UHGV virus genome: UHGV-2053560 | Reading direction: 5' to 3' (one strand) | Source: a virus | DNA: 15,005 nt | In this document: positions 1 to 15,005 of the stretch, in pieces | How the letters are laid out: the number at the start of each line of letters is the position of its first letter | Position numbering within the stretch: position 1 is the first letter of the stretch | The notes under the pieces: generated by a model | Databases searched by the model: none | Seen by the model: only the letters and a program-made list of their open reading frames with translations | What the model was told of the DNA's origin: nothing | Position numbers and translations under genes: made by a program

Positions 1-1194
1 ATGATCACCGACACAAAGCTCAGGAAGGCGCTCGGCAAGAAAAGAGATGATATCGAGATTATTTCTGATTCGCACGGGCTCAACGCCAGAATCAGCCAGG
101 CCGGAAAAATATCATTTTTCTATCGGTATCGCTGGGCCGGTAAAGCGGTAAAACTCAATGTTGGTGATTATCCTGCAATGAGTATCACCCAGGCAAGAGA
201 GCGTCGCCAACAATTCAGAAACTGGTTAACTGAGGGACTGGATCCGCGAGAGCAGGTGAAGCTGGATAAGCAGACCCGACAGGAAGCGATGTCCGTTGCC
301 GAAGCGTTCAATTACTGGATTGAAAGGCACTGTATCGCTAACGGGCTAGTTAAAGTCGATTACTATCGCCAGGTGTTTGAGAAACATATCGCCGAACCGA
401 TGAAGAATGTCAAAGTCGATAACACAGCGAAAATGCACTGGATCAACGTCTTCGATTCTATAGAAAGCAGGGTGATGGCTCATTACATGCTTTCGCTGTG
501 CAAACGGGCGTTTAGGTTCTGCGTTAACAGAAGTGTGATCGCCTCAAACCCACTCGAGGGATTACTGCCATCTGATGTCGGGCAAAAGCCTAAAAAGAGA
601 ACTCGCAGGATGGACGATGACGATCTGCGCAAAATCTATCAGTGGTTGAAAAGCCATATGTCGATAGAGTCCGTTTTCCTGGTGAAATTTATTATGCTTA
701 CCGGATGCCGTACGGCTGAGATTCGACTTAGTGAGAGATCATGGTTTCGATTGGATGATAATGAGTGGGTCGTGCCTGCGGGCAGTTATAAAACTCGGGT
801 ACATATTAGAAGGGGACTCTCAGACGCCGCCGTTAACCTGGTCAGAAATCACCTCAAGAAAATAAACACCAATCACCTGGTGACTTCACAACGTAAAATT
901 GATGGCGGGATCAAAGATTCGCCCGTTCATTCACCTGTGGCATCCAATTACGCCCGTTCTATTTGGAATGGAACAGGTATGGCAGAGTGGTCGCTTCATG
1001 ATATGAGGCGGACGATAGCCACAAATCTCTCTGAGTTAGGTTGCCCGCCGCACGTAATTGAAAAGCTGCTCGGGCATCAGATGGTGGGGGTTATGGCGCA
1101 TTACAACCTTCATGACTATATCGATGATCAGAAACACTGGCTCCGCGTTTGGCAGAGCCATCTTGAAGAGATCATCGGAGAGCCCTTCAGTTAA
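1..1194 (+). CDS. int: Tyrosine-type site-specific integrase (phage integrase family, P4/CP4-57-like)
   Basis: 397-aa ORF starting at window base 1. N-terminal arm-type region ([10 protein letters not shown]...VGDYP), C-terminal catalytic-like motifs [17 protein letters not shown] and MAHY (candidate catalytic Tyr). Lies at the prophage edge, convergent with an excisionase-like gene. Confidence 0.85.
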
Positions 1195-1388
1195 TTTATC
1201 TTCTTTTTATCCTCCCACTCTTTGATTGACTCAGAGCGCCAGCGGTTAGGGTTGCCGGGCCAGTCAGGGGGTGGGAACGGGCATACGAAGCCCCGAGGCA
1301 TTGTGTCTGCACTTTGCCATGACCAAAGGGTTTTGCGTGAAATTTTGTAGCGACTGGTCAGGTCTGACGTTACCAAAATATCATCCAT
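1191..1388 (-). CDS. xis: AlpA-family excisionase / small DNA-binding protein
   Basis: 65-aa product from ATG at 1388 preceded by GGAGAG (the ORF track extends it to a TTG at 1433). C-terminal [10 protein letters not shown] resembles the AlpA/Xis winged-helix signature. Convergent with int; the TTAA at 1191-1194 supplies the stop codon of both genes. Confidence 0.65.
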
Positions 1389-1429
1389 AGCTCTCTCCAG
1401 TTGCCCGTTCGGGCCATTCAAAATCTTTT

Positions 1430-1813
1430 TCAACCAACCTGCCCGGCCAGGGAGCGGAGACGGCGCATGCCGGTCATCGCTGTGGCCACGTAGCTCGCCT
1501 TTCGGTTCACCACCTCCACCCAGACTTTCACGCCTTCAACCTTCACCGTATAAGTCTCTTTCATCTTGCTTCGCCCATAGTCGCCATATGTTTGCAAGTG
1601 AGCTGCCAGCGCGATGTCGCATGCTTGGCGAGCTAAAGGTGATTGCTTACTTCCTCGATTGATCAGTCGCATATAATCTCCTTGAGGGAGGGTTACCCCT
1701 CCCGGTCTCGTCAGGCCACGTATTCCGGTTTCATTTCCGCGAGCTGTTTTGACCGTGTGTGATTTATTCCCGCAGCGGCATTTGTTGAGCCAGTCAATAG
1801 TGAAAGTTTTCAT
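1430..1813 (-). CDS. Hypothetical protein (127 aa), early-left accessory gene
   Basis: ATG at 1813 overlaps the stop of the upstream gene (ATGA coupling). Non-repetitive protein-like composition; no family recognised by eye. Confidence 0.5.
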   Translation of the reverse strand: MKTFTIDWLNKCRCGNKSHTVKTARGNETGIRGLTRPGGVTLPQGDYMRLINRGSKQSPLARQACDIALAAHLQTYGDYGRSKMKETYTVKVEGVKVWVEVVNRKASYVATAMTGMRRLRSLAGQVG

Positions 1814-2484
1814 GATGCCTCTCCTTTACCTGCTTCGGTGACGTTTATTCCAGCGTTGTGCAGTGCCTCAAGAACCTGATGCTGCCTGTAAACCATTTCA
1901 GTGTGGTAAGGCTCGTCAAAATCGACGCGATGCAACATGCTATAGCATTGCGGAAGCACAACCTCCCGCAACTCCAGCTCAGCAATGCGCTTCTCTGCGG
2001 CTTCCAGCTTCTCGCGCATATCGTCAACGTACTCGACCAGAGATCCGCCAGCAGGAATTTCGCATTCCTCGACCAGTTGGAAGTAGATATCAGCTGCGGC
2101 CCGTGTGTTGCTATGCCTAGCGTCGCCCATCTCACCTTCACGAAGAGCATCGCGTTCGGCGGTAAGATTGGCTATTTTGCTGTCTTTGCCTTCCAGCTCA
2201 ACGCGCAGCCTCCCAACCGTAAGCGCAATATCCTCGTTCTCCTGGTCGCGGCGTTTGATGTATTGCTGGTTTCTTTCCAGTTCATCCAGTAGTGCCAAAG
2301 CAACCTTTGGATTAAAGGCAGCAATAAATTCAGCGTTGTTTTTCAGAACGTGTTGCGCAATGGCTTGGCTACTTAGTCGGACCTCATAACCACGTGCGCC
2401 ACGGTGTGGTTTATATGAGTCCCAGTCTCCCCACGTTGCATTTTCCGCCGCCTCACGCAGTGCCTGATGGTTAATCTCGCTCAT
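1810..2484 (-). CDS. Ea22-like coiled-coil protein
   Basis: 224-aa ORF. N-terminus MSEINHQALREAAENATWGDW resembles the conserved start of prophage ead/Ea22-like proteins as I recall them; central coiled-coil-like heptads (LEAAEKRIAELELRE). Position between the recombination genes and xis matches lambda ea22. Confidence 0.55.
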   Translation of the reverse strand: MSEINHQALREAAENATWGDWDSYKPHRGARGYEVRLSSQAIAQHVLKNNAEFIAAFNPKVALALLDELERNQQYIKRRDQENEDIALTVGRLRVELEGKDSKIANLTAERDALREGEMGDARHSNTRAAADIYFQLVEECEIPAGGSLVEYVDDMREKLEAAEKRIAELELREVVLPQCYSMLHRVDFDEPYHTEMVYRQHQVLEALHNAGINVTEAGKGEAS

Positions 2485-2485
2485 G

Positions 2486-2785
2486 TCACATCACCCTGAA
2501 TCCGTTGCATTTACGTAAAAAATCGCAGATATAGCCCTTCATTTTTTCGTGCCAATCTCGATCATTCCCATTGCACCAACCATCAGGTGGAGTCCAGTTT
2601 TCTATCAGAGCAGCCATTTTCTTTGCTTTTGCAGGAGTAGCTGTTGCGGTATCGCAGTAATGACGAGTGTCAACCAACGCATCCATACCATCGATATCAA
2701 GTACGCAAAACCATGTGTGATTCGGCATTCCAACAGATGGTATTTGTTGCCCACGTCGACGTTTATCAATAAGACATACACTCAC
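2486..2785 (-). CDS. Hypothetical protein (99 aa)
   Basis: ORF-track start at 2785 is a GTG overlapping the upstream stop (GTGA); an in-frame ATG at 2728 is an alternative. Cys/Trp-containing C-terminus; family not recognised. Confidence 0.45.
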
Positions 2786-2967
2786 TGCTTGCCTCCTTTG
2801 CGCAACATCGCATTCAGATATTTGTTGTCATTAACAGAACCGAAACTCTTTCTCTTAAGCAATTCCTCTCTCGATGGCATTGGCTTTACGCGTTGGCGAA
2901 TAATCATTTCTGCCGGAAGAATTCCTGGATTGTATGCAAGTCCTCTCATGGTAAATTCCTCAGTCAT
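2782..2967 (-). CDS. Hypothetical small protein (61 aa)
   Basis: In-frame ATG at 2967 lies inside AATGACTGA, overlapping the stop of the upstream 97-aa gene (translational coupling). The ORF-track N-terminal extension to 3099 would overlap that gene by 140 nt and is rejected. Confidence 0.4.
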
Positions 2968-3253
2968 TACTGATAGCGCCATAGCGTGAGCGGTAATTAC
3001 GCAGGCGCGGGTCAATTTCAGGGAAGTGGGTATATGTGGCTTTGCGGAATGGTCGGATTGATGTCTGGTAAATTCGCTCGCGTTCTTCTTTCTCTGCAAG
3101 CCATATACAATGGCGAAATTCCTTTTCCTCTTTCGTTTCCTGCGGTAGCGACATTATCAGGTCGTAGTTTTTTCTGAATTTATCCAGCACCTCCGATACG
3201 GAATTGCCGGAACAGCGGCGCGGGTCATCCGCACCATACAGAGGCGCTGGCAT
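2960..3253 (-). CDS. Hypothetical protein (97 aa)
   Basis: ATG at 3253 preceded by AGGAGA; charged, helical-looking protein; first gene after ssb in the leftward operon. Confidence 0.55.
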
Positions 3254-3266
3254 GATTTTCTCCTGA

Positions 3267-3773
3267 TTAAATTGCGTGAATAGCGTGACGAGGGAAGGGG
3301 AGAGTTACTGGTGCAAAGGGTATATCGTCGTCAAAATCCATCGGAGGTTCGTTGTGTTGTGCTGGTGATGATTGCTGCTGTGGCTTCTGTGATTGCCTGC
3401 TGGCTGCTTGTTGTTTGCTGTCGCCAATGCCGCCAAGCATTTGCATCACGCCATTAATTCCGACATGAACCTCGGTTGTGTAACGGTCTTGTCCTGACTG
3501 GTCTTTCCACTTTCTGGTTCTCAGCATTCCCTCGAAATAAATCTGATCACCTTTTTTCACATACTGCCCCACGACCTCAGCCAGTTTCCCGGATACAGCA
3601 ACACGATGCCATTCAGTCAATTCCTTTTGCTCGCCAGTATTTTTATCTCGCCATTGTTCTGACGTGGCTATTGTCAGGTTAGCGAACGCTGTTCCTGATG
3701 GTGAGTATCGAACTTCCGGGTCTTGTCCTACCCGACCAAGGATAATCACCTTATTTACGCCTCTGCTTGCCAT
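3267..3773 (-). CDS. ssb: Single-stranded DNA-binding protein (SSB), with a 15-aa tail after the canonical DDDIPF
   Basis: N-terminal OB-fold signature [23 protein letters not shown], Gln/Pro-rich linker, acidic tip [10 protein letters not shown], then a further [15 protein letters not shown] before the TAA at 3267-3269. Confidence 0.9.
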
Positions 3774-4481
3774 TTATGCCGCCTGTTTTAGTTCGTTAAC
3801 TCTGATGTTCATTACCTGAACGCATTTAGCCTGCGCCTCCTCGTTGCCAGCCATTAATTGCCAGTCACGCTGATAACGCTCGATGAGTTTTTTCTTGTCA
3901 GTTTCTGTTGATGCATAATCGCTGAAGTCTTTCAGGATTTGTTCGCAGTCAACCGATGGAGATTTCTGGTTGGTATTTTCTGGTGATGGTTTGTTATCTG
4001 ATGCTGGGATTGCCCATCCCGGCAGCGATGGAGGGAGCCAGTAAAATCCTGTTCCATCCTTGAGTTTTGCCCTGTGCCATCCCTGCTTTTTATCGAGAGA
4101 TGTTTGTGCGAAACCTTCCTCAAGGTTATACAGATACCGACCGATTCCCCACTGAACGGCAGCGCGCTTCATTGCACCGGAACGACCACCTTTGACGGCT
4201 TCTACCTGCGTGTTTTCAGCAGCATCCCATTTGGTTACCCATTCGGAATCAATCTTGATTGATATGCCGCATTCAACTCCGCCGTTGTTGGGAATATCGC
4301 GGTATTCATTGCGCCATCCTGCTTTGCCGCAAACATCGTCCAGGCGCTTCATGATTGCCCGGTTCGTGACATAAGCCAGCACCATAGCCCACACCTTGCC
4401 ATCGCGTGTTTTACCGCTTTGCTGTATTCGCCATTCGATATCTTCAGGGCTGAATGGCTCATCGAATTTATTCAAATCCAT
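3774..4481 (-). CDS. Rad52/Rad22-family single-strand annealing protein (phage recombinase, Sak-like)
   Basis: 235 aa. Conserved core resembling Rad52_Rad22 (WRNEYRD...GGVECGISIKIDSEWVTKWD...KGGRSGAMKRAAVQWGIGRYLYNL). Its stop (3774-3776) abuts the ssb start (3773). Confidence 0.7.
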   Translation of the reverse strand: MDLNKFDEPFSPEDIEWRIQQSGKTRDGKVWAMVLAYVTNRAIMKRLDDVCGKAGWRNEYRDIPNNGGVECGISIKIDSEWVTKWDAAENTQVEAVKGGRSGAMKRAAVQWGIGRYLYNLEEGFAQTSLDKKQGWHRAKLKDGTGFYWLPPSLPGWAIPASDNKPSPENTNQKSPSVDCEQILKDFSDYASTETDKKKLIERYQRDWQLMAGNEEAQAKCVQVMNIRVNELKQAA

Positions 4482-4489
4482 AATTCACC

Positions 4490-4660
4490 TCAGAATGGAC
4501 ATGGCCCAAGGAAATAACGCTGATTTAATACTTCAGTCTTTGCCGCATTCAAAAATACGCGAACACCTTCACGATCTCCCTTCTGGCGATACATTAACGC
4601 CTGCTGCGTGTACATGCGCCTCTGTAACTTGCTCTCCTTCACTGTGGTTGCAAGTGACAT
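4490..4660 (-). CDS. Small hypothetical protein (56 aa)
   Basis: ATG at 4660 preceded by GAAGGAGA at good spacing; product MSLATTVKESKLQRRMYTQQALMYRQKGDREGVRVFLNAAKTEVLNQRYFLGPCPF. Below the 60-aa ORF-track cutoff, found by manual translation. Confidence 0.35.
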   Translation of the reverse strand: MSLATTVKESKLQRRMYTQQALMYRQKGDREGVRVFLNAAKTEVLNQRYFLGPCPF

Positions 4661-4739
4661 GAATATCTCCTTCGTTACCGATTAATTCTTTCATCTGACG
4701 AATGAATTCTTCGTCTGACCAGTTATCTGTAAAACTCAT
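4569..4739 (-). CDS. Small hypothetical protein (56 aa), in another frame overlapping 4490..4660
   Basis: ATG at 4739 overlaps the stop of the upstream kil-like gene (ATGA). N-terminal half MSFTDNWSDEEFIRQMKELIGNEGDIH looks protein-like; the C-terminal half overlaps the SD-preceded 56-aa ORF and may be out of frame. Confidence 0.3.
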   Translation of the reverse strand: MSFTDNWSDEEFIRQMKELIGNEGDIHVTCNHSEGEQVTEAHVHAAGVNVSPEGRS

Positions 4740-4888
4740 TTCCTGCGATACCATGGAAGGTTGATAGCTGATTTCATCGCTTTATTTGCTTCAAGCCACA
4801 TTTTTGAATCACCAATAAATCTGGCTATTACTGCTTTGTTTTGTGCCGCACGAAGCATCTGGTGATTAATGGCTATTTCATTGCGCAT
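4736..4888 (-). CDS. Kil-like small protein (50 aa), tentative
   Basis: ATG at 4888 preceded by GGAGG; product MRNEIAINHQMLRAAQNKAVIARFIGDSKMWLEANKAMKSAINLPWYRRK. Placed by synteny (directly downstream of the cIII-like gene, as kil is in lambda) and a motif I recall only loosely. Confidence 0.4.
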   Translation of the reverse strand: MRNEIAINHQMLRAAQNKAVIARFIGDSKMWLEANKAMKSAINLPWYRRK

Positions 4889-5007
4889 AACGCCTCCAGT
4901 TGTTTCTTTGCTGCTCTGATTAATTGTTTAACTCGGCGTGATAATTCAGATTCGTGCGGGTAGAAAGCGGACATGACGCCGCTACCCGCGAGCTGAAAGT
5001 GCATCAT
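4873..5007 (-). CDS. cIII: CIII-like small regulator (44 aa), tentative
   Basis: ATG-ATG at 5007 preceded by AAGGAG; product MMHFQLAGSGVMSAFYPHESELSRRVKQLIRAAKKQLEALCAMK has an amphipathic helix similar in pattern to lambda CIII (ESLLERITRKLR...). The ORF-track extension to 5112 runs through a terminator and is rejected. Confidence 0.45.
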   Translation of the reverse strand: MMHFQLAGSGVMSAFYPHESELSRRVKQLIRAAKKQLEALCAMK

Positions 5008-5070
5008 GGGTAACTCCTTATATTTGATTGCATAACGAAAACGCCTCGAGTGAAGCGTTATTGGTATGCA

Positions 5071-5097
5071 TATAAAAAGGCCCTCACACTGGAGGGC
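5071..5097 (-). terminator. Putative rho-independent terminator (tL-like) between the moron gene and the cIII-like gene
   Basis: Stem GCCCTC (5080-5085) / GAGGGC (5092-5097) with a 6-nt loop, followed on the minus strand by CTTTTTATAT. Confidence 0.4.
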
Positions 5098-5201
5098 AAA
5101 GAAGATTTCCAATAATCAGAACAAGTCGGCTCCTGTTTAGTTACGAGCGACATTGCTCCGTGTATTCACTCGTTGGAATGGATACACAGTGCTTATTCGT
5201 A

Positions 5202-5672
5202 CTAATAAAATACCCAATTTTCTGTTTCTTGGTTGTGTCCAAAGTTATATTCAATAACTGGTGTTGATGTATCAATATTTTTCATCCCATCAACAAGAGT
5301 TGATACAACAGCCAAATCTTGTTTTATTCTCATTAAATGGTATTTCTTCCGGCGCAATAAACTTTCAATAGCAAGTTTCTTCGTTGGGAATGCAAAAGAT
5401 CTTTCTGCATTTTTTGCTACTTTCTTAATTGCATATCTATTTCTCCTTTGTTTCCATTCCTGTAACCACTGATTTGGTGCTGGTTTAAAATTAACAACCC
5501 AATGCGCAGGAACCAACCATGCATAATGCTCTGTCTGATGAAAAGCTATATATTGAAGTGCGAATATTTTTATCCCATCTTCTTCAACTGTCGACTGGAA
5601 TCTCCAGAAAACAGGCATTCCATCATGTTCAGTTTCTGATTCAGGAAAAGGTACGCTCCATGATTTTGTCAT
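5202..5672 (-). CDS. Hypothetical protein (156 aa), AT-rich moron in the N-to-cIII interval
   Basis: ATG at 5672 preceded by GAGGTGAGAT; ends in TAG at 5202-5204. Visibly more AT-rich than the flanking genes. Non-repetitive soluble-looking protein; no family recognised. Confidence 0.6.
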   Translation of the reverse strand: MTKSWSVPFPESETEHDGMPVFWRFQSTVEEDGIKIFALQYIAFHQTEHYAWLVPAHWVVNFKPAPNQWLQEWKQRRNRYAIKKVAKNAERSFAFPTKKLAIESLLRRKKYHLMRIKQDLAVVSTLVDGMKNIDTSTPVIEYNFGHNQETENWVFY

Positions 5673-5726
5673 ATCTCACCTCAAATAAGTGGTTTGCTGC
5701 GAAAGTAAATCCGCTTAAGTTACCTG

Positions 5727-5864
5727 TTATTTATCCCACCAAGTTCCGTATCTATCTATCCAGTTACACCAATCATCGACACTCCATTTTGTTGTGTCGC
5801 ATTTTGGCAACTGGCATGAATATCTACCTTCTTTGTAAAGTCGGCGTTTGACTTTCTTGAGCAT
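5727..5864 (-). CDS. Small Cys/Trp-rich hypothetical protein (45 aa)
   Basis: ATG at 5864 preceded by GAGGTGAGCC, which overlaps the N stop codon. Product MLKKVKRRLYKEGRYSCQLPKCDTTKWSVDDWCNWIDRYGTWWDK (3 Cys, 5 Trp). Found by manual translation. Confidence 0.35.
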   Translation of the reverse strand: MLKKVKRRLYKEGRYSCQLPKCDTTKWSVDDWCNWIDRYGTWWDK

Positions 5865-5872
5865 GGCTCACC

Positions 5873-6205
5873 TCAATCGTAATAAGCTGGAATTGATTTT
5901 CCGCGTTGCTTCTGGCGGCCTGAGCATGTCACACCCATTTCACTGCGTGGCTTGCTGTACCATGTGCGCTGATTCTTGCGCTCAATACGTTGCAGGTTGC
6001 TTTCAATCTGTTCGTGGTATTCAGCCAGCACCGTAAGGTCTATCGGATTCAGTGCGCTTTCTACTCGTGATTTCGGTTTGCGATTCAGCGAGAGAATAGG
6101 GCGGTTAACTGGTTTTGCGCTTACCCCAACCAACAGGGGATTTGCTGCTTTCCATTGAGCCTGTTTCTCTGCGCGACGTTCGCGGCGGCGTGTTTGTGCA
6201 TCCAT
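5873..6205 (-). CDS. N: Antitermination protein N
   Basis: Product from ATG at 6205 begins MDAQTRRRERRAEKQAQWKAANPLLVGV, the arginine-rich motif of lambda N as I recall it. SD AGGAG upstream; nutL and pL lie immediately upstream on the same strand. Confidence 0.9.
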   Translation of the reverse strand: MDAQTRRRERRAEKQAQWKAANPLLVGVSAKPVNRPILSLNRKPKSRVESALNPIDLTVLAEYHEQIESNLQRIERKNQRTWYSKPRSEMGVTCSGRQKQRGKSIPAYYD

Positions 6206-6364
6206 CTGGATTCTCCTGTCAGTTAGCTTTGGTGGTGTGTGGCAGTTGTAGTCCTGAACGAAAACCCCCCGCGATTGGCACATTGGCAGCTAATCCGGAA
6301 TCGCACTTCCGGCCAATGCTTCGTTTCGTATCACACACCCCAAAGCCTTCTGCTTTGAATGCTG

Positions 6365-6395
6365 CCCTTCTTCAGGGCTTAATTTTTAAGAGCGT
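6365..6395 (-). promoter_or_regulatory. nutL (boxB hairpin and boxA)
   Basis: Minus-strand GCCCTGAAGAAGGGC (lambda nutL boxB) at 6365-6379 and CGCTCTTAA (boxA) at 6387-6395, between pL and N. Confidence 0.8.
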
Positions 6396-6434
6396 CACCT
6401 TCATGGTGGTCAGTGCGTCCTGCTGATGCGCTCA

Positions 6435-6497
6435 GTATCACCGCCAGTGGTATTTATGTCAACACCGCCAGAGATAATTTATCACCGCAGATGGTTA
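6435..6497 (-). promoter_or_regulatory. pL promoter with operators oL1, oL2, oL3
   Basis: TATCACCGCCAGTGGTA (6437-6453), CAACACCGCCAGAGATA (6461-6477) and TATCACCGCAGATGGTT (6481-6497) match lambda oL1-oL3 as recalled. Minus-strand TTGACA (-35) and GATACT (-10) overlap them. Confidence 0.85.
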
Positions 6498-6640
6498 TCT
6501 GTATGTTTTTTATATGAATTTATTTTTTGCAGGGGGGCATTGTTTGGTAGGTGAGAGATCTGAATTGCTATGTTTAGTGAGTTGTATCTATTTATTTTTC
6601 AATAAATACAATTGGTTATGTGTTTTGGGGGCGATCGTGA

Positions 6641-6669
6641 GGCAAAGAAAACCCGGCGCTGAGGCCGGG
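6641..6669 (-). terminator. Rho-independent terminator immediately after rexB (tIMM-like)
   Basis: Stem CCCGGC (6652-6657) / GCCGGG (6664-6669), loop GCTGAG, followed on the minus strand by TTTTCTTTG. Confidence 0.6.
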
Positions 6670-7104
6670 TTATTCTTGTTCTCTGGTCAAATTATATAGT
6701 TGGAAAACAAGGATGCATATATGAATGAACGATGCAGAGGCAATGCCGATGGCGATAGTGGGTATCATGTAGCCGCTTATGCTGGAAAGAAGCAATAACC
6801 CGCAGAAAAACAAAGCTCCAAGCTCAACAAAACTAAGGGCATAGACAATAACTACCGATGTCATATACCCATACTCTCTAATCTTGGCCAGTCGGCGCGT
6901 TCTGCTTCCGATTAGAAACGTCAAGGCAGCAATCAGGATTGCAATCATGGTTCCTGCATATGATGACAATGTCGCCCCAAGACCATCTCTATGAGCTGAA
7001 AAAGAAACACCAGGAATGTAGTGGCGGAAAAGGAGATAGCAAATGCTTACGATAACGTAAGGAATTATTACTATGTAAACACCAGGCATGATTCTGTTCC
7101 GCAT
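6670..7104 (-). CDS. rexB: RexB, membrane component of the Rex abortive-infection/exclusion system
   Basis: 144 aa, multiple hydrophobic helices, directly downstream of rexA in the cI transcript. Size, position and sequence agree with lambda RexB as I recall it. Confidence 0.9.
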   Translation of the reverse strand: MRNRIMPGVYIVIIPYVIVSICYLLFRHYIPGVSFSAHRDGLGATLSSYAGTMIAILIAALTFLIGSRTRRLAKIREYGYMTSVVIVYALSFVELGALFFCGLLLLSSISGYMIPTIAIGIASASFIHICILVFQLYNLTREQE

Positions 7105-7119
7105 AATTACTCCTGATAA

Positions 7120-7959
7120 TTAATCCTTAACTTTGCCCACCTGCCTTTTAAAACATTCCAGTATATCACTTTTCATTCTTGCGTAGCAATATGCCATCTC
7201 TTCAGCTATCTCAGCATTGGTGACCTTGTTCAGAGGCGCTGAGAGATGGCCTTTTTCTGATAGATAATGTTCTGTTAAAATATCTCCGGCCTCATCTTTT
7301 GCCCGCAGGCTAATGTCTGAAAATTGAGGTGACGGGTTAAAAATAATATCCTTGGCAACCTTTTTTATATCCCTTTTAAATTTTGGCTTAATGACTATAT
7401 CCAATGAGTCAAAAAGCTCCCCTTCAATATCTGTTGCCCCTAAGACCTTTAATATATCGCCAAATACAGGTAGCTTGGCTTCTACCTTCACCGTTGTTCG
7501 GCCGATGAAATGCATATGCATAACATCGTCTTTGGTGGTTCCCCTCATCAGTGGCTCTATCTGAACGCGCTCTCCACTGCTTAATGACATTCCTTTCCCG
7601 ATTAAAAAATCTGTCAGATCGGATGTGGTCGGCCCGAAAACAGTTCTGGCAAAACCAATGGTGTCGCCTTCAACAAACAAAAAAGATGGGAATCCCAATG
7701 ATTCGTCATCTGCGAGGCTGTTCTTAATATCTTCAACTGAAGCTTTAGAGCGATTTATCTTCTGAACCAGACTCTTGTCATTTGTTTTGGTAAAGAGAAA
7801 AGTTTTTCCATCGATTTTATGAATATACAAATAATTGGAGCCAACCTGCAGGTGATGATTATCAGCCAGCAGAGAATTAAGGAAAACAGACAGGTTTATT
7901 GAGCGCTTATCTTTCCCTTTATTTTTGCTGCGGTAAGTCGCATAAAAACCATTCTTCAT
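7120..7959 (-). CDS. rexA: RexA, sensor/activator component of the Rex exclusion system
   Basis: 279 aa, immediately downstream of cI on the same strand. Size, position and N-terminus (MKNGFYATYRSKNKGKDKRS) agree with lambda RexA as I recall it. Confidence 0.9.
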   Translation of the reverse strand: MKNGFYATYRSKNKGKDKRSINLSVFLNSLLADNHHLQVGSNYLYIHKIDGKTFLFTKTNDKSLVQKINRSKASVEDIKNSLADDESLGFPSFLFVEGDTIGFARTVFGPTTSDLTDFLIGKGMSLSSGERVQIEPLMRGTTKDDVMHMHFIGRTTVKVEAKLPVFGDILKVLGATDIEGELFDSLDIVIKPKFKRDIKKVAKDIIFNPSPQFSDISLRAKDEAGDILTEHYLSEKGHLSAPLNKVTNAEIAEEMAYCYARMKSDILECFKRQVGKVKD

Positions 7960-8071
7960 AATTCAATCCATTTACTATGTTATGTTCTGAGGGGAGTGAA
8001 AATTCCCCTAATTCGATGAAGATTCTTGCTCAATTGTTATCAGCTATGCGCCGACCAGAACACCTTGCCGA

Positions 8072-8788
<717 letters not shown>

Positions 8789-8796
8789 TTAAATCT

Positions 8797-8860
8797 ATCA
8801 CCGCAAGGGATAAATATCTAACACCGTGCGTGTTGACTATTTTACCTCTGGCGGTGATAA
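8797..8860. promoter_or_regulatory. oR3-oR2-oR1 operators with divergent pRM and pR
   Basis: TATCACCGCAAGGGATA (8797-8813), TAACACCGTGCGTGTTG (8819-8835) and TACCTCTGGCGGTGATA (8843-8859). pR -35 TTGACT (8832-8837) and -10 GATAAT (8855-8860); cro SD AAGGAGG at 8875-8881. Confidence 0.9.
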
Positions 8861-8876
8861 TGGTTGCATGTACTAA

Positions 8877-9086
<210 letters not shown>

Positions 9087-9093
9087 ATAACCC

Positions 9094-9125
9094 CGCTCTT
9101 ACACATCCCAGCCCTGAAAAAGGGC
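9094..9125 (+). promoter_or_regulatory. nutR (boxA and boxB)
   Basis: CGCTCTTA (9094-9101) and boxB hairpin GCCCTGAAAAAGGGC (9111-9125), directly after the cro stop. Confidence 0.8.
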
Positions 9126-9204
9126 ATCAAATTAAACCACACCTATGGTGTATGCATTTATTTGCATACATTCAATCAATTGTTATCTAAGGAAATACTT
9201 ACAT

Positions 9205-9483
9205 ATGCAACTTACAAGTACTCGCAAGAAAGCGAATGCAATTACAAGCAACATCCTGAATCGAATTGCTGTACGTGGTCAGCGAAAGGTTGCTGATGCA
9301 TTAGGGATTAATGAATCGCAAATTTCGCGATGGAAAGACAGCTTTATCCCAAAGATGGCCATGCTTCTGGCTGTGCTGGAGTGGGGTGTTGAAGACGAGG
9401 AATTAGCAGAGCTGGCAAAGAAAGTAGCCATGGTGCTGACAAAAGAAAAGCCTCAAGACTGCTGCAACAGTTTTGAGGCCTGA
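9205..9483 (+). CDS. cII: CII-like transcriptional activator (non-lambda allele)
   Basis: ATG at 9205 preceded by TAAGGAAATACTTACAT, as at lambda cII. Product carries the conserved core ESQISRWK...IPK..MLLAVLEWGV, but the N- and C-termini differ from lambda CII. The ORF-track extension to 9145 is rejected. Confidence 0.75.
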   Translation: MQLTSTRKKANAITSNILNRIAVRGQRKVADALGINESQISRWKDSFIPKMAMLLAVLEWGVEDEELAELAKKVAMVLTKEKPQDCCNSFEA

Positions 9484-9517
9484 TGTAGAAAGACTGGATC
9501 AATCCACAGGAGTAATT

Positions 9518-9679
9518 ATGACAAAACGTCGTAAGAAATACCAGGAAAAAGAAGAGATTCGACACCCTGATTCACATGAGGGATTAGTGGTAGCCGCAGC
9601 AAATAACAGGGCGTTCGCAGAGCGCCTTGTTGGTGTTTACAGACTAGCCAAAGCAGGAGTGAAACATGGGCGTCGTTAA
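9518..9679 (+). CDS. Small basic hypothetical protein (53 aa) between cII and the O-like gene
   Basis: ATG at 9518 preceded by CAGGAGTAATT; product [53 protein letters not shown]; overlaps the O-like start by 14 nt. Confidence 0.4.
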   Translation: MTKRRKKYQEKEEIRHPDSHEGLVVAAANNRAFAERLVGVYRLAKAGVKHGRR

Positions 9680-10487
9680 GTTAGCTGATTACAGGCCTCA
9701 ACTGGAGGTCGTGGAGCATCGCGTGGCAGACACCGAAGATGGTTTCATGCGCGTTGCTAACGAGATTACCGACAGTCTGCTGATGGCTGATTTAACCGTC
9801 CGGCAGTTGAAGGTGATGCTCGCTATCATGCGCAAGACATACGGATTCAATAAGCCGATGGATCGACTCACAAACACGCAGATAGCAGCCATGACAGGTA
9901 TTCATCACACTCATGTTTGCGCTGCCAAGCGCCAGCTTATTGAGCGTAAATTCCTCATTGCTGATGGCGTGAAAATCGGAGTGAACAAGGTGGTTTCGCA
10001 GTGGATTAGCCAGGACAGCTTAACATTAGCCAAAACAGCTAATAAAACATTAGCCAAGTCGGCTAATGGGTATAAGCCAAGTCAGCTAAACACAAAAGAC
10101 AATATACAAAAGACAATAAATACAAATACCCCCTTACCCCCTAACGGGGGCGGCGATGGGCAGGTTAAACCTGAACGTCGCAAGGCAGAACGAATCGACT
10201 ACGAATCCTTCCTGAACGCCTACAACACCGAAGTCGGTGACAGACTTCCACACGCTGTTGCGGTCAACGAGAAACGCAAACGCCGCCTGAAGAAAATCAT
10301 CCCGCAACTGAAAACGCCAAACGTGGACGGTTTCAGGGCGTATGTCAGGGCGTTTGTGCATCAGGCCAAGCCGTTTTACTTCGGAGACAACGACACGGGC
10401 TGGACGGCCGATTTTGATTACCTGCTGAGAGAAGATTCGTTAACGGGAGTTCGTGAAGGGAAGTTTGCAGACAGGGGGATTGCATGA
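9666..10487 (+). CDS. Replication initiator, lambda O-like N-terminal domain (P22 gene 18-like)
   Basis: 273 aa. [36 protein letters not shown] parallels lambda O (LTKRQFKVLLAILRKTYGWNKPMDRITDSQL). Iteron array and AT-rich tract lie inside the gene; SD AGGAGTGA before the ATG. Confidence 0.8.
10004..10150 (+). repeat. Replication-origin-like iteron array, AT-rich tract and GC palindrome inside the O-like gene
   Basis: Four ~20-bp imperfect repeats with internal dyad symmetry (GATTAGCCAGGACAGCTTAA, CATTAGCCAAAACAGCTAAT, CATTAGCCAAGTCGGCTAAT, ATAAGCCAAGTCAGCTAAAC), then an AT-rich stretch (10091-10128) and CCCCCTAACGGGGG. Confidence 0.6.
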
Positions 10488-11860
10488 GACAGGATATCGA
10501 AGCGAGCGTTATCGGCGGTCTGCTGATTGGTGGATTAACGCCAACCGCCAGCGACGTTCTGGCAACGCTTGAGCCGGAAGCGTTTTCAATTCCGCTCTAC
10601 CGGAAAGCCTTCGAGGTTATCCGCAAGCAGGCGAGAAACAGAAACCTAATCGACGCGCTGATGGTTGCCGAGGCGTGCGGAGAGGAGCATTTCACGTCAA
10701 TCCTGATGACCAGCAAAAACTGCCCGAGTGCCGCAAACCTGAAGGGATATGCCGGAATGGTCGCGGATAACTATCACCGCCGTCTGGTGCTGGAAATCAT
10801 GGATGAAATGCGTGAACCAATTCAGAGCGGAACCATCGACGCATCGAGTCAGGCGATGGATGAACTTGTAAAGCGTCTTTCAGCCATCAGAAAGCCCCGT
10901 GACGAGGTAAAACCTGTACGGTTAGGGGAAATCATTACTGACTACACTGACACGCTTGACAGGCGTCTGAGGAACGGAGAAGAGTCCGATACCCTGAAGA
11001 CCGGAATCGAAGAACTTGATGCCATCACCGGAGGGATGAACGCGGAAGACCTGGTGATAATCGCTGCTCGTCCTGGTATGGGGAAAACCGAACTGGCGCT
11101 GAAGATTGCCGAAGGCGTTGCAAGCCGCGTTATTCCTGGTTCTGACGTCCGGCGCGGAGTATTGATTTTCTCAATGGAAATGAGCGCATTGCAGATTGCA
11201 GAGCGAAGTATTGCCAACGCCGGGAGGATGTCGGTTAGCGTGCTGCGAAATCCTGCATCGATGGATGACGAGGGCTGGGCACGTGTTGCTAACGGCATGA
11301 GTCAGCTTGCAGATTTGGATGTATGGGTAGTCGATGCCTCGCGGTTATCGGTCGAAGAAATACGCTCAATCGCAGAACGGCACAAACAGGAAAATCCAAA
11401 CCTGTCACTCATCATGGCGGATTATCTTGGCCTGATTGAGAAGCCGAAAGCAGACCGCAACGACCTTGCAATTGCTCACATCTCCGGAAGCCTGAAGGCG
11501 ATGGCGAAAGACCTAAAAACGCCTGTTATCTCCCTGAGTCAGCTTTCGCGCGATGTTGAGAAGCGACCAAACAAACGCCCGACAAACGCAGATTTGCGTG
11601 ATTCAGGAAGCATTGAACAGGACGCAGACTCAATCATCATGCTCTATCGGGAAGCGGTATATGACGAGAACAGTAGCGCCGCGCCATTTGCTGAAATCAT
11701 CGTGACGAAAAACCGTTTTGGCTCGCTTGGTACGGTTTACCAGCGATTCTGTAACGGACACTTTGTTGCATGTGACCAGGATGAAGCCAGACAGATTTGC
11801 ACAGCATCAAATGCGCCTGCTGCGCGTGGCAGACGATATGCACAAGGGGCGGACGTATGA
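10484..11860 (+). CDS. DnaB-family replicative DNA helicase (P22 gene 12-like)
   Basis: 458 aa. Walker [14 protein letters not shown], DnaB-like motifs ([44 protein letters not shown]). ATG overlaps the O-like stop (ATGA). Confidence 0.9.
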
Positions 11861-11940
11861 CCATCTACATCACTGAGCTTGTAACAGGCCTGCTGGTAAT
11901 CGCAGGCCTTTTTATTTGGGGGAGAGTAAATCGTGGTTGA
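11857..11940 (+). CDS. Possible 27-aa hydrophobic peptide
   Basis: ATG overlaps the helicase stop (ATGA); product [27 protein letters not shown] is one predicted transmembrane helix. Very short, so speculative. Confidence 0.25.
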
Positions 11941-12139
11941 GTTGATTTTCTCTGCATTGAGGCTTCTCGGTGCTCTGTGGATGGTGGCGACGTTCATTGT
12001 GGTTGCTGGCTGTTTTGTCCGGTTGGTAGGCGAAGGTAAAGACCTGGTGGGTGTGCTTTTCGGTAGCATTCTCCTGTGGGTGATTATCGGTGTTGCGCCT
12101 GTCGCTGTAGCAAAAATGGCGTGGCGTTTTGTGAGTTGA
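11933..12139 (+). CDS. Small two-helix membrane protein (68 aa, GTG start)
   Basis: GTG at 11933 preceded by GGGGGAGAG; two hydrophobic segments (LIFSALRLLGALWMVATFIVVAGCFV and LVGVLFGSILLWVIIGVAPVAVA). Occupies the slot between the replication genes and ninB. Confidence 0.4.
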   Translation: MVELIFSALRLLGALWMVATFIVVAGCFVRLVGEGKDLVGVLFGSILLWVIIGVAPVAVAKMAWRFVS

Positions 12140-12146
12140 GGTGACA

Positions 12147-12593
12147 ATGAAGCAAATATACATGCTTCGCAACGAAGCAATCAGAAACAACGCCATAGAC
12201 GCAATACTCTCACTTCCGATCGACGACAAGTCACCTCACGAAGTCCACATTAAAGAACCAAAGCGGAGCAATCCTCAAAACCGCCTTATGTGGGCGTTAT
12301 TGCAGGACGTATCGCGTCAGGTGCTTTGGCATGGAGAGAGACTTGCGCCGGAGGACTGGAAAGATCTGTTCACTGCCCTGTGGCTTAAGACCAAAAAAAT
12401 GGAGCAAAGAAGTGCGCCTGGTATCGACGGTGGCGTTGTCATGCTTGGCGTGCGTACCAGCAAAATGCGAAAGGCCAACATGACTGAGCTTATCGAAATC
12501 ATGTTCTGGTTCGGCTCAGAGCGCAACGTGCGATGGAGTGATGACTCCCGGAGAGAGTATGAATGGTCACAACGAAAAGGGAAGGCTGCATGA
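12147..12593 (+). CDS. ninB: NinB (Orf-family recombination mediator)
   Basis: Product from ATG 12147 aligns by eye to lambda NinB (NPQNRLMWALLQDVSRQVLWHGERL vs DQNRKLWACLGDVSRQVEWHGRWL; C-terminal RWSD...EW). Confidence 0.85.
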   Translation: MKQIYMLRNEAIRNNAIDAILSLPIDDKSPHEVHIKEPKRSNPQNRLMWALLQDVSRQVLWHGERLAPEDWKDLFTALWLKTKKMEQRSAPGIDGGVVMLGVRTSKMRKANMTELIEIMFWFGSERNVRWSDDSRREYEWSQRKGKAA

Positions 12594-13117
12594 CTATCAA
12601 ATCAAATACGCCAGCACACGACAAGGACTGCTGGCAAACGCCGCTTTGGCTTTTTGATGCACTGGATATTGAGTTTGGATTCTGGCTGGATTCGGCAGCG
12701 AGCGACAAAAACGCTCTGTGCGCTCACTGGCTAACTGAGGCCGACGACGCACTCAATTCTGAGTGGATAAGCCACGGTGCAATCTGGAATAACCCACCGT
12801 ACAGCAATATCAGGCCGTGGGTGGAAAAAGCCGCTGAGCAGTGCATACAACAGCGACAGACGGTAGTGATGCTTGTGCCAGAGGATATGTCTGTCGGATG
12901 GTTCAGCAAGGCTCTGGAGAGTGTTGACGAAGTTCGTATTATCACTGATGGACGGATTAATTTTATCGAACCATCGACAGGGCTGGAGAAGAAGGGAAAC
13001 AGCAAAGGTTCCATGCTGCTGATTTGGCGACCGTTCATCAGTCCTCGACGGATGTTTACTACCGTATCCAAAGCGGCATTGATGGCGATCGGGCAGGGCG
13101 TCAGGAGGGCAGCATGA
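12590..13117 (+). CDS. Phage-type DNA N6-adenine methyltransferase (Dam-like, orphan)
   Basis: ATG at 12590 overlaps the ninB stop (ATGA). Catalytic NPPY motif in IWNNPPYSN. Sits where lambda has ninC/ninD. Confidence 0.75.
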
Positions 13118-13296
13118 GACGACAGCGACGAAGTATCACCGACATCATCTGCGAAAACTGCAAATACCTTCCAACGAAACGCTCCAGAAATAAACGCAAG
13201 CCAATCCCAAAAGAATCTGACGTAAAAACCTTCAACTACACGGCTCACCTGTGGGATATCCGGTGGCTAAGACATCGTGCGAGGAAAACAAGGTGA
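13114..13296 (+). CDS. ninE: NinE
   Basis: Product [60 protein letters not shown] recognised as NinE; ATG overlaps the methyltransferase stop. Confidence 0.8.
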
Positions 13297-13463
13297 TTGA
13301 CCAAAATCGAAGTTACGAACAAGAAAGCGTCGAGCGAGCTTTAACGTGCGCTAACTGCGGTCAGAAGCTGCATGTGCTGGAAGTTCACGTATGTGAGCAC
13401 TGCTGCGCAGAACTGATGAGCGATCCGAATAGCTCAATGTACGAGGAAGAAGACGATGAGTGA
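13293..13463 (+). CDS. ninF: NinF
   Basis: From GTG 13293 (GTGA overlap with the ninE stop): [48 protein letters not shown], a Cys-rich NinF-like sequence. The ORF track begins at an upstream ATG (13251). Confidence 0.7.
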
Positions 13464-13725
13464 TTTCTCTGAGCTTATTTCCTTCAAAAAAGACAGAGAA
13501 GAAATGCGGACTGAATCTGTCTATTACGTTCAACACCGGAATAAACGCTCTGTGCTTGATCAGGAGCTGGTTATTACCGGAGACCTGGCATTCAGAACAT
13601 ATAAGGCCAGCATGGAAATGAAGGATTTCCCTAAATGTGGTTCTGAAAGAGAAGCCGCGTTAAAGCTGGCAGAGTGGATGCAGAGAATGGCTGCTGCAAT
13701 TGAGAATTACTGGAGCGAACCATAA
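13456..13725 (+). CDS. Hypothetical protein (89 aa) between ninF and ninG
   Basis: ATG overlaps the ninF stop; its stop overlaps the ninG ATG (TAATG). Not present at this position in lambda as I recall it. Confidence 0.5.
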
Positions 13726-14336
13726 TGGCTAAACCAGCGCGAAGACGATGTAAAAACGATGAATGCCGGGAATGGTTTCACCCTGCATTCGCTAATCAGT
13801 GGTGGTGCTCTCCAGAGTGTGGAACCAAGATAGCACTCGAACGACGAAGCAAAGAACGCGAAAAAGCGGAAAAAGCAGCAGAGAAGAAACGACGACGAGA
13901 GGAGCAGAAACAGAAAGATAAACTTAAGATTCGAAAACTCGCCTTAAAGCCCCGCAGTTACTGGATTAAACAAGCCCAACAAGCCGTAAACGCCTTCATC
14001 AGAGAAAGAGACCGCGACTTACCATGTATCTCGTGCGGAACGCTCACGTCTGCTCAGTGGGATGCCGGACATTACCGGACAACTGCTGCGGCACCTCAAC
14101 TCCGATTTGATGAACGCAATATTCACAAGCAATGCGTGGTGTGCAACCAGCATAAAAGCGGAAATCTCGTTCCGTATCGCGTCGAACTGATTAATCGCAT
14201 CGGGCAGGAAGCAGTAGACGAAATCGAATCAAACCATAACCGCCATCGCTGGACTGTCGAAGAGTGCAAGGCGATCAAGGCAGAGTACCAACAGAAACTC
14301 AAAGACCTGCGAAATAGCAGAAGTGAGGCCGCATGA
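13725..14336 (+). CDS. ninG: NinG (Rap-like recombination endonuclease)
   Basis: 203 aa, [41 protein letters not shown]..., Cys-rich N-terminus and conserved C-terminal region, recognised as NinG. Confidence 0.9.
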
Positions 14337-14539
14337 CGTTCTCAGTAAAAACCATTCCAGACATGCTCGTTGAAGCATACGGAAACCAGACAGAAGTAGC
14401 ACGCAGACTGAAATGTAGTCGCGGTACGGTCAGAAAATACGTTGATGATAAAGACGGGAAAATGCACGCCATCGTCAACGACGTTCTCATGGTTCATCGC
14501 GGATGGAGTGAAAGAGATGCGCTATTACGAAAGAATTGA
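14333..14539 (+). CDS. ninH: NinH
   Basis: 68 aa, [37 protein letters not shown]..., HTH-like, recognised as NinH. Confidence 0.85.
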
Positions 14540-14943
14540 TGGCAGCAAATACCGAAATATTTGGGTAGTTGGCGATCTGCACGGATGCTACACGAACCTG
14601 ATGAAAAAACTGGAGACGATAGGATTCGACACCAAAAAAGACCTGCTTATCTCGGTTGGCGATTTGGTCGATCGCGGTACAGAGAACGTCGAATGCCTGG
14701 AATTAATCACATTCCCCTGGTTCAGAGCTGTACGTGGAAACCATGAGCAAATGATGATTGATGGCTTATCAGAGCGTGGAAACGTCAATCACTGGCTGCT
14801 TAATGGCGGTGGCTGGTTCTTTAATCTCGATTACGACAAAGAAATTCTGGCTAAAGCTCTTGCCCATAAAGCAGATGAACTTCCGTTAATCATCGAACTG
14901 GTGAGCAAAGATAAAAAATATGTCATCTGCCACGCCGATTATC
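14517..14943 (+). pseudogene. Ser/Thr protein phosphatase (lambda PPase/NinI homolog), truncated by an IS insertion
   Basis: ATG at 14517; calcineurin-like metallophosphatase motifs GDLHGC, GDLVDRG, GNHE present. After codon ~142 (..YVICHADY) the sequence switches to an IS-type inverted repeat instead of the rest of the gene. Not in the ORF track because it runs off the window end. Confidence 0.7.
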
Positions 14944-15005
14944 TGAACCGCCCCGGGTTTCCTGGAGAGTGTTTTATCTGTGAACTCAGGCTGCCAGATC
15001 ATCGT
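14944..15005. mobile_element. Terminal inverted repeat of an IS3-family insertion sequence (IS629/IS1203-like), partial
   Basis: From 14944 the sequence reads TGAACCGCCCCGGGTTTCCTGGAGAGTGTTTTATCTGTGAACTC..., which I recall as an IS629-type terminal IR (IS3-family ends start with TGA). Identification is from memory only. Confidence 0.55.

Follow-up and report, generated by a model that had tools for sequence, protein, structure and literature searches.

The stretch between positions 1430 and 3253 of the viral genome UHGV-2053560 (the window, 15,005 nucleotides in all) is, with a probability of roughly 0.8, the promoter-distal end of the early-left (pL) region of a mosaic lambdoid prophage, made up of independently exchangeable genes and not of a cassette. 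The stretch joins the end gene of a recombination module (abc2) and two or three accessory genes that reassort freely to a DUF4060-xis-int module of the phi80/HK225 type. An earlier note on this DNA described five leftward genes of 97, 61, 99, 224, and 127 residues as one tightly coupled unit in which only an Ea22-like protein was recognizable. The five open reading frames (ORFs) are all present on the minus strand at these lengths (3253..2960, 2967..2782, 2785..2486, 2484..1810, and 1813..1430). It is also correct that small accessory genes make up the stretch and that, within a lambdoid prophage, it is flanked by the recombination genes on one side and by xis on the other. More than the Ea22-like protein can be recognized, as the 97-residue product is Abc2 and three others match the Pfam families DUF2737, DUF7739, and DUF4060, so that all five products belong to catalogued families in a typical mosaic arrangement. 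The 61-residue ORF is an over-extended call of DUF2737, and the 127-residue ORF is a chimera ending in DUF4060.

The stretch had also been equated with the b2/ea region of lambdoid phages. It corresponds instead to the exo-xis region of lambda and the ea region of P22; lambda b2 is located across attP from there. Like the lambda exo-xis region, it is an early, non-essential accessory region between the recombination genes and xis, but it lacks orf61, orf63, orf60a, and ea8.5. The DUF7739 and Ead/Ea22-domain genes are accessory genes such as both counterparts contain.

Abc2 and the recombination module

The abc2 gene (2960..3253, minus strand) encodes anti-RecBCD protein 2, a protein of 97 residues that matches Pfam PF11043 over its full length (E 6.2e-65; 215.9 bits, cut-off 25; residues 1-97 aligned to profile positions 1-97) as well as phrog_656 (E 4e-55). 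It is identical to P22 Abc2 at 92 of 97 residues (95%) and matches the PDB entries 8b1t/8b1u with an E of 2.8e-59; these entries (8B1T/8B1U) are the solved complex of P22 Abc2 with RecBCD. The gene directly follows those for a Rad52/Erf-like annealing protein (4481..3774, minus strand; Rad52_Rad22, E 5e-26) and a single-stranded DNA-binding protein of 168 residues (ssb, 3267..3773, minus strand; Pfam SSB, E 1.6e-36), which match PHROG 44 and 1097. With ssb as the middle gene, abc2 is the last gene of an annealing protein-SSB-Abc2 recombination module. The same gene order is found in phage HK75, and the arrangement has been described as the "HK75 functional type" of Rec module (PMC12315714).

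Given its 95% identity to the P22 protein, the Abc2 of the window is expected to bind RecC and to abolish the response of RecBCD to Chi, and the single-stranded DNA produced by RecBCD would probably be passed by Abc2 to the phage annealing protein. Pro68 of Abc2 engages the host protein PpiB (PMC9836394), and direct reading of the 97-residue protein finds P68 within an IRP motif. Purified Abc2 alone barely alters the activities of RecBCD in vitro, and the P22 system needs further uncharacterised factors (PMC9836394).

DUF2737 and its pairing with abc2

The DUF2737 gene (P22 orf56/HK97 gp38 type) occupies 2782..2949 on the minus strand and encodes a basic protein of 55 residues with a pI of 10.7 (Pfam PF10930, E 2.6e-30; 104.5 bits, cut-off 25). 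Both the Pfam profile and phrog_1117 begin at residue 7 of the 61-residue ORF, and the product is 75% identical to P22 orf56 in an alignment that starts at MRGLAYNP. Translation from the ATG at 2949, 18 nt inside the ORF, gives the form of the family (about 54-56 residues with an MRGLAYNP start) seen in an alignment of P22, HK75, HK140, MB15, and OkiPb01684. This start agrees with P22 orf56, with the annotations of HK75, HK140, and MB15, and with the gene call in the related prophage L009 described below. A GAGGAA ribosome site lies 7 nt before it, and no Shine-Dalgarno sequence precedes the ATG at 2967. The six-residue N-terminal extension is missing in relatives in which the gene upstream of DUF2737 differs. 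The 61-residue form was rejected because it is not the family form, has no ribosome site at its ATG, and begins ahead of the profiles, which start at 2949.

Gene neighborhoods were counted in the 80 best-matching IMG/VR loci per query, which are close relatives and not phylogenetically independent. Among these loci, DUF2737 follows abc2 directly in 62 of 80 and in 17 others within about 300 nt, and it follows abc2 in all six species-representative genomes, whereas the gene upstream of abc2 varies. DUF2737 thus travels with abc2 almost always. It is conceivable, though we consider it doubtful, that the two form a functional pair in which DUF2737 is an unrecognised accessory factor in the hijacking of RecBCD by Abc2, for example one that makes a link with the annealing protein or with DNA. 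The placement of DUF2737 downstream of abc2 in 79 of the 80 loci, the presence of the pair in P22, HK75, and MB15, the basic character of the protein, and the limited effect of Abc2 alone on RecBCD are consistent with this idea. On the other side, DUF2737 occurs without abc2 in 9 of 80 loci and, in addition, in HK140, where it sits behind a Mu Gam/RecT module, and in strain OkiPb01684, where it sits behind DUF5405; a DUF5405-type gene can also intervene between abc2 and DUF2737. The sampled loci being close relatives, the linkage perhaps reflects mere recent common descent. The more specific proposal, that DUF2737 is a missing accessory component of the Abc2 system that helps to steer the single-stranded DNA output of RecBCD to the phage annealing protein, is somewhat less probable still.

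DUF7739 and the Ead/Ea22-domain protein

The DUF7739 gene (Sf6 gene 22-like; 2486..2785, minus strand) encodes a protein of 99 residues that matches Pfam PF24881 (E 8e-21; 74.9 bits, cut-off 27) and, over residues 1-99, phrog_1239 (E 2.6e-55). Homologues were found in 47 clusters in Enterobacterales. Its start codon is a GTG that overlaps the stop codon of DUF2737 (GTGA), with AAAGGAGG upstream, and the start at the same position in the relatives is GTG in 62 of 80 and ATG in 18 of 80. The earlier remark on cysteine and tryptophan residues holds insofar as the protein has six cysteines, but these do not form a conserved cluster. In an alignment of 22 homologous sequences with 18 invariant columns, C93 is the only invariant cysteine, and a zinc or redox site was ruled out on this basis. 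The AlphaFold2 model has a pLDDT of 84.9, and Foldseek comparison of this model with the PDB returned nothing at E <1. Single-sequence searches of PDB sequences with DUF7739 and the 127-residue ORF found no relatives, nor did profile searches with DUF2737, DUF7739, and DUF4060; a literature search on these three families returned nothing relevant.

The neighboring gene (1810..2484, minus strand) encodes a protein of 224 residues with an Ead/Ea22 domain (Pfam PF13935, E 5.7e-28; 98.7 bits, cut-off 27; covering residues 2-171) that is 42% identical to P22 EaD in the central region. Lambda Ea22 shares this Pfam domain and favors lysogeny (PMC10834534, PMC7093339). When all PDB chain sequences were searched by phmmer with the 224-residue protein, no match appeared at E up to 1, which sets it apart from lambda: because it has no PDB sequence relative, including the solved C-terminal domain of Ea22, its C-terminal domain is unlike that of the lambda protein, and an assignment as lambda Ea22 proper was discarded. 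A literature search on "Ea22-like" returned nothing functional. The gene is itself mosaic, with 1788-2297 matching HK140/HF4s at 96.7% and 2185-2560 matching a different set of phages.

Among the 80 best-matching DUF7739 loci, DUF2737 lies directly upstream in 26 and an Ea22-type gene directly downstream in 60, and these Ea22-type neighbors are 30-90% identical to the 224-residue protein. One could propose that the two products act as a pair, with DUF7739 as a small protein-binding inhibitor of immunity-protein-like fold that would regulate the coiled-coil Ea22-type protein or a target in the host, or be regulated by one of them. We regard this as unlikely. The fixed order of the two genes may be historical, MB15, OkiPb01684, and HK140 carry Ea22-type genes without DUF7739, and the fold and PDB-sequence profile searches came back empty. 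A role for DUF7739 as a DMP12-like DNA mimic was likewise set aside, as the protein is not acidic (pI 8.25).

Junctions, packing, and transcription

The five genes had been described as chained by ATGA or GTGA overlaps at every junction. Such overlaps are found at two of the four internal junctions, namely GTGA between the 61- and 99-residue ORFs and ATGA between the 224- and 127-residue ORFs. The 99/224 junction reads TGA-c-ATG, with a 1-nt spacer and no overlap, and the 97/61 junction is an 8-nt overlap (ATGACTGA) only if the ATG at 2967 is used; with the ATG at 2949 it is a 10-nt spacer. The packing is equally tight upstream of the block, where the TAA of the annealing-protein gene abuts the ATG of ssb and 13 nt separate ssb from abc2. 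Since this tight packing runs on, ssb is no boundary of a cassette. In 80 of 80 IMG/VR loci the TGA ahead of DUF7739 shares bases with its start codon, and in 60 of 80 an Ea22-type start comes 1 nt past the DUF7739 stop; this retention of the junction motifs indicates that the tight spacing is real biology and not chance. Close spacing is, however, a general property of this phage region. Translational coupling through short or overlapping junctions is normal there, and the conserved junction linkers look like preferred recombination points.

A pattern scan of the minus strand, the coding strand of the block, found no promoter- or terminator-like site from 1430 to 3253. A scan of the whole window against Rfam returned no match. 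The gene order suggests transcription from pL under N antitermination; putative N, rexAB, and cI genes lie to the right, their identities being read from ORF sizes and one translation. At the other end, the same pattern scan called a terminator-like hairpin at 1138..1160 (minus strand), inside the 3' end of int, where leftward transcription would end. This hairpin (1160-1138) is the "putative leftward transcription terminator" of the phi80 annotation. The integrase gene (phi80 type, 397 residues; 1..1194, plus strand) is 99.4-99.9% identical in DNA sequence to those of phi80, HK225, and mEp237 and is convergent with xis, which it overlaps by 4 nt. The xis gene (phi80 type, 65 residues; 1191..1388, minus strand) has a GGAGAG before its ATG at 1388. 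An 80-residue xis ORF with a TTG start overlapping the previous stop is probably spurious, as phrog_1553 starts at residue 16 of this ORF and phi80 xis is annotated with 65 residues.

Mosaicism and relatives

Comparison across related phages, which had been proposed as a check on the unit, was carried out and gave varied neighbors for each gene and a mosaic arrangement. Positions 1-1743 match phi80, HK225, and mEp237 at 99.4-99.8% and positions 2452-3773 match HK75 at 97.8%. No phage or complete E. coli genome was found that covers more than 80% of 1191-3773.

The early-left region of P22 (erf-abc1-abc2-orf56-eaE...eaD...xis-int) has the same leftward order towards xis. Besides the 95% and 75% identities of the abc2 and orf56/DUF2737 products, the two share the 10-nt spacer between these genes and an Ead-domain gene further downstream (EaD, 42% over the core). 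In contrast to P22, the window has no abc1, arf, or erf, and its own annealing protein is Rad52-like and accompanied by SSB; it has DUF7739 and DUF4060 in place of eaE, eaF, eaA, eaG, and eaC; and its int and xis are of the phi80 type and convergent. HK75 (Erf-like annealing protein-ssb-abc2-DUF2737-HK97 gp37-like-Sf6 gene 22-like) shares the Rec module and the DUF2737 and DUF7739 genes, but it carries an extra 160-residue gene between these two, has no Ea22-type or DUF4060 gene, and has other int and xis genes. The phages phi80, HK225, and mEp237 share with the window (1-1651/1743) the convergent int and xis, the leftward terminator, and DUF4060, and HK225 also shares a hairpin and a recT tail. 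The gene preceding DUF4060 differs, being a dam pseudogene in phi80, recT in HK225, and the Ea22/zinc-ribbon block in the window.

A further relative, found by exact-protein look-up, is a near-identical contig (WUOC01000030.1, L009) of assembly GCA_011318335.1, whose prophage matches window positions 1-3265 at 99.7% without gaps. It has the same int and the same five ORFs, including the 127-residue chimera, and differs in an extra gene for a DnaQ-like 3'-5' exonuclease between ssb and abc2. The L009 prophage adjoins kch/cls/oppF-like genes.

That the five genes are a co-translated and co-inherited unit for host takeover, anti-defence, or exclusion, as first proposed, is very unlikely, although two or more of the DUF2737, DUF7739, Ea22-type, and DUF4060 products may share a role. 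The proposal draws on the intergenic gaps of at most 10 nt, the absence of internal promoter- or terminator-like sites, and the recurrence of the whole block at 99.7% in one other assembly. The block nevertheless spans at least three exchange modules and holds the scar of a 9-bp crossover to a phi80/HK225-type module; its genes reassort in related phages, none of the 80 best-matching DUF7739 loci containing DUF4060; abc2 belongs functionally to the upstream recombination module; and the tight packing is not confined to the block. A PADLOC search with the five products gave no match below E 0.001, the only hit being a weak one of PbeC to the Ea22-like protein (E 0.0089, 12.8 bits) and the other four products having none, so that by the PADLOC models the block is no known anti-phage defence or toxin-antitoxin system. 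An NCBIfam scan of the products gave no hits.

The 127-residue ORF and the crossover

The frame of the 127-residue ORF is open as described, but it is not one native gene: it is a fusion artefact of a recombination joint, in which just the last 80 codons are the native gene. Its start (1735..1813, minus strand) is the remnant of a zinc-ribbon-like/DUF551 gene, with an AGGAG ribosome site and an ATG that overlaps the Ea22 stop (ATGA). Together with the crossover segment this remnant makes up the first 29 codons, MKTFTIDWLNKCRCGNKSHTVKTARGNET. In the E. coli MB15 counterpart the ORF runs for 293 residues, with CxC...CxxC followed by DUF551; against Pfam the full MB15 ORF gave a sub-threshold match to Zn_ribbon_CSL (15.1 bits, cut-off 29.2). 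The remnant keeps only the first CxC, which supplies two of the three cysteines of the 127-residue ORF (C12 and C14), and an assignment as a Lar-type or zinc-ribbon protein was rejected on this ground and for want of Pfam support.

The crossover itself is a 9-bp sequence, ATGAAACCG on the minus strand (1726..1734), that is exact in both parental types. Base-by-base comparison gives identity to HK225 up to 1734 (4 mismatches in 1..1743) and to MB15 down to 1726 (5 mismatches in 1726..2297). Codons 30-47 (1673..1725, minus strand) are read from formerly non-coding or out-of-frame DNA. This part of the joint includes the rest of a recT tail (the remnant spans 1734..1711, the last 8 codons with the stop, which maps to 1711-1713 via HK225), whose own frame reads MKPEYVA*, identical to HK225. 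It is followed by a hairpin with a 7-bp stem, GGGAGGG-GTAA-CCCTCCC (1703..1686), that is present in the minimum-free-energy fold. The hairpin was rejected as a terminator: it has no T-run, the scan did not call it, and it derives from the recT-DUF4060 spacer of the HK225 type.

The native DUF4060 gene (phi80 gp33 type; 1430..1672, minus strand) encodes 80 residues and has an AAGGAG ribosome site (1683..1678) ahead of its ATG at 1672. Pfam PF13269 matches residues 50-124 of the 127-residue ORF (E 8.7e-33; 112.8 bits against a cut-off of 21), phrog_1852 matches from residue 48, and the internal ATG gives the canonical length of about 80 residues. Homologues have 79-81 residues in most of the listed clusters. 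In 31 of the 80 best-matching DUF4060 loci the gene is preceded by the same sequence as in the window, which stays open for 32 codons but has no ATG, and all upstream variants among the 80 carry their own ribosome site and an ATG at the native start. DUF4060 is followed by at least three types of excisionase in the IMG/VR loci. The AlphaFold2 model of DUF4060 has a pLDDT of 75.

A crossover at the 9-bp microhomology thus joined the Ea22 block to a DUF4060-xis-int module of the phi80/HK225 type and fused the start and 29 codons of a zinc-ribbon/DUF551 gene in frame, by way of 18 junk codons, to an intact DUF4060. The 127-residue fusion may really be made alongside the 80-residue form, since a good ribosome site precedes its ATG at 1813 and this start is coupled to the Ea22 stop. 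It is highly improbable that the fusion is a genuine new gene whose extension gives DUF4060 a new property, despite the strong ribosome site, the Ea22-stop overlap, the frame open to the DUF4060 stop, the same fusion in a second assembly, and other N-terminal DUF4060 fusions (P0071, P0161, and P0165), as the extension consists of one CxC knuckle, or half a zinc ribbon, followed by 18 residues from a wrong-frame recT tail and intergenic hairpin DNA, the 127-residue form is found in a single listed cluster (P0048), and DUF4060 retains its own ribosome site and start unaltered.

Implications

As it stands the region is a typical mosaic accessory region of little significance, and the same block is already present in a public assembly. 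It does call for caution in annotation: where mosaic segments meet, a run of overlapping ORFs can contain artificial fusions and starts placed too far upstream, of which the 127-, 61-, and 80-residue (xis) calls in this window are examples. The near-constant pairing of abc2 with DUF2737 bears on the incompletely understood co-option of RecBCD by P22-type phages, and a role of DUF2737 in the Abc2 system, if true, would account for the feeble effect of Abc2 alone on purified RecBCD.

Gene content of the block

Five consecutive minus-strand ORFs of 97, 61, 99, 224, and 127 aa are present at window 1430-3253 between ssb and xis, as the earlier note had described. The block lies towards the promoter-distal end of a lambdoid early-left operon, has the mosaic make-up normal for such a region, and is already in public data. 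It contains abc2, a well characterized gene belonging to the adjacent recombination module, as well as three accessory genes of catalogued families and a fusion artefact atop a fourth such gene. The claim that only the Ea22-like protein was recognizable was wrong, as Abc2, DUF2737, DUF7739, and DUF4060 were also identified.

The 97-aa product is Abc2 (Pfam PF11043, E 6e-65, full length). It is identical to P22 Abc2 at 92 of 97 residues and matches PDB 8B1T/8B1U (E 3e-59). Abc2 engages host PpiB via Pro68 (PMC9836394; PMC12315714) and this residue is retained in the window's protein. The minus-strand genes for SSB (3773..3267) and its upstream partner, a Rad52-like annealing protein (4481..3774), precede abc2, and the three products constitute the "HK75 functional type" recombination module described for 27 lambdoid phages (PMC12315714). 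As the three form one module, abc2 groups with the genes upstream of the block. The TAA of the annealing-protein gene abuts the ssb ATG, and because this close packing continues upstream, ssb is no natural boundary. A prophage on contig WUOC01000030.1 (GCA_011318335.1) carries an extra gene between ssb and abc2 (locus L009, 3996-4544) encoding a 182-aa DnaQ-like (Rv2179c-like) 3'-5' exonuclease. The two prophages thus differ by one Rec-module gene, the window prophage being of the HK75 type and the other of the ES18 type in the scheme of PMC12315714.

The minus-strand 61-aa ORF encodes DUF2737, whose proper form is 55 aa based on profile and homologue starts, the 99-aa ORF encodes DUF7739 (Sf6 gene 22-like), and the 224-aa ORF encodes an Ead/Ea22-domain protein that is 42% identical to P22 EaD across the core. 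No solved structure is related to the latter in sequence, which argues that its C-terminal domain is unlike that of lambda Ea22. DUF4060 occupies the final 80 residues of the 127-aa ORF (Pfam, PHROG). PADLOC and NCBIfam scans of the block's products added nothing, and a literature search found no paper on DUF2737, DUF7739, or DUF4060.

DUF2737 and DUF4060 are both strongly basic (pI 10.7 and 10.3). The DUF4060 model (pLDDT 75) has one helix packed against a three-stranded sheet, a predicted fold with no specific match. Foldseek returned no match with E < 1 for DUF7739. Two roles considered for this protein were rejected: DNA mimic, as its pI of 8.25 is slightly basic, and metal-cluster protein, as a single Cys residue out of six is invariant; there is a faint suggestion that it could be a small protein-binding inhibitor.

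Junctions and start sites

The stop/start overlap claimed for every junction was found at 61/99 (GTGA) and 224/127 (ATGA) and is absent from the other two. A single base separates stop and start at the 99/224 junction (TGA-c-ATG). The 97/61 overlap, ATGACTGA, depends on ATG 2967 as the start, which lacks a ribosome site. ATG 2949 (MRGLAYNP) is the start in the Pfam and PHROG profiles and in the annotations of P22 orf56, HK75, HK140, and E. coli MB15; GAGGAA precedes this ATG by 7 nt, and the abc2 stop is then followed by a 10-nt spacer. A TTGA overlap with xis is spurious, as phi80 Xis is a 65-aa protein that starts at ATG 1388.

Several ORFs of 85-144 aa lie across the Ea22-type gene in frames other than its own, including 1845-2150 (minus) and 1858-2292 (plus), and a 101-aa ORF inside the gene is open in MB15 too. 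These other-frame ORFs are most likely by-products of the gene's composition and not genes.

A recombination scar: the 127-aa ORF

The phages phi80, HK225, and mEp237 share an int-xis-DUF4060 module with window 1-1743 at 99.4-99.8% identity, and from 1726 rightwards the window is near-identical to an E. coli MB15 prophage. The MB15 gene that is coupled to the stop of the Ea22-type gene codes for 293 aa, in which DUF551 comes after a CxC...CxxC N-terminus, and window 1726-1813 retains just its first 29 codons. (The RefSeq annotation of this ORF, at 2207-3088 of the MB15 locus, covers the DUF551 part only, from an internal Met, and leaves ~200 nt unannotated.) When the sequences are compared base by base, the crossover falls within nine bases common to both, ATGAAACCG (1726-1734). 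Left of the joint are the final eight codons and stop (1711-1713) of an HK225-type recT, then a minus-strand hairpin with a 7-bp stem (1686-1703), and an AAGGAG ribosome site with ATG 1672, the start of the 80-aa DUF4060 (minus strand). From the crossover and the recT tail and spacer, the 127-aa ORF is read as a composite of 29 residues from a truncated zinc-ribbon-like protein, 18 wrong-frame/spacer residues, and a complete DUF4060.

An assembly error is dismissed by the GCA_011318335.1 contig, which matches window 1-3265 ungapped at 99.7% identity, so the fusion is real DNA. Most of the DUF4060 homologue clusters listed are 79-81 aa, and the 127-aa form occurs in one cluster of two members. 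Among 80 IMG/VR DUF4060 loci, each upstream sequence variant supplies a ribosome site and ATG of its own at the 80-aa start, and the HK225-type spacer has 32 codons open in the 127-aa frame without an ATG. Because several other DUF4060 proteins (P0071, P0161, P0165, P0050) carry unrelated N-terminal extensions, namely Ea22 N-terminus, DUF551-like, and HTH-like segments, the 5' edge of the gene seems to have served repeatedly as a recombination joint, yielding fusion ORFs.

The hairpin (GGGAGGG-GTAA-CCCTCCC) is perfect, GC-rich, and directly 5' of the DUF4060 ribosome site. It accompanies the HK225-type recT-DUF4060 spacer and occurs in 32 of 80 DUF4060 loci. Without a T-run it is no obvious candidate for a terminator; it might influence how stable the mRNA is or how well DUF4060 is translated.

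Expression and flanking genes

A pattern scan of the coding strand of 1430-3253 found no promoter-like or terminator-like site, and an Rfam scan of the whole window gave no match. The likeliest arrangement is that the block is read in one long leftward transcript, which we infer to start at pL. A leftward terminator-like hairpin at 1160-1138, within the 3' end of int, occupies the position of the leftward terminator annotated in phi80. The genes int (1-1194, plus) and xis (1191-1388, minus) are convergent and overlap by 4 nt, an arrangement that the phi80 annotation matches exactly. Given this hairpin and the convergence, int must have its own promoter left of the window. Right of the recombination genes (5873-8785), ORF sizes and one translation, MDAQTRRRERRAEKQAQWKAANPLL..., suggest putative lambda N, rexB, rexA, and cI genes; if this is true, the phage would be imm-lambda-like and combine phi80 integration with an early region like that of HK75/HK97.

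Mosaic structure and gene neighborhoods

The five genes had been proposed to be co-translated as a unit; the pieces come from different donors and the neighbors vary in relatives. No phage record or complete E. coli genome covers >80% of 1191-3773. HK75 matches 2452-3773 with one additional gene between, HK140 and HF4s match the Ea22-type gene over its distal two-thirds, and its first third and the DUF7739 end match a different phage set. The region was also said to correspond to b2/ea; its equivalents are the ea region in P22 and the exo-xis region in lambda, and b2 is not one of them.

Neighbors were counted in the 80 best-matching IMG/VR loci per family, which are close relatives and phylogenetically non-independent. 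DUF7739 has DUF2737 directly upstream in 26/80 loci and an Ea22-family gene directly downstream in 60/80, the products of the latter sharing only 30-90% identity with that of the window, and DUF4060 is found anywhere in the locus in 0/80. The excisionase genes that come after DUF4060 are of at least three different types. Junction sequences are kept regardless of neighbor, both the xTGA overlaps at the DUF2737 stop/DUF7739 start and the GAGGAA-N7-ATG linker after abc2, which is typical of mosaic boundaries in lambdoid phages.

The pairing of abc2 with DUF2737 is near-constant. DUF2737 loci have abc2 directly upstream in 60/80 cases and within ~300 nt upstream in a further 11. Conversely, DUF2737 is directly downstream of abc2 in 62/80 loci, behind an inserted ~95-aa gene in a further 17, and downstream in all six species-representative genomes with abc2. 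The insert begins MKTMKLNIDLGKYVITG, uses the GAGGAA-N7-ATG linker that is normally DUF2737's start, and is probably of the DUF5405 type known from E. coli genome annotations. This pairing is the sole observation that merits follow-up; it may, with a probability that we rate as low, reflect an unrecognized accessory factor of the Abc2-RecBCD hijack.

Follow-up and report, generated by a model that had tools for sequence, protein, structure and literature searches.

A phage single-stranded DNA-binding protein with an internal, host-like acidic tip followed by a conserved 15-residue tail, and HNH nuclease genes at the tip/tail boundary in sister phages

[quoted passage not shown] Its classic partner is exonuclease I (ExoI), and the pockets of partner proteins hold the terminal Phe of SSB together with its carboxylate. 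In Escherichia coli, SSB is the product of a housekeeping gene and is composed of an OB fold of Pfam family PF00436, a disordered Q/P-rich linker and the acidic tip at its very end. This tip has been capped by a polypeptide in engineered SSB-GFP: placing GFP directly on the C-terminus of E. coli SSB abolished ExoI binding, and the fusion was dominant negative when supplied from a plasmid (PMC7293020). Among phage proteins, the SSB copy of epsilon34 was called simply a bacterial-type SSB in the paper on its genome (PMC2629481). In phage Sf6, the SSB (gp27) is paired with an HNH protein (gp26), for which the GenBank entry states only "14 contiguous amino acids identical to E. coli SSB," and the same pair is found in phages IME10, N7, CurroJimenez and Huey. 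Among the HNH homing endonucleases of phages, the annotated I-KsaII in polA of Staphylococcus phages belongs to the same sequence family as the HNH genes of these pairs. Free-standing nuclease genes of the T4 type are inserted between or within conserved genes, and they split genes in T4-like phages. Our literature search found no publication that mentions the tail peptide reported here or that describes capped SSB tips or SSB extensions, and the capped-tip SSB variant is apparently undescribed.

The window analyzed in this study is the whole stretch of 15,005 nucleotides from the virus genome UHGV-2053560. Its ssb gene, the parts of the encoded protein and the neighboring genes are listed in Table 1. 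Similar to E. coli SSB, the window SSB matched PF00436 in a Pfam search (E = 1.6e-36, residues 6–104) and possessed a linker, which was rich in Q, P and S. A PDB sequence search also showed that the 13 residues preceding its tail were identical to the C-terminus of the E. coli SSB chains. An AlphaFold2 model of the monomer, built with an alignment of 147 sequences, contained a confident OB fold, while residues 116–150 and 159–168 were of low confidence. By its fold, linker and tip, the window protein is a bacterial-type SSB. Different from E. coli SSB, whose tip is terminal, the window SSB, however, has 15 codons between Phe153 and the stop codon, so that its tip is followed by 15 conserved residues and a free Phe carboxylate is absent. 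The extension past DDDIPF to which an earlier note on this DNA had drawn attention is thus real. The same note had placed the AGGAGA ribosome-binding site of the next gene inside the extension, but this site is in the 13-nt spacer that follows the ssb stop codon, upstream of the abc2 start codon (ATG at 3251–3253). Also different from the housekeeping gene of E. coli, the window ssb is part of a phage recombination module, in which the stop codon of the Rad52-like gene abuts the ssb start codon (TAAATG).

Table 1. Positions in the window of the ssb gene, its parts and its neighbors.
Feature	Position	Strand	Basis
ssb	3267..3773	-	ATG-to-TAA ORF of 168 codons plus TAA; translation; Pfam PF00436
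OB-fold ssDNA-binding domain, aa 1–113	3435..3773	-	AlphaFold2 pLDDT >90 with OB-type strands; Pfam aa 6–104
Disordered Q/P-rich linker, aa 114–144	3342..3434	-	pLDDT <50 at residues 116–150; composition from sequence
Acidic tip MDFDDDIPF, aa 145–153, internal	3315..3341	-	Translation; identity to E. coli SSB
Conserved 15-residue tail, aa 154–168	3270..3314	-	ORF translation; protein-cluster conservation; pN/pS
Phe153–Ala154 codon boundary, HNH insertion point in sister phages	3312..3317	-	Sequence comparison
ssb stop codon TAA	3267..3269	-	Sequence
AGGAGA ribosome-binding site of abc2	3259..3264	-	Sequence; past the ssb stop
abc2, P22-type anti-RecBCD protein 2, downstream neighbor	2960..3253	-	Pfam PF11043, E = 6e-65
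Rad52/Rad22-family annealing protein, upstream neighbor	3774..4481	-	Pfam PF04098, E = 5e-26

The genes on both sides of ssb varied among relatives. In many of them, a gene encoding an Rv2179c-like 3'-5' exonuclease (PF16473) is situated between the ssb tail and abc2, including the loci L002, L003 and L004 (2043–2591) and 41 IMG/VR loci among the matches listed; this gene is absent from the window. On the other side, the Rad52-like protein of the window ends in ...RVNELKQAA, and the ERF-family protein encoded upstream of an Atlantibacter ssb (L140, 771–1412) ends in ...GTELKQAA. In addition, the epsilon34 homolog of the window Rad52-like protein has its C-terminal 56 residues in common with P22 Erf (PMC2629481). 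Given these similar ELKQAA ends and the residues shared between epsilon34 and P22 Erf, a C-terminal module may be common to different annealing-protein cores.

SSBs of 168 amino acid residues that were identical to the window SSB were identified in the isolated phages HK75, mEp235 and mEpX2. The same 15-residue tail was also carried by the SSBs of epsilon34, ECP1 and CP-1639, whose ssb DNA was only 75–90% identical to that of the window. Moreover, when complete E. coli genomes were searched with a 75-nt query across tip and tail (coverage of at least 80%), the junction was found in 297 of 5,426 genomes, where the gene is annotated simply as ssb. At least nine independently sequenced phages also had the junction. 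Of the 120 protein clusters (90% identity) closest to the window SSB, about 108 had the tail, always with a length of 15 residues. The variants in the nearest clusters were conservative, for instance APIGLQFSRHSIHAI, and all of the approximately 48 sequence variants consisted of 15 residues. Their consensus was [AS]-P-[VI]-[TG]-L-P-[FY]-P-R-H-x-[IV]-[HY]-x-[ILV], in which L158, P159, F160, P161, R162 and H163 were the best-conserved positions of the cluster comparison. A species-level genome scan identified the tail in six enteric genera, Escherichia, Atlantibacter, Enterobacter, Kluyvera, Pseudescherichia and Buttiauxella, as well as related tails, APVGLQYPSLLNCC and similar, in Vibrio and Idiomarina. 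Related tails were also found in Ursidibacter and in a Competibacteraceae MAG, and the contexts of the tails from these last four groups were prophage- or conjugative-element-like.

These results bear directly on the suggestion of the earlier note that an original stop codon had been lost by mutation or was missing as an artifact. If a stop after TTT had been removed in this genome, by an error in sequencing or assembly or by a recent mutation private to it, the unusual look of an internal DDDIPF would be accounted for, which is the only point in favor of this view. However, the identical proteins come from isolated phages, the junction recurs in 297 complete E. coli genomes and at least nine independent phages, the tail residues are conserved across divergent genes, and the tail length is constant over about 48 variants. 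Recurrence of the tail, unchanged or with conservative variants of equal length, in hundreds of independent genomes and phages exceeds chance, and an error or a private mutation is left with next to no probability. The same note had proposed a comparison with homologs from other prophages as the check on its own reading, and this comparison showed that prophage SSBs share the conserved extension, which makes it a normal feature of a subfamily. In genome annotation, tailed SSBs should not be flagged as read-through errors.

The earlier note also considered that the extension might be tuned to the adjacent Rad52-type recombinase. Same or related tails, however, were encoded beside Rad52-like, ERF, RecT, AAA_24 or RdgC genes, which argues against such tuning. 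Some of the tailed enteric copies had a different SSB core and adjoined a true ERF protein, and the distribution of the tail tracked the host clade more than the recombinase type. Moreover, phage Huey has a Rad52-like gene and an ssb that are about 99% identical to those of the window, yet its SSB stops at a canonical IPF. Two further candidates, the genes named erf in ECP1 and CP-1639, proved to be Rad52-like, but the Atlantibacter-type loci do pair the tail with a true ERF.

Among divergent alleles, the differences in the tail were mostly synonymous. For 29 distinct genes, the pS of the tail was 0.67, its pN was 0.22–0.25 and its pN/pS was 0.33–0.38, values to be read with the pS near saturation and with two SSB core types mixed in the set, which inflates the pN of the OB domain used as comparison. 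These 29 genes were collected with a scan pattern of DDDIPF plus the next two residues, and only 15-residue tails starting with [AS]P[VILA][TGS]L were kept. The AP start and the [VILA][TGS]L were therefore imposed by the search and the filter, and the last ten tail residues were unconstrained. A different cause of conservation would be one at the level of DNA or RNA, in which the 45 nt serve as a nuclease site, as a recombination linker of mosaic modules or as a translation signal of the next gene, and the peptide is neutral. Indeed, the 45 nt are almost invariant in phages of E. coli, Shigella and Salmonella even where the ssb genes are 75–90% identical, and they are always located ahead of the next gene, which is either abc2 or the gene of the Rv2179c-like exonuclease. 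In the wider family, however, synonymous sites diverge freely while the residues and the length of 15 codons are kept. The ribosome-binding site of the next gene is outside the 45-nt segment, and the differences linked to HNH genes, which are described below, cluster upstream in the tip codons instead of in the tail. A reason at the level of DNA or RNA is therefore considered improbable. These results show that the tail is an inherited part of ssb under protein-level purifying selection, and that it moves together with the linker and the tip across different SSB cores and recombinase neighbors.

In phages Sf6, IME10, N7, CurroJimenez and Huey, an HNH gene is located exactly between the codons for Phe153 and Ala154. 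In these HNH-bearing alleles, a stop codon directly follows the Phe codon, so that the SSB ends in a canonical IPF, and the sequence is again homologous to the window from nt 3312 (third base of GCA) onward. Some of the HNH alleles retain the Ala codon (PDEA-PVT). The SSBs of Sf6, ES18 and phiKp_30 all stop at IPF. In all five phages with the insertion, the HNH ORF closes with the 45 nt that encode the tail in the window, and the C-termini of Sf6 gp26 and of the Huey endonuclease read KPIYPDE(E/A) followed by 14 tail residues. IME10, N7 and CurroJimenez carry the same HNH gene as Sf6, which encodes 159 amino acid residues. The HNH protein of Huey has 155 residues, and its N-terminal half differs from that of the Sf6 type while its end is the same. 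The loci with this pair of SSB and HNH genes and the window are alike in position, in the Rad52-like and abc2 neighbors, in ssb and in the 45-nt tail, but they differ in that the ORF of the former is split, with the tail residues at the end of the nuclease, whereas the window has no nuclease gene and carries the tail on its SSB.

When the window was aligned with Huey, the upstream 1,137 nt contained 12 mismatches and the final 30 nt ahead of the insertion point contained 8, while the 60 nt beyond this point were free of mismatches. Ahead of these 30 nt, their Rad52-like and ssb genes are about 99% identical, and on this alignment the two therefore represent one module with and without an inserted gene. 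The Sf6-type HNH gene was always found with the tip NFDDSDIPF and the Huey type always with NFDDEIPF (27 IMG/VR loci among the matches listed), and the tips of HNH-free alleles were mostly DFDDDIPF. The differences between HNH-bearing and HNH-free alleles were concentrated in the tip-coding stretch at 3315–3341. In the E. coli genomes, the 297 fused alleles compared with 99 Sf6-type and 10 Huey-type insertions (about 108 genomes with HNH).

The inserted protein matched PHROG 2340, annotated as endonuclease (E = 2.6e-47), and contained an HHCDY...CHVEWH motif; searches of Pfam and of PDB sequences returned no match for the HNH proteins. The PHROG match ended at residue 143 in the Sf6 type and at residue 139 in the Huey type, in both cases before the tail. 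This family also contains I-KsaII, which is annotated as an intron endonuclease in Staphylococcus phages, and several family members adjoin the ssb of unrelated phages. There are hints in these arrangements that the lineage repeatedly targeted ssb. Nuclease genes of this family were observed beside ssb in Mt1B1_P17 (L017, 1561–1968), Vibrio phage K289 (L018, 1501–1872) and phage ACG-M12, and these unrelated phages include both large and small ones. In ES18, a different gene, gp47 of the HNH_3 type (L008, 2025–2546), directly follows ssb, and an HNH_3 gene is located just upstream of ssb in six IMG/VR loci among the matches listed (L043 and five similar ones). Given that HNH_3 genes are also found directly after or before ssb, the flanks of ssb are, as judged from gene order, a hot spot for several kinds of selfish nuclease genes. 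In phiKp_30 (L009, 1699–1894), the copy of the Sf6-type HNH gene is decayed: its first 24 nt and last approximately 70 nt are kept, and the middle consists of unrelated sequence. The tail codons of phiKp_30 have five changes (…RHAAYAI).

The HNH gene is thus present in relatives at one exact site and missing from the window, and flanking differences, namely the tip variants and the 8 mismatches in 30 nt versus 12 in 1,137 nt, are linked to its presence. In both of these comparative features, the window locus fits an empty allele of a homing-endonuclease site. Similar to the known homing endonucleases, the inserted genes show the usual signs of such a life cycle: they are present or absent at one exact position, adjoin substitutions private to their alleles and have decayed in one phage. 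Different from them, the insertion is in frame at a functional boundary and both products are plausible proteins, while the activity and the target of the nuclease are putative. The nuclease probably recognizes the tip/tail-coding DNA of nuclease-free alleles like that of the window and spreads by homing. The substitutions clustered near the insertion could represent a short co-conversion tract instead of immunity of the target. Prophages with this ssb module were also observed beside sbcB, the gene for exonuclease I, in E. coli SH21PTE31 (L341, 11174–12423) and NT1F10 (L342, 11178–12601). The E. coli prophages at this same site, one with and one without HNH, were different mosaics and not a clean pair of gain and loss. 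The adjacency to sbcB is probably just an attachment site.

The 14 residues shared by the end of Sf6 gp26 first suggested that the tail was the scar of an HNH deletion. In that case, a canonical ssb followed by an HNH gene would be ancestral, and the DNA between the ssb stop and almost the end of the HNH ORF would have been deleted. The last 14–15 HNH codons, thereby fused to ssb, would persist as a tolerated remnant. In favor of such a scar, enteric alleles with and without HNH have 100% identical tail DNA, and the partly deleted HNH gene of phiKp_30 indicates that decay occurs at this site. However, the tail lies beyond the HNH family profile and is missing from outside homologs. The closest of these, from Pectobacterium phage DU_PP_IV (50% identity), ends in ...WHLNNDPVY where Sf6 gp26 reads ...WHKHNKPIY, and nearly all tblastn alignments to 559 phage records with HNH homologs stop at residues 134–141. 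Moreover, the DNA of the two HNH types differs at synonymous sites up to ...PIY and is identical beyond, as expected if the remainder is sequence of the locus. Extended SSBs are also much broader in distribution and more diverse than the HNH arrangement, and they include genera and SSB cores with which no HNH gene was seen. In addition, synonymous divergence in the tail is nearly saturated while its residues are kept, and a second tail family, APLHHLAGA, occurs without any HNH fusion among the 66 loci of the matches listed. The deletion scar was set aside on the profile, the outside homologs and the breadth of the extended SSBs; with the DNA of the HNH types and the selection on the tail also taken into account, it is very improbable.

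Because the tail is outside the HNH family profile, it is, by these comparisons, native to ssb, and the HNH gene is inserted into an already extended ssb. The best explanation, in which we have fairly good confidence, is that the window carries the HNH-free allele of a widespread phage and prophage SSB subfamily, whose members have a conserved, disordered tail of 15 residues behind a host-like tip. The PHROG 2340 HNH gene has inserted exactly between the Phe and Ala codons in a minority of enteric phages, each HNH type being linked to its own variant of the tip DNA. The insertion brings a stop codon by which the SSB acquires a canonical free IPF end, and the 14–15 tail codons serve the inserted gene as the last part of its reading frame. 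In the HNH-free allele, the internalized tip would reduce the recruitment of host partners such as exonuclease I, and the capped SSB would still coat ssDNA for the neighboring annealing and anti-RecBCD proteins. In the tail itself, a second Leu-Pro-Phe precedes a basic/hydrophobic end, and the tail may thereby contribute another, different signal for docking or stability.

Capped tips were also found beyond the subfamily of the window. In a scan of viral contigs (IMG/VR) for FDDDIPF, a stop codon followed the Phe codon in 84 of the 120 matches listed and an extension in the other 36, of which 22 started with Ala-Pro and 14 otherwise; these were the first 120 loci in database order, for which the frequencies are rough and redundancy is included. 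Among 150 diverse representatives, 62 ended at the tip motif and about 12 more in a variant -PF tip not captured by the pattern. Another 13 were extended, and the rest were mostly frameshifted or fragmentary sequences. Roughly, the capped share of tip-bearing phage SSBs was 15% of the diverse representatives and 30% of the database-ordered viral sample. Most extensions began with Ala-Pro and finished in non-polar residues. The second conserved tail family, in which DDDIPF is followed by the nine residues APLHHLAGA, included the loci L154, L161 and L168 and 63 other IMG/VR loci, and its tips were ...SFDDDIPF. Thus, on sequence grounds there are at least two conserved tail families, one like the tail of the window and one like APLHHLAGA. 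Shorter tails, APEWR, APAWLI and APCM, were also observed. A capped SSB is ordinary in that it is common and inherited, and unexpected for a motif that is defined by its terminal position.

Given that partner pockets use the free C-terminal carboxylate of the tip, weaker docking of partners would be expected for the tailed SSBs. The most economical reading is that, through the tail, host partners are recruited less or differently, whereas the coating of ssDNA is maintained; it is held tentatively, at slightly less than an even chance. The altered partner binding that the earlier note had offered as its other option agrees with the evidence and with this preferred functional reading. Reduced recruitment would suit a module that inhibits RecBCD and supplies its own annealing protein. 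Similar to the tip of SSB-GFP, the tip of the window SSB is capped by polypeptide. Different from SSB-GFP, in which an artificial 27-kDa domain is attached to an essential host protein, the window SSB is an accessory phage protein with a natural 15-residue disordered tail. AlphaFold2 predicted the tail to be disordered, as expected for a linear motif. In the same model from 147 sequences, docking of the tail onto the OB fold was looked for, and the model was uninformative as the tail was of low confidence. The internal tip is almost invariant in tailed SSBs, which argues that the tip has retained a role instead of being merely inactivated. Moreover, phages with a canonical tip (Huey and Sf6) and with a capped tip (HK75 and mEp235) are both viable with the same neighbor genes, and the tail is thus not essential to the module.

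Alternatively, the tail may function mainly as a C-terminal degradation signal or as a partner-docking peptide and not as a mask. Its non-polar end, ...HAIHAI, recalls by eye the C-motif 2 recognized by ClpX, as in MuA (...RRKKAI), and almost all extension families end in non-polar residues (AI, AL, VI, CC, VM, GA and LI). For docking, the positions L158–H163 (L-P-F-P-R-H) are the most conserved of the tail, and PVTLPF loosely resembles, again by eye, the beta-clamp hexapeptide of Hda, QLSLPL. That the tail follows the host clade and not the recombinase type would also agree with a function of its own. However, the tail matched no solved complex or family, and a PDB sequence search with the tail region retrieved only the SSB tip. 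When compared with the consensus for clamp binding (QL[SD]LF or QLxLxL) and for ClpX recognition (C-terminal LAA or RRKKAI-like), PVTLPF and ...RHAIHAI were alike by eye only, and the Gln at the first position of the clamp motif was missing. The data do not separate degradation or docking from masking, which are not mutually exclusive, and a tail that serves mainly as such a signal or docking peptide appears rather unlikely.

In a more general form, it may be proposed that a sizeable share of the phage SSBs with a canonical tip cap this tip deliberately with a short conserved tail, by which ssDNA coating would be uncoupled from the recruitment of host partners or the recruitment would be redirected. 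A partner-blind or dominant-negative coat would then shield recombination intermediates, and through the HNH insertion, SSBs would switch naturally between the capped and the uncapped state. This general proposal is regarded as doubtful. Phage SSBs with a conserved internal tip would be a natural test of whether a free carboxylate is needed, and owing to the HNH insertion exactly between tip and tail, capped and uncapped proteins are naturally available for experiments as matched pairs, for instance HK75 or mEp235 versus Huey. Capped SSBs could reveal how phages control the host repair enzymes that reach phage ssDNA, and they are relevant to the portability of recombineering as well as to defense systems that sense phage SSBs. 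Finally, chain A of PDB entry 7f2n, an SSB of 180 residues, was observed to contain DDDIPF at residues 169–174 followed by six more residues, which are either a tag or natural.

Follow-up and report, generated by a model that had tools for sequence, protein, structure and literature searches.

The locus considered here raises the question of how two small open reading frames (ORFs), lying in different frames and sharing part of their DNA upstream of a recombinase gene, are to be read: as a real gene and a spurious one, as two translated genes, or as one gene parted by a frameshift, programmed or mutational. The window, that is, the whole stretch of 15,005 nt analysed (UHGV virus genome UHGV-2053560), contains both of them, and they are called A (upstream) and B (downstream).

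The pair and its place in the PL operon

The window is a lambdoid prophage in which an integrase, lambda-type cI, rexA and rexB, and N are present, and by this gene set the A/B pair belongs to the early-left (PL) operon. The gene order of this operon is cIII, kil, A, B, Rad52/22-type annealing protein, SSB and Abc2 (Table 1). The first-pass annotation had described two 56-aa ORFs starting at 4739 and 4660 and overlapping by about 90 nt in different frames, the first coupled to a kil-like stop and the second with a strong Shine-Dalgarno. This description was confirmed: the overlap is 92 nt long and the frame of B is +1 to that of A, the ATG of A and the stop of kil share an ATGA (4739-4736), kil is recognised by Pfam, and the Shine-Dalgarno GAAGGAG is followed by a 6-nt spacer and the ATG of B. 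The gap between the stop of B and the ATG (4481) of the Rad52/22 gene is 8 nt. A longer A of 61 aa, from an ATG at 4754, depends on a CCATGG in kil that is peculiar to the window, the relatives having CCGTGG.

Table 1. Features of the A/B locus, with positions in the window
Feature	Position	Strand	Evidence and remarks
cIII-like gene	4873..5007	minus	CIII annotated at matching position in mEpX2, HK97 and E. coli STEC346
kil, 50 aa, host division inhibitor	4736..4888	minus	Pfam Lambda_Kil E 1.7e-20; phrog_2055 E 1.2e-35
ORF A, 56 aa	4569..4739	minus	phrog_2123; ATG 4739, TGA 4571-4569
ORF A, constrained part, codons 1-26: MSFTDNWSDEEFIRQMKELIGNEGDI	4662..4739	minus	predicted helix 9-20, Arf-like motif
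Shine-Dalgarno GAAGGAG of B	4667..4673	minus	inside A codons 23-25; invariant across aligned lineages
A/B overlap, 92 nt	4569..4660	minus	A tail codons 27-56 over B codons 1-31
ORF B, 56 aa	4490..4660	minus	phrog_1723; ATG 4660, TGA 4492-4490; helical hairpin ending in FLGxxPF
Rad52/22-family single-strand annealing protein, 235 aa	3774..4481	minus	Pfam Rad52_Rad22 E 5e-26; phrog_1097 E 3.5e-130
SSB	3267..3773	minus	ORF and translation; ssb annotated in mEpX2 and STEC346
Abc2 anti-RecBCD protein, end of recombination module	2960..3253	minus	Pfam Anti-RecBCD_p2 E 6e-65

Other elements of the region are mentioned for completeness. The immunity region (6670-8785) is lambda-type and comprises rexB, rexA and an S24/HTH cI repressor; its association with a P22/HK-type recombination module (Rad52/22, SSB, Abc2) is typical lambdoid mosaicism. 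Between cIII and N there is a 156-aa ORF (5202-5672, minus strand) without a Pfam match. A terminator-like hairpin formed by CGTGAAGGTGTTCGCG and TATTTTTG was identified at the stop codon of A, inside B (4558-4573, minus strand); it is confined to window-type sequence, and the scan gave 3 such sites against 1.8 expected by chance. A 19-nt palindrome, GACGAAGAATTCATTCGTC (4697-4715, minus strand), has an EcoRI site and coincides with the conserved SDEEFIR codons of A, and is not kept in Enterobacter-type A genes. No internal promoter was indicated, promoter-like sites being fewer than in shuffled sequence.

A and B are known, already annotated small ORFs of lambda-like phages, and the overlap itself is already annotated. 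The 701 bases around them are 98.4% identical to phages mEpX2 and mEp235, show 93-99% identity to parts of HK022, HK75, Sf6, HK97 and others, and are matched in 1,178 of 5,426 complete E. coli genomes. The annotations of mEpX2, mEp235, HK022 and Sf6 include the two overlapping ORFs (genes 30 and 29 in the last one). A matches phrog_2123 (E 1.1e-39, profile positions 1-52 of 52) and B matches phrog_1723 (E 4.5e-34, profile positions 3-58 of 58). The 'recombinase' label given to these ORFs in RefSeq and PHROGs derives from context only. The NCBIfam and PADLOC libraries contained no match for A or B, and Pfam gave only sub-threshold noise.

Selection on the two frames and features of A and B

Ratios of pN/pS were obtained by Nei-Gojobori counts from 12 pairs among seven lineages of the same geometry. 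In the A-only region (A codons 1-26) the ratio is 0.33 in frame A, 1.20 in the +1 frame, where there is no B gene, and 1.27 in the other frame. In the overlap the values are 1.87 in frame A, 0.47 in frame B and 0.86 in the other frame, and in the B-only region (B codons 31-56) they are 2.15 in frame A, where A is not coding, 0.24 in frame B and 0.84 in the other frame. The frame-A value of the overlap resembles the non-coding one of the B-only region. The comparison of conservation by codon position that the first-pass annotation had suggested pointed to the same assignment of frames: variable columns fall on the three positions of frame A as 5/5/14 in the A-only part (chi-square P 0.008) and on those of frame B as 15/9/22 in the overlap, where 46 of 78 columns vary, and 12/5/21 in the B-only part, third positions being the most variable.

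Polymorphism was counted within types in a kil-anchored sample of 79 viral contigs, hence unbiased for A and B; an initial set of 80 viral loci had been chosen on identity to B and was left out of these counts. Frame A of the A-only region contains 5 synonymous and 13 non-synonymous changes, a weak and non-significant synonymous excess (P 0.15), and in the overlap it contains 1 and 15 (P 0.99). Frame B contains 9 synonymous and 7 non-synonymous changes in the overlap (P 0.002) and 20 and 7 in the B-only region (P 6e-8). The open length of A across B was compared with synonymous codon resampling in which the B protein was held fixed, and also with codon permutation and codon-order shuffling; it is not beyond chance (P 0.15-0.48 per lineage, Fisher combined P 0.22). 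The sequence of the A tail, which includes VTCNHSEGEQVTEAHVHAAGVNVSPEGR in the window type, is wholly different between lineages.

From the pN/pS and polymorphism patterns, A codons 1-26 and all of B behave as coding, and the 30-codon tail of A does not. B is under purifying selection along its whole length and is a real gene. The earlier impression that A is protein-like only in its N-terminal half was borne out (0.33 in codons 1-26 against 1.87 in the overlap). True dual coding, with both frames constrained, found no support: the pair is intact and co-occurring, but in the overlap frame A is unconstrained (1.87, against 0.47 in frame B), B alone being under constraint there, and the length of the ORF is within chance. 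The arrangement is similar to that of lambda Rz/Rz1 and other phage gene pairs overlapping out of frame, where the start of the second gene, with a ribosome-binding site of its own, is located inside the first in the +1 frame. The DNA shared by Rz and Rz1 encodes functional parts of two products, neither of which is dispensable, whereas here B alone constrains the shared 92 nt, so that the overlap looks like a run-on of A and not like true dual coding.

A is without a usable Shine-Dalgarno, having an AGGA 1 nt from the ATG in the window and none in Enterobacter-type sequences. In every A-bearing lineage its start overlaps the stop of the upstream gene (ATGA, or GTGA in Pseudocitrobacter), whatever that gene is. 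The conserved motif of A is D-x-W-S-D-E-E-F-I-R-x-M, and AlphaFold predicts a single short helix (residues 9-20, pLDDT about 72), after which the tail is of low confidence. A is like the Arf protein of phage P22 in being a small acidic peptide encoded between kil and an annealing-protein gene and overlapping the start or stop codons of its neighbours, and both have the N-terminal motif [WF]-S-D-E-E-F-I. P22 arf is located at 27868..28011, between kil and erf; its product of 47 aa ends at the start of erf and P22 is without a B gene, whereas the C-terminal half of A is an out-of-frame read of B. The match of A to phrog_2445 (Arf) has an E of 0.042 over residues 5-26, the one obtained with hhalign is short and weak (E 0.0017, probability 15.7%, only 19 columns), and the Pfam model of Arf (PF17585) gave no match to A at E<=1. 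Arf is reported to aid Erf-dependent recombination, to be non-essential and to act by an unknown mechanism, as summarised in a passage of PMC12315714 that cites Poteete et al. (1991).

The B family comprises 126 clusters at 90% identity in a profile search, nearly all of 56, 60 or 62 aa, all named 'hypothetical' and without a Pfam domain; in an exhaustive HMM search it comprises 31 clusters at 50% identity. The 126 clusters are spread over Escherichia, Salmonella, Enterobacter, Citrobacter, Yersinia, Serratia, Pantoea, Atlantibacter and other Enterobacterales. In the AlphaFold model (mean pLDDT 91.7) B forms a hairpin of two helices, residues 7-27 and 30-51, and the family carries the C-terminal motif N-x-[RK]-[YF]-F-L-G-x-x-P-F; B of the window fits the hairpin, the motif and the gene position. 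Fold searches with this model against PDB and BFVD identified only generic helical hairpins, all with E > 0.4. A relationship with Kil as a paralogue was considered and set aside as unproven, Kil PF06301 giving no Pfam match and hhalign of the B family against Kil sequences giving a probability of 1.2%. B and Kil have in common a helix-G-D-helix pattern, QALMYRQKGDREGV...AAKTEVLNQRYF in the former and AVIARFIGDSKMW...AMKSAINLPWY in the latter.

In every locus examined B is directly upstream of the annealing-protein gene, with an overlap of <=17 nt or a gap of <=10 nt. The gene after B encodes Erf, Rad52/22 or a Sak4-like ATPase, and SSB is usually next. As B always adjoins an annealing-protein gene, it would, judged by gene neighbourhood alone, serve the annealing-protein/SSB recombination module as an accessory factor. 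The slot of the PL operon immediately before the annealing-protein gene is occupied by gam in lambda and by hkaM in HK620, according to the legend of Figure 3 in PMC5928155. In HK620 the sak4-ssb pair alone reproduced the recombineering stimulation of the whole module including hkaM, the latter being dispensable for this effect (PMC5928155). No sequence similarity was detected between B and lambda gam or HK620 hkaM, and HkaM was rejected as a B homologue, HK620 not being among the matches listed (40 of 69 phage records, tblastn with a B homologue). For the control of RecBCD this phage has Abc2. Literature searches found no functional study of gp42, of the Sf6 genes or of a small upstream cofactor.

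The C-terminal 55 aa, approximately, of the Rad52/22 protein of the window (3774-3940) differ little from the C-terminus of P22 Erf (27254-27420), and the N-terminal cores of the two proteins differ. A similar C-terminal pattern was identified on the Erf-like protein of Yersinia and on the ATPase of Pseudocitrobacter, both encoded downstream of B. Swaps of the Erf C-terminal domain are mentioned in PMC2629481. This domain of the annealing protein is a candidate partner for B or A.

The pair in other lineages, the fused alleles and the alternatives

The A and B pair was identified in 57 of the 79 kil-anchored contigs, with both ORFs intact in about 54 of these 57. The overlapping arrangement recurs in 4-5 diverged lineages, the overlap being 80-95 nt. 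Enterobacter phage vB_Ecl_MII_001 contains an A of 54 aa (37% identical to A of the window) and a B of 56 aa (57%), overlapping by 86 nt and followed by a Sak4-like ATPase. A Pseudocitrobacter prophage contains an A of 53 aa, with a GTG start on the upstream stop (GTGA), and a B of 56 aa, also overlapping by 86 nt and followed by a 298-aa ATPase. P22-like Salmonella phages (SPN9CC) contain an A of 60 aa and a distant homologue of B of 62 aa, overlapping by 95 nt and followed by Rad52/22.

Each ORF was also identified without the other or without the overlap. A Yersinia similis prophage lacks A and contains a B of 56 aa with the same Met-Ser-Leu start, ATGA-coupled to the upstream gene and followed by an Erf-like gene. 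In several viral contigs B is present without A, the A frame closing 11-14 nt past the start of B, and in loci lacking A the start of B is at the same Met. The HK140-type loci (22 of the 79 kil-anchored ones) have an A of 35 aa and no B; here A overlaps by 23 nt an unrelated 103-aa ORF, which is followed by RecT. Atlantibacter prophages have an A of 34 aa (MNTPVKDWSDDALIRLMKDLDAPEKSPEPEEEES), ATGA-coupled at both ends, its junction with a B of 60 aa being a 4-nt ATGA; Erf or Rad52/22 and then SSB follow. A and B are thus two separate small genes of many lambda-like prophages, each also occurring alone, neither broken nor frameshifted. A mosaic breakpoint is located inside A after about codon 17 (window about 4689-4739; kil-anchored loci L186-L265): the first 16-17 codons continue as ...KELIGNEGD... 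with B, or as ...NKMLNQHKEQEKDDDSDSE (35 aa, HK140-type, RecT module) without B.

The first-pass annotation had proposed a comparison with orthologous regions for indels that would fuse the frames. An uninterrupted ORF does exist, Gp42.1 of HK97, with 83 codons from the start of A to the stop of B; it is exceptional, the split form being intact in about 95% of the kil-anchored sample. The extra bases of HK97 are two single-base insertions, CATGT[C]ACACGC[G]AG, that fuse the A frame to B. Among 93 matching phage records only the two HK97 entries have 296 nt, the other full-length matches listed having 294 nt; HK106, at 98.3% identity, is also of 294 nt and without insertions. The insertions were identified in none of the 91 other matching phage records, closest relatives included, and the HK97 version in none of the 853 matching genomes of the 5,426 complete E. 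coli genomes (the best ones 97.6% identical, with 81 nt against 83). HK97 and HK022 have Erf downstream of the pair, whereas this window has Rad52/22.

A protein search with Gp42.1 identified eight further fused proteins of 81-82 aa, with the frames joined at different residues, mostly singletons of draft or metagenome assemblies. Split forms are found in clusters of up to 511 member sequences, one cluster being present on 364 contigs. One fused allele, P0001, was identified on 36 draft contigs, where the Erf module resembles that of HK97, and is absent from the 5,426 complete E. coli genomes. A deletion of 1 nt is accompanied in it by substitutions (GTAC-CTCAG), and its indel is at the same spot as those of HK97 (window about 4608-4620; L003 1885-1900 for HK97, and L266 1325-1335). 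The two alleles differ by 3 nt, in frame, and could therefore share descent or mark an indel hotspot. With both alleles missing from complete genomes and the junctions variable, the fusion is a rare derived state and not the ancestral gene.

A common origin of A and B in a single ancestral gene of about 82 aa, similar to HK97 Gp42.1 and split into two halves by a frameshift mutation or a sequencing error, is accordingly at odds with the data and very improbable, even with the single 83-codon ORF of HK97, the fused proteins of 81-82 aa in the database and P0001 on 36 contigs in its favour. The two extra bases of HK97 are absent from the phage records and complete genomes listed above, as is P0001 from the latter, the other fused proteins join at different positions and are mostly draft-assembly singletons, B keeps its Met-Ser-Leu N-terminus where A is absent, A ends on its own in other lineages, and the split form prevails in the unbiased sample. 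Scarcely credible is a programmed +1 ribosomal frameshift in the overlap, yielding a fusion of the A N-terminus and B besides A and B themselves. B is in the required +1 frame; near the stop of A the sequence GAA-GGG-AGA-UCG-UGA brings close together a Shine-Dalgarno-like AAGGGAG, the rare codon AGA and a stop; and the natural fused alleles are viable, by which an A-B fusion protein is tolerated. Against this, an alignment of nine lineages contains no invariant block in the overlap and no conserved shift site, and what is invariant is GAAGGAG followed by 5-6 nt and the ATG of B. The GAA-GGG-AGA-UCG-UGA sequence is not conserved, the stop of A being UCG-UGA in the window and CCA-UAA, 12 nt earlier, in the Sf6-type, with the Enterobacter-type different throughout. 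No stable RNA structure was identified in the region, including one masking the Shine-Dalgarno of B (z -1.2 and -1.5). Judged by sequence, none of the codons that precede the stops would be slippery for a +1 shift. A programmed frameshift cassette is therefore not supported: there is no conserved site, B has its own initiation signal and the fusion junction is not conserved. The frameshift contemplated in the first-pass annotation, programmed or mutational, thus found no support in this window, with no conserved shift site and with the HK97 insertions in no other record.

A further alternative takes only B as a gene and the A frame as a non-functional spacer between kil and B, kept as the leader and ribosome-binding site of B and as a mosaic recombination boundary. 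The tail of A is unconstrained and its length within chance, PGAP calls B alone, omitting A, in some genomes (one RefSeq E. coli genome), the 13 non-synonymous and 5 synonymous changes within types in the A N-terminus are not significantly off neutral, and the mosaic breakpoint is inside A. In addition, A residues 22-24 (N/S-E-G) coincide with the Shine-Dalgarno of B, so that part of the conservation of A is at the nucleotide level. This alternative is nevertheless unlikely. Between lineages the A-only region varies mainly at third positions of frame A (5/5/14, P 0.008), with a pN/pS of 0.33 in that frame against 1.2-1.3 in the others; the start of A overlaps an upstream stop in every A-bearing lineage; and ORFs of 34-35 aa that resemble A and carry its motif stand alone, the Atlantibacter one being ATGA-coupled at both ends.

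Two probable cistrons and their meaning

It is likely that the PL operon carries A and B as two independent cistrons, between kil and the annealing-protein gene. Both ORFs are conserved, selection acts on the N-terminus of A and on all of B, and there is no frameshift signal. Among the options that the first-pass annotation had left (one ORF spurious, both translated, or a frameshift between them), translation of both as separate cistrons fits best, with B occurring without A and A of 34-35 aa occurring alone; the translation itself is argued from sequence. No ribosome profiling or mass spectrometry of A or B was found in the searchable literature. Both ORFs are probably translated, and both proteins may have a role in recombination.

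With two cistrons, ribosomes ending at the stop of kil would restart at the overlapping ATG (ATGA), and A would be translated by termination-reinitiation; the lack of a usable Shine-Dalgarno and the constant position of the start on an upstream stop make this probable. The working part of A would be the first 26 residues or so, one short helix with the Arf-like motif. As there is no stop before the start of B in this lineage, A runs on into B, where translation would go on in the -1 frame over the initial third of B, as far as the first chance stop, and end in a tail of about 30 residues that is probably disordered. B would initiate independently, from a strong, near-consensus Shine-Dalgarno and an ATG located within A codons 23-27, to give the 56-aa two-helix hairpin. 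Ribosomes on A must cross the start site of B, so the translation of A may modulate the initiation of B.

It is conceivable, although rather doubtful, that the annealing-protein/SSB module has in A and B a joint accessory of two peptides, with B as an unrecognised cofactor for three unrelated annealing-protein families (Erf, Rad52/Sak and Sak4) and with the overlap setting the relative amounts of the two, since ribosomes translating A pass over the start site of B. If this were true, the fused alleles (HK97 Gp42.1 and P0001) would be 'Rosetta-stone' evidence that the N-terminus of A and the hairpin of B work in one complex.

The A/B feature is an ordinary one and its biological interest is modest. 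For annotation, both ORFs are to be called here, and the fused gp42.1 of HK97 is an exception unfit as a template. The pair is a clean example of apparent dual coding constrained by one frame only. B is a well-conserved small protein without a Pfam family, in tight linkage with genes for phage annealing proteins of three different folds. Should B prove to be a cofactor of recombination in general, it could be relevant to recombineering tools.

Follow-up and report, generated by a model that had tools for sequence, protein, structure and literature searches.

In lambdoid phages, the stretch of the early-left (pL) operon that follows the antiterminator gene N holds small genes that differ from phage to phage. 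In lambda, this slot is held by orf28-ral, with Ral modulating type I restriction-modification; in HK97 and 933W, it is held by a 156-codon gene (gp45 and L0079, respectively; orf57 in the Stx2 phage 86) that follows N directly; and in Sf6, gp36, itself annotated as "similar to T4 Orf55.4", is encoded immediately after a lambda-type N. Another comparison is offered by SieB and the classical morons (e.g. HK97 gp15), with a moron in the classical sense being an autonomous unit of foreign composition that brings a promoter and a terminator of its own. In our literature search, we found no paper on HK97 gp45, L0079, DUF5484 or PHROG 1636, and a single mention of gp55.4, whose transcript appears in an RNA-seq list for T2. 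These genes are not dealt with in papers on the early-left operons of lambdoid phages or in those on accessory-gene screens, and the sequences are absent from those portions of the screen supplements that were accessible.

The window analyzed here (a stretch of 15,005 nucleotides of the UHGV virus genome UHGV-2053560) represents a lambdoid prophage of lambda immunity, with cI-rexAB and a Rad52-type recombination module as neighbors of the locus, unlike HK97 or 933W. All features described below lie on the minus strand. A lambda pL/OL region (TTGACA-17-GATACT at 6462-6434) drives N (5873-6205), a lambda/Sf6-type antiterminator gene (Pfam N36, E 2.5e-26; PHROG 271) that is annotated as such in E. 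coli Nord1 and Sf6; its true start is at 6205 (MDAQTRRRERR) and its stop at 5873, the listed 136-aa ORF from 6283 being an upstream extension. The pL transcript enters the region at N, and directly downstream are two ORFs, one of 45 aa (orf45, 5727-5864) and one of 156 aa (5202-5672), both of which we recovered at the positions given in the initial annotation. The next backbone gene is cIII (4873-5007; Pfam cIII, E 7.8e-30). The near-identical ribosome-binding regions that had been claimed for the two ORFs are also present, in that the 10-mer TTGAGGTGAG occurs exactly twice in the window (5675-5684 and 5867-5876, vs. a chance expectation of 0.02), both copies stopping 2 nt short of an ATG, although 7 of its 10 bases (GAGGTGA) amount to a plain strong Shine-Dalgarno sequence. 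The upstream copy, which forms the Shine-Dalgarno core of orf45, overlaps the end of N, with its TGA doubling as the N stop codon.

As judged by sequence comparison, the 156-aa gene proves to be a further copy of HK97 gp45/933W L0079. It matches PHROG 1636 with an E value of 1.8e-110, residues 1-156 aligning with profile positions 1-156, and the encoded protein is 97.4% identical to HK97 gp45 and 98.1% identical to 933W L0079 by tblastn (97-98% over all 156 residues when Stx2 phage 86 orf57 is included). At the nucleotide level, identity is 98% to HK97 and 933W as well as to many Stx phages. Its position matches as well: in HK97 and 933W, the gene has the same ribosome-binding linker and lies in the pL operon after N and before the terminator preceding cIII or ea10, the difference being that the gene in the window follows orf45. 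The gene is AT-rich as had been noted, with a GC content of 0.352 and a GC3 of 0.255, the lowest of 21 genes measured in a window with an overall GC of 0.472, and the low-GC stretch coincides with the ORF; its composition is thus foreign. Searches of Pfam, NCBIfam and PADLOC yielded no match for this protein (the sole hit in PADLOC-DB 2.0, to Cas1_II, was at chance level with E 0.019 and 12 bits), and all of its PHROG matches are to families labeled "unknown function".

The smaller gene, by the same kind of comparison, is Sf6 gp36, a member of the DUF5484 (T4 55.4) family and PHROG 1871. The 45-aa product scored 46.7 bits against Pfam DUF5484 (cut-off 27; E 2.6e-12) and is 100% identical to Sf6 gp36, which occupies the same place immediately after N. 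It is Trp-rich and basic (pI 9.4), the gene having a GC content of 0.399, and it has tblastn matches in 1037 phage records but none in PADLOC-DB 2.0. The family is conserved from lambdoid to T4-like phages; T4-type 55.4 proteins are ~50% identical to orf45, sharing the motif TTKWSVxDW...ID..G.WW, but lack the three cysteines of the lambdoid version, and their gene is found in the nrdG-to-gene 55 early/middle cluster, unlike orf45 which comes after N. We surmise that orf45 probably serves a separate small early function in common with T-even phages. The word "undescribed" in the initial annotation is thus only half true, as both proteins have long been catalogued as hypothetical (HK97 gp45, 933W L0079, Sf6 gp36, T4 55.4); of the profile and structure searches suggested for them, the one with orf45 led to DUF5484 while the 156-aa protein remained without a Pfam family or a PDB relative.

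The initial annotation had regarded the two ORFs as one module, in which the larger protein could have the small Cys/Trp-rich one as its zinc-binding partner or its regulator. Indeed, the genes adjoin and have the TTGAGGTGAG core in common, and the arrangement recurs in E. coli Nord1, phage Bas106 and ~45 complete E. coli genomes (45 have one continuous match to at least 80% of an 851-bp query spanning both genes). However, gp45 DNA was detected in 2240 (41%) of the 5426 complete E. coli genomes searched, often in several copies, vs. 146 for orf45 DNA, so each gene is far commoner without the other. The same is evident among phages, with HK97 and 933W carrying gp45 without orf45, and Sf6 and mEpX1 carrying orf45 without gp45; in IMG/VR, orf45 is found upstream of only 5 of 48 gp45 copies and is also found upstream of other cargoes. 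The 3' end of N together with orf45 is identical in Sf6 and mEpX1, showing that orf45 is linked physically to the lambda/Sf6-type N 3' end and not to gp45. As for the zinc idea, it fails since a T4-type homologue (MNIKRMLFKQGLYTLNVTPKGDTTKWSVNDWIKFIDENGNWWEI) has neither Cys nor His. The common 10-mer, for its part, is mostly Shine-Dalgarno consensus. We therefore consider a functional module of the two proteins highly improbable, and this proposal can be dropped, thereby saving experimental effort. Judging from these distributions, the N-to-cIII interval here is made up of two unrelated single-gene accessory cargoes.

How the larger gene came to occupy this position is suggested by its flanks. 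Upstream, a 31-nt linker, GCAGCAAACCACTTATTTGAGGTGAGATATG (5670-5700), comprises the intergenic sequence, the Shine-Dalgarno and the start codon; it ends in ATG, is unique in the window and is conserved across phages. HK97, Sf6 and mEpX1 have it without a single change, and homology stops immediately past the ATG. It was found in at least 120 IMG/VR contigs, where at least 10 different ORFs follow it, one encoding a predicted membrane protein and the others likewise uncharacterized; a diverged copy of the linker is present in lambda in front of orf28. Downstream, a conserved and strongly structured 3' flank (5098-5197) is followed by an intrinsic terminator (hairpin and T-tract, 5071-5097), and this flank with its terminator matches the lambda sequence that immediately follows ral at ~98% identity. 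The RNA fold of 5040-5205 has a z-score of -3.9, and no Rfam family was found in the window. The cargo in the window thus sits exactly at the orf28-ral position, between flanks common to lambda. That different phages have different genes at the linker start codon shows that cargo is exchanged by recombination in conserved flanks, and the claim that accessory genes are swapped in and out between N and cIII is borne out by these ORFs and by the shared lambda slot. In these alignments, the linker is the upstream recombination boundary of the slot and the 5098-5197 flank its downstream boundary, the gp45-like gene being inserted ORF-for-ORF between the linker start codon and the lambda-type 3' flank with its tL2a-type terminator.

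The terminator has a bearing on whether this gene can be called a moron. Its stem, GCCCTCCAGTGTGAGGGC (5097-5080), is followed by CTTTTTAT, and the homologous site is annotated as a putative terminator in HK97 and as a tL2A homologue in Sf6. A second terminator-like hairpin, AACGCTTCACTCGAGGCGTT followed by TTCGTT (5040-5059), lies just ahead of the cIII ribosome-binding site and also forms in the RNA fold. A hairpin terminator at the end of the proposed cassette is therefore real, but as the terminator and ~120 nt before it are ~98% identical to lambda, it belongs to the backbone (tL2a type) and not to the cargo, and a two-gene "cassette" ending in a terminator of its own is not confirmed. 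In a crude consensus scan, no sigma-70-like site turned up in the coding-strand sequence from 5673 to 5870; a weak 9/12 site within the gp45-like gene itself was the sole promoter-like match. Of the designation "moron", the distinct composition holds whereas an own terminator does not and an own promoter was not found; accordingly, we prefer to see here a cargo gene of the pL operon and not a moron in the classical sense. In the same scan, no intrinsic terminator was predicted between N and the one at 5097-5080. In view of the place of the gene between N and this terminator, and of no detectable promoter, we surmise that expression from pL probably begins very early upon infection or induction and that the gene would stay silent while the lysogen is repressed. 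A scan as crude as this may miss weak promoters and Rho-dependent terminators near the gene; it also detected no terminator in the lambda N-to-orf28 interval, even though tL1 presumably lies there, and as the scan was blind to tL1, we infer rather than assert that the gene is immediate-early.

We asked how much weight should be given to the view that both genes are near-neutral passengers, spread by recombination-prone conserved flanks. The exchange of many unrelated uncharacterized ORFs in the slot is compatible with this notion, but several observations speak against it: 1) all 55 examined copies of the gp45-like gene, representing 36 nucleotide alleles, were intact, and the per-site nonsynonymous/synonymous ratio of ~0.29 is indicative of purifying selection; 2) within Enterobacterales, family members are 54-97% identical, and 40 positions do not vary; 3) the wider superfamily has a confidently predicted common fold; and 4) orf45 is conserved from lambdoid to T4-like phages. 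A passenger status thus appears very unlikely. The gp45/L0079 gene was also present in many Stx1- and Stx2-converting phage records, and it was found with differing types of N, recombination modules and immunity regions.

The 156-aa protein is predicted to be soluble and compact (18.6 kDa, pI 9.3), with a strongly basic central region (residues 57-131, net +13) and two acidic termini. With a maximal Kyte-Doolittle hydropathy of 0.6 over 19 residues, it does not have a transmembrane segment. The AF2 model built on 90 sequences (pLDDT 95, pTM 0.82; an earlier model on 22 close sequences had been poor, with a pLDDT of 65) comprises a sheet of long antiparallel strands at its N-terminal end plus a helix of 33 residues. 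A Foldseek search of the PDB with this model returned no relative, and sequence searches of the PDB with the single protein and with the 90-sequence profile gave only E values above 0.1. Matches in BFVD, on the other hand, were all to uncharacterized phage proteins, including those from Erwinia phage phiEa2809, Delftia phage RG-2014, Achromobacter phage phiAxp-3, and Tenacibaculum and Cellulophaga phages. A profile search led to 87 representatives, mostly of 130-155 aa, and the relatives are phage proteins only, from temperate as well as virulent phages; Pfam searches with 41 distant members yielded chance matches only. One 940-aa "match" (P0066), with seven matched stretches, was discarded as a spurious low-complexity repeat protein (DUF11/DUF7507), and a lead from an RFAFxTKEEA-like motif toward an AP2 or lambda Int arm-type DNA-binding fold was rejected when hhalign gave a probability below 1%. 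The distant homologues that we checked come from Vibrio, Pantoea and metagenomic phages and are part of early or accessory gene arrays; in seven such contigs, these are arrays of small hypothetical early genes with no recurring partner. In one Vibrio phage, a Cro-like HTH gene immediately precedes the homologue, and pRha and replication genes follow it.

Since distant members occur in early arrays of both virulent and temperate phages, the site of action is most likely the infected cell while the phage grows lytically; there, as a guess, the protein would bind and neutralize a host target associated with nucleic acids. As a counter-defense or host-takeover factor, it would resemble Ral in context: lambda orf28-ral occupies the same slot, and both would be small, soluble, early pL products, with the timing for gp45 being our supposition. 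As an argument for an anti-defense role, however, occurrence beside ral or in its place amounts to no more than guilt by location, the other cargoes of the slot being uncharacterized as well, and neither protein showed homology to a defense or counter-defense system in PADLOC, Pfam or NCBIfam. Ral itself shares no family with the gp45-like protein or orf45 (Pfam at E ≤ 1, PHROGs), and in E. coli GF66.2, where the order is N-orf45-orf28/ral-gp45, ral is a separate gene adjacent to gp45. Given this tandem in some prophages, the two genes are not mutually exclusive alternatives, and gp45 is not simply a substitute for Ral. We rate the counter-defense or takeover role as a leading possibility that falls somewhat short of even odds. 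The part of our explanation that concerns identity and architecture we regard as close to certain; as a compromise for identity, architecture and mechanism together, we would assign a probability of about 0.5.

The basic helix of the model could equally serve a DNA or RNA role internal to the phage. The protein would then be a small basic nucleic-acid-binding factor for the phage's own early program rather than for dealing with host immunity, for example a recombination or replication accessory, a regulator of transcription or RNA, or a modulator of the lysis-lysogeny decision. This would fit the charge of the central region, which includes the long helix, the gene order in the Vibrio phage, the vicinity of cIII, kil and the recombination module in the window, and the occurrence of the family in virulent and temperate phages alike. 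In contrast, gp45 is dispensable at the family level, with lambda, Sf6 and mEpX1 having other cargo in the slot, it combines freely with differing N, recombination and immunity types, and no known DNA-binding domain was recognized (Pfam; hhalign to AP2 and lambda Int arm below 1%). On balance, we view a phage-internal function as a possible but clearly less favored alternative to counter-defense or takeover.

The initial annotation had also raised exclusion, and the protein, with or without orf45, might be a superinfection-exclusion or abortive-infection factor expressed from the prophage, analogous to SieB or RexAB. Along this line, the lambda N-to-cIII interval holds sieB, the gene is AT-rich as are many lysogenic-conversion morons, it is frequent and often multi-copy in E. 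coli, and one of the alternative cargoes is the predicted membrane protein mentioned above. Like SieB and the classical morons, it is accessory, non-essential and compositionally foreign, and is positioned in a known variable interval; unlike them, it has no promoter detected by the crude scan and no membrane segment, and its terminator is common backbone. Neither protein of the window had a Pfam or PHROG match to SieB, and the 156-aa protein had no meaningful PADLOC match. A gene with no promoter of its own found should be silent under cI repression, the prophage already has rexAB, and since virulent phages do not form a lysogen that could be protected, the occurrence of the wider family among them argues against a prophage-protecting role. 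For these reasons, we do not think that the protein guards the lysogen by exclusion, and such a role appears unlikely.

Taken by itself, the finding changes nothing, as it adds one more copy of two catalogued hypothetical phage genes; both are already known as such in a known variable interval, and in this respect the locus is an ordinary case. What sets it apart is that the gp45-like gene is very common in E. coli and its product has a predicted fold with no solved relative, placing gp45/L0079 among the most widespread uncharacterized early-left-operon genes of E. coli prophages. Conserved flanks bound the slot sharply, the anti-restriction gene ral occupies it too, and the 31-nt linker offers a simple handle with which to harvest candidate early accessory genes for functional screens. 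More tentatively, and with less conviction than for the protein in the window, we postulate that the gp45/L0079 superfamily (~87 clusters, phage-only) may constitute a new early counter-defense or takeover family, with the N-to-tL2a slot a compact site for anti-defense cassettes. If this were true, a member of such a family would be present in HK97, in most of the Stx-converting phages and in ~40% of E. coli genomes, and the ~10 other cargoes of the slot, including the acidic 28-aa product of lambda orf28, would be further inhibitors.

The pairing of the two minus-strand ORFs that follow N, a 45-aa ORF (orf45, 5727-5864) and a 156-aa ORF (gp45-like, 5202-5672), which the initial annotation had read as one AT-rich exclusion or anti-defence cassette, is not borne out, as each gene is found without the other. 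All features listed in that annotation were found at their places, and both genes are already known as sequence (gp45-like as HK97 gp45 and 933W L0079, orf45 as Sf6 gp36 and T4 55.4), sitting in a known variable interval. In HK97 and 933W, gp45 lies directly 3' of their own, different N genes with no orf45, and neither Sf6 (N-gp36-ral-gp34) nor mEpX1 (N-Nun-gp36-like-60-aa ORF) has gp45. Complete E. coli genomes contain gp45 DNA in 2240 of 5426 cases (up to 6 copies per genome) and orf45 DNA in 146, with only 45 giving a single continuous match over at least 80% of an 851-bp query spanning both genes; among the IMG/VR matches listed, orf45 is upstream of 5 of 48 gp45 copies and also of four other types of cargo, i.e. 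ORFs translated from the ATG of a shared linker. orf45 is contiguous with a lambda/Sf6-type N 3' end, in a sequence identical in the window, Sf6 and mEpX1, and the identity of the N 3' end DNA itself over the aligned stretch in these three places the junction with orf45 inside the end of N. In the whole window, TTGAGGTGAG is present just two times (0.02 expected by chance), one copy stopping 2 nt short of the orf45 ATG and the other 2 nt short of that of gp45-like; however, 7 of its 10 bases are Shine-Dalgarno consensus and the TGA in the upstream copy is the N stop codon, so the likeness of the two ribosome-binding sites says little on co-regulation. That the two genes form a functional module is, in our view, most improbable.

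Judging from its matches, orf45 is a real, conserved small protein: it scores 46.7 bits against Pfam DUF5484 (cut-off 27), is 100% identical to the Shigella phage Sf6 gene 36 protein, annotated by the Sf6 authors as similar to T4 Orf55.4, and matched 1037 phage records in tblastn, mostly T4-like phages of Escherichia, Klebsiella, Shigella and Yersinia at ~50% identity, so that its conservation as an ORF was confirmed. The proposal of a zinc-binding partner did not hold, since the three cysteines of the lambdoid version are not shared by the family, Cys and His both being absent from the T4-type homologue (MNIKRMLFKQGLYTLNVTPKGDTTKWSVNDWIKFIDENGNWWEI); the conserved feature is a Trp-rich motif, TTKWSVxDW...ID..G.WW. 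In T4-like phages (e.g. Shinka, 2498-2632 of L010, plus strand), 55.4 is part of a run of small DUF genes flanked on one side by the anaerobic ribonucleotide reductase genes and on the other by gene 55, which encodes the late sigma factor, a placement that makes one lambdoid early gene common to T-even phages.

As a whole, the window represents a lambdoid prophage whose immunity is of the lambda type. Its minus strand comprises cI (8072-8785), rexA (7120-7959), rexB (6670-7104), the lambda pL/OL region (6462-6434, TTGACA-17-GATACT), N (5873-6205) upstream of both ORFs, and cIII (4873-5007), followed by kil, two small HK97-type 'recombinase' ORFs, a Rad52-type annealing protein, SSB and Abc2; an integrase is at the left end, with cro, cII, O, a DnaB-like helicase, NinB and NinG on the right side. 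This backbone is mosaic, joining lambda immunity (cI, rexAB, pL, N) to a P22/HK97-style recombination module (2960-4754, minus strand) with the Abc2 anti-RecBCD protein, SSB and a Rad52-family annealing protein; the homologues of HK97 gp42/42.1 are two overlapping small ORFs (4490-4660 and 4569-4754). The N protein is lambda-like but ends in ...RGKSIPAYYD, different from the ...KGKSIPLI of lambda N.

Lambdoid phages exchange genes at short conserved 'boundary sequences', and the Sf6 annotation marks such sequences nearby. A 31-nt linker (GCAGCAAACCACTTATTTGAGGTGAGATATG, 5700-5670, minus strand) ending in the start codon is common to the window, HK97, Sf6 and mEpX1, and their homology stops right after its ATG. 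Exact linker matches in IMG/VR (at least 120 stretches), translated from this ATG, yielded at least 10 unrelated cargo ORFs: gp45-like (at least 54 copies), a 28-aa acidic peptide MEEEFEEFEEHPQDVMEQYQDYPYDYDY (at least ~40), ORFs of 83 aa (at least 10), 107 aa (at least 5) and 60 aa (at least 3), a 121/149-aa predicted membrane protein (at least 4) and at least 4 singletons. The break exactly after the ATG and the diversity of cargo indicate that the linker acts as a precise gene-swap junction, in support of the proposed N-to-cIII hotspot. At the 3' side, window ~5197-5070 is ~98% identical to lambda DNA directly downstream of ral, including the hairpin GCCCTCCAGTGTGAGGGC with its T-tract (5097-5071), a good intrinsic terminator annotated in Sf6 as a tL2A homologue; the terminator is therefore part of the backbone and not the cassette's own. 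Between linker and lambda-like flank, the foreign AT-rich DNA is almost exactly the gp45-like ORF, whose GC (0.352) and GC3 (0.255) are the lowest among 21 genes measured (window, 0.472; orf45, 0.399), bearing out the suggested horizontal origin. A second hairpin (5059-5040) lies 3' of the first terminator, and the ~100 nt from the gp45 stop to the terminator (5098-5197, minus strand) fold into two strong hairpins (RNA fold z-score for 5040-5205, -3.9); this stretch has no Rfam match and may be a candidate RNA processing/stability element, part of the tL2 cluster.

The acidic peptide is lambda orf28 (lambda 34271-34357; 1472-1558 of L141, minus strand), which overlaps the start of ral and is preceded by a diverged linker copy; its Sf6 counterpart (about 3196-3282 of L011) is unannotated. 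Highly conserved, it belongs to PHROG 16060 (unknown function), is the second commonest cargo among the matches listed and may be a putative ral partner or DNA-mimic-like peptide; each remaining cargo is either an orphan or falls into a PHROG family of unknown function. By its flanks, gp45 stands where lambda has orf28-ral. E. coli GF66.2 carries N-orf45-orf28/ral-gp45-flank in tandem (1353-2655 of L142), with the gp45 ribosome-binding site (ATTATTTGAGGTGAGATATG) inserted inside sequence that follows ral in lambda. This tandem implies that several cassettes can follow one another in the slot and that gp45 is not a mere alternative to Ral.

No sigma-70-like promoter was found on the coding strand from N to gp45, and downstream of N no intrinsic terminator is predicted before the tL2a-type hairpin 3' of gp45. 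The window also lacks an equivalent of the 680-bp lambda N-to-orf28 interval, which holds sieB. The two genes are thus most simply read as pL-driven early genes, silent under cI repression, and, lying upstream of the first terminator, they may be N-independent. The lambda interval presumably contains tL1; our terminator scan, blind to Rho-dependent sites, detects none there. A weak promoter-like site on the opposite strand (TACACA-17-TAAAAT, 9/12; 5183-5211, plus strand) at the 3' end of gp45 is probably due to chance, the site count being not above that of shuffled sequence.

Over its full length, gp45-like matches PHROG 1636 ('unknown function'; E 1.8e-110), and at the DNA level it shares 98% identity with HK97 gene 45, 933W L0079, orf57 of Stx2 phage 86 and many Stx1-/Stx2-converting phages. 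In all sources it goes under 'hypothetical protein' or 'prophage protein'; Pfam, NCBIfam and PADLOC gave no match, our literature search found no paper dealing with it, and no published function was found for either protein. Close homologues (54-97% identity, 40 invariant positions) are restricted to Enterobacterales (E. coli, Pectobacterium, Cronobacter, Brenneria, Rosenbergiella). The 156-codon ORF is intact in each of the 55 gp45 copies examined, and 36 nucleotide alleles carry 23 synonymous and 28 nonsynonymous variant codons (per-site ratio ~0.29); we regard a neutral passenger as very unlikely.

The protein (18.6 kDa, pI 9.3) has no hydrophobic segment; both its ends are acidic, while residues 57-131 in the centre are basic (net +13). 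A profile search of 1.84 billion representatives retrieved 87 proteins at E <= 1e-3, the majority of 130-155 aa and with alignments that cover most of the protein. The AlphaFold2 model, built on 90 sequences from this search, is confident (pLDDT 95, pTM 0.82), predicting long antiparallel strands (19-30, 33-46, 50-55), two short helices, a strand (83-86), a 33-residue helix (98-130) and an ordered C-terminal tail bearing the conserved YNFGHNxETExWxF motif. All 12 BFVD matches (E < 1e-3) are uncharacterised proteins of phages of Erwinia, Achromobacter, Delftia, Sinorhizobium, Rhizobium, Tenacibaculum and Cellulophaga. A suspected AP2-like motif was ruled out by hhalign. In the contigs examined, distant homologues are found among runs of small early genes, and no neighbour recurs. 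They lie immediately 3' of a Cro-like HTH gene in Vibrio phage PvVp04, near a cytosine methyltransferase in Pantoea myovirus LIET2, and likewise in early arrays of several metagenomic phages. The presence of homologues in virulent phages, together with the lack of a promoter, membrane segment or PADLOC match, argues against exclusion by a prophage-expressed protein, which we deem improbable.

We speculate instead, with a probability of about 0.4, that gp45-like would serve in counter-defence or host takeover, with a nucleic-acid-associated component of the host as its target. This guess draws on its inferred early expression from pL, its soluble and basic nature, its sharing of the slot of the anti-restriction gene ral, which it also adjoins, the occurrence of family members in the early regions of virulent phage genomes, its free recombination with different backbones and its dispensability at the family level. 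As a rival reading, a phage-internal, nucleic-acid-binding accessory role seems to us doubtful. Nothing here would surprise a lambdoid-phage specialist. Its prevalence, its conservation and a fold without a solved relative make gp45-like a reasonable candidate for functional screens.

Follow-up and report, generated by a model that had tools for sequence, protein, structure and literature searches.

Exclusion by the rex genes of phage lambda has been described since Benzer's rII work. Lambda lysogens express cI, rexA, and rexB from the promoter P_RM, and rexB is also expressed from P_LIT (10.1101/2021.04.19.439022; PMC11077077). RexA, a dimeric protein with an RdgC-like fold, shows non-specific DNA binding and is an interaction partner of RexB, and the two proteins together exclude T4 rII mutants (PMC11077077; 10.1101/2021.04.19.439022). 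In the classical model, as it is summarized in later papers, RexA senses a product of the infection and opens the RexB ion channel, leading to depolarization, loss of ATP, and abortion of the infection (Parma et al. 1992, Genes Dev 6:497, in PMC12894663 and PMC11077077).

Other activities have been assigned to both proteins. RexA binds CI, stabilizes the non-immune, lytic state, and raises induction at low UV, independently of RexB (10.1101/2021.04.19.439022). RexB inhibits the ClpXP or ClpAP degradation of lambda O, Phd, and MazE, according to the lambda Rex papers cited here. Thomason et al. reported that Rex proteins contact lambda O and Ren (10.1101/2021.04.19.439022). The authors of these studies considered that T4 rII exclusion is possibly a by-product of Rex expression (PMC11077077; 10.1101/2021.04.19.439022).

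Here we analyzed a rexA-rexB pair in a 15,005-nucleotide stretch of the virus genome UHGV-2053560, referred to as the window in subsequent discussion. A preliminary description had proposed that the two genes beside cI match lambda rexA and rexB and are co-transcribed with cI. Our analysis indicates that they are very probably the authentic lambda RexA/RexB exclusion module, situated within an intact imm-lambda cassette that recombined into a different, E. coli-type lambdoid backbone.

Identity of the rexA and rexB genes

The rexA gene (7120..7959, minus strand; lambda rexA 36275-37114) encodes a predicted soluble protein of 279 amino acids and 31.3 kDa. The rexB gene (6670..7104, minus strand; lambda rexB 35825-36259) encodes a predicted inner-membrane protein of 144 amino acids and 16.0 kDa. 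Both calculated masses agree with the published values (PMC11077077). In the six-frame list of open reading frames, rexA lies 15 bp upstream of rexB in the direction of transcription, and both genes are directly downstream of cI (8072..8785, minus strand), which encodes the 237-amino-acid repressor and is the first gene of the P_RM operon cI-rexA-rexB. This is the lambda order (lambda annotation, NC_001416). The divergent cro gene (8886..9086, plus strand, 66 amino acids) belongs to the right part of the imm-lambda cassette.

Direct comparison with lambda NC_001416 gave 100% identity at both the DNA and the protein level for rexB, rexA, cI, and cro. The sizes, order, and coordinates of the two rex genes in the preliminary description were thus exact, and the alignment to lambda that it had proposed as a check on the match returned full rather than low identity. 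When positions 6600-8900 were compared with phage records by megablast, lambda J02459/NC_001416 (35755-38055) matched with 100% identity over 100% of the query, as did phages SfI and ev243. An exact match of 2.7 kb leaves no room for chance, and no feature of the sequence contradicts the identity.

Profile searches placed both proteins in the families that had been claimed for them. RexA matched Pfam RexA PF15969 with 326.8 bits against a cut-off of 25 (E = 1e-97), and RexB matched Pfam RexB PF15968 with 305.4 bits against a cut-off of 27 (E = 8.5e-92). PADLOC recognized RexA (E = 9e-110) and RexB (E = 8.6e-61), and in PHROGs the two proteins fall in phrog_12654 ('RexA-like exclusion protein') and phrog_14878 ('RexB-like exclusion protein'). 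The cI protein has the Pfam domains HTH_3 and Peptidase_S24.

The match between RexA and crystallized lambda RexA (PDB 8twq) spans residues 1-279 (E = 1.5e-184). The residues that were targeted in published mutagenesis of RexA (G140-K143, D215, R219, K221, and 239-244) are all present, which follows trivially from the identity of the protein with lambda RexA. RexB gave only chance-level matches among PDB sequences (E = 0.86), with no relative among solved structures, and therefore no structural inference is possible for RexB; we know of no structure for this protein. Hydropathy analysis (Kyte-Doolittle, 19-residue window, threshold of at least 1.6) identified four hydrophobic regions in RexB, centered near residues 16, 56, 95-107, and 125. 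These segments are consistent with the published four-helix topology and with the prediction of an inner-membrane protein.

The rexA-rexB block had been called AT-rich relative to cI. This is true, but the difference is modest: the GC content is 40.9% for rexAB and 45.2% for cI, compared with 47.2% for the window.

Control signals and edges of the immunity cassette

A base-by-base comparison delimited an imm-lambda cassette at 6430..9106 that has zero differences from lambda 35585-38261 over 2,677 bp. It extends from OL through rexB, rexA, cI, OR/PRM/PR, and cro to nutR, and lambda coordinates convert to window coordinates with a constant offset of 29155. OL1-OL3 and P_L (6434..6496, minus strand) form the left boundary; OL is at 6436-6496, as converted from lambda 35591-35651, and a consensus scan found P_L (TTGACA-17-GATACT) at 6462-6434 on the minus strand. 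OR3-OR2-OR1, with the divergent promoters P_RM and P_R, occupies 8796..8861, with OR at 8796-8859 as converted from lambda 37951-38014. The OR3 sequence, TATCACCGCAAGGGATA, was read directly at 8796-8812, and the scan placed the rightward promoter P_R (TTGACT-17-GATAAT) at 8833-8861 on the plus strand. P_RM, which is directed leftward, drives cI-rexA-rexB, and the OR/P_RM region is identical to that of lambda.

No convincing terminator was found between cI and the end of rexB. Directly after rexB, and overlapping its stop codon, the scan identified the intrinsic terminator T_IMM (6650..6671, minus strand), which consists of an 8-bp GC-rich stem and a T-run. The hairpin RNA has a folding energy of -21.2 kcal/mol (z = -4.68), and its position directly downstream of rexB is the position in the published description (10.1101/2021.04.19.439022). 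The lack of a convincing internal terminator and the strong hairpin after the rexB stop codon fit the proposal that rexA and rexB are co-transcribed with cI. The Shine-Dalgarno sequence of rexB, AGGAG, is located 6 nt 5' of the ATG. A short inverted repeat, GGGGA-N8-TCCCC, is present at 7990-8007 (minus strand), within the 112 bp that separate cI from rexA, and is identical in lambda.

A candidate for P_LIT (7160..7189, minus strand) was found within the 3' end of rexA. It comprises the hexamers TTGCTA and TATACT, separated by 18 bp, with an upstream TG (extended -10), and is identical to lambda 36315-36344. The consensus scan returned four promoter-like sites, fewer than the mean of 6.4 for shuffled sequences. 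The assignment was therefore made on the basis of the identity to lambda and the published location of P_LIT at the distal end of rexA (10.1101/2021.04.19.439022), rather than on the scan. From these two points we infer that the hexamer pair is P_LIT, which would transcribe rexB alone and increase the amount of RexB over that of RexA.

The difference-free core (6430-9106) is contained in a longer lambda-like stretch (5889-9207) that is 99.1% identical to lambda. The differences from lambda are clustered at 5894-5948, in the C-terminal part of N, and are otherwise isolated, at 6013, 6032, 6050, 6309, 6429, and 9107. The two single-base differences that bound the perfect block are 2-3 nt upstream of the P_L transcription start (6429) and in the nutR spacer between boxA and boxB (9107). 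The mosaic junctions of the lambda-like segment are within the C-terminal part of N (5894-5948) on the left and at the cII start codon (9205-9207) on the right. As a consequence of the right junction, the lambda P_RE -10 region is kept and the CII-binding -35 region is in non-lambda sequence. The lambda-equivalent CII site (9214-9227, minus strand) reads TTGC-N6-TTGT instead of TTGC-N6-TTGC.

The backbone around the cassette and its authenticity

Outside the cassette, the window consists of another lambdoid mosaic, of the E. coli type, and all of its parts match lambdoid phages of E. coli or Shigella with 94-100% identity. The phage records closest to the window are HK544, HK97, HK446, and mEp213, with 36-50% coverage; when the whole window was compared, none of the phage records exceeded 50% coverage and none of the complete E. 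coli genomes exceeded 74%. The left arm begins with a tyrosine integrase gene (1-1194, plus strand; Arm-DNA-bind_3 domain) whose first base is position 1 and which is oriented rightward, against the leftward direction of the early operon. Further left-arm genes encode DUF4060, Ead/Ea22, DUF7739, and DUF2737 proteins, Abc2, SSB, a Rad52/Erf-type annealing protein, and cIII. Positions 1-1743, which contain the integrase and DUF4060 genes, are 99.8% identical to another group of E. coli prophages. Those prophages bear RecT in place of the Rad52/Erf-type recombinase, which places a further mosaic junction near 1743. No GTDB species-representative genome contained an exact copy of a 60-base sequence spanning this junction.

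To the right of the cassette is a replication module (9205-11860, plus strand) with a non-lambda cII, an O-like initiator gene, and a DnaB-type helicase gene replacing P. The CII-family protein is only 55% identical to lambda CII, and the O-like initiator is 42% identical to lambda O, in the N-terminal domain only. Beyond the helicase the right arm encodes NinB, Dam, NinF, NinG, and NinH. Neither lambda ren nor lambda P was found in the window by tblastn (best E = 0.92 for ren and 0.44 for P), and comparison with the lambda genes indicated that sieB and ral are also absent from it.

RexAB had been described as the one clear defense system in the window, and searches of the remaining genes agreed with this. 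PADLOC returned no system-level match for the 20 other open reading frames; its weak or generic matches were to an orphan Dam methyltransferase and, marginally, to NinG, NinH, Ead/Ea22, and the DnaB helicase (including PtuB/mad on NinG and the helicase). Two genes are of a counter-defense type: abc2, for a P22-type anti-RecBCD protein (2960-3253, minus strand; Pfam E = 6.2e-65), and dam, for an orphan N6-adenine methyltransferase (12563-13117, plus strand; Pfam E = 9.9e-65; PADLOC orphan MTase E = 2.9e-19).

Between cIII and N, an AT-rich stretch (34-38% GC) contains an open reading frame for 156 amino acids (5202-5672, minus strand). In lambda, this interval contains ea10, ral, and sieB. The 156-amino-acid product belongs to phrog_1636, of unknown function, and had no match in Pfam or PADLOC. 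In position and composition the gene resembles an accessory (moron) gene, and in E. coli CUVET20-1667 it is conserved alongside the Rex cassette.

Among 5,426 complete E. coli genomes, 99 contained rexAB, always with at least 99% identity. Lambda-identical rexA was also detected in GTDB species-representative assemblies of unrelated bacteria, among them Shewanella, Kitasatospora, Capnocytophaga, Bradyrhizobium, Neobacillus, and Helicobacter. Many of these matches were on low-coverage contigs of ~48.4 kb or on tiny contigs and represent lambda DNA contaminants in public assemblies. One match, in Siccibacter colletis (99%, within a 236-kb contig), looks genuine. RexA matches in species-representative genomes were rejected as a measure of taxonomic spread because they mainly reflect lambda contamination of unrelated assemblies.

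If lambda DNA from a laboratory reagent or sequencing control had been mis-assembled into a resident lambdoid prophage via homology, the lambda-identical block in the window would be an artefact. Lambda contamination is common enough to make this explanation worth considering, given the 100% lambda rexA sequences in unrelated bacterial assemblies, several on low-coverage contigs of ~48.4 kb. However, it is extremely improbable, because the same junctions and arrangement are present in closed E. coli chromosomes. Over 6.86 kb (5070-11926), the window matches a prophage of E. coli CUVET20-1667, whose chromosome is closed, with 99.4% identity; this segment contains the 156-amino-acid open reading frame, N, rexB, rexA, cI, and cro, together with the non-lambda cII, the O-like gene, and the helicase gene. 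A synthetic query that joined rexA to the non-lambda cII/O segment was at least 80% covered in nine complete genomes, in six of them with 100% identity. In addition, the left junction within N, with lambda-like sequence at 99% from position 5889, follows the usual lambdoid mosaic pattern. Contamination or chimeric assembly of the window was therefore rejected. The arrangement shared with closed chromosomes, together with the match of positions 1-1743 to E. coli prophages, indicates that the window is a genuine natural mosaic. The window also demonstrates that immunity and Rex genes move together, as one cassette, between lambdoid backbones.

It is also conceivable that rexA and rexB are intact but silent remnants of a defective prophage and confer no phenotype. 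The visible part of the prophage is limited to 15 kb, and neither the complete E. coli genomes (best coverage, 74%) nor the GTDB representative genomes contained this exact 15-kb combination. Nevertheless, we regard silent genes as very unlikely. The open reading frames, the operators, P_L, P_R, the terminator, and cI do not differ from those of functional lambda, and full-length integrase, recombination, replication, and nin genes are present in the window. Furthermore, P_RM needs just CI and host RNA polymerase, and thus Rex would still be made by a prophage that is defective but has kept its immunity region intact.

Expected function and comparison with known Rex systems

The functional interpretation of this locus is transferred from lambda in its entirety, with sequence identity, operon structure and gene order, control signals, and RexB topology as the features established in the window itself. 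The locus would be expected to act as lambda Rex does, with RexA as the sensor and RexB as the membrane effector of abortive-infection exclusion, plus a role in the CI/Cro switch. Because the proteins and the control region are identical to those of lambda, a lysogen would be expected to exclude T4 rII mutants but not wild-type T4, with both genes required.

In such a lysogen, CI would activate P_RM to give a cI-rexA-rexB transcript extending up to T_IMM, and rexB would be transcribed additionally from P_LIT within rexA. RexA is expected to be a soluble, RdgC-like dimer that is non-specific on DNA and a partner of RexB. Upon superinfection by a sensitive phage, such as T4 rII mutants or some lambdoid phages, RexA would activate RexB, the predicted four-helix inner-membrane protein. 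Membrane potential and ATP would then drop and the infection would abort, with the cell dying or turning stationary-like. Separately, RexA may bind CI and help to hold the switch in the lytic state once induction has occurred, an effect that RexB may moderate. The label of defense system in the preliminary description is therefore the textbook reading, and it stands as such, but it is incomplete, because recent studies of lambda argue for an additional role of RexA in tuning the CI/Cro switch and for T4 rII exclusion as a possible by-product (PMC11077077; 10.1101/2021.04.19.439022).

One possibility is that the selected role of RexAB is to control the lysogeny-to-lysis transition of its own phage, possibly with tethering of the replication complex, and that T4 rII exclusion is a side effect on host energetics. 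This possibility, which is compatible with an authentic lambda exclusion module, is somewhat unlikely. The binding of CI by RexA, the stabilization of the non-immune state, and the increased induction at low UV, all independent of RexB (10.1101/2021.04.19.439022), are in line with it, as is the fact that rexAB always travels with the cI/cro switch, both in the identical 2,677-bp cassette and in the 99 E. coli carriers, all with at least 99% identity. However, Rex-like pairs of actinobacteriophages and of Pseudomonas putida protect against other phages (PMC11077077; PMC12894663). Moreover, this phage either lacks the partners that have been reported, lambda O and Ren, or has only distant relatives of them, and thus a role linked to replication would need to work without them.

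Under the preferred reading, an authentic lambda exclusion module in a foreign backbone, the lack of lambda O, P, and Ren, which have been reported as partners or antagonists of Rex, makes this phage a natural test of the dependence of Rex on its partners. We consider it doubtful that the lambda cassette, including rexAB, is a self-contained unit that works in a phage without lambda O, P, and Ren. The ren gene is said to shield lambda from Rex, a result attributed to Toothman and Herskowitz in 1980. If that is correct and the cassette is indeed self-contained, then the hybrid, with its DnaB-type replication module and no ren, would have to possess an unrecognized substitute for Ren or be inherently insensitive to the Rex that it encodes. 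Either outcome would help to define what RexA senses.

As had been anticipated, the genes are not novel; they are already known and, at 100% identity to lambda, are the type example. Exact lambda genes matter little alone. Their value is as context: they show that the window is an imm-lambda lambdoid prophage and define the operon structure around cI.

The closest known system is lambda rexA/rexB itself (NC_001416/J02459, 35825-37114; RexA, PDB 8TWQ), with which the locus shares gene order, spacing, operators, P_L, P_R, the P_LIT region, and T_IMM. The differences are confined to the genomic background. The C terminus of N diverges at 5894-5948; cII (55%) and the N-terminal domain of the O-like protein (42%) are distant from their lambda counterparts; a DnaB-type helicase stands in for P; ren, sieB, and ral are lacking; and a Rad52/Erf-type recombinase and Abc2 are present in place of the lambda recombination genes.

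The rexB-rexA-cI-cro block is also ~100% identical in Shigella phage SfI, Escherichia phage ev243, and the E. coli prophages of CUVET20-1667, 1223, ETEC4089, and DETEC-P80. These E. coli prophages further share N, the 156-amino-acid open reading frame, the non-lambda cII, the O-like gene, and the DnaB helicase gene with the window at 99.4%. However, the left arm of the imm-lambda E. coli prophages is unlike that of the window, and no complete genome covers more than 74% of it. Immunity regions of the HK97/HK544 type present the converse case. Their cI and cro are lambda-like (97-99%) and their backbone resembles that of the window, but two unrelated small genes occupy the place of rexA and rexB, and only 39-41% of the 6600-8900 query is covered.

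More distant counterparts are the Rex-like pairs of the actinobacteriophages Sbash (gp30/31), CarolAnn, and Toast and the RexAB of Pseudomonas putida prophage P1 (PMC11077077; PMC12894663). The P. putida RexAB causes membrane damage without measurable depolarization (PMC12894663). These pairs are distant in sequence from lambda RexAB and have been likened to it in published descriptions on the basis of the same two-gene logic, in which a soluble, RexA-like, DNA-binding dimer and a membrane-located, RexB-like effector are encoded beside the repressor (PMC11077077; PMC12894663).

Follow-up and report, generated by a model that had tools for sequence, protein, structure and literature searches.

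Results

Early region and lambda block

The window, by which we mean the whole 15,005-nucleotide stretch of DNA analyzed here (virus genome UHGV-2053560), carries an early region in which Pfam domains were found for N, RexB, RexA, a cI-type repressor, Cro, Phage_CII, Phage_rep_O and DnaB. The features in the left part of this region, up to and including the rutB sequence, are as follows.

5873-6283, minus strand: N antiterminator, lambda type (Pfam N36, E 2.5e-26; 95% amino acid identity to lambda N)
6363-6379, minus strand: nutL (0/17 mismatches to the annotated lambda Nutl)
6436-6496, minus strand: OL1 (6436-6452), OL2 (6460-6476) and OL3 (6480-6496), 17-mers identical to lambda
6670-7104, minus strand: rexB (Pfam RexB, E 8.5e-92)
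7120-7959, minus strand: rexA (Pfam RexA, E 1e-97)
8072-8785, minus strand: cI repressor (HTH_3 and Peptidase_S24)
8796-8859, plus strand: OR3 (8796-8812), OR2 (8819-8835) and OR1 (8843-8859), identical to lambda
8833-8861, plus strand: pR, promoter match TTGACT-17-GATAAT
8886-9086, plus strand: cro (Pfam Cro)
9094-9111, plus strand: rutA (1 mismatch to lambda)
9110-9126, plus strand: nutR (0 mismatches to lambda)
9127-9146, plus strand: rutB, lambda type, directly after nutR (0 mismatches to lambda)

From 6051 to 9207 the window differs from lambda at a total of 3 positions. There is not one nucleotide mismatch in rexB, rexA, cI or cro, or in either of the 17-nt sites annotated as Nutl and Nutr in the lambda record, and all six operators OL1-3 and OR1-3 are the lambda 17-mers at the corresponding positions. 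The original prediction that the rexB-rexA-cI-cro block, with its six operators and both nut sites, is lambda-like was thus borne out in every element. In the immunity operon, cI is followed by the adjacent genes rexA and rexB. The left edge of the block falls within the last 25 or so codons of N, where the mismatches cluster at 5894-5948; the first 110 amino acids of N are identical to those of lambda N except for one residue, and the differences are found at the C-terminal end. The arginine-rich arm of N is accordingly of the lambda type. Given that the segment from about 5950 to 9207 is essentially identical to lambda, the element is predicted from its sequence to have lambda immunity and should also have lambda N/nut antitermination and Rex exclusion.

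Position of the two seams

To the right of this block the similarity changes twice within a few hundred nucleotides, and the features around these two changes are listed below.

9195-9200, minus strand: pRE -10, on the lambda side of seam 1
9205-9207, plus strand: seam 1, the cII ATG, with lambda sequence on the left and P22-c1-type sequence on the right
9205-9483, plus strand: cII, P22 c1 allele, 92 aa (Pfam Phage_CII)
9214-9227, minus strand: putative CII binding site of pRE (TTGC-N6-TTGT, from the CL707 (EF120459) annotation and the P22 C1 site)
9446-9510, minus strand: putative oop-like antisense RNA with terminator hairpin (stem 9451-9481, then a U tract)
9493-9525, plus strand: seam 2, the conserved 33-bp pO/oop boundary, P22-like on the left and HK97-like on the right

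The first seam was placed by aligning the window with lambda, HK544, an E. coli prophage, HK97 and P22. In BLAST, similarity to lambda stops at 9207 and returns only as a 70-bp stretch at 11857-11926. At the amino acid level the CII protein is 90% identical to P22 C1, 88% to HK544 CII and 55% to lambda CII. It had been proposed that cII becomes a different allele immediately after nutR; the allele is indeed different, but the switch takes place at the cII ATG, 79 bp downstream of nutR, past the lambda rutB and inside the pRE promoter. Similarly, the coordinates 9666-11860 that had been assigned to the junction are the span of the two replication genes, and the actual junction is at 9205-9207. 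The putative CII site at the pRE -35 would sit within the first codons of cII itself and would therefore travel with that gene, leaving the pRE -10 as lambda sequence, and this hybrid pRE may have a role of its own.

The second seam lies at 9493-9525, which exactly matches the 33-mer given for the pO/oop region and described as common to lambdoid phages (PMC3349717), and it can also be seen in a five-phage alignment. On the replication side, the match to HK97 begins at 9493. The suggestion of a lambdoid module boundary therefore stands, but not as a single seam, since lambda sequence gives way to P22-type cII at 9207 and the P22-type cII to HK97-type replication genes at 9493-9525. The predicted structure of the putative oop-like RNA, a hairpin followed by a U tract, has a folding energy of -26.5 kcal/mol (z = -3.74), and the terminator of this RNA lines up with the one annotated for oop in P22. 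No Rfam family matched the window at the gathering thresholds, so the identification of this RNA rests on the alignment to P22 and lambda together with the fold.

The replication module

The segment 9493-11888 is an HK97-type replication block with 97.8% nucleotide identity to HK97. Its features, including the boundary at its right-hand end, are given here.

9518-9679, plus strand: small ORF, 53 aa, HK97 gp53 homologue (98% amino acid identity; phrog_1331, unknown function)
9666-10487, plus strand: O-like replication initiator, 273 aa (Pfam Phage_rep_O, PF04492, residues 19-113, E 5.8e-33)
10002-10119, plus strand: putative origin inside the initiator gene (found by repeat search; iterons, then an A-rich stretch)
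10484-11860, plus strand: DnaB-family replicative helicase, 458 aa (Pfam DnaB in the N-terminal and DnaB_C in the C-terminal part)
11857-11926, plus strand: conserved stretch of 70 bp at the right-hand boundary (identity 96% to the lambda sequence between ren and ninB and 97% to ST104)

Amino acid identity of the initiator is 99.6% to HK97 gp54, 51% to P22 gp18 and 42% to lambda O, the last over residues 17-149 only. A comparison of the initiator with solved structures gave no match. The helicase aligns over its full length with solved DnaB structures (E 2.7e-66) and is 99.6% identical to HK97 gp55 and 90% to P22 gp12, with no real match to lambda P. These domains and identities uphold the view that an O-like initiator and a DnaB-family helicase take the place of lambda O and P.

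It could be argued that replication nonetheless proceeds as in lambda, with the O-like protein in need of a P-like loader and host DnaB and with the DnaB homologue as an accessory. The N-terminal domain of the initiator is indeed homologous to lambda O and the iteron geometry is that of lambda. However, no lambda P-type loader or other P homologue was found between O and the nin region, and O is followed by the full-length DnaB homologue, whose start overlaps the initiator stop in ATGA. Additionally, the C-terminal half of the initiator has no similarity to the region of lambda O that contacts P, and P22 gp12 substitutes for host DnaB. We consider a lambda-like route very unlikely in this element, where a lambda-type O and P module is not what was found.

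A phage helicase is present and a lambda P-type loader is not, so the original description of the module as "P22-style" is correct for its architecture. It does not hold for relatedness, since the nearest relatives are HK97 and HK544 (97-98% nucleotide identity) and P22 is at about 80%. All three genes of the HK97 module have close homologues here, gp53 at 98% and gp54 and gp55 at 99.6% amino acid identity each, while the C-terminal half of the O gene is only about 60-66% identical in nucleotides to P22. Four iterons of about 22 nt occupy 10002-10090 with start-to-start spacings of 20, 24 and 23, which are common to the lambda and P22 origins, but their sequences differ from both (TTAGCCAAAACAGCTAA in the window versus TTTACCAGATCGGTAAA in P22). 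Directly after the iterons, at 10092-10119, comes an A-rich tandem 14-mer (AT skew +0.42), and this 14-mer pair is identical to the one in P22. Iterons within the initiator gene with an A/T-rich stretch behind them are likewise the arrangement in P22 and lambda. With the initiator at 51% identity to gp18, the DNA of its N-terminal part unrelated and the iterons different, the origin specificity is probably other than that of P22. A terminator-like match on the minus strand at 10048-10068 was rejected, because it corresponds to the dyad within iteron 3. The right-hand boundary holds a terminator-like hairpin at 11886-11909 followed by a T tract, and at the corresponding position a lambda-like terminator is annotated in P22.

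The same join in other genomes

The join is already documented in HK544, in GenBank immunity-region records and in prophages of E. coli. A single 3,854-bp match to HK544 runs across it at 97.4% (window 8037-11888), and the join was found in 16 of the 5,426 complete genomes of E. coli. The prophage of E. coli CUVET20-1667 (NZ_CP115361) matches 5070-11926 at 99.4%, with zero mismatches over 5493-9841. Among IMG/VR contigs, the P22-type cII and HK97-type replication block are found joined to non-lambda immunity regions, with the match starting at 9188. The GenBank records EF120455 and EF120457-EF120459, annotated as immunity regions (HK544, HK244, HK542 and CL707), document the join as well; we take them to come from the work of Degnan et al. 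in 2007, who reportedly described wild phages with lambda immunity.

The region had been proposed to be a mosaic rather than of uniform identity to one known phage. In agreement with this, when the whole window was searched by megablast against phages and complete E. coli genomes, no record covered all of it: at most 50% was covered by a phage record and 74% by an E. coli genome. A 44-mer that crosses the right boundary was also used for exact-pattern scans of GTDB genomes and IMG/VR, and again nothing covered the whole window. In GTDB this 44-mer matches only one contig, 10 kb long and binned into a Bacillota MAG.

The P22-like features could mean that the join was made directly by recombination between lambda and P22, or that we are looking at a laboratory hybrid of the two such as lambda hy106. 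Hybrids with lambda immunity and P22 replication do exist, and their host requirements were reportedly examined by Taylor and Shizuya in 1981. The architecture of the window is that of P22 c1-orf48-18-12, the P22 proteins gp12 and C1 are each 90% identical to their counterparts here, and the lambda block is near base-perfect. However, the replication DNA is 97.8% identical to HK97 against about 80% to P22, with no P22 nucleotide match at all over 9527-10082, and neither the initiator (51% to gp18) nor the iterons are those of P22, so that P22 replication specificity is not what the module carries. The flanks consist of phi80-type int/xis and a Rad52/SSB recombination module, and the identical join occurs in natural isolates of dog, pig and human origin. 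The hybrid hy106, for its part, kept the lambda cII and has its crossover in pO, which does not agree with the P22-type cII of the window. A direct cross or laboratory hybrid is thus highly improbable, and we reject it, since the identity profile in practice rules it out.

That the junction is an assembly chimera of two co-resident lambdoid prophages with common boundary sequences is scarcely credible: near-identical stretches among such prophages can mislead short-read assemblers and the whole window is matched by no database record, but six independent complete genomes of E. coli contain the 1,201-bp stretch over both seams at 99.9%, the isolated phage HK544 has it at 96.8%, and neither reading frames nor regulatory sites are broken at the seams. 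Since independent complete genomes share the join, it is very unlikely that 9100-9600 is not contiguous.

Discussion

Our preferred reading, to which we give a probability of about 93%, is that the window comes from a temperate lambdoid phage or prophage and holds an early region assembled from exchangeable modules, namely a lambda block, a P22-type cII and an HK97-type replication module. Nothing in the data speaks against this mosaic reading. The seam is real but ordinary in a lambda-like phage genome, and the join came down from an HK544-like or prophage lineage and did not arise in this genome. As both seams are located at short sequences conserved among lambdoid phages, homologous recombination at such boundary sequences fits as their origin.

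Established knowledge of lambda O and of P22 gp18 and gp12 suggests how such an element may work. Lambda CI would repress pR, and transcription from pR would read through cro, cII and gp53 into the gene for the O-like initiator. The N-terminal domain of the initiator would bind the four iterons inside its own gene, and its C-terminal part would then recruit the DnaB-family helicase of the phage, whose gene appears to be translationally coupled. Recruitment of its own helicase would replace the lambda route, in which P captures host DnaB. By analogy with these systems, the initiator is expected to bind the iterons and to draw in the helicase by direct interaction, and replication would not depend on host DnaB.

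The case is a textbook one of lambdoid modular exchange and has little weight beyond annotation. Each seam keeps interdependent pairs on one side, as is the case for N and the nut sites, for CI and Cro with their operators, for CII and the inferred pRE site, and for the initiator with its iterons and helicase. The element would be best annotated as having lambda immunity and an HK97-type replication module, which probably does not need host DnaB, and not as having a "lambda-like O/P". At somewhat less than even odds, the combination of phi80-type int/xis, Rad52/SSB/Abc2 recombination, lambda N-imm-rex, P22-type cII and HK97-type replication may be one that has not been deposited, and the hybrid pRE that results from a seam at the cII ATG (lambda -10, P22-type -35 and CII site) could tune the establishment of lysogeny in a manner unlike lambda.

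Among known systems, HK544 (NC_019767) has the same join of cI-cro-nutR to P22-type cII and gp53-O-helicase with identical breakpoints, but two unrelated ORFs replace rexAB and the 3' half of its cII has diverged (88% amino acid identity). The CUVET20-1667 prophage shares the join and breakpoints with rexB-rexA included. In both, the integration and recombination modules are unlike those of the window, and so is the sequence immediately to the right of the helicase. HK97 (NC_002167) resembles the window over gp53-gp54(O)-gp55(helicase), with 97.8% nucleotide and 98-99.6% amino acid identity, and over cI-cro at 97.8% nucleotide identity. It lacks rexAB, and it has another nutR region and another cII allele because its similarity to the window ends at 9100, just past cro.

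Lambda (NC_001416) is alike from N, apart from the C-terminal end, through nutR and rutB up to the cII ATG. Beyond this point it has its own cII (55% amino acid identity), a different O C-terminal domain and iterons, the P loader and ren, and it is without a phage helicase. The c1-orf48-18-12 region of P22 (NC_002371) shares with the window its gene order, an origin inside the initiator gene, the iteron spacing and the A-rich 14-mer pair, as well as a DnaB-type helicase and a C1/CII protein at 90% amino acid identity each. P22 differs in the initiator (51%, with unrelated N-terminal DNA), in the iterons and in the immunity region (c2/cro), and orf48, the small ORF upstream of its initiator gene, has no homology to gp53. 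Lambda hy106, or lambda cI857(18,12)P22, is a viable hybrid of lambda immunity with P22 orf48-18-12 and a crossover in pO (PMC3349717). It resembles the window in combining lambda immunity with an initiator-plus-helicase module and in a crossover at pO/oop, the place of the second seam, but it retains the lambda cII and carries genuine P22 genes, whereas the window has a P22-type cII and HK97-type genes.

Results

The window (15 kb) comprises the early region of a lambdoid element, phage or prophage, with the gene content listed below.

Gene content of the window (coordinates; strand; content)
1-1740; integrase +, excisionase and DUF4060 gene -; phi80-type integrase and excisionase and a DUF4060 gene, 99.8% identical to HK225/mEp237 and 99.4% to phi80
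1810-4481; -; Ea22-like, DUF7739, DUF2737, Abc2, SSB and Rad52/Rad22-family annealing protein
4736-5112; -; kil, cIII
5202-5672; -; HK97 gp45-like ORF, function unknown
5873-9086; - (cro +); N, rexB, rexA, cI, cro
9205-11860; +; cII, 53-aa ORF, O-like initiator, DnaB-family helicase
11933-end; +; small membrane ORF and nin region (ninB, DNA methyltransferase, ninE/F/G/H)

The integrase gene runs opposite to the leftward early operon, and its ORF opens at window base 1, so the true start may be upstream. The recombination module (2960-4481) consists of Abc2, SSB and the annealing protein rather than lambda Red or P22/HK97 Erf, and over 3428-5069 its identity to the otherwise best-matching E. 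coli prophage is just 91%. The 156-aa ORF at 5202-5672 (phrog_1636, without a Pfam match) lies between N and cIII, a place occupied in lambda by sieB, ral and ea10.

The original prediction was of a mosaic join between a lambda-type immunity region and a P22-style replication module. The join is real and was interpreted correctly in outline, although it was placed slightly off and named after too distant a relative. The likeness of the immunity block to lambda is right to the base, because the lambda features mapped there by global alignment show no mismatch: this holds for rexB, rexA, cI and cro, for the operators OL1, OL2, OL3, OR3, OR2 and OR1, and for the annotated nutL and nutR sites and rutB, with a single mismatch in rutA. 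By BLAST, window 5889-9207 corresponds to lambda 35047-38362 in one piece at 99.1%, the differences piling up in the last codons of N (5894-5948) and only three mismatches (6309, 6429 and 9107) falling within 6051-9207. The left edge of the block (5889-5950) is another intragenic seam, within the final ~25 codons of N; the N protein differs from that of lambda at its C-terminal end and is otherwise identical but for one residue.

The right end of the block was located by aligning 9080-9300 with lambda, HK544, an E. coli prophage, HK97 and P22. The lambda match runs through GGAAATACTTACATATG with the single mismatch at 9107, and from the very next base the sequence diverges from lambda and follows that of P22 c1; the first seam is therefore the cII start codon (9205-9207). 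A junction just after nutR had been proposed, and this is indeed a lambdoid boundary, but its position is 79 bp on from the downstream end of nutR (9110-9126), past rutB. The 92-aa cII product is 90% identical to P22 C1, 88% to HK544 CII and 55% to lambda CII. Carrying over the annotations of CL707 (EF120459) and P22 puts the predicted pRE -10 (9195-9200) on the lambda side and the predicted CII binding site with the -35 (TTGC-N6-TTGT, minus strand, 9214-9227) on the P22-type side. Because the site lies there, we infer that the CII activator and its putative pRE site were inherited together.

The second seam, between P22-type cII and the replication genes, is an exact copy (9493-9525) of the 33-bp ACTGGATCAATCCACAGGAGTAATTATGACAAA, described by Hayes and co-workers as a conserved sequence of lambdoid phages at the oop promoter and oop 5' end (PMC3349717). 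In the alignment, sequence to its left, which takes in the 3' end of cII and the terminator hairpin of oop, is P22-like, and sequence to its right is like HK97 and HK544. Folding of the minus strand of 9436-9510 gives a strong hairpin with a U tract behind it (-26.5 kcal/mol, z = -3.74), the structure that an oop-like antisense RNA should have. The conserved 53-aa gp53-like ORF (9518-9679; phrog_1331, no known function) lies between cII and the initiator gene, overlapping the pO/oop region and, by 14 nt, the initiator start; P22 has the unrelated orf48 in this position.

Replication proteins (coordinates; protein; amino acid identity)
9666-10487; initiator; HK97 gp54 99.6%, P22 gp18 51%, lambda O 42% over residues 17-149 only
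10484-11860; helicase; HK97 gp55 99.6%, P22 gp12 90%, no real similarity to lambda P

The initiator, the repeats inside its gene and the adjoining DnaB-family helicase bear out the P22 gene 18 / gene 12 architecture. The module itself is that of HK97: over 9493-11888 nucleotide identity is 97.8% to HK97, 97.4% to HK544 and 89% to the P22-like phage ST104, as against about 80% to P22, and that only from 10082 onward. The helicase has DnaB N-terminal and C-terminal domains, can be aligned over its whole length with solved DnaB structures (E 2.7e-66), and its ATG overlaps the initiator stop codon in ATGA. Four ~22-nt repeats within the initiator gene (10002-10090) start 20, 24 and 23 nt apart, exactly as in the lambda and P22 origins, but each of the three has repeat sequences of its own; the A-rich tandem 14-mer 3' of them (10092-10119) is identical to that of P22. 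Origin specificity is thus probably distinct from both phages. P22 nucleotide similarity sets in with the fourth iteron and the A-rich stretch, which suggests an old intragenic seam at 10082 between the DNA-binding and C-terminal halves of the initiator; some IMG/VR matches begin at 10113.

A 70-bp stretch (11857-11926) forms the right edge of the module; it is common to lambda, where it lies between ren and ninB, and ST104, and contains a terminator-like hairpin (11886-11909). Adjoining the hairpin is a very hydrophobic 68-aa ORF (11933-12139; phrog_1165, unknown function) with strongly negative local AT skew (-0.49), a stretch found in every one of the 24 IMG/VR contigs that a 44-mer spanning the boundary retrieved. 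The replication and nin region is also 97% identical to JAEZIN010000021.1 (4441-8000), a contig of 10.4 kb that bears the label 'MAG: Bacillota bacterium' but almost certainly comes from an enterobacterial phage and was mis-binned.

Discussion

The join of lambda immunity, P22-type cII and HK97-type replication is not new, being known both in principle and in exact sequence. In HK544 a single BLAST alignment (8037-11888, 97.4%) extends from cI through the helicase, with the first seam at the same place, and the prophage of E. coli CUVET20-1667, which carries rexB-rexA-cI-cro-cII-gp53-O-helicase, matches 5070-11926 at 99.4% and 5493-9841 without mismatch. A probe of 1,201 bp that spans the two seams was found, at a minimum coverage of 80%, in 16 of the 5,426 complete E. 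coli genomes (at 99.9% in six), and it is present in HK544 and HK542 as well. The GenBank 'immunity region' records of HK544, HK244, HK542 and CL707, which we take to be from Degnan et al. 2007, are 95.7-98.2% identical to 8700-9492; that of CL707, the one inspected, has a 279-bp cII and annotates the layout of pRE and the CII site. In IMG/VR contigs P22-type cII and HK97-type replication also sit beside other immunity regions, with matches from 9188.

Uniform identity to a single known phage is not seen. No phage record, complete E. coli genome or IMG/VR contig matches the window end to end, the best coverage being 50% for a phage record and 74% for an E. coli genome, and taken in its entirety the element may be a set of known modules in a combination not yet deposited.

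Since it is identical in sequence to parts of lambda that have been tested there, the element is expected to be homoimmune with that phage and to use lambda N/nut antitermination and Rex exclusion. Transcription from pR, under lambda CI and Cro, would continue through to the genes for replication. If these proteins act like lambda O and P22 gp18/gp12, whose workings are established, the initiator would bind its own iterons and recruit a hexameric helicase that the phage itself encodes; initiation would then need no P-type loader and probably no host DnaB.

Each interacting set lies on the same side of the seams: N with the nut sites, CI/Cro with the operators, CII with its putative pRE site, and the initiator with its iterons and helicase. 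Such keeping of pairs would be expected if non-functional recombinants were lost, and it agrees with a report that interdependent genes of lambdoid phages are transferred together (PMC9836094). Lambda hy106, a laboratory hybrid in which a P22-type replication module accompanies lambda immunity, is viable, and its crossover is in the same pO sequence as the second seam (PMC3349717).

Follow-up and report, generated by a model that had tools for sequence, protein, structure and literature searches.

The replication origin of phage lambda, oriλ, lies in the middle of the initiator gene O, downstream of the promoter pR. Its four iterons (ITN1–4) are imperfect inverted repeats of 18–19 bp that start at 39034, 39054, 39078, and 39101, i.e., with a start-to-start spacing of 20/24/23, and an A-rich tract follows them. 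Helicase is supplied by the host, whose DnaB is recruited by the P protein. Dimers of the initiator N-terminal domain occupy the iterons, and melting takes place in the AT tract next to them when the DNA is supercoiled (PMC7466680).

Phage P22 has a comparable origin. The rep_origin annotated in its genome (BK000583, 32840–32984) is explained there only by the remark "similar to phage lambda". The phage L paper regards four repeats of ~20 bp in gene 18 of P22 as corresponding to the lambda iterons. In addition, a lambda hybrid in which orf48-18-12 of P22 replaces O-P is viable and insensitive to oriλ-directed inhibition; therefore, a working P22-type origin is located within orf48-18-12 (PMC3349717).

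The window analyzed here is a stretch of 15,005 nt from the virus genome UHGV-2053560. A preliminary description placed an iteron-based origin at 10004–10150, inside an O-like gene, and this span agrees with the feature delimited in the present analysis to within 1 nt. The feature is very probably a theta-replication origin of a lambdoid prophage that works with an O-like initiator and a phage-encoded DnaB-type helicase, as in phages HK97, ST104, and Nil2. Four lines of observation bear on this assignment: the anatomy of the locus, its homology and common register with the lambda and P22 origins, selection acting at the DNA level, and a link between the iteron class and a motif in the initiator N-domain.

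Gene context and closest relatives

The features of the origin region are listed in Table 1. The Phage_rep_O domain (PF04492) was matched by residues 19–113 of the initiator with an E value of 5.8e-33 (113.7 bits, against a cut-off of 28.7), and the protein also matched phrog_345, "replication initiation O-like", with an E value of 3e-105. The start of the helicase gene overlaps the stop codon of the initiator gene (ATGA). RexA/RexB-like genes, Erf, SSB, and an integrase are located to the left of cI. A promoter scan of positions 8700–10600 gave the pR-like site as the single promoter-like match; from its position, transcription starting there would run rightward across cro, cII, the initiator gene, and the origin. 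Collectively, the region is the early-right operon of a lambdoid prophage.

Table 1. Features of the origin region and its surroundings (positions in the window)
Feature	Position	Strand	Description
cI-like repressor	8072–8785	−	upstream of the initiator gene
pR-like promoter, TTGACT-17-GATAAT	8833–8861	+	between cI and cro; consensus match only
Cro	8886–9086		upstream of the initiator gene
CII	9145–9483		upstream of the initiator gene
Conserved 33-mer of the oop promoter and 5' end	9493–9525		query sequence from PMC3349717
Initiator gene, 273 aa	9666–10487	+	N-terminal Phage_rep_O DNA-binding domain, origin-bearing linker, P22 gp18-type C-domain
Iteron 1	10005–10023	none	ATTAGCCAGGACAGCTTAA; most degenerate copy; codon phase 0; peptide ISQDSL(T)
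Iteron 2	10025–10043	none	ATTAGCCAAAACAGCTAAT; codon phase 2; peptide TLAKTAN
Iteron 3	10049–10067	none	ATTAGCCAAGTCGGCTAAT; codon phase 2; peptide TLAKSAN; perfect 7-bp inverted arms
Iteron 4	10072–10090	none	ATAAGCCAAGTCAGCTAAA; codon phase 1; peptide YKPSQLN; adjoins the AT-rich tract
A-rich, AT-rich tract	10089–10129	none	presumed unwinding element; two ACAAAAGACAATA(T/A) units
Direct repeat, two copies of TACCCCCT	10127–10142		just before the palindrome
GC palindrome, CCCCC-TAAC-GGGGG	10137–10150	none	5-bp stem, 4-nt loop
DnaB-type replicative helicase, 458 aa	10484–11860	+	DnaB_C, E 9.5e-78; DnaB N-domain, E 4.5e-13; phrog_19

Structural information on the initiator was also sought. A sequence search of the PDB with the initiator protein and with a profile of nine N-domain sequences gave no match even at E = 10, and a single-sequence AlphaFold2 model of residues 1–120 was unusable, its mean pLDDT being 41.5. 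The predicted N-domain helices H70–77 and H81–93 are only suggestive.

Essentially the same DNA is found in HK97 (gp54), ST104 (gene 18), Nil2, HK446, and several Stx phages. The best phage matches of the initiator gene, among them ST104 gene 18, Nil2 o, HK446 O, and genes of several Stx-converting phages, are 98.5–98.9% identical to it in nucleotide sequence over its full length. A 241-bp segment spanning the origin (9960–10200) is 98–99.6% identical to the ST104 group and 99.2% identical to HK97 O. The HK97/ST104/Nil2/HK446 group has the same iterons, AT tract, palindrome, and DnaB-type helicase partner as the window, with no substantive difference. Neither the Nil2 region table nor the feature names listed with the phage and E. 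coli matches include an origin; what they annotate here is the replication protein gene alone.

The origin might be genuine by descent and yet no longer used, i.e., a relic in a defective or cryptic prophage. Indeed, the window begins inside an integrase gene and resembles an integrated prophage, many resident lambdoid prophages are defective, and the origin segment is almost exclusively chromosomal, being found at such sites in 457 of 460 places, in 443 of 5426 complete E. coli genomes. However, both the initiator and the helicase are full length, the initiator gene and the origin segment retain the near-identity to phage sequences given above along their whole length, and the iterons, AT tract, palindrome, cI, cro, cII, and pR-like promoter are all intact. 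A relic is therefore unlikely.

The P22 origin has the same architecture but a different specificity. Its rep_origin occupies offset 352–496 of gene 18, and the feature in the window occupies offset 338–484 of the homologous gene. The P22 repeats, TCGGTAAAAC, start at 1434, 1454, 1478, and 1501 of the P22 locus (L002), which is the spacing of 20/24/23 seen in the window. Rightward of the repeats, P22 and the window also share an AT tract and a palindrome, ACACAAAAGACAATATACAAAAGACAATAAATACAAATACCCCCTTACCCCCTAA[C/A]GGGGG, that are almost identical base for base. P22 also has a DnaB-type helicase partner, encoded by gene 12. The initiators, P22 gp18 and that of the window, share 51% amino acid identity as whole proteins, 60% over 104 residues of the C-domain, and 42% in the N-domain. 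Yet, the repeats and the N-domain motif differ: P22 combines TTTACC.AATCGGTAAA with MAPTKCS, whereas the window combines ATTAGCCAA..CAGCTAA with IHHTHVC. Judged by these sequences, the window belongs to the HK97/ST104 specificity class and not to that of P22, and neither initiator would be predicted to recognize the origin of the other.

The lambda origin is more distant. Lambda and the window share the position of the origin in the middle of the initiator gene, four imperfect inverted repeats of 18–19 bp, and an identical spacing; the origin lies downstream of pR in lambda and downstream of the putative pR in the window. The A-rich tract after the lambda iterons begins with ACACAAAAGACA, as in the window, and the start of the AT tract, ACACAAAAGACAC, is common to lambda, P22, and the window. 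On the other hand, lambda O is 42% identical to the initiator of the window over the N-terminal 134 residues only, the C-domains being unrelated; the lambda iterons, ATCCCTCAAAACGAGGGA, are unlike those of the window in sequence; and the palindromes that follow the AT tract differ in sequence as well. The window also has no P gene and encodes its own helicase. The organization of a lambdoid origin inside the initiator gene, as first proposed from the sequence, thus holds: the gene belongs to the Phage_rep_O family, the register is that of lambda and P22, and the spacing is identical.

The four iterons as DNA elements

With up to 3 mismatches, the consensus ATTAGCCAAGTCAGCTAA matched the four iterons listed in Table 1, at 10005, 10025, 10049, and 10072, and gave no further match on either strand of the 15-kb window. 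These four matches compare with 0.01 expected by chance, and 0 of 200 shuffled sequences contained four. The start-to-start spacing is 20/24/23, and the same family was recovered by a repeat search. In iterons 1–4, respectively, 8, 12, 16, and 10 of the 19 positions are self-complementary; the repeats are thus imperfect inverted repeats. Iteron 1 is a weak copy, with 3 mismatches to the consensus and 8 of 19 dyad positions. The preliminary description spoke of four repeats of ~20 bp, each with dyad symmetry around TTAGCC...GGCTAA. Four dyad-symmetric copies of 19 bp are present, but the perfect arms occur in iteron 3 only (ATTAGCC-AAGTC-GGCTAAT); iterons 1, 2, and 4 end with AGCTAA or AGCTTA.

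The iterons code for residues 114–142 of the 273-residue initiator, directly after the Pfam domain. They might be the mere by-product of a flexible, repetitive linker between the two initiator domains, having no function as DNA. The linker coded here is indeed low in complexity and hydrophilic, and iterons 2 and 3 give the repeated peptide TLAKTAN and TLAKSAN. The peptide that the preliminary description quoted as a repetitive linker is present in the translation of the ORF at 9666–10487, but it is repeated only for these two copies. The iteron motif is read in three frames (phases 0, 2, 2, and 1) and so gives three different, unrelated peptides (ISQDSL, TLAKxAN, and YKPSQLN) from one DNA motif; therefore, a repeat at the peptide level cannot explain copies 1 and 4. 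Moreover, each copy has dyad symmetry, which is meaningless for a peptide.

The codons used point in the same direction. Across the 76 iterons of the 19 loci of the window's class, which come from many genera, T2, G5, C6, G14, C15, and A18 are invariant. Of the 38 Leu codons in iterons 2 and 3 of these 19 loci, 37 are TTA, compared with 26 of 128 (20%) in the N-domains of the same genes. Similarly, where the AT tract starts, Thr is coded by ACA and Lys by AAA in all 72 distinct loci; in the N-domains elsewhere, ACA makes up 30% and AAA 52%, and even the invariant RKTYG motif shows mixed codons. Invariant positions and fixed synonymous codons indicate selection on the DNA sequence itself. Owing to the three reading frames and the forced rare codons, the repeats are to be regarded as DNA elements rather than as a peptide repeat. 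As described below, the repeat sequence also tracks a motif in the distant N-domain and not the adjacent C-domain. That the repeats stem from the peptide linker alone is thus highly improbable.

Iterons are also typical of certain plasmids. In pSC101, R6K, RK2, and P1, direct iterons of ~17–22 bp lie outside the rep gene, the initiator is of the Rep_3/RepA type, and DnaA boxes are usually present. An origin of the iteron-plasmid type was rejected for the window, where the repeats lie inside the initiator gene, each is dyad-symmetric, and no plasmid Rep family was matched.

Iteron classes and the initiator N-domain

For comparison, 11 phage loci and 80 prophage loci were examined, the latter drawn from one genome per species. 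The codons of the conserved [N/T/D]TK[D/E] residues served as the anchor, which was thus set at the protein level, and four 18-mers were read at the offsets found in the window, −84, −64, −40, and −17. The repeats are not absent from orthologous initiator genes; four in-register repeats were found in all 74 loci that could be anchored. The mutual identity of the four 18-mers in these loci is 0.54–0.94, whereas controls with the same spacing in the N-domain coding sequence gave mean identities of 0.24–0.28 and never exceeded 0.46. Among the 17 loci without the anchor, 14 have three to six clear repeats with 20/24 spacing. The remaining three are a truncated gene, a mis-anchored locus that nevertheless has TGTCAC repeats, and L092, which contains an inserted domain and no clear repeat.

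The iterons fall into classes, each with its own N-domain motif at the position of residues 78–86 of the window's initiator (Table 2). The correspondence between iteron class and motif is one-to-one and holds for every one of the 72 classified loci. The alignment positions that tell most about the iteron class are concentrated at residues 79–85 and 45–55. Since the covariation is inflated by shared ancestry, this is only a pointer to the recognition surface; with a poor single-sequence model and no solved relative, residues 79–85 are at most a putative recognition helix.

Table 2. Iteron classes and the N-domain motifs that accompany them
Iteron class	N-domain motif	Loci
ATTAGCCAAnnCAGCTAA	IHHTH[VI]C	19, including the window; also L029, with five copies
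TGTCACCAAAACAGTGAC	LPRQKVN	15
TTAGCnnAAnnTGCTAA	KHxTHCS	12
TTACCCGAATCAGGTAA	[IM]LPHKCS	10
TTTACCGAATCGGTAAA	xxTKCS	10, including P22
ATCCCTCAAAACGAGGGA	LPVKRCN	6, including lambda
TGTCTCTAAnnTAGAGACA	LSRQNVN	not tallied

The C-terminal half of the initiator behaves differently. The C-domain type of the window is paired with five iteron classes: BTP1 (L011) has P22 iterons together with a C-domain 97% identical to that of the window, and C-domains 83%, 76%, 75%, and 67% identical to it accompany other iteron classes in L022, L039, L090, and L089, respectively. Conversely, the iteron class of the window is also found with unrelated C-domains and, in one case (L025), with a lambda-P-type partner. 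The iteron class therefore does not follow the C-domain or the helicase partner, both of which reassort freely. These natural swaps are what recognition of the iterons by the initiator N-domain predicts. Iteron identity correlates with N-domain identity (Spearman 0.51) more strongly than with C-domain identity (0.24), although these coefficients are a weak summary because specificity is categorical, and the grouping into classes is the better test. In the comparative table, the junctions of recombination lie at the AT tract. The matched pairs of iteron and N-domain motif, at least eight in number, might tentatively be taken as a recognition code of the Phage_rep_O domains.

The repeats might instead serve another purpose, as the site of a regulator acting by transcriptional attenuation, as an antisense terminator, or as the trigger of a host defense sensor. 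Iteron 3 and an A-run form a terminator-like hairpin at 10068–10048 of the minus strand; the region, as single-stranded DNA, folds better than shuffled sequences (z = −4.1); and the OLD defense protein is reported in a 2026 preprint to bind the lambda iterons. However, terminator-like matches are not enriched, two having been found against 2.5 expected from shuffles. The hairpins over the repeats arise from the iteron dyads, and the terminator-like match at 10068–10048 is a by-product of iteron 3. Furthermore, the one-to-one relation between repeat class and N-domain motif across 74 loci is predicted by initiator binding and not by a host factor or a terminator. It is thus extremely unlikely that another factor is the reason for the repeats, and recognition of the iterons by a defense system would be an added consequence of the origin rather than an alternative function. 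A structured-RNA reading of the repeats is likewise unsupported, since a search of the window against Rfam at gathering thresholds gave no match.

AT-rich tract, proposed initiation, and the GC palindrome

An AT-rich tract and a short GC palindrome had been reported to follow the repeats, and both were found, at 10089–10129 and 10137–10150. The G+C content of the tract is 9/41 (22%); in 40-nt segments across 10080–10139 it is 27–33%, compared with ~52% in the flanks. The tract shows a strong excess of A over T, with an AT skew of up to 0.65, and includes two tandem 14-bp units, ACAAAAGACAATAT and ACAAAAGACAATAA. In the codon-anchored comparison of 11 phages, the in-register repeats are followed by a conserved ACACAAAAGA tract, and this motif is common to the window, lambda, P22, and 70 other loci.

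For the HK97/ST104-type origin of the window, initiator binding, melting, and helicase delivery may be proposed by homology with oriλ. Rightward transcription from the pR-like promoter would express the initiator and cross the origin, where it may act as transcriptional activation. Dimers of the Phage_rep_O N-domain would bind the four dyad iterons (10005–10090) and wrap them into an O-some-like complex, and the strain of wrapping could melt the adjoining A-rich tract. The initiator C-domain would then bring in the phage's own DnaB-type helicase, instead of a P:DnaB complex. A literature search returned general statements on the lambda, P22, and L origins, and no binding, footprint, or plasmid-replication experiment on the ATTAGCC..AGCTAA/HHTHVC class.

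The preliminary finding is real, and its interpretation was correct. By its anatomy, the feature is a textbook lambdoid origin of the HK97/ST104 specificity class; its kind is already known, near-identical copies are present in many deposited phages, and the understanding of how such origins work is unchanged by the present results. Their use lies in annotation. This origin type occurs in the 443 E. coli genomes mentioned above and in many Stx-converting and Salmonella phages; effective production of the toxin is said to require replication of the Stx phage (PMC7466680). In addition, the pairing in Table 2 provides a simple rule for predicting which lambdoid initiators act on which origins.

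In single-stranded DNA folding, the palindrome is the sole hairpin to the right of the AT tract. Perfect dyads of at least 5 bp, located 25–95 nt past the start of the AT tract, were found in 48 of 73 loci, compared with 18 of 73 control segments further downstream; this count excludes the imperfect, GAATTC-centered dyads of the lambda type. A GC dyad of the type seen at 10137–10150 may, as a tentative proposal that is more doubtful than probable, be a functional part of the origin that is defined by its structure, with a hairpin or cruciform marking the melting boundary, a helicase-loading site, or a priming site. At least eight different stem sequences are present among the dyads of 5 bp or more, and the variants across loci include CCCCC..GGGGG types, GTCATCTTGCGATGAC, GAGCGAAGAGGTTCGCTC, CGAACAAGTTCG, and CCAAACCCAC..GGGTTTGG. 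The position of the dyad to the right of the AT tract is thus kept across origin classes and partner types, whereas its sequence is not.

Hybrid initiators and variant iterons

The O-like initiator of Salmonella phage BTP1 (L011, 1100–1279) consists of the N-terminal domain and iterons of P22, joined to a C-terminal domain 97% identical to that of the window's initiator. The point at which similarity between BTP1 and the window switches is located inside the AT-rich tract and palindrome common to both and looks like a recombination junction.

The window's C-terminal domain is also present in the initiators of two further loci, L012 (Stx2a 981509; 1043–1240) and L013 (phage JEP4). Their N-terminal domain is unrelated to that of the window and is DnaD-like (phrog_2514, phrog_27581), and its junction with the shared C-terminal domain lies at a 15-residue stretch. 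The iterons are replaced by a 12-bp unit, CCGCACA(T/A)G/A.., repeated approximately eight times; a short AT tract comes next, and then a CCCCCC..GGGGG dyad. The N-terminal domain and the repeats appear to have been exchanged together as one cassette.

Variation is also found elsewhere: an Arsenophonus locus (L029, 1843–1957) carries five iterons of the window type rather than four, with a spacing of 20/27/24/24, and the initiator of an Enterobacter sichuanensis locus (L092) has an inserted domain downstream of the N-terminal domain, clear repeats not being found in its gene.

Dyads in the origin region

Of the 73 loci (L002–L093), 48 have a short, GC-rich inverted repeat after the AT tract, at the site equivalent to 10137–10150 of the window, compared with 18 of 73 control segments. 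The sequences found at this one site are many and unrelated to one another; thus, the position is conserved, while the sequence is not. A second dyad lies further to the right. In its counterpart in locus L039, CAGGCTAAGCCTG, both arms are altered and the dyad is preserved, and variants are retained in L030 and L049; this second dyad may be due to chance.

The terminator scan called a terminator-like hairpin that coincides with iteron 3 and the adjoining A-run. The number of terminator-like matches in the scan equaled the shuffle expectation, with no excess, and the terminator reading was rejected, the hairpin being attributed to the dyad symmetry of the iteron.

Flanking modules and record labels

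In lambdoid phages, a conserved 33-mer spans the oop promoter and 5′ end (PMC3349717), and the window contains an exact match to it. A small ORF, the counterpart of orf48 in P22 and ORF53 in Nil2, overlaps the start of the initiator gene. The immunity region, comprising RexB-like and RexA-like genes, a cI-like repressor, Cro, and CII, resembles that of lambda and is joined to a replication module of the P22/HK97 type, a combination that is a typical lambdoid mosaic.

Features of the window outside the iteron array or overlapping it
Feature	Position	Description
Immunity region	6670–9483	
RexB-like exclusion gene	6670–7104	
RexA-like exclusion gene	7120–7959	
33-mer match	9493–9525	oop promoter and 5′ end
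Small ORF	9518–9679	53 aa; ATG at 9518; phrog_1331 (family without assigned function)
Terminator-like hairpin	10048–10068	minus strand
GC-rich inverted repeat	10137–10150	after AT tract
Second dyad, CAGGTTAAACCTG	10167–10179 (also arms 10153–10166/10168–10181)	C-domain coding sequence

The taxonomic labels of some records (L014, L027, and L091) look misassigned, which probably reflects misbinning or contamination. Residues 1–150 of the window's initiator are matched at 99% identity by a contig labelled "Bacillota bacterium MAG", an enterobacterial-type initiator is found on a "Paraclostridium MAG" contig, and on a "Bradyrhizobium" contig of 754 nt both the iterons and the AT tract are identical to those of lambda.

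Follow-up and report, generated by a model that had tools for sequence, protein, structure and literature searches.

What occupies the interval between the replicative helicase gene and ninB, where phage lambda carries ren, in a lambdoid prophage that still encodes RexAB? The question arises in the viral genome UHGV-2053560, of which the whole stretch of 15,005 nucleotides analysed here is termed the window. A sequence-only reading had reported two small hydrophobic open reading frames in this interval, of 27 and 68 codons, and had likened them to type I toxins, holin-like effectors and exclusion factors, with a possible relation to Rex. We find that the 283-bp stretch in question (positions 11857-12139) is made up of two commonplace elements of a lambdoid nin region, sited after a replication module of the P22 type. 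It is likely that the 27-codon frame (ORF27) is ninA lying over the terminator tR2, that the 68-codon frame (ORF68) is a real accessory membrane gene after tR2, and that ren was lost by module exchange.

The prophage context is as follows. Window positions 5889-9207 are 99.1% identical to lambda 35047-38362 (N, rexB, rexA, cI and cro), so that the presence of rexAB, as first reported, is confirmed; rexB (6670-7104) and rexA (7120-7959) lie on the minus strand within this lambda immunity region. The gene upstream of the stretch (10484-11860, plus strand) encodes a DnaB-like replicative helicase of the P22 gene 12 type (Pfam DnaB_C, E 9.5e-78; DnaB N-terminal domain, E 4.5e-13). At the DNA level the region matches P22 genes 18/12 with ~80% identity, and PGAP names the homolog 'replicative DNA helicase'. 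Downstream lies ninB (12147-12593, plus strand; Pfam NinB, E 2e-48), the gene for a recombination mediator of the orf family. It starts 8 nt past the ORF68 stop codon, which is overlapped by the ninB ribosome-binding site GAGGTGA; the start position is that called by PGAP in a 99.9%-identical prophage of strain 2013C-4991. Rfam, run over the whole window, returned no family at gathering score.

The terminator tR2 and the ninA frame

An intrinsic terminator lies at 11886-11919 on the plus strand and was found by terminator scan. Its stem-loop (11886-11909; hairpin free energy -15.7 kcal/mol) has an 8-bp G+C-rich stem, with six G-C pairs, and an 8-nt loop, and is followed by TTTTTATTTG; the T-tract directly 3' of it (11910-11919) reads TTTTTATTTGG. 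These 34 nt are identical to the ren-ninB intergenic sequence of lambda, for which the gene order pR-cro-O-P-ren-tR2 has been given (PMC3640518). A transcription construct in bioRxiv 10.1101/042432 gives this terminator sequence the label 'tR2 terminator', and the HK620 record annotates 'terminator tR2' and the P22 record 'terminator ... similar to phage lambda', both inside ninA. The 96-nt region showed no significant folding z-score (z = -0.18); since such scores detect short terminators poorly, the tR2 call is based instead on identity to lambda. Judged by its sequence, the window copy should terminate E. coli RNA polymerase and be overridden by N. After the T-tract comes a Shine-Dalgarno-like GGGAGAG (11920-11926, plus strand), read directly from the sequence, which serves ORF68 here and ninB in lambda and P22. 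The T-tract is followed by GGGGGAGAG in almost every one of 115 loci, regardless of which gene comes next.

The 27-codon frame (11857-11940, plus strand) had been described as coupled to the helicase stop, and the overlap is there: its ATG at 11857 lies within an ATGA that it shares with the helicase TGA (11858-11860). Its product matches PHROG 5907 over residues 1-26 (E 1.1e-18), and its own TGA (11938-11940) falls inside codons 2-3 of ORF68 (GTGGTTGA). The same ORF is annotated as ninA in P22 (34673-34753) and likewise in HK620, with the terminator inside. Lambda has the same ORF27 and terminator directly after ren, where the ORF is unannotated. Neither the intrinsic terminator inside ORF27 nor lambda's own copy of both after ren had been noticed in the sequence-only reading.

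The linkage of ninA to its neighbours was followed across ~112 hairpin-anchored loci, gathered by exact match to a hairpin 22-mer and thus covering that one hairpin sequence, and including redundant IMG/VR loci, so that locus counts do not equal independent events. The ninA ATG is juxtaposed to the stop codon of at least nine different upstream gene ends. The ninA stop overlaps or abuts the next start in all but ~3 of the loci, with at least eight different downstream genes and the junction forms NTGA, GTGGnTGA and TAA-ATG. A hairpin scan of genome contigs brought little further diversity; its hits were for the most part lambda-identical contamination in unrelated taxa. The ninA junctions fit the 'interlinked ATGA' organisation of nin regions (PMC8022706); part of their conservation may stem from recombination at boundary sequences held in common and not from selection for coupling. 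Such strict stop/start linkage on both sides, whatever the neighbours, bears on whether translation across an intrinsic terminator matters for nin expression.

The ninA product might alternatively have a function of its own, as a single-helix membrane peptide of a toxin-like or regulatory kind, instead of being a bridge or a by-product. Its 19-residue core is hydrophobic (mean Kyte-Doolittle 2.0), it has its own PHROG family, and the boundaries of the ORF are kept in nearly all loci. Changes in codons 2-10 tend to be synonymous or conservative (7/12 variant types synonymous vs 26% expected; p = 0.017), but an out-of-frame control is nearly as synonymous (6/12). With that control and only 12 variant types, we do not claim selection on the ninA peptide; taken with the linkage at both ends, the weak excess is an indirect hint that the frame is translated. 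The hydrophobic core, moreover, is what the hairpin and T-tract spell in that frame: these elements, which are under independent selection, fix residues 11-21, and in four viral loci the 5' third of ninA has been replaced while the hairpin is retained. Lambda nin5 is viable although its nin region, ninA included, is deleted (PMC3349717), and searches with ninA, as with ORF68, gave no match in Pfam, NCBIfam or PADLOC. We therefore consider a functional NinA peptide unlikely, and prefer to see ninA mainly as a translational bridge over tR2.

As such a bridge, ninA would work as follows. Ribosomes ending the helicase gene would restart at the ATGA, cross the terminator sequence and stop atop the ORF68 start. 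The terminator itself would stop those rightward early transcripts from pR that lack modification by the N antiterminator, and the halting of these transcripts would make the nin genes and Q delayed-early; published work describes the nin region as nonessential and delayed-early, with expression that depends on antitermination by N (PMC10695390). One may go further and suppose that the ninA frame is a regulatory device, in which ribosomes crossing tR2 set termination efficiency, since one that closely trails RNA polymerase could keep the hairpin from forming, and then pass to the first nin gene, and, separately, that ORF68 acts in the lytic phase as a membrane effector directed at a particular host or phage target; we hold this extended proposal to be doubtful.

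The 68-codon gene after tR2

The next frame (11933-12139, plus strand) was correctly described as a 68-aa, two-helix ORF with a GTG start and a good Shine-Dalgarno sequence. The GTG stands at 11933, with GGAG (11921-11924) 8 nt upstream, and AlphaFold2 predicts a helical hairpin (helices 2-33 and 38-67; mean pLDDT 79) with a short basic C-terminus. ORF68 matches PHROG 1165 over residues 1-68 of 68 (E 6.8e-35) and is, per PGAP, hypothetical protein WP_023351780.1; its 200 database homologs are all ~68 aa and all 'hypothetical'. Its distribution is wide: of 5426 complete E. coli genomes, 528 carry window-type ORF68 DNA, and there are homologs in the phages HK022, HK620 and H-19B as well as in many Stx2 phages. 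A HMMER search of 1.84 billion representative proteins found 12 clusters only, all close relatives or fragments, so that there are no remote homologs among them to lend ORF68 a function. A full-text literature search for the peptide sequence or accession found no papers.

Is ORF68 a gene at all, or does composition alone account for the open frame? The HK022, HK620 and H-19B records do not annotate it and HK630 has it as a 52-aa truncation; it starts with GTG, and two loci (L019 and L056) have frameshifted or truncated copies. Both ORFs are nevertheless more than chance frames, each with its PHROG match. ORF68 is exactly 68 codons long in 25/25 unique intact sequences, and in all of its three subtypes (43-55% identity), despite a dS of ~1.1 between types. 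The dN/dS is 0.34-0.48, below 0.5 throughout. The sense frame is open in all 25 unique sequences, whereas antisense frames are not conserved and the alternative frames are either closed or open in an erratic pattern. A homolog with 43% identity begins with ATG at this very position, the Shine-Dalgarno sequence before the gene is conserved, and in all homologous loci the gene starts 46-47 nt downstream of the first base of the hairpin 22-mer used in the search. An accidental frame is barely credible given this record. ORF68 is a real, conserved, uncharacterised gene for a small protein whose membrane location is predicted from its sequence.

The slot that ORF68 occupies after tR2 is variable. 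Either ninB follows directly, or ORF68 is present, or the slot contains an unrelated ORF, of 108, 100, 90, 71, 65 or 60 aa; of these, the 108-aa and 90-aa ORFs have an N-terminal hydrophobic helix. ORF68 is an accessory nin-region gene of this variable slot. Promoter scans of the plus strand (11000-12914) and of either strand (11000-12900) found no promoter-like site by the sigma-70 consensus, which a weak or non-canonical promoter could escape. Given this result and the strong terminator directly upstream, ORF68 is expected to be expressed in lytic growth only. It would be made after N-dependent read-through, and not in the lysogen, as a 68-aa helical-hairpin protein of the inner membrane. 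Our best guess, offered with low confidence, is that it acts on the membrane during the lytic phase and is dispensable.

Ren, RexAB and the toxin, holin and exclusion readings

The absence of a ren-like gene between the helicase gene and ninB, as originally stated, holds for the entire window, in which tblastn with lambda Ren found nothing (best E 0.92). Ren belongs to the lambda O-P module: it is present in 31/31 loci with lambda-type P vs 0/64 loci with other replication modules. It is missing from the window because that module has been exchanged here for the P22-type 18/12 module, and ren was lost with the swap. The description of the two peptides as lying 'where lambda carries ren' is right as to the neighbourhood and the absence of ren, but ORF27 and tR2 are also found in lambda, after ren, and ORF68 is past tR2.

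The two small hydrophobic ORFs might still compensate for ren from its place, or interact with RexAB, for example in self-protection from Rex. The window does have rexAB without ren, and RexB is a membrane protein, as ORF68 is predicted to be. One viral contig (L109) also combines rexAB, a P22-type helicase and ORF68, but it is essentially the window prophage again, with 100% identical proteins. Lambda carries ORF27 and tR2 in addition to ren; ORF68 lies outside the slot of ren and occurs together with lambda-type ren in seven loci (Fisher p = 0.12 for any association); and ren follows the lambda P module perfectly. As for RexAB, it is absent from 13 of the 15 evaluable loci with ORF68. Conversely, among eight complete E. 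coli genomes with rexAB and this helicase module, at least six, and perhaps seven, do not have window-type ORF68: similarity to the window ends exactly at the end of the tR2 module in six and at the hairpin start in a seventh. In strain 1223, the sole genome of the eight examined in detail, ninB comes directly after tR2, with neither ren nor ORF68. The suggested relation to Rex thus finds no echo in these distributions, and we judge it very improbable. Neither ninA nor ORF68 replaces ren or tracks with RexAB.

The other proposal, that ORF68 is a type I toxin, a holin or antiholin-like protein, or a superinfection-exclusion 'moron' expressed from the prophage, draws on its character as a small, hydrophobic, two-helix protein with a short basic C-terminus, encoded in a slot for variable accessory genes whose other occupants ORF108 and ORF90 also have a hydrophobic helix. 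The features tested (promoter, Rfam, Pfam, PADLOC and lysis cassette) all speak against it. A type I toxin-antitoxin locus should have its own promoter and an overlapping or adjacent antisense RNA gene; the consensus scan showed no promoter-like site on either strand nearby, and Rfam gave no family in the window. A holin would be expected in a lysis cassette beside the endolysin and in a holin family. ORF68 is located between the helicase gene and ninB, and Pfam gave no hit to it at E up to 1, holin families included; in a near-identical prophage the holin and endolysin genes are found ~4.5 kb downstream, after the late-gene antiterminator. An exclusion 'moron' should have its own promoter for expression from the repressed prophage. 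The ORF68 start instead overlaps the ninA stop, so that the gene would be a translationally chained member of the pR operon, with a strong terminator just upstream, and should be silent in the lysogen; neither PADLOC nor NCBIfam has a match to it. Foldseek of the ORF68 model against viral structures gave generic hairpins only, none significant (best E 0.57). Taken with the position of the gene, these results make a toxin, holin or exclusion role quite improbable, and an accessory nin-region gene of the lytic phase remains our preferred reading of ORF68.

On this account the finding is largely an ordinary one. It is mainly a correction: what appears from the raw sequence as a hydrophobic mini-ORF is one reading frame of a textbook terminator, and replication-module exchange accounts for the absence of ren. 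It also brings out ORF68 as a widespread small membrane-protein gene that is missing from several reference annotations.

Comparison with known systems

Small phage membrane proteins include class II holins or pinholins (S21-68), type I toxins (TisB) and exclusion proteins (T4 Imm, P22 SieA). Their general likeness to ORF68 is in size and in having one or two hydrophobic helices. ORF68 differs from them in having no family match in Pfam, PADLOC or NCBIfam, and in a context with no lysis cassette, promoter of its own, antisense RNA or lysogen-expressed region. Lambda Ren is like ORF68 in neighbourhood only, both being encoded between the replication genes and ninB. Ren is soluble, has 96 aa, is encoded upstream of tR2 and is tied to lambda P; ORF68 is hydrophobic, downstream of tR2 and independent of the type of replication module, and the two are without sequence similarity.

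The closer relatives are those of the nin region. The terminator and its surroundings are those of lambda tR2: hairpin, T-tract and the following GGGGGAGAG are identical between window positions 11886-11926 and the lambda ren-ninB spacer, and in both phages the element stands at the boundary of the replication genes and ninB. The window copy differs in that it follows a P22-type helicase gene rather than ren and is followed by ORF68 rather than ninB. NinA of P22 and HK620 is likewise encoded by an ORF of 26-27 codons that overlaps the upstream stop at ATGA and has tR2 within it, and its first 22 residues are nearly identical to those of the window. The C-terminal end differs, the last five codons reading RVNRG in the window as against RGKT in P22 and RGKS in lambda, because the window junction is with ORF68 (GTGGTTGA) and not with ninB (ATGA). 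The members of PHROG 1165 (Kapi1_027, WP_023351780.1 and those of HK022, HK75, mEp235 and Stx2 phages) are 84-99% identical to ORF68, have 68 aa and are encoded at the same position after tR2. They show no notable difference from it, and ORF68 is an ordinary member of this uncharacterised family.

ORF27 and the tR2 terminator

The two short ORFs downstream of the helicase gene, and the lack of ren, had been recognised correctly in a sequence-only reading of the window. ORF27 (27 codons) begins at an ATG at 11857, overlapping the end of the DnaB-like helicase gene (11860) as ATGA, and stops at 11938-11940. ORF68 (68 codons) runs from a GTG at 11933, with GGAG 8 nt upstream, to a stop at 12139, and ninB starts at 12147. 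At 11886-11909, a terminator scan identified a G+C-rich hairpin (8-bp stem, 8-nt loop; -15.7 kcal/mol), followed by TTTTTATTTGG. This stretch and the trailing GGGGGAGAG are identical to the lambda ren-ninB interval. A transcription construct carries the same sequence under the label 'the tR2 terminator' (bioRxiv 10.1101/042432), several in vitro templates use it as terminator, and the lambda gene order is pR-cro-O-P-ren-tR2 (PMC3640518).

ORF27 matches PHROG 5907 (E 1e-18). The P22 record annotates ninA at 34673-34753 with the terminator inside, and the HK620 record a 27-codon ninA enclosing 'terminator tR2'. Lambda has the same small ORF, without annotation in NC_001416; its start shares an ATGA with the ren stop, and its end shares an ATGA with the ninB start. 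ORF27 is ninA and extends across the tR2 terminator, and its hydrophobic core is the hairpin and T-tract translated in its frame; translation in the remaining two frames meets a stop codon in one and gives a hydrophilic sequence in the other. The earlier placement of this peptide where lambda has ren does not hold, because lambda carries both ren and the ninA/tR2 module.

Viral contigs were scanned with the 22-nt hairpin, yielding 120 loci; the set comprises only carriers of the exact 22-mer, with redundancy among its IMG/VR loci. The 30-nt stretch leading from the ninA ATG to the hairpin hardly varies. At least nine distinct gene ends precede ninA, including ren, the P22-type helicase, another DnaB-like helicase and an 89-aa Stx-phage ORF, and in every case the upstream stop overlaps or abuts the ninA ATG. 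Downstream, the ninA stop overlaps or abuts the next start except in about 3 of about 112 loci, a linkage spanning at least eight unrelated genes. The slot after tR2 holds ninB directly in most loci, or else ORF68 or unrelated ORFs of 108, 100, 90, 71, 65 and 60 aa, every occupant being linked to the ninA stop: by NTGA for ninB and the ORFs of 100, 71, 65 and 60 aa, by GTGGnTGA for ORF68 and the 108-aa ORF, and by TAA-ATG for the 90-aa ORF. These junctions match the nin-region pattern of a 'chain of interlinked genes' (Kroger and Hobom 1982, as cited in PMC8022706), which supports the idea that ninA is a translated bridge, whose translation would carry ribosomes over the terminator.

Evidence for selection on the ninA peptide is weak. 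In codons 2-10, 7 of 12 variant types are synonymous versus 26% expected (binomial p = 0.017), with conservative changes making up the remainder; the count in an out-of-frame control was 6 of 12, and four viral loci have the 5′ third of the ORF replaced with the hairpin kept. We therefore regard transcription termination, judged from sequence, as the established function of the module, bridging as likely, and a function of the peptide as unproven. Translation of ninA over tR2 could have regulatory weight.

Several side observations concern the module. A variant lacking the usual ATGACCATCTAC... 5′ part (loci L110, L010, L063, L073, L082, L139) reads ...GGACTCGAAAGCGTGTTAAAAACAGATAAA and then the hairpin, and retains an in-frame GTG 18 nt before it. 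The slot after tR2 (L005-L124; window 11927-12146) is a site where the first nin gene is frequently exchanged, its occupants including all three ORF68 subtypes (A, B and C, below) and an ORF of 100/92 aa; the 108-aa occupant has an N-terminal hydrophobic helix and a soluble domain, and the 90-aa occupant an N-terminal hydrophobic helix. At the ren position upstream of tR2, some Stx phages have an 89-aa ORF (MNKKQLAILEKAWDAQ...), as in L002 (1658-1927; Stx phage TL-2011a), L046 and L111. L054, L068 and L102 contain a 41%-identical Ren relative, and L111 has one further upstream too; the upstream slot is therefore also variable. In Klebsiella michiganensis (L146) and K. grimontii (L150) the exact 22-nt hairpin sequence lies inside the start of a chromosomal ORF, encoding a signal-peptide-like MNKFFKLTALAGLLVIAGQSFA with no T-tract after it; the match is probably coincidence, and shows that the hairpin sequence naturally encodes a hydrophobic helix. 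Lambda ren-tR2-ninB also occurs in genome-contig assemblies (L130, L133, L135-L138, L141-L145, L148, L149, L151) labelled Pseudomonas, Oceanobacillus, Bradyrhizobium, Psychrobacter, Pseudoxanthomonas, Shewanella, Nocardioides, Chromatium and others. These copies are 100% identical to lambda over the 92 nt checked, several on low-coverage contigs of ~48.4-48.5 kb, and look like contamination of public assemblies with lambda control DNA.

ORF68, a conserved membrane-type protein gene

ORF68 is a real gene for a membrane-type protein. PHROG 1165 covers its whole length (E 6.8e-35), and no match was found in Pfam, NCBIfam or PADLOC. A large protein database holds 200 homologues, all of ~68 aa and none with a name beyond 'hypothetical'; their sources are Escherichia, Salmonella, E. 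albertii and E. marmotae. The family is narrow, since only 12 clusters matched when 1.84 billion representative proteins were searched exhaustively. It has three subtypes, A (the window form), B (52-55% identity) and C (43%), each of exactly 68 codons; type C has ATG at the position of GTG in A and B, so the start is fixed. Comparisons among type A sequences give a dN/dS of 0.48, those among type B sequences 0.41, and those between A and B 0.34 (dS ~1.1 between types), and the sense frame is open in 25/25 unique sequences, antisense frames only erratically. Very little variation is seen in the C-terminal half (W49-VIIGV-P56, A60-KMAW), whereas the first helix is variable. An AlphaFold2 model (pLDDT 79) is a helical hairpin with predicted helices 2-33 and 38-67, for which Foldseek against viral structures returned only generic, non-significant matches.

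Homologues occur in HK022, HK75, HK629/630, mEp235, many Stx2 phages, H-19B, HK620 and P22-like Salmonella phages, and type A DNA in 528 of 5426 complete E. coli genomes; lambda and P22 lack ORF68 and have ninB directly after tR2. The gene is unannotated in HK620 (AF335538, 12384-12591), HK022 (NC_002166, 33095-33301) and H-19B (AF034975, ~8090-8294), and annotated in HK630 (NC_019723, 39516-39674) as a truncated 52-aa internal-start version. Truncation or frameshift leaves copies of 14 and 34 codons in viral contigs L019 and L056, consistent with decay of a dispensable gene in some prophages. The tR2 terminator, ninA and the widespread ORF68 (a PHROG family and PGAP hypothetical protein) are features already known or annotated.

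ORF68, ren and Rex

The sequence-only reading had linked both small peptides to ren and Rex; for ORF68 the membrane-protein part stands, the link is unsupported. Lambda Ren gave no tblastn match in the window (best E 0.92), and ORF68 lies downstream of tR2, ren upstream. Among 111 evaluable loci, ren and the ORF68 family were both present in 7 and both absent in 47, with ren alone in 36 and ORF68 alone in 21: no significant association in either direction (Fisher p = 0.12). Ren follows replication type, being present in 31/31 loci with lambda-type P and 0/64 with other modules (28 P22-type, 19 another DnaB-like type, 17 other); ren is missing from the window because the replication module was exchanged. 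Fifteen ORF68 loci have flanks long enough for assessment, and rexAB is missing from 13 of these. Only 8 of the 5426 E. coli genomes combine rexB-rexA-cI with this helicase module, and just one stays similar through ORF68; similarity ends exactly at the tR2 module end in six and at the hairpin start in one. Strain 1223 has ninB directly after tR2 and neither ren nor ORF68. Prophages that are rexAB-positive and ren-negative therefore do not need ORF68 and show no association with it.

Expression bears on the other roles considered. A scan limited to sigma-70 consensus matches found no such site on the + strand (11000-12914) or the - strand (11000-13000). A strong terminator immediately precedes ORF68, whose start overlaps the ninA stop, and the nin region is delayed-early, N antitermination-dependent and dispensable (PMC10695390). 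Production of ORF68 is therefore expected during lytic growth and not in the lysogen, which argues against a Rex-like, lysogen-expressed exclusion gene. A type I toxin locus is disfavoured by the lack of a separate promoter and of a detectable antisense RNA (no Rfam match), and neither genomic context nor family searches point to a holin. The original observation is confirmed, its interpretation only partly supported.

A natural lambda-P22 mosaic

The window is a lambdoid prophage with the following gene order: integrase, Ea22-like, Abc2 (anti-RecBCD), SSB, Rad52-like recombinase, cIII and N; then rexB, rexA, cI, cro and cII; then the O-like replication protein, the DnaB-like helicase and the region of interest; and finally ninB, Dam methylase, ninE, ninF, ninG and ninH. 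Two ORFs have no Pfam match at E <= 0.001: one of 156 aa between cIII and N (5202-5672, - strand), hypothetical per PGAP in a related prophage, and one of 89 aa between ninF and ninG (13456-13725, + strand). Lambda N-rexB-rexA-cI-cro is 99.1% identical to window 5889-9207, and the replication genes belong to the P22 18/12 type, with ~80% DNA identity to P22. Window 5889-11860 is a natural mosaic of immunity-lambda (N, rexAB, cI, cro) and P22-type replication (18/12), with the architecture of the laboratory hybrid lambda hy106. The prophage therefore corresponds, as a natural form, to the laboratory hybrid lambda cI857(18,12)P22, a phage that forms lysogens and is inducible (PMC3349717).

Follow-up and report, generated by a model that had tools for sequence, protein, structure and literature searches.

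An orphan phage adenine methyltransferase gene in a lambdoid nin region and its probable specificity for GATC

Layout of the early region and the dam locus

The window, by which we mean the whole stretch of viral DNA analysed here (15,005 nucleotides), is a standard lambdoid early region. Its genes run in the order integrase, Ea22-like protein, SSB, Rad52-like annealing protein, cIII, N, rexB, rexA and cI, followed by cro, cII, O, a DnaB-type P helicase, a small hydrophobic ORF, ninB, dam, ninE and ninF, and finally by an 89-aa ORF, ninG, ninH and the start of ninI; nearly all of the sizeable ORFs are assigned to standard lambdoid functions. The lambda-type immunity region (6670-9483; rexB, rexA, a 237-aa cI, cro and cII) continues into O and DnaB-type P genes that are HK97/HK544-like, and at the far end the gene for a NinI-type Ser/Thr phosphatase (Metallophos, E 2e-15) begins at about 14517 on the plus strand, overlaps the end of ninH and runs past 15005. 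Phage records cover at most 50% of the window and complete E. coli genomes at most 74%; it belongs to a lambdoid phage or prophage of mosaic make-up.

Downstream of the helicase gene, and before the nin genes, lies a terminator-like GC hairpin with a T-run (11886-11919, plus strand; 8 pairs, 6 of them GC), in what we take to be the place of tR2 in lambda. The hairpin is followed, just upstream of ninB, by a very hydrophobic 68-aa ORF (11933-12139, plus strand) that matches phrog_1165, a family of unknown function. A second small ORF, of 89 aa (13456-13725, plus strand), occupies a place between ninF and ninG that is empty in lambda; it matches phrog_1258, likewise of unknown function, and start/stop codon overlaps link it to its neighbours. 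A third, of 156 aa (5202-5672, minus strand), lies between cIII and N. These three ORFs have no Pfam family and no PADLOC match.

The ORF listing and the raw sequence agree on a methyltransferase gene, dam, at 12590-13117 on the plus strand, encoding a phage N-6-adenine DNA methyltransferase of 175 aa plus stop (PF05869/TIGR01712). Its upstream neighbour is ninB, for the Orf recombination mediator (12141-12593, plus strand; PF05772, E 7e-49), whose start equivalent to that of VT2-Sakai is at 12147, and its downstream neighbour is ninE, of 60 aa (13114-13296, plus strand; PF05322, E 8e-44). Lambda has the order ninB-ninC-ninD-ninE at the same place, so that an earlier note on this DNA, which had the methyltransferase replacing ninC and ninD, was right as to position; NinC and dam are not strictly alternatives, since both are present in the Salmonella phage vB_SosS_Oslo. 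That note had also seen no partner restriction endonuclease, and this holds across the 15-kb window, where none occurs among the named genes, where PADLOC returned no defence partner for dam and where the best PADLOC matches of the dam product are 'orphan methyltransferase' (oMTase) models. Within the window, then, dam is a methyltransferase gene with no cognate endonuclease nearby.

Both junctions of dam are four-base ATGA overlaps. At 12590-12593 the dam ATG (12590-12592) shares bases with the ninB stop TGA (12591-12593), and at 13114-13117 the ninE ATG (13114-13116) shares bases with the dam stop TGA (13115-13117). A purine-rich, Shine-Dalgarno-like stretch, AAAGGGAAGG, lies upstream of the dam ATG, and AGGAGG stands 6 nt upstream of the ninE ATG. 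From the overlaps, dam would appear to be translationally coupled to both ninB and ninE, as the earlier note had it.

Public annotations disagree on the dam start codon. The longest possible ORF begins 27 nt earlier, at 12563, and would encode 184 aa, the form annotated in the GenBank record of phage mEp213. In VT2-Sakai the same 27-nt extension (12563-12589 here) contains an in-frame TAG, and the family profiles PF05869 and TIGR01712 begin at residues 2-4 of the 175-aa form. On these two grounds we rule out the 12563 start and regard 12590, the start given in the earlier note, as the conserved one.

Family, catalytic motifs and target specificity

The dam product belongs to a well-defined phage methyltransferase family. 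It matches the Pfam family PF05869, 'DNA N-6-adenine-methyltransferase (Dam)', over profile positions 1-167 of 169 (E=8.3e-65; 218 bits against a curated cutoff of 28.1 bits), with no other family returned by the Pfam search, and the NCBIfam equivalog TIGR01712, 'phage N-6-adenine-methyltransferase', over all 165 of 165 positions (E=3.3e-79; 264.2 bits against a cutoff of 97.05 bits). A further match is to phrog_111 (PHROG 111, 'DNA methyltransferase'; E=8.6e-88).

An alignment with 45 homologues (59-98% identity) shows that the motifs of the enzyme class are intact. The NPPY catalytic motif IV (N68-P69-P70-Y71, codons at 12791-12802, plus strand) is invariant in all 45, which disposes of the mutated catalytic motif that the earlier note had named as grounds for doubt and, together with the two family assignments, bears out its description of an NPPY-bearing N6-adenine methyltransferase. 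T17 and P18 of the N-terminal W-x-T-P motif (motif X-like; codons for Q16-T17-P18 at 12635-12643, plus strand) are invariant as well, as are D34 and A36 of the motif I-like stretch LDSAAS at residues 33-38, the D-x-A-A motif.

The 45-sequence alignment yielded a confident AlphaFold2 model (pLDDT 85, pTM 0.83), in which the elements stand in the order W-x-T-P helix, D-x-A-A-S strand, a strand running into NPPY, and three helix/strand units. As modelled, the protein is small and folds as a single class-I methyltransferase domain, with no target-recognition domain set apart from it, and it is predicted to be a minimal methyltransferase core with a linear, gamma-like motif order as in M.TaqI. The closest solved structural neighbour of the model is PCIF1, the eukaryotic mRNA-cap m6Am methyltransferase; by sequence, a search of the PDB gave chance-level matches (SdiA, E 0.18) and no solved PF05869 relative. 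A conserved GR-x-F...GN-KGS hairpin at residues 121-141 is a candidate for the element that reads GATC.

Amino-methyltransferases of the NPPY/DPPY kind work by flipping the target adenine into the NPPY pocket and moving a methyl group from S-adenosylmethionine to its N6. By the same chemistry, the dam product would act as a single-domain Rossmann-fold enzyme with S-adenosylmethionine as methyl donor, in which the W-x-T-P helix, the cofactor-binding D-x-A-A-S strand and the NPPY motif holding the flipped adenine would together deliver the methyl group to N6 of the GATC adenine.

The choice of GATC as target comes from near-identical alleles. The protein is 100% identical to its counterparts in phages mEp213 and Nil2 and shares 174/175 residues (99.4%) with the VT2-Sakai Dam protein BAA94133 (M.EcoVT2Dam), the sole difference being a conservative one, I60 here and V60 in VT2-Sakai. 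M.EcoVT2Dam is described as 'known to target 5'-GATC-3'' on the authority of Radlinska & Bujnicki 2001, as that work is cited in PMC6602927 and PMC7556043. The earlier note had held that target specificity cannot be read from the sequence; given 174/175 identity to an enzyme reported to be GATC-specific, we infer that it can, and that the dam product methylates N6 of adenine in GATC.

At the nucleotide level, dam differs from the VT2-Sakai allele at 11 of 528 positions, 10 of these differences being synonymous, and by this comparison the gene is evidently under purifying selection. Its neighbours present a different picture upstream and a similar one downstream: ninB differs from the VT2-Sakai allele at 48/447 nt (12147-12593), with 16 non-synonymous codons, and ninE at 2/183 nt. 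So abrupt a shift suggests that a mosaic recombination joint lies close to where ninB meets dam, and the far greater divergence of ninB than of dam is as expected of a lambdoid mosaic.

The gene is thus an allele of M.EcoVT2Dam and equally of HK97 gp62 and of the Dam genes of 933W, Phi24B, mEp213 and Nil2; it has been reported at 100%/99% protein identity in Phi24B and HK97 (PMC3342100), and the VT2-Sakai record lists 933W L0094 as similar to dam and adds a note of similarity to HP1 Orf13 and M.T1. It is an ordinary gene, very common in lambdoid phages. At a nucleotide identity of 95% or higher, the 528-nt dam occurs in 1566 of 5426 complete E. coli genomes (~29%), where PGAP names it 'phage N-6-adenine-methyltransferase' and where, among the matches listed, the copies adjoin genes for 'recombination protein NinB' and 'NinE family protein'. 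A nucleotide search found it in 415 phage records, including Stx1 and Stx2 converting phages, mEp213 and Salmonella phages, and more distant relatives are present in ~1900 phage records, including Klebsiella, Vibrio, Lactococcus and Gordonia phages. This is a known, catalogued gene, and an allele one residue apart has been cloned and characterised. As a discovery it is accordingly of little value: public pipelines name it, it resides in some 29% of complete E. coli genomes, and its near-identical allele has been characterised.

A probable lytic role and its alternatives

Taking locus, family and alleles together, we consider it very probable that dam encodes a lambdoid orphan GATC N6-adenine methyltransferase, expressed as a lytic gene and topping up GATC methylation of the phage DNA. 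Its position behind the terminator-like hairpin and its ATGA chaining to ninB and ninE suggest that dam would be read from pR together with the nin genes, as a delayed-early gene of the lytic cycle, and that its transcription would depend on N antitermination past the tR2-like hairpin. The behaviour of Phi24B dam (a 528-nt CDS, 100% to VT2-Sakai) agrees with a pR-operon position, in that its transcript rises significantly when the prophage is induced with norfloxacin and the gene is grouped with lytic-cycle genes (PMC3342100).

In lambda virion DNA, host Dam reaches only about half of the GATC sites, and the virion DNA of P22 and L is under-methylated too, 'possibly because replication outstrips modification' (PMC3299994; PMC8022706). 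A phage Dam made during replication would close the methylation gap left by the host enzyme, and the likely role of dam is therefore one of raising GATC methylation on fast-replicating phage DNA. The benefit might be progeny DNA resistant both to MboI/DpnII-type restriction enzymes and to MutH-dependent cleavage, which reportedly strikes unmethylated GATC in mismatched recombinant DNA. E. coli hosts already have a Dam of their own and few enterobacterial restriction systems are known to cut unmethylated GATC, so that the protective benefit is a putative one. Our literature search found no experiment showing a fitness effect of dam in any lambdoid phage, and against the proposed role we also set a review-style remark that what phage Dam enzymes do 'is still not well understood' (PMC7556043).

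The distribution of GATC in the window also bears on the proposed role. The window (1-15005) contains 34 GATC sites where 76 are expected under a Markov model from trinucleotide frequencies, a ratio of 0.45 that is the second-lowest among palindromic tetramers, only CTAG being lower. The integrase gene (1-1194) alone holds 9 of the 34 sites, and a stretch of 2.36 kb (9862-12217), spanning the end of O, the DnaB-type helicase gene and orf68, has none; GATC-free prophage regions have been noted elsewhere as well (PMC6602927). So strong an under-representation suggests that selection against GATC is still acting on this genome, which is not what one would most expect had the enzyme of the phage removed the problem entirely, and to that extent it counts against our explanation.

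The same GATC chemistry might instead serve regulation, with methylation tuning phage or host expression or the balance between lysis and lysogeny. [quoted passage not shown] 2008, as reported in PMC3342100), the authors of the Phi24B study suggest that phage Dam might supplement host Dam (PMC3342100), and the immunity and early control region of the window carries GATC sites at 8070, 8144, 8198, 8949 and 8972. Against such a role, the Phi24B dam transcript is of lytic-cycle type rather than restricted to the lysogen (PMC3342100), a gene that sits in the pR operon, behind a terminator-like hairpin, is expected to be silent while the prophage is repressed, and in STEC lysogens the activity of phage Dam could not be separated from that of the host enzyme, by which 99.9% of chromosomal GATC sites are methylated already (PMC6602927). 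We therefore regard a regulatory role as unlikely, though it is the best placed of the alternatives.

More improbable still is that the enzyme has a second, non-GATC or RNA substrate, or that it shields recombining phage DNA from MutHLS cleavage. The former is thinkable because the protein lacks a recognition domain and has PCIF1 as its closest solved structural neighbour, and the latter would fit the placement of dam among the recombination genes ninB (Orf) and ninG (Rap); were either true, the biological function of the gene would differ from simple mimicry of Dam. A stronger version, in which RNA is the main substrate, or the specificity is relaxed or other than GATC, and the label of DNA Dam is misleading, has two pointers, the structural match to PCIF1 and an analogy with the MT-A70 DPPW enzyme of Stx prophages; the VT2 data speak against it, and we give it very little credence.

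Least credible of all is that a restriction-modification system has decayed and left dam as its methylase half, or that dam is a passenger gene in decay and now without function, a reading that can invoke the missing nuclease and the truncated, fused or pseudogene copies in databases (P0041, P0053 and P0081; 'DNA methylase (pseudogene)' in Stx2a_F349), but which is opposed by the recurrence of a nuclease-free ninB-dam-ninE in mEp213, VT2-Sakai, Stx phages and E. coli prophages among the matches listed, by catalytic motifs that are invariant and substitutions that are 10:1 synonymous, and by PADLOC's filing of dam with orphan methyltransferases.

Comparison with known adenine methyltransferases

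The dam product is not a member of the family to which its name alludes. E. coli Dam, T4 Dam and DpnM are alpha-class enzymes (PF02086) with which it has no sequence-family match, and they carry DPPY where it carries NPPY; on superposition with the model, only 105-110 residues align with these enzymes, at 8-10% identity (110 residues and 10% for E. coli Dam). In the E. coli/T4 Dam family, moreover, an inserted recognition domain separates motif I from motif IV, and the protein studied here is without one. The earlier description of the gene as 'Dam-like' therefore stands as a functional label and falls as a statement of family, which is the PF05869 phage family rather than that of E. coli and T4 Dam: E. 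coli Dam is a functional analogue of the dam product. The gamma-class M.TaqI, with which the model shares its motif order, differs in another respect, possessing a large C-terminal target-recognition domain where the dam product stops after the catalytic core, at 175 aa.

Two other groups of enzymes were considered as relatives and set aside. M.EcoPA8orf6770P, the Stx-prophage methyltransferase of the Koudelka laboratory, is likewise prophage-encoded, in the same kind of phage, and annotated 'DNA adenine methyltransferase', but it is an MT-A70-family enzyme with a DPPW motif, encoded at another locus (gp5, in the left arm), which needs a partner subunit and methylates 16S rRNA (PMC10810198). 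Neither an MT-A70 Pfam match nor DPPW is found in the dam product, whose motif is NPPY, and dam is a different gene. The non-specific adenine methyltransferases of Hia5 type are DPPY enzymes near Dam, DpnM and T4 Dam, and so of another family.

Genuine kinship lies with T1 Dam (M.EcoT1Dam), which belongs to the same Pfam family (236 bits), is 33% identical over 158 residues and has in common with the dam product the blocks W-TP, DxAAS, NPPYS and GR-x-F...GN-KGS. At 237 aa it is the longer protein, its N-terminus being extended by 48 residues and a further insertion following motif V, and it comes from a virulent phage with a different genomic context. We take T1 Dam and the Dam of Haemophilus phage HP1 to be founding members of PF05869, and both are reportedly GATC-specific. 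The closest known system is M.EcoVT2Dam itself, which matches the gene described here in its length, in its position between ninB and ninE and in its overlapping junctions, an arrangement shared by VT2-Sakai and mEp213.

Follow-up and report, generated by a model that had tools for sequence, protein, structure and literature searches.

The window, by which we mean the whole analysed stretch of 15,005 nucleotides from the UHGV virus genome UHGV-2053560, keeps int (1-1194), recombination genes, rexA, a cI-like repressor, O, a DnaB-type helicase and nin genes. The ATG of a 397-aa tyrosine integrase (Arm-DNA-bind_3 and Phage_integrase domains) stands at base 1, on the plus strand and convergent with the leftward early operon. 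The interval 1-2421 is without counterpart in the best-matching E. coli prophages, whose similarity begins at about position 2422. A RexA homologue occupies 7120-7959 on the minus strand (Pfam RexA, E 1e-97), accompanied by a likely RexB ORF at 6670-7104 and adjoined by a cI-like S24 repressor at 8072-8785. Judged by these homologies, 6670-8785 appears to form a lambda-type Rex abortive-infection module in an apparently defective prophage. The nin region also includes an 89-aa ORF (13456-13725) for which Pfam records no family. Its exact protein is listed for 13,391 blocks of the collection; at the ten places that were read it comes after NinF, with NinG or YbcO next. The right-hand end of the window, where a fragment of the phosphatase gene ninI adjoins the end of an insertion sequence (IS), is detailed in table 1.

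Table 1. Features at the right-hand end of the window (L002 and L003 are two public contigs that carry the same ninI-IS joint)
Feature	Coordinates	Strand	Remarks
ninH, intact	14333..14539	+	From the ORF list; last complete gene before the break, overlaps the ninI start
ninI 5' fragment, lambda-type Ser/Thr phosphatase (Metallophos)	14517..14943	+	Codons 1-142 plus one base
ATC directly left of the IS	14941..14943		Same 3 bp after the far IS end in L002 and L003
Terminal 62 bp of an IS629/IS1203 (IS3 family) copy, cut by the window end	14944..15005	-	62/62 identity
Right inverted repeat (IRR), 25 bp, TGAACCGCCCCGGGTTTCCTGGAGA	14944..14968	-	Pairs 22/25 with the other end, TGAACCGCCCCGGAAATCCTGGAGA, in L002
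Last six codons of orfB, through the stop (...DDLAA, stop)	14986..15005	-	Stop 14986-14988

The ninI frame is open from its ATG at 14517, and the translation ends ...KYVICHADY before the break. Over its whole length the fragment aligns with residues 1-142 of the lambda enzyme of 221 aa (PDB 1G5B; E 3e-94), from which it differs by five substitutions (137/142 identical), and it matches Pfam Metallophos (PF00149; E 2e-15) over profile positions 2-101 of 191. It shares with the lambda Ser/Thr phosphatase (Nin221/NinI) the three N-terminal metallophosphoesterase motifs, namely GDLHG at residues 19-23, GDLVDRG at 48-54 and GNHE at 74-77, but it lacks residues 143-221 and hence the complete catalytic domain of about 221 aa. 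Compared as DNA, window 14300-15005 matches the ninG-ninH-phosphatase regions of more than 400 complete E. coli genomes with 99.5-99.8% identity and, among phage records, lambda, HK phages, Sf6 and Stx phages. The match to intact ninI ends every time at query base 644, which is window position 14943, one base past codon 142 (Tyr). Beyond this point an intact allele (L006) goes on as ...GCCGATTATCCTTGTGACGAATATGAG (also ...GATTATCCTTGTGACGAA), and the window reads ...GCCGATTATC directly followed by TGAACCGCCCCGGGTTTCC. The exact NinH protein adjoins intact 221-223-aa phosphatase genes and Q in many genomes; in intact relatives the invariable neighbours after ninH are a phosphatase gene of that size, Q, holin and lysis genes. 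Having lost its 79 C-terminal residues, among them the metal ligand that is His186 in 1G5B, the ninI product as predicted from its sequence should be inactive.

From 14944 on the window reads TGAACCGCCCCGGGTTTCCTGGAGAG... Over all 62 positions these terminal bases are identical to IS1203/IS629 ends. The search, which covered 28 Gb, gave 24,612 such places (E 1e-23, far beyond chance) spread over 4,066 of the 5,426 complete E. coli genomes, and each place carries the annotation IS3-like element IS1203 family transposase. In E. coli O157:H7 PV15-279 (L001) the element measures about 1.3 kb and the 62 bases adjoin the 3' end of the transposase CDS; thus, the window enters the IS through its right inverted repeat, with the transposase genes on the minus strand. 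The reverse complement near the window end, GAT GAT CTG GCA GCC TGA, agrees with this placement, being the OrfB C-terminus ...IGNDDLAA of L002 and the CDS end of L001. The complete copy of 1,310 bp in L002 begins with exactly the 62 bp seen in the window, and the window and L002 together give imperfect terminal inverted repeats of about 25 bp that begin with 5'-TG and pair at 22 of 25 positions. The element itself is without differences from IS629/IS1203 of Shigella sonnei and E. coli, of which the window holds the last 62 bp only. The identity and orientation of the IS end and the position of the break are thereby established. A sequence-only reading of the window had recognised an IS629/IS1203-type (IS3 family) inverted repeat after about 142 intact phosphatase codons and had called the gene a pseudogene. 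The identity to IS1203 ends, the correspondence to residues 1-142 of 1G5B with the end of DNA similarity at 14943, and the missing residues 143-221 bear out these three points. The span it had given for the IS, 14517-15005, is mostly gene fragment, and the part from 14944 on is correctly assigned.

We searched for the joint as an exact 47-mer spanning the ninI-IS break. It is present in two public contigs, L002 (IMG/VR, 5,244 bp) and L003 (ENA metagenome, 11,234 bp), and was not found in complete E. coli RefSeq genomes, phage records, plasmids or GTDB species representatives. L003 shows 1 SNP relative to the window over 2,606 aligned bp, and L002 is identical to the window from about 12590 to the end, with a different NinB allele upstream. 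The occurrence of the joint in both contigs with this pattern of similarity suggests inheritance within a lineage rather than a single accident of assembly. The window breaks off 62 bp inside a multicopy repeat, as short-read contigs typically do, and this would be expected if the window were a contig ending at a repeat and its ninI-IS joint a mis-join. Such an artefact is hardly credible, however, when the window, L002 and L003, which were obtained separately and differ in their upstream background, all show the identical joint. The boundary near 12590 is itself a sharp mosaic one, the upstream part of L002 (1-190) carrying the different NinB allele and the downstream part being identical to the window, and thus indicates that the nin region recombined after the IS joint had formed.

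In both contigs the IS is complete at 1,310 bp (2554-3863 in L002), with orfA and orfB intact and the second inverted repeat present. In that copy orfA encodes 108 aa with an HTH_Tnp_1 domain and orfB 296 aa with HTH_21 and rve domains, the two overlapping at the A-run GGAAAAAATG. The two-ORF organisation of the IS3 family is therefore seen in L002 and L003, the window itself contributing the six orfB codons of table 1. In its length, its 25-bp imperfect inverted repeats starting with TG, the HTH_Tnp_1 and rve domains of its two ORFs and their overlap at an A-run, the copy has the likeness of IS629/IS1203; that of L002 is identical at 1,276 of 1,310 positions (97.4%) to an IS1203 copy in the chromosome of E. 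coli WP7-S17-ESBL-04 (L014). The ninI frame runs into the element in L002 and L003, giving a fused ORF of 142 phosphatase residues and 53 IS-encoded residues. This ORF forms a singleton cluster among about 15 billion proteins, its one member lying on L003, which suggests that the event is rare and lineage-specific.

With the window reaching 62 bp into the IS, the downstream structure was read from L002 and L003, and we infer that the window's own genome is built in the same way. After the left inverted repeat both contigs continue with ATCCATGCTTCCAGTTGC..., which is not ninI sequence. This far flank is the 5' part of the istA gene of ISEc12 (IS21 family), on the minus strand and broken internally; intact ISEc12 reads GGAGATCCATGCTTCC at the break point. 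Past the IS come the truncated ISEc12 (ISEc12') up to its terminus, an internal fragment of IS1 insB (IS1') and the contig end, and in neither contig was any sequence like ninI codons 143-221, Q, holin or lysis genes found after the IS. The gene does not resume directly after the element, as it would after a simple insertion. Both contigs are metagenome assemblies that cross repeats and stop inside IS1, so that a mis-join shared by the two is possible. The sequence-only reading had placed the IS between the nin region and the Q and lysis genes, which is probably wrong in view of the ISEc12' and IS1' flank. It had proposed to look downstream for the transposase genes and a second inverted repeat, which are both there in L002 and L003, and for the rest of the phosphatase gene, which does not resume. 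Its suggestion of a partly decayed or rearranged prophage gains support at this point from the ninI truncation and from the same far flank.

The bases next to the element bear on how the joint arose. In L002 and L003 the order is GATTATC, then the IS, then ATCCATGC, so that ATC stands on both sides and may be either a target-site duplication, for which (at 3-4 bp) the earlier reading had proposed to search, or a microhomology. The two flanks are nevertheless different sequences, and ATC is native both to ninI and to intact ISEc12 (GGAGATCCATGC). With the right-hand ATC native to ISEc12, the match is no proof of a single insertion event, and a 3-bp flank would match by chance once in 64 cases. 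The ATC on both sides speaks against a rearrangement in so far as one insertion into a joint that already existed would produce it as well. On this account an older deletion at an ATCC microhomology, a motif that both ninI (TTATCCTT) and ISEc12 (AGATCCAT) have at the break, fused ninI' to ISEc12' in the IS-free joint GATTATCCATGCTTCC, into which IS629 then inserted with duplication of ATC; the arrangement in the contigs would be a perfect 3-bp duplication of this kind. We regard such a course as very improbable. It needs an insertion at precisely that joint, the chance of a matching triplet is the one just given, and the junction of the IS with ATCCATGC and ISEc12' is also found in the chromosome of WP7-S17-ESBL-04, next to an unrelated left flank. 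There the other IS flank is a truncated yeeA (…GGTAG followed by TGAACC), without duplication. The same ISEc12' joint with a different left flank implies that this IS copy swapped the flank at its right inverted repeat at least once.

Two loci illustrate the company that the element keeps. In WP7-S17-ESBL-04 (L014, 2791-5387) IS1203 adjoins ISEc12' with yeeA' opposite, an IS110-family pseudogene lies beyond the ISEc12 end, and the region forms an IS pile-up adjoining sbmC-yeeA. In a plasmid of E. coli strain 222 (L016, 4250-4262) IS1203 has entered an ISEc12 that is otherwise intact, at a point close to its end and about 40 bp ahead of the terminal sequence that L002 shows; this is another association of ISEc12 and IS1203, at a different site. 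We also considered whether the IS629-ISEc12' joint is a widespread module and rejected the idea, as the joint is contiguous in just 1 of 5,426 genomes.

In this context, we put forward that the ninI joint is very probably the end-point of an IS-mediated rearrangement, in which IS629 in ninI was joined to ISEc12' and the prophage was truncated. An IS629/IS1203 element, 1,310 bp long in the two contigs, lies inverse to the rightward nin operon of a lambdoid prophage and breaks ninI after codon 142. A programmed -1 frameshift would join its orfA and orfB into one transposase, whose catalytic domain is of the DDE (rve) type, and in the lineage carrying the joint the IS is complete and, with its intact reading frames, apparently functional. 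In that lineage, as read from L002 and L003, the left-IR end is joined to an internal break of ISEc12 istA, followed by the IS1 fragment, and not to the remainder of ninI. Two routes may be envisaged, namely homologous recombination of two IS629 copies, one in ninI (ninI::IS629) and one in ISEc12 (ISEc12::IS629), or an IS-adjacent deletion assisted by the ATC microhomology. By either route the 3' part of ninI, together with the Q antiterminator and the late genes, would have been lost or moved elsewhere, which would leave a defective prophage from int to ninH.

The reciprocal joints are defined as the left part of ISEc12 next to the right inverted repeat (CCGGAGATCTGAACCGCCCC) and as the left inverted repeat (TTCCGGGGCGGTTCA) next to the 3' part of ninI (CTTGTGACGAATATGAG within 10 bp). 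For the former, the 5,426 E. coli genomes yielded only nearby, non-identical IS3 insertions and no instance of the joint itself; for the latter they yielded only insertions at other sites, and IMG/VR none. Their absence from these collections, which leaves the parents of a recombination undocumented, would fit a deletion. A more specific proposal takes the shared ATC to be neither a chance match nor a duplication but a scar, left when an IS-adjacent deletion guided by microhomology, of the IEE PrimPol type as in O157, fused the nin region to an IS island in a lineage other than the well-studied EHEC strains. We offer this tentatively, as we consider it unlikely; if true, the IEE-type deletion route would be a natural example of a prophage domestication mechanism.

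The window ends before its own downstream side, which leaves room for a simple insertion in its genome: an IS with a 3-4-bp duplication after which ninI resumes, followed by Q and the late genes, L002 and L003 being another derivative or mis-assembled. The same gene offers an example of exactly this. Our contrast control, the Stx2c prophage of E. coli strain 7784 (NZ_CP018247.1, L027), has its phosphatase gene interrupted by IS1203 with a clean CTT duplication; beyond the element the gene continues, and Q, tRNAs and stx2c come next. An O111:H8 strain likewise has IS1203 in ninH. The strain 7784 insertion is in the same IS orientation as that of the window, its site lying 82 bp upstream, but where it is clean and the gene resumes, the joint of the window type has ISEc12' and IS1' as far flank in L002 and L003. 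Both contigs with the exact joint are without the ninI remainder, and one of them, L003, is 1 SNP from the window over 2.6 kb. The joint of the left inverted repeat with the 3' part of ninI at this site is in none of the 5,426 E. coli genomes, nor in IMG/VR, and the singleton status of the fused ORF also speaks against a simple insertion. The joint in the window is thus probably not one, and we hold this explanation to be improbable. Insertions of IS1203 recur in the ninH-ninI interval of Stx-type prophages (L027, 905-2889; L028, 1156-2675), all in one orientation with the transposase antisense to the nin operon.

The rearrangement that we favour for the ninI joint belongs to a kind of event that is already known. 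Deletions and rearrangements associated with IS629 in E. coli O157 prophages were reportedly described by Ooka in 2009 and, with regard to IEE, by Kusumoto in 2011, and are also the subject of Rump 2011 (PMC3271280). IS629/IS1203 counts among the commonest IS of EHEC and Shigella. Both its preference for prophages and the part that it plays in deletions have been well described (PMC3271280); IS629 excision and deletions mediated by IEE have been reviewed (bioRxiv 10.1101/2023.06.07.543989), and insertions of IS629 as well as IS-adjacent deletions in prophages are documented (PMC3271280; bioRxiv 10.1101/2023.06.07.543989). As in the O157 events (PMC3271280), one flank is kept here and unrelated DNA stands on the other, with a possible microhomology and at a prophage site; unlike in those events, neither an iee gene nor an O157 background was seen.

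The case is one of ordinary prophage decay and no departure from the established picture of IS629; it opens no new biological question and matters mainly for annotation. It carries the lesson that a matching 3-bp flank is insufficient for calling a simple insertion when the flanks come from different sequences. In annotation, ninI should here be entered as a pseudogene and the last 62 bp as a minus-strand end of IS629/IS1203; the prophage is best regarded as defective, probably without Q and the late genes downstream. If the genome of the window continues as L002 and L003 do, the prophage would have neither a late-gene activator nor late genes downstream and would thus be a defective remnant.
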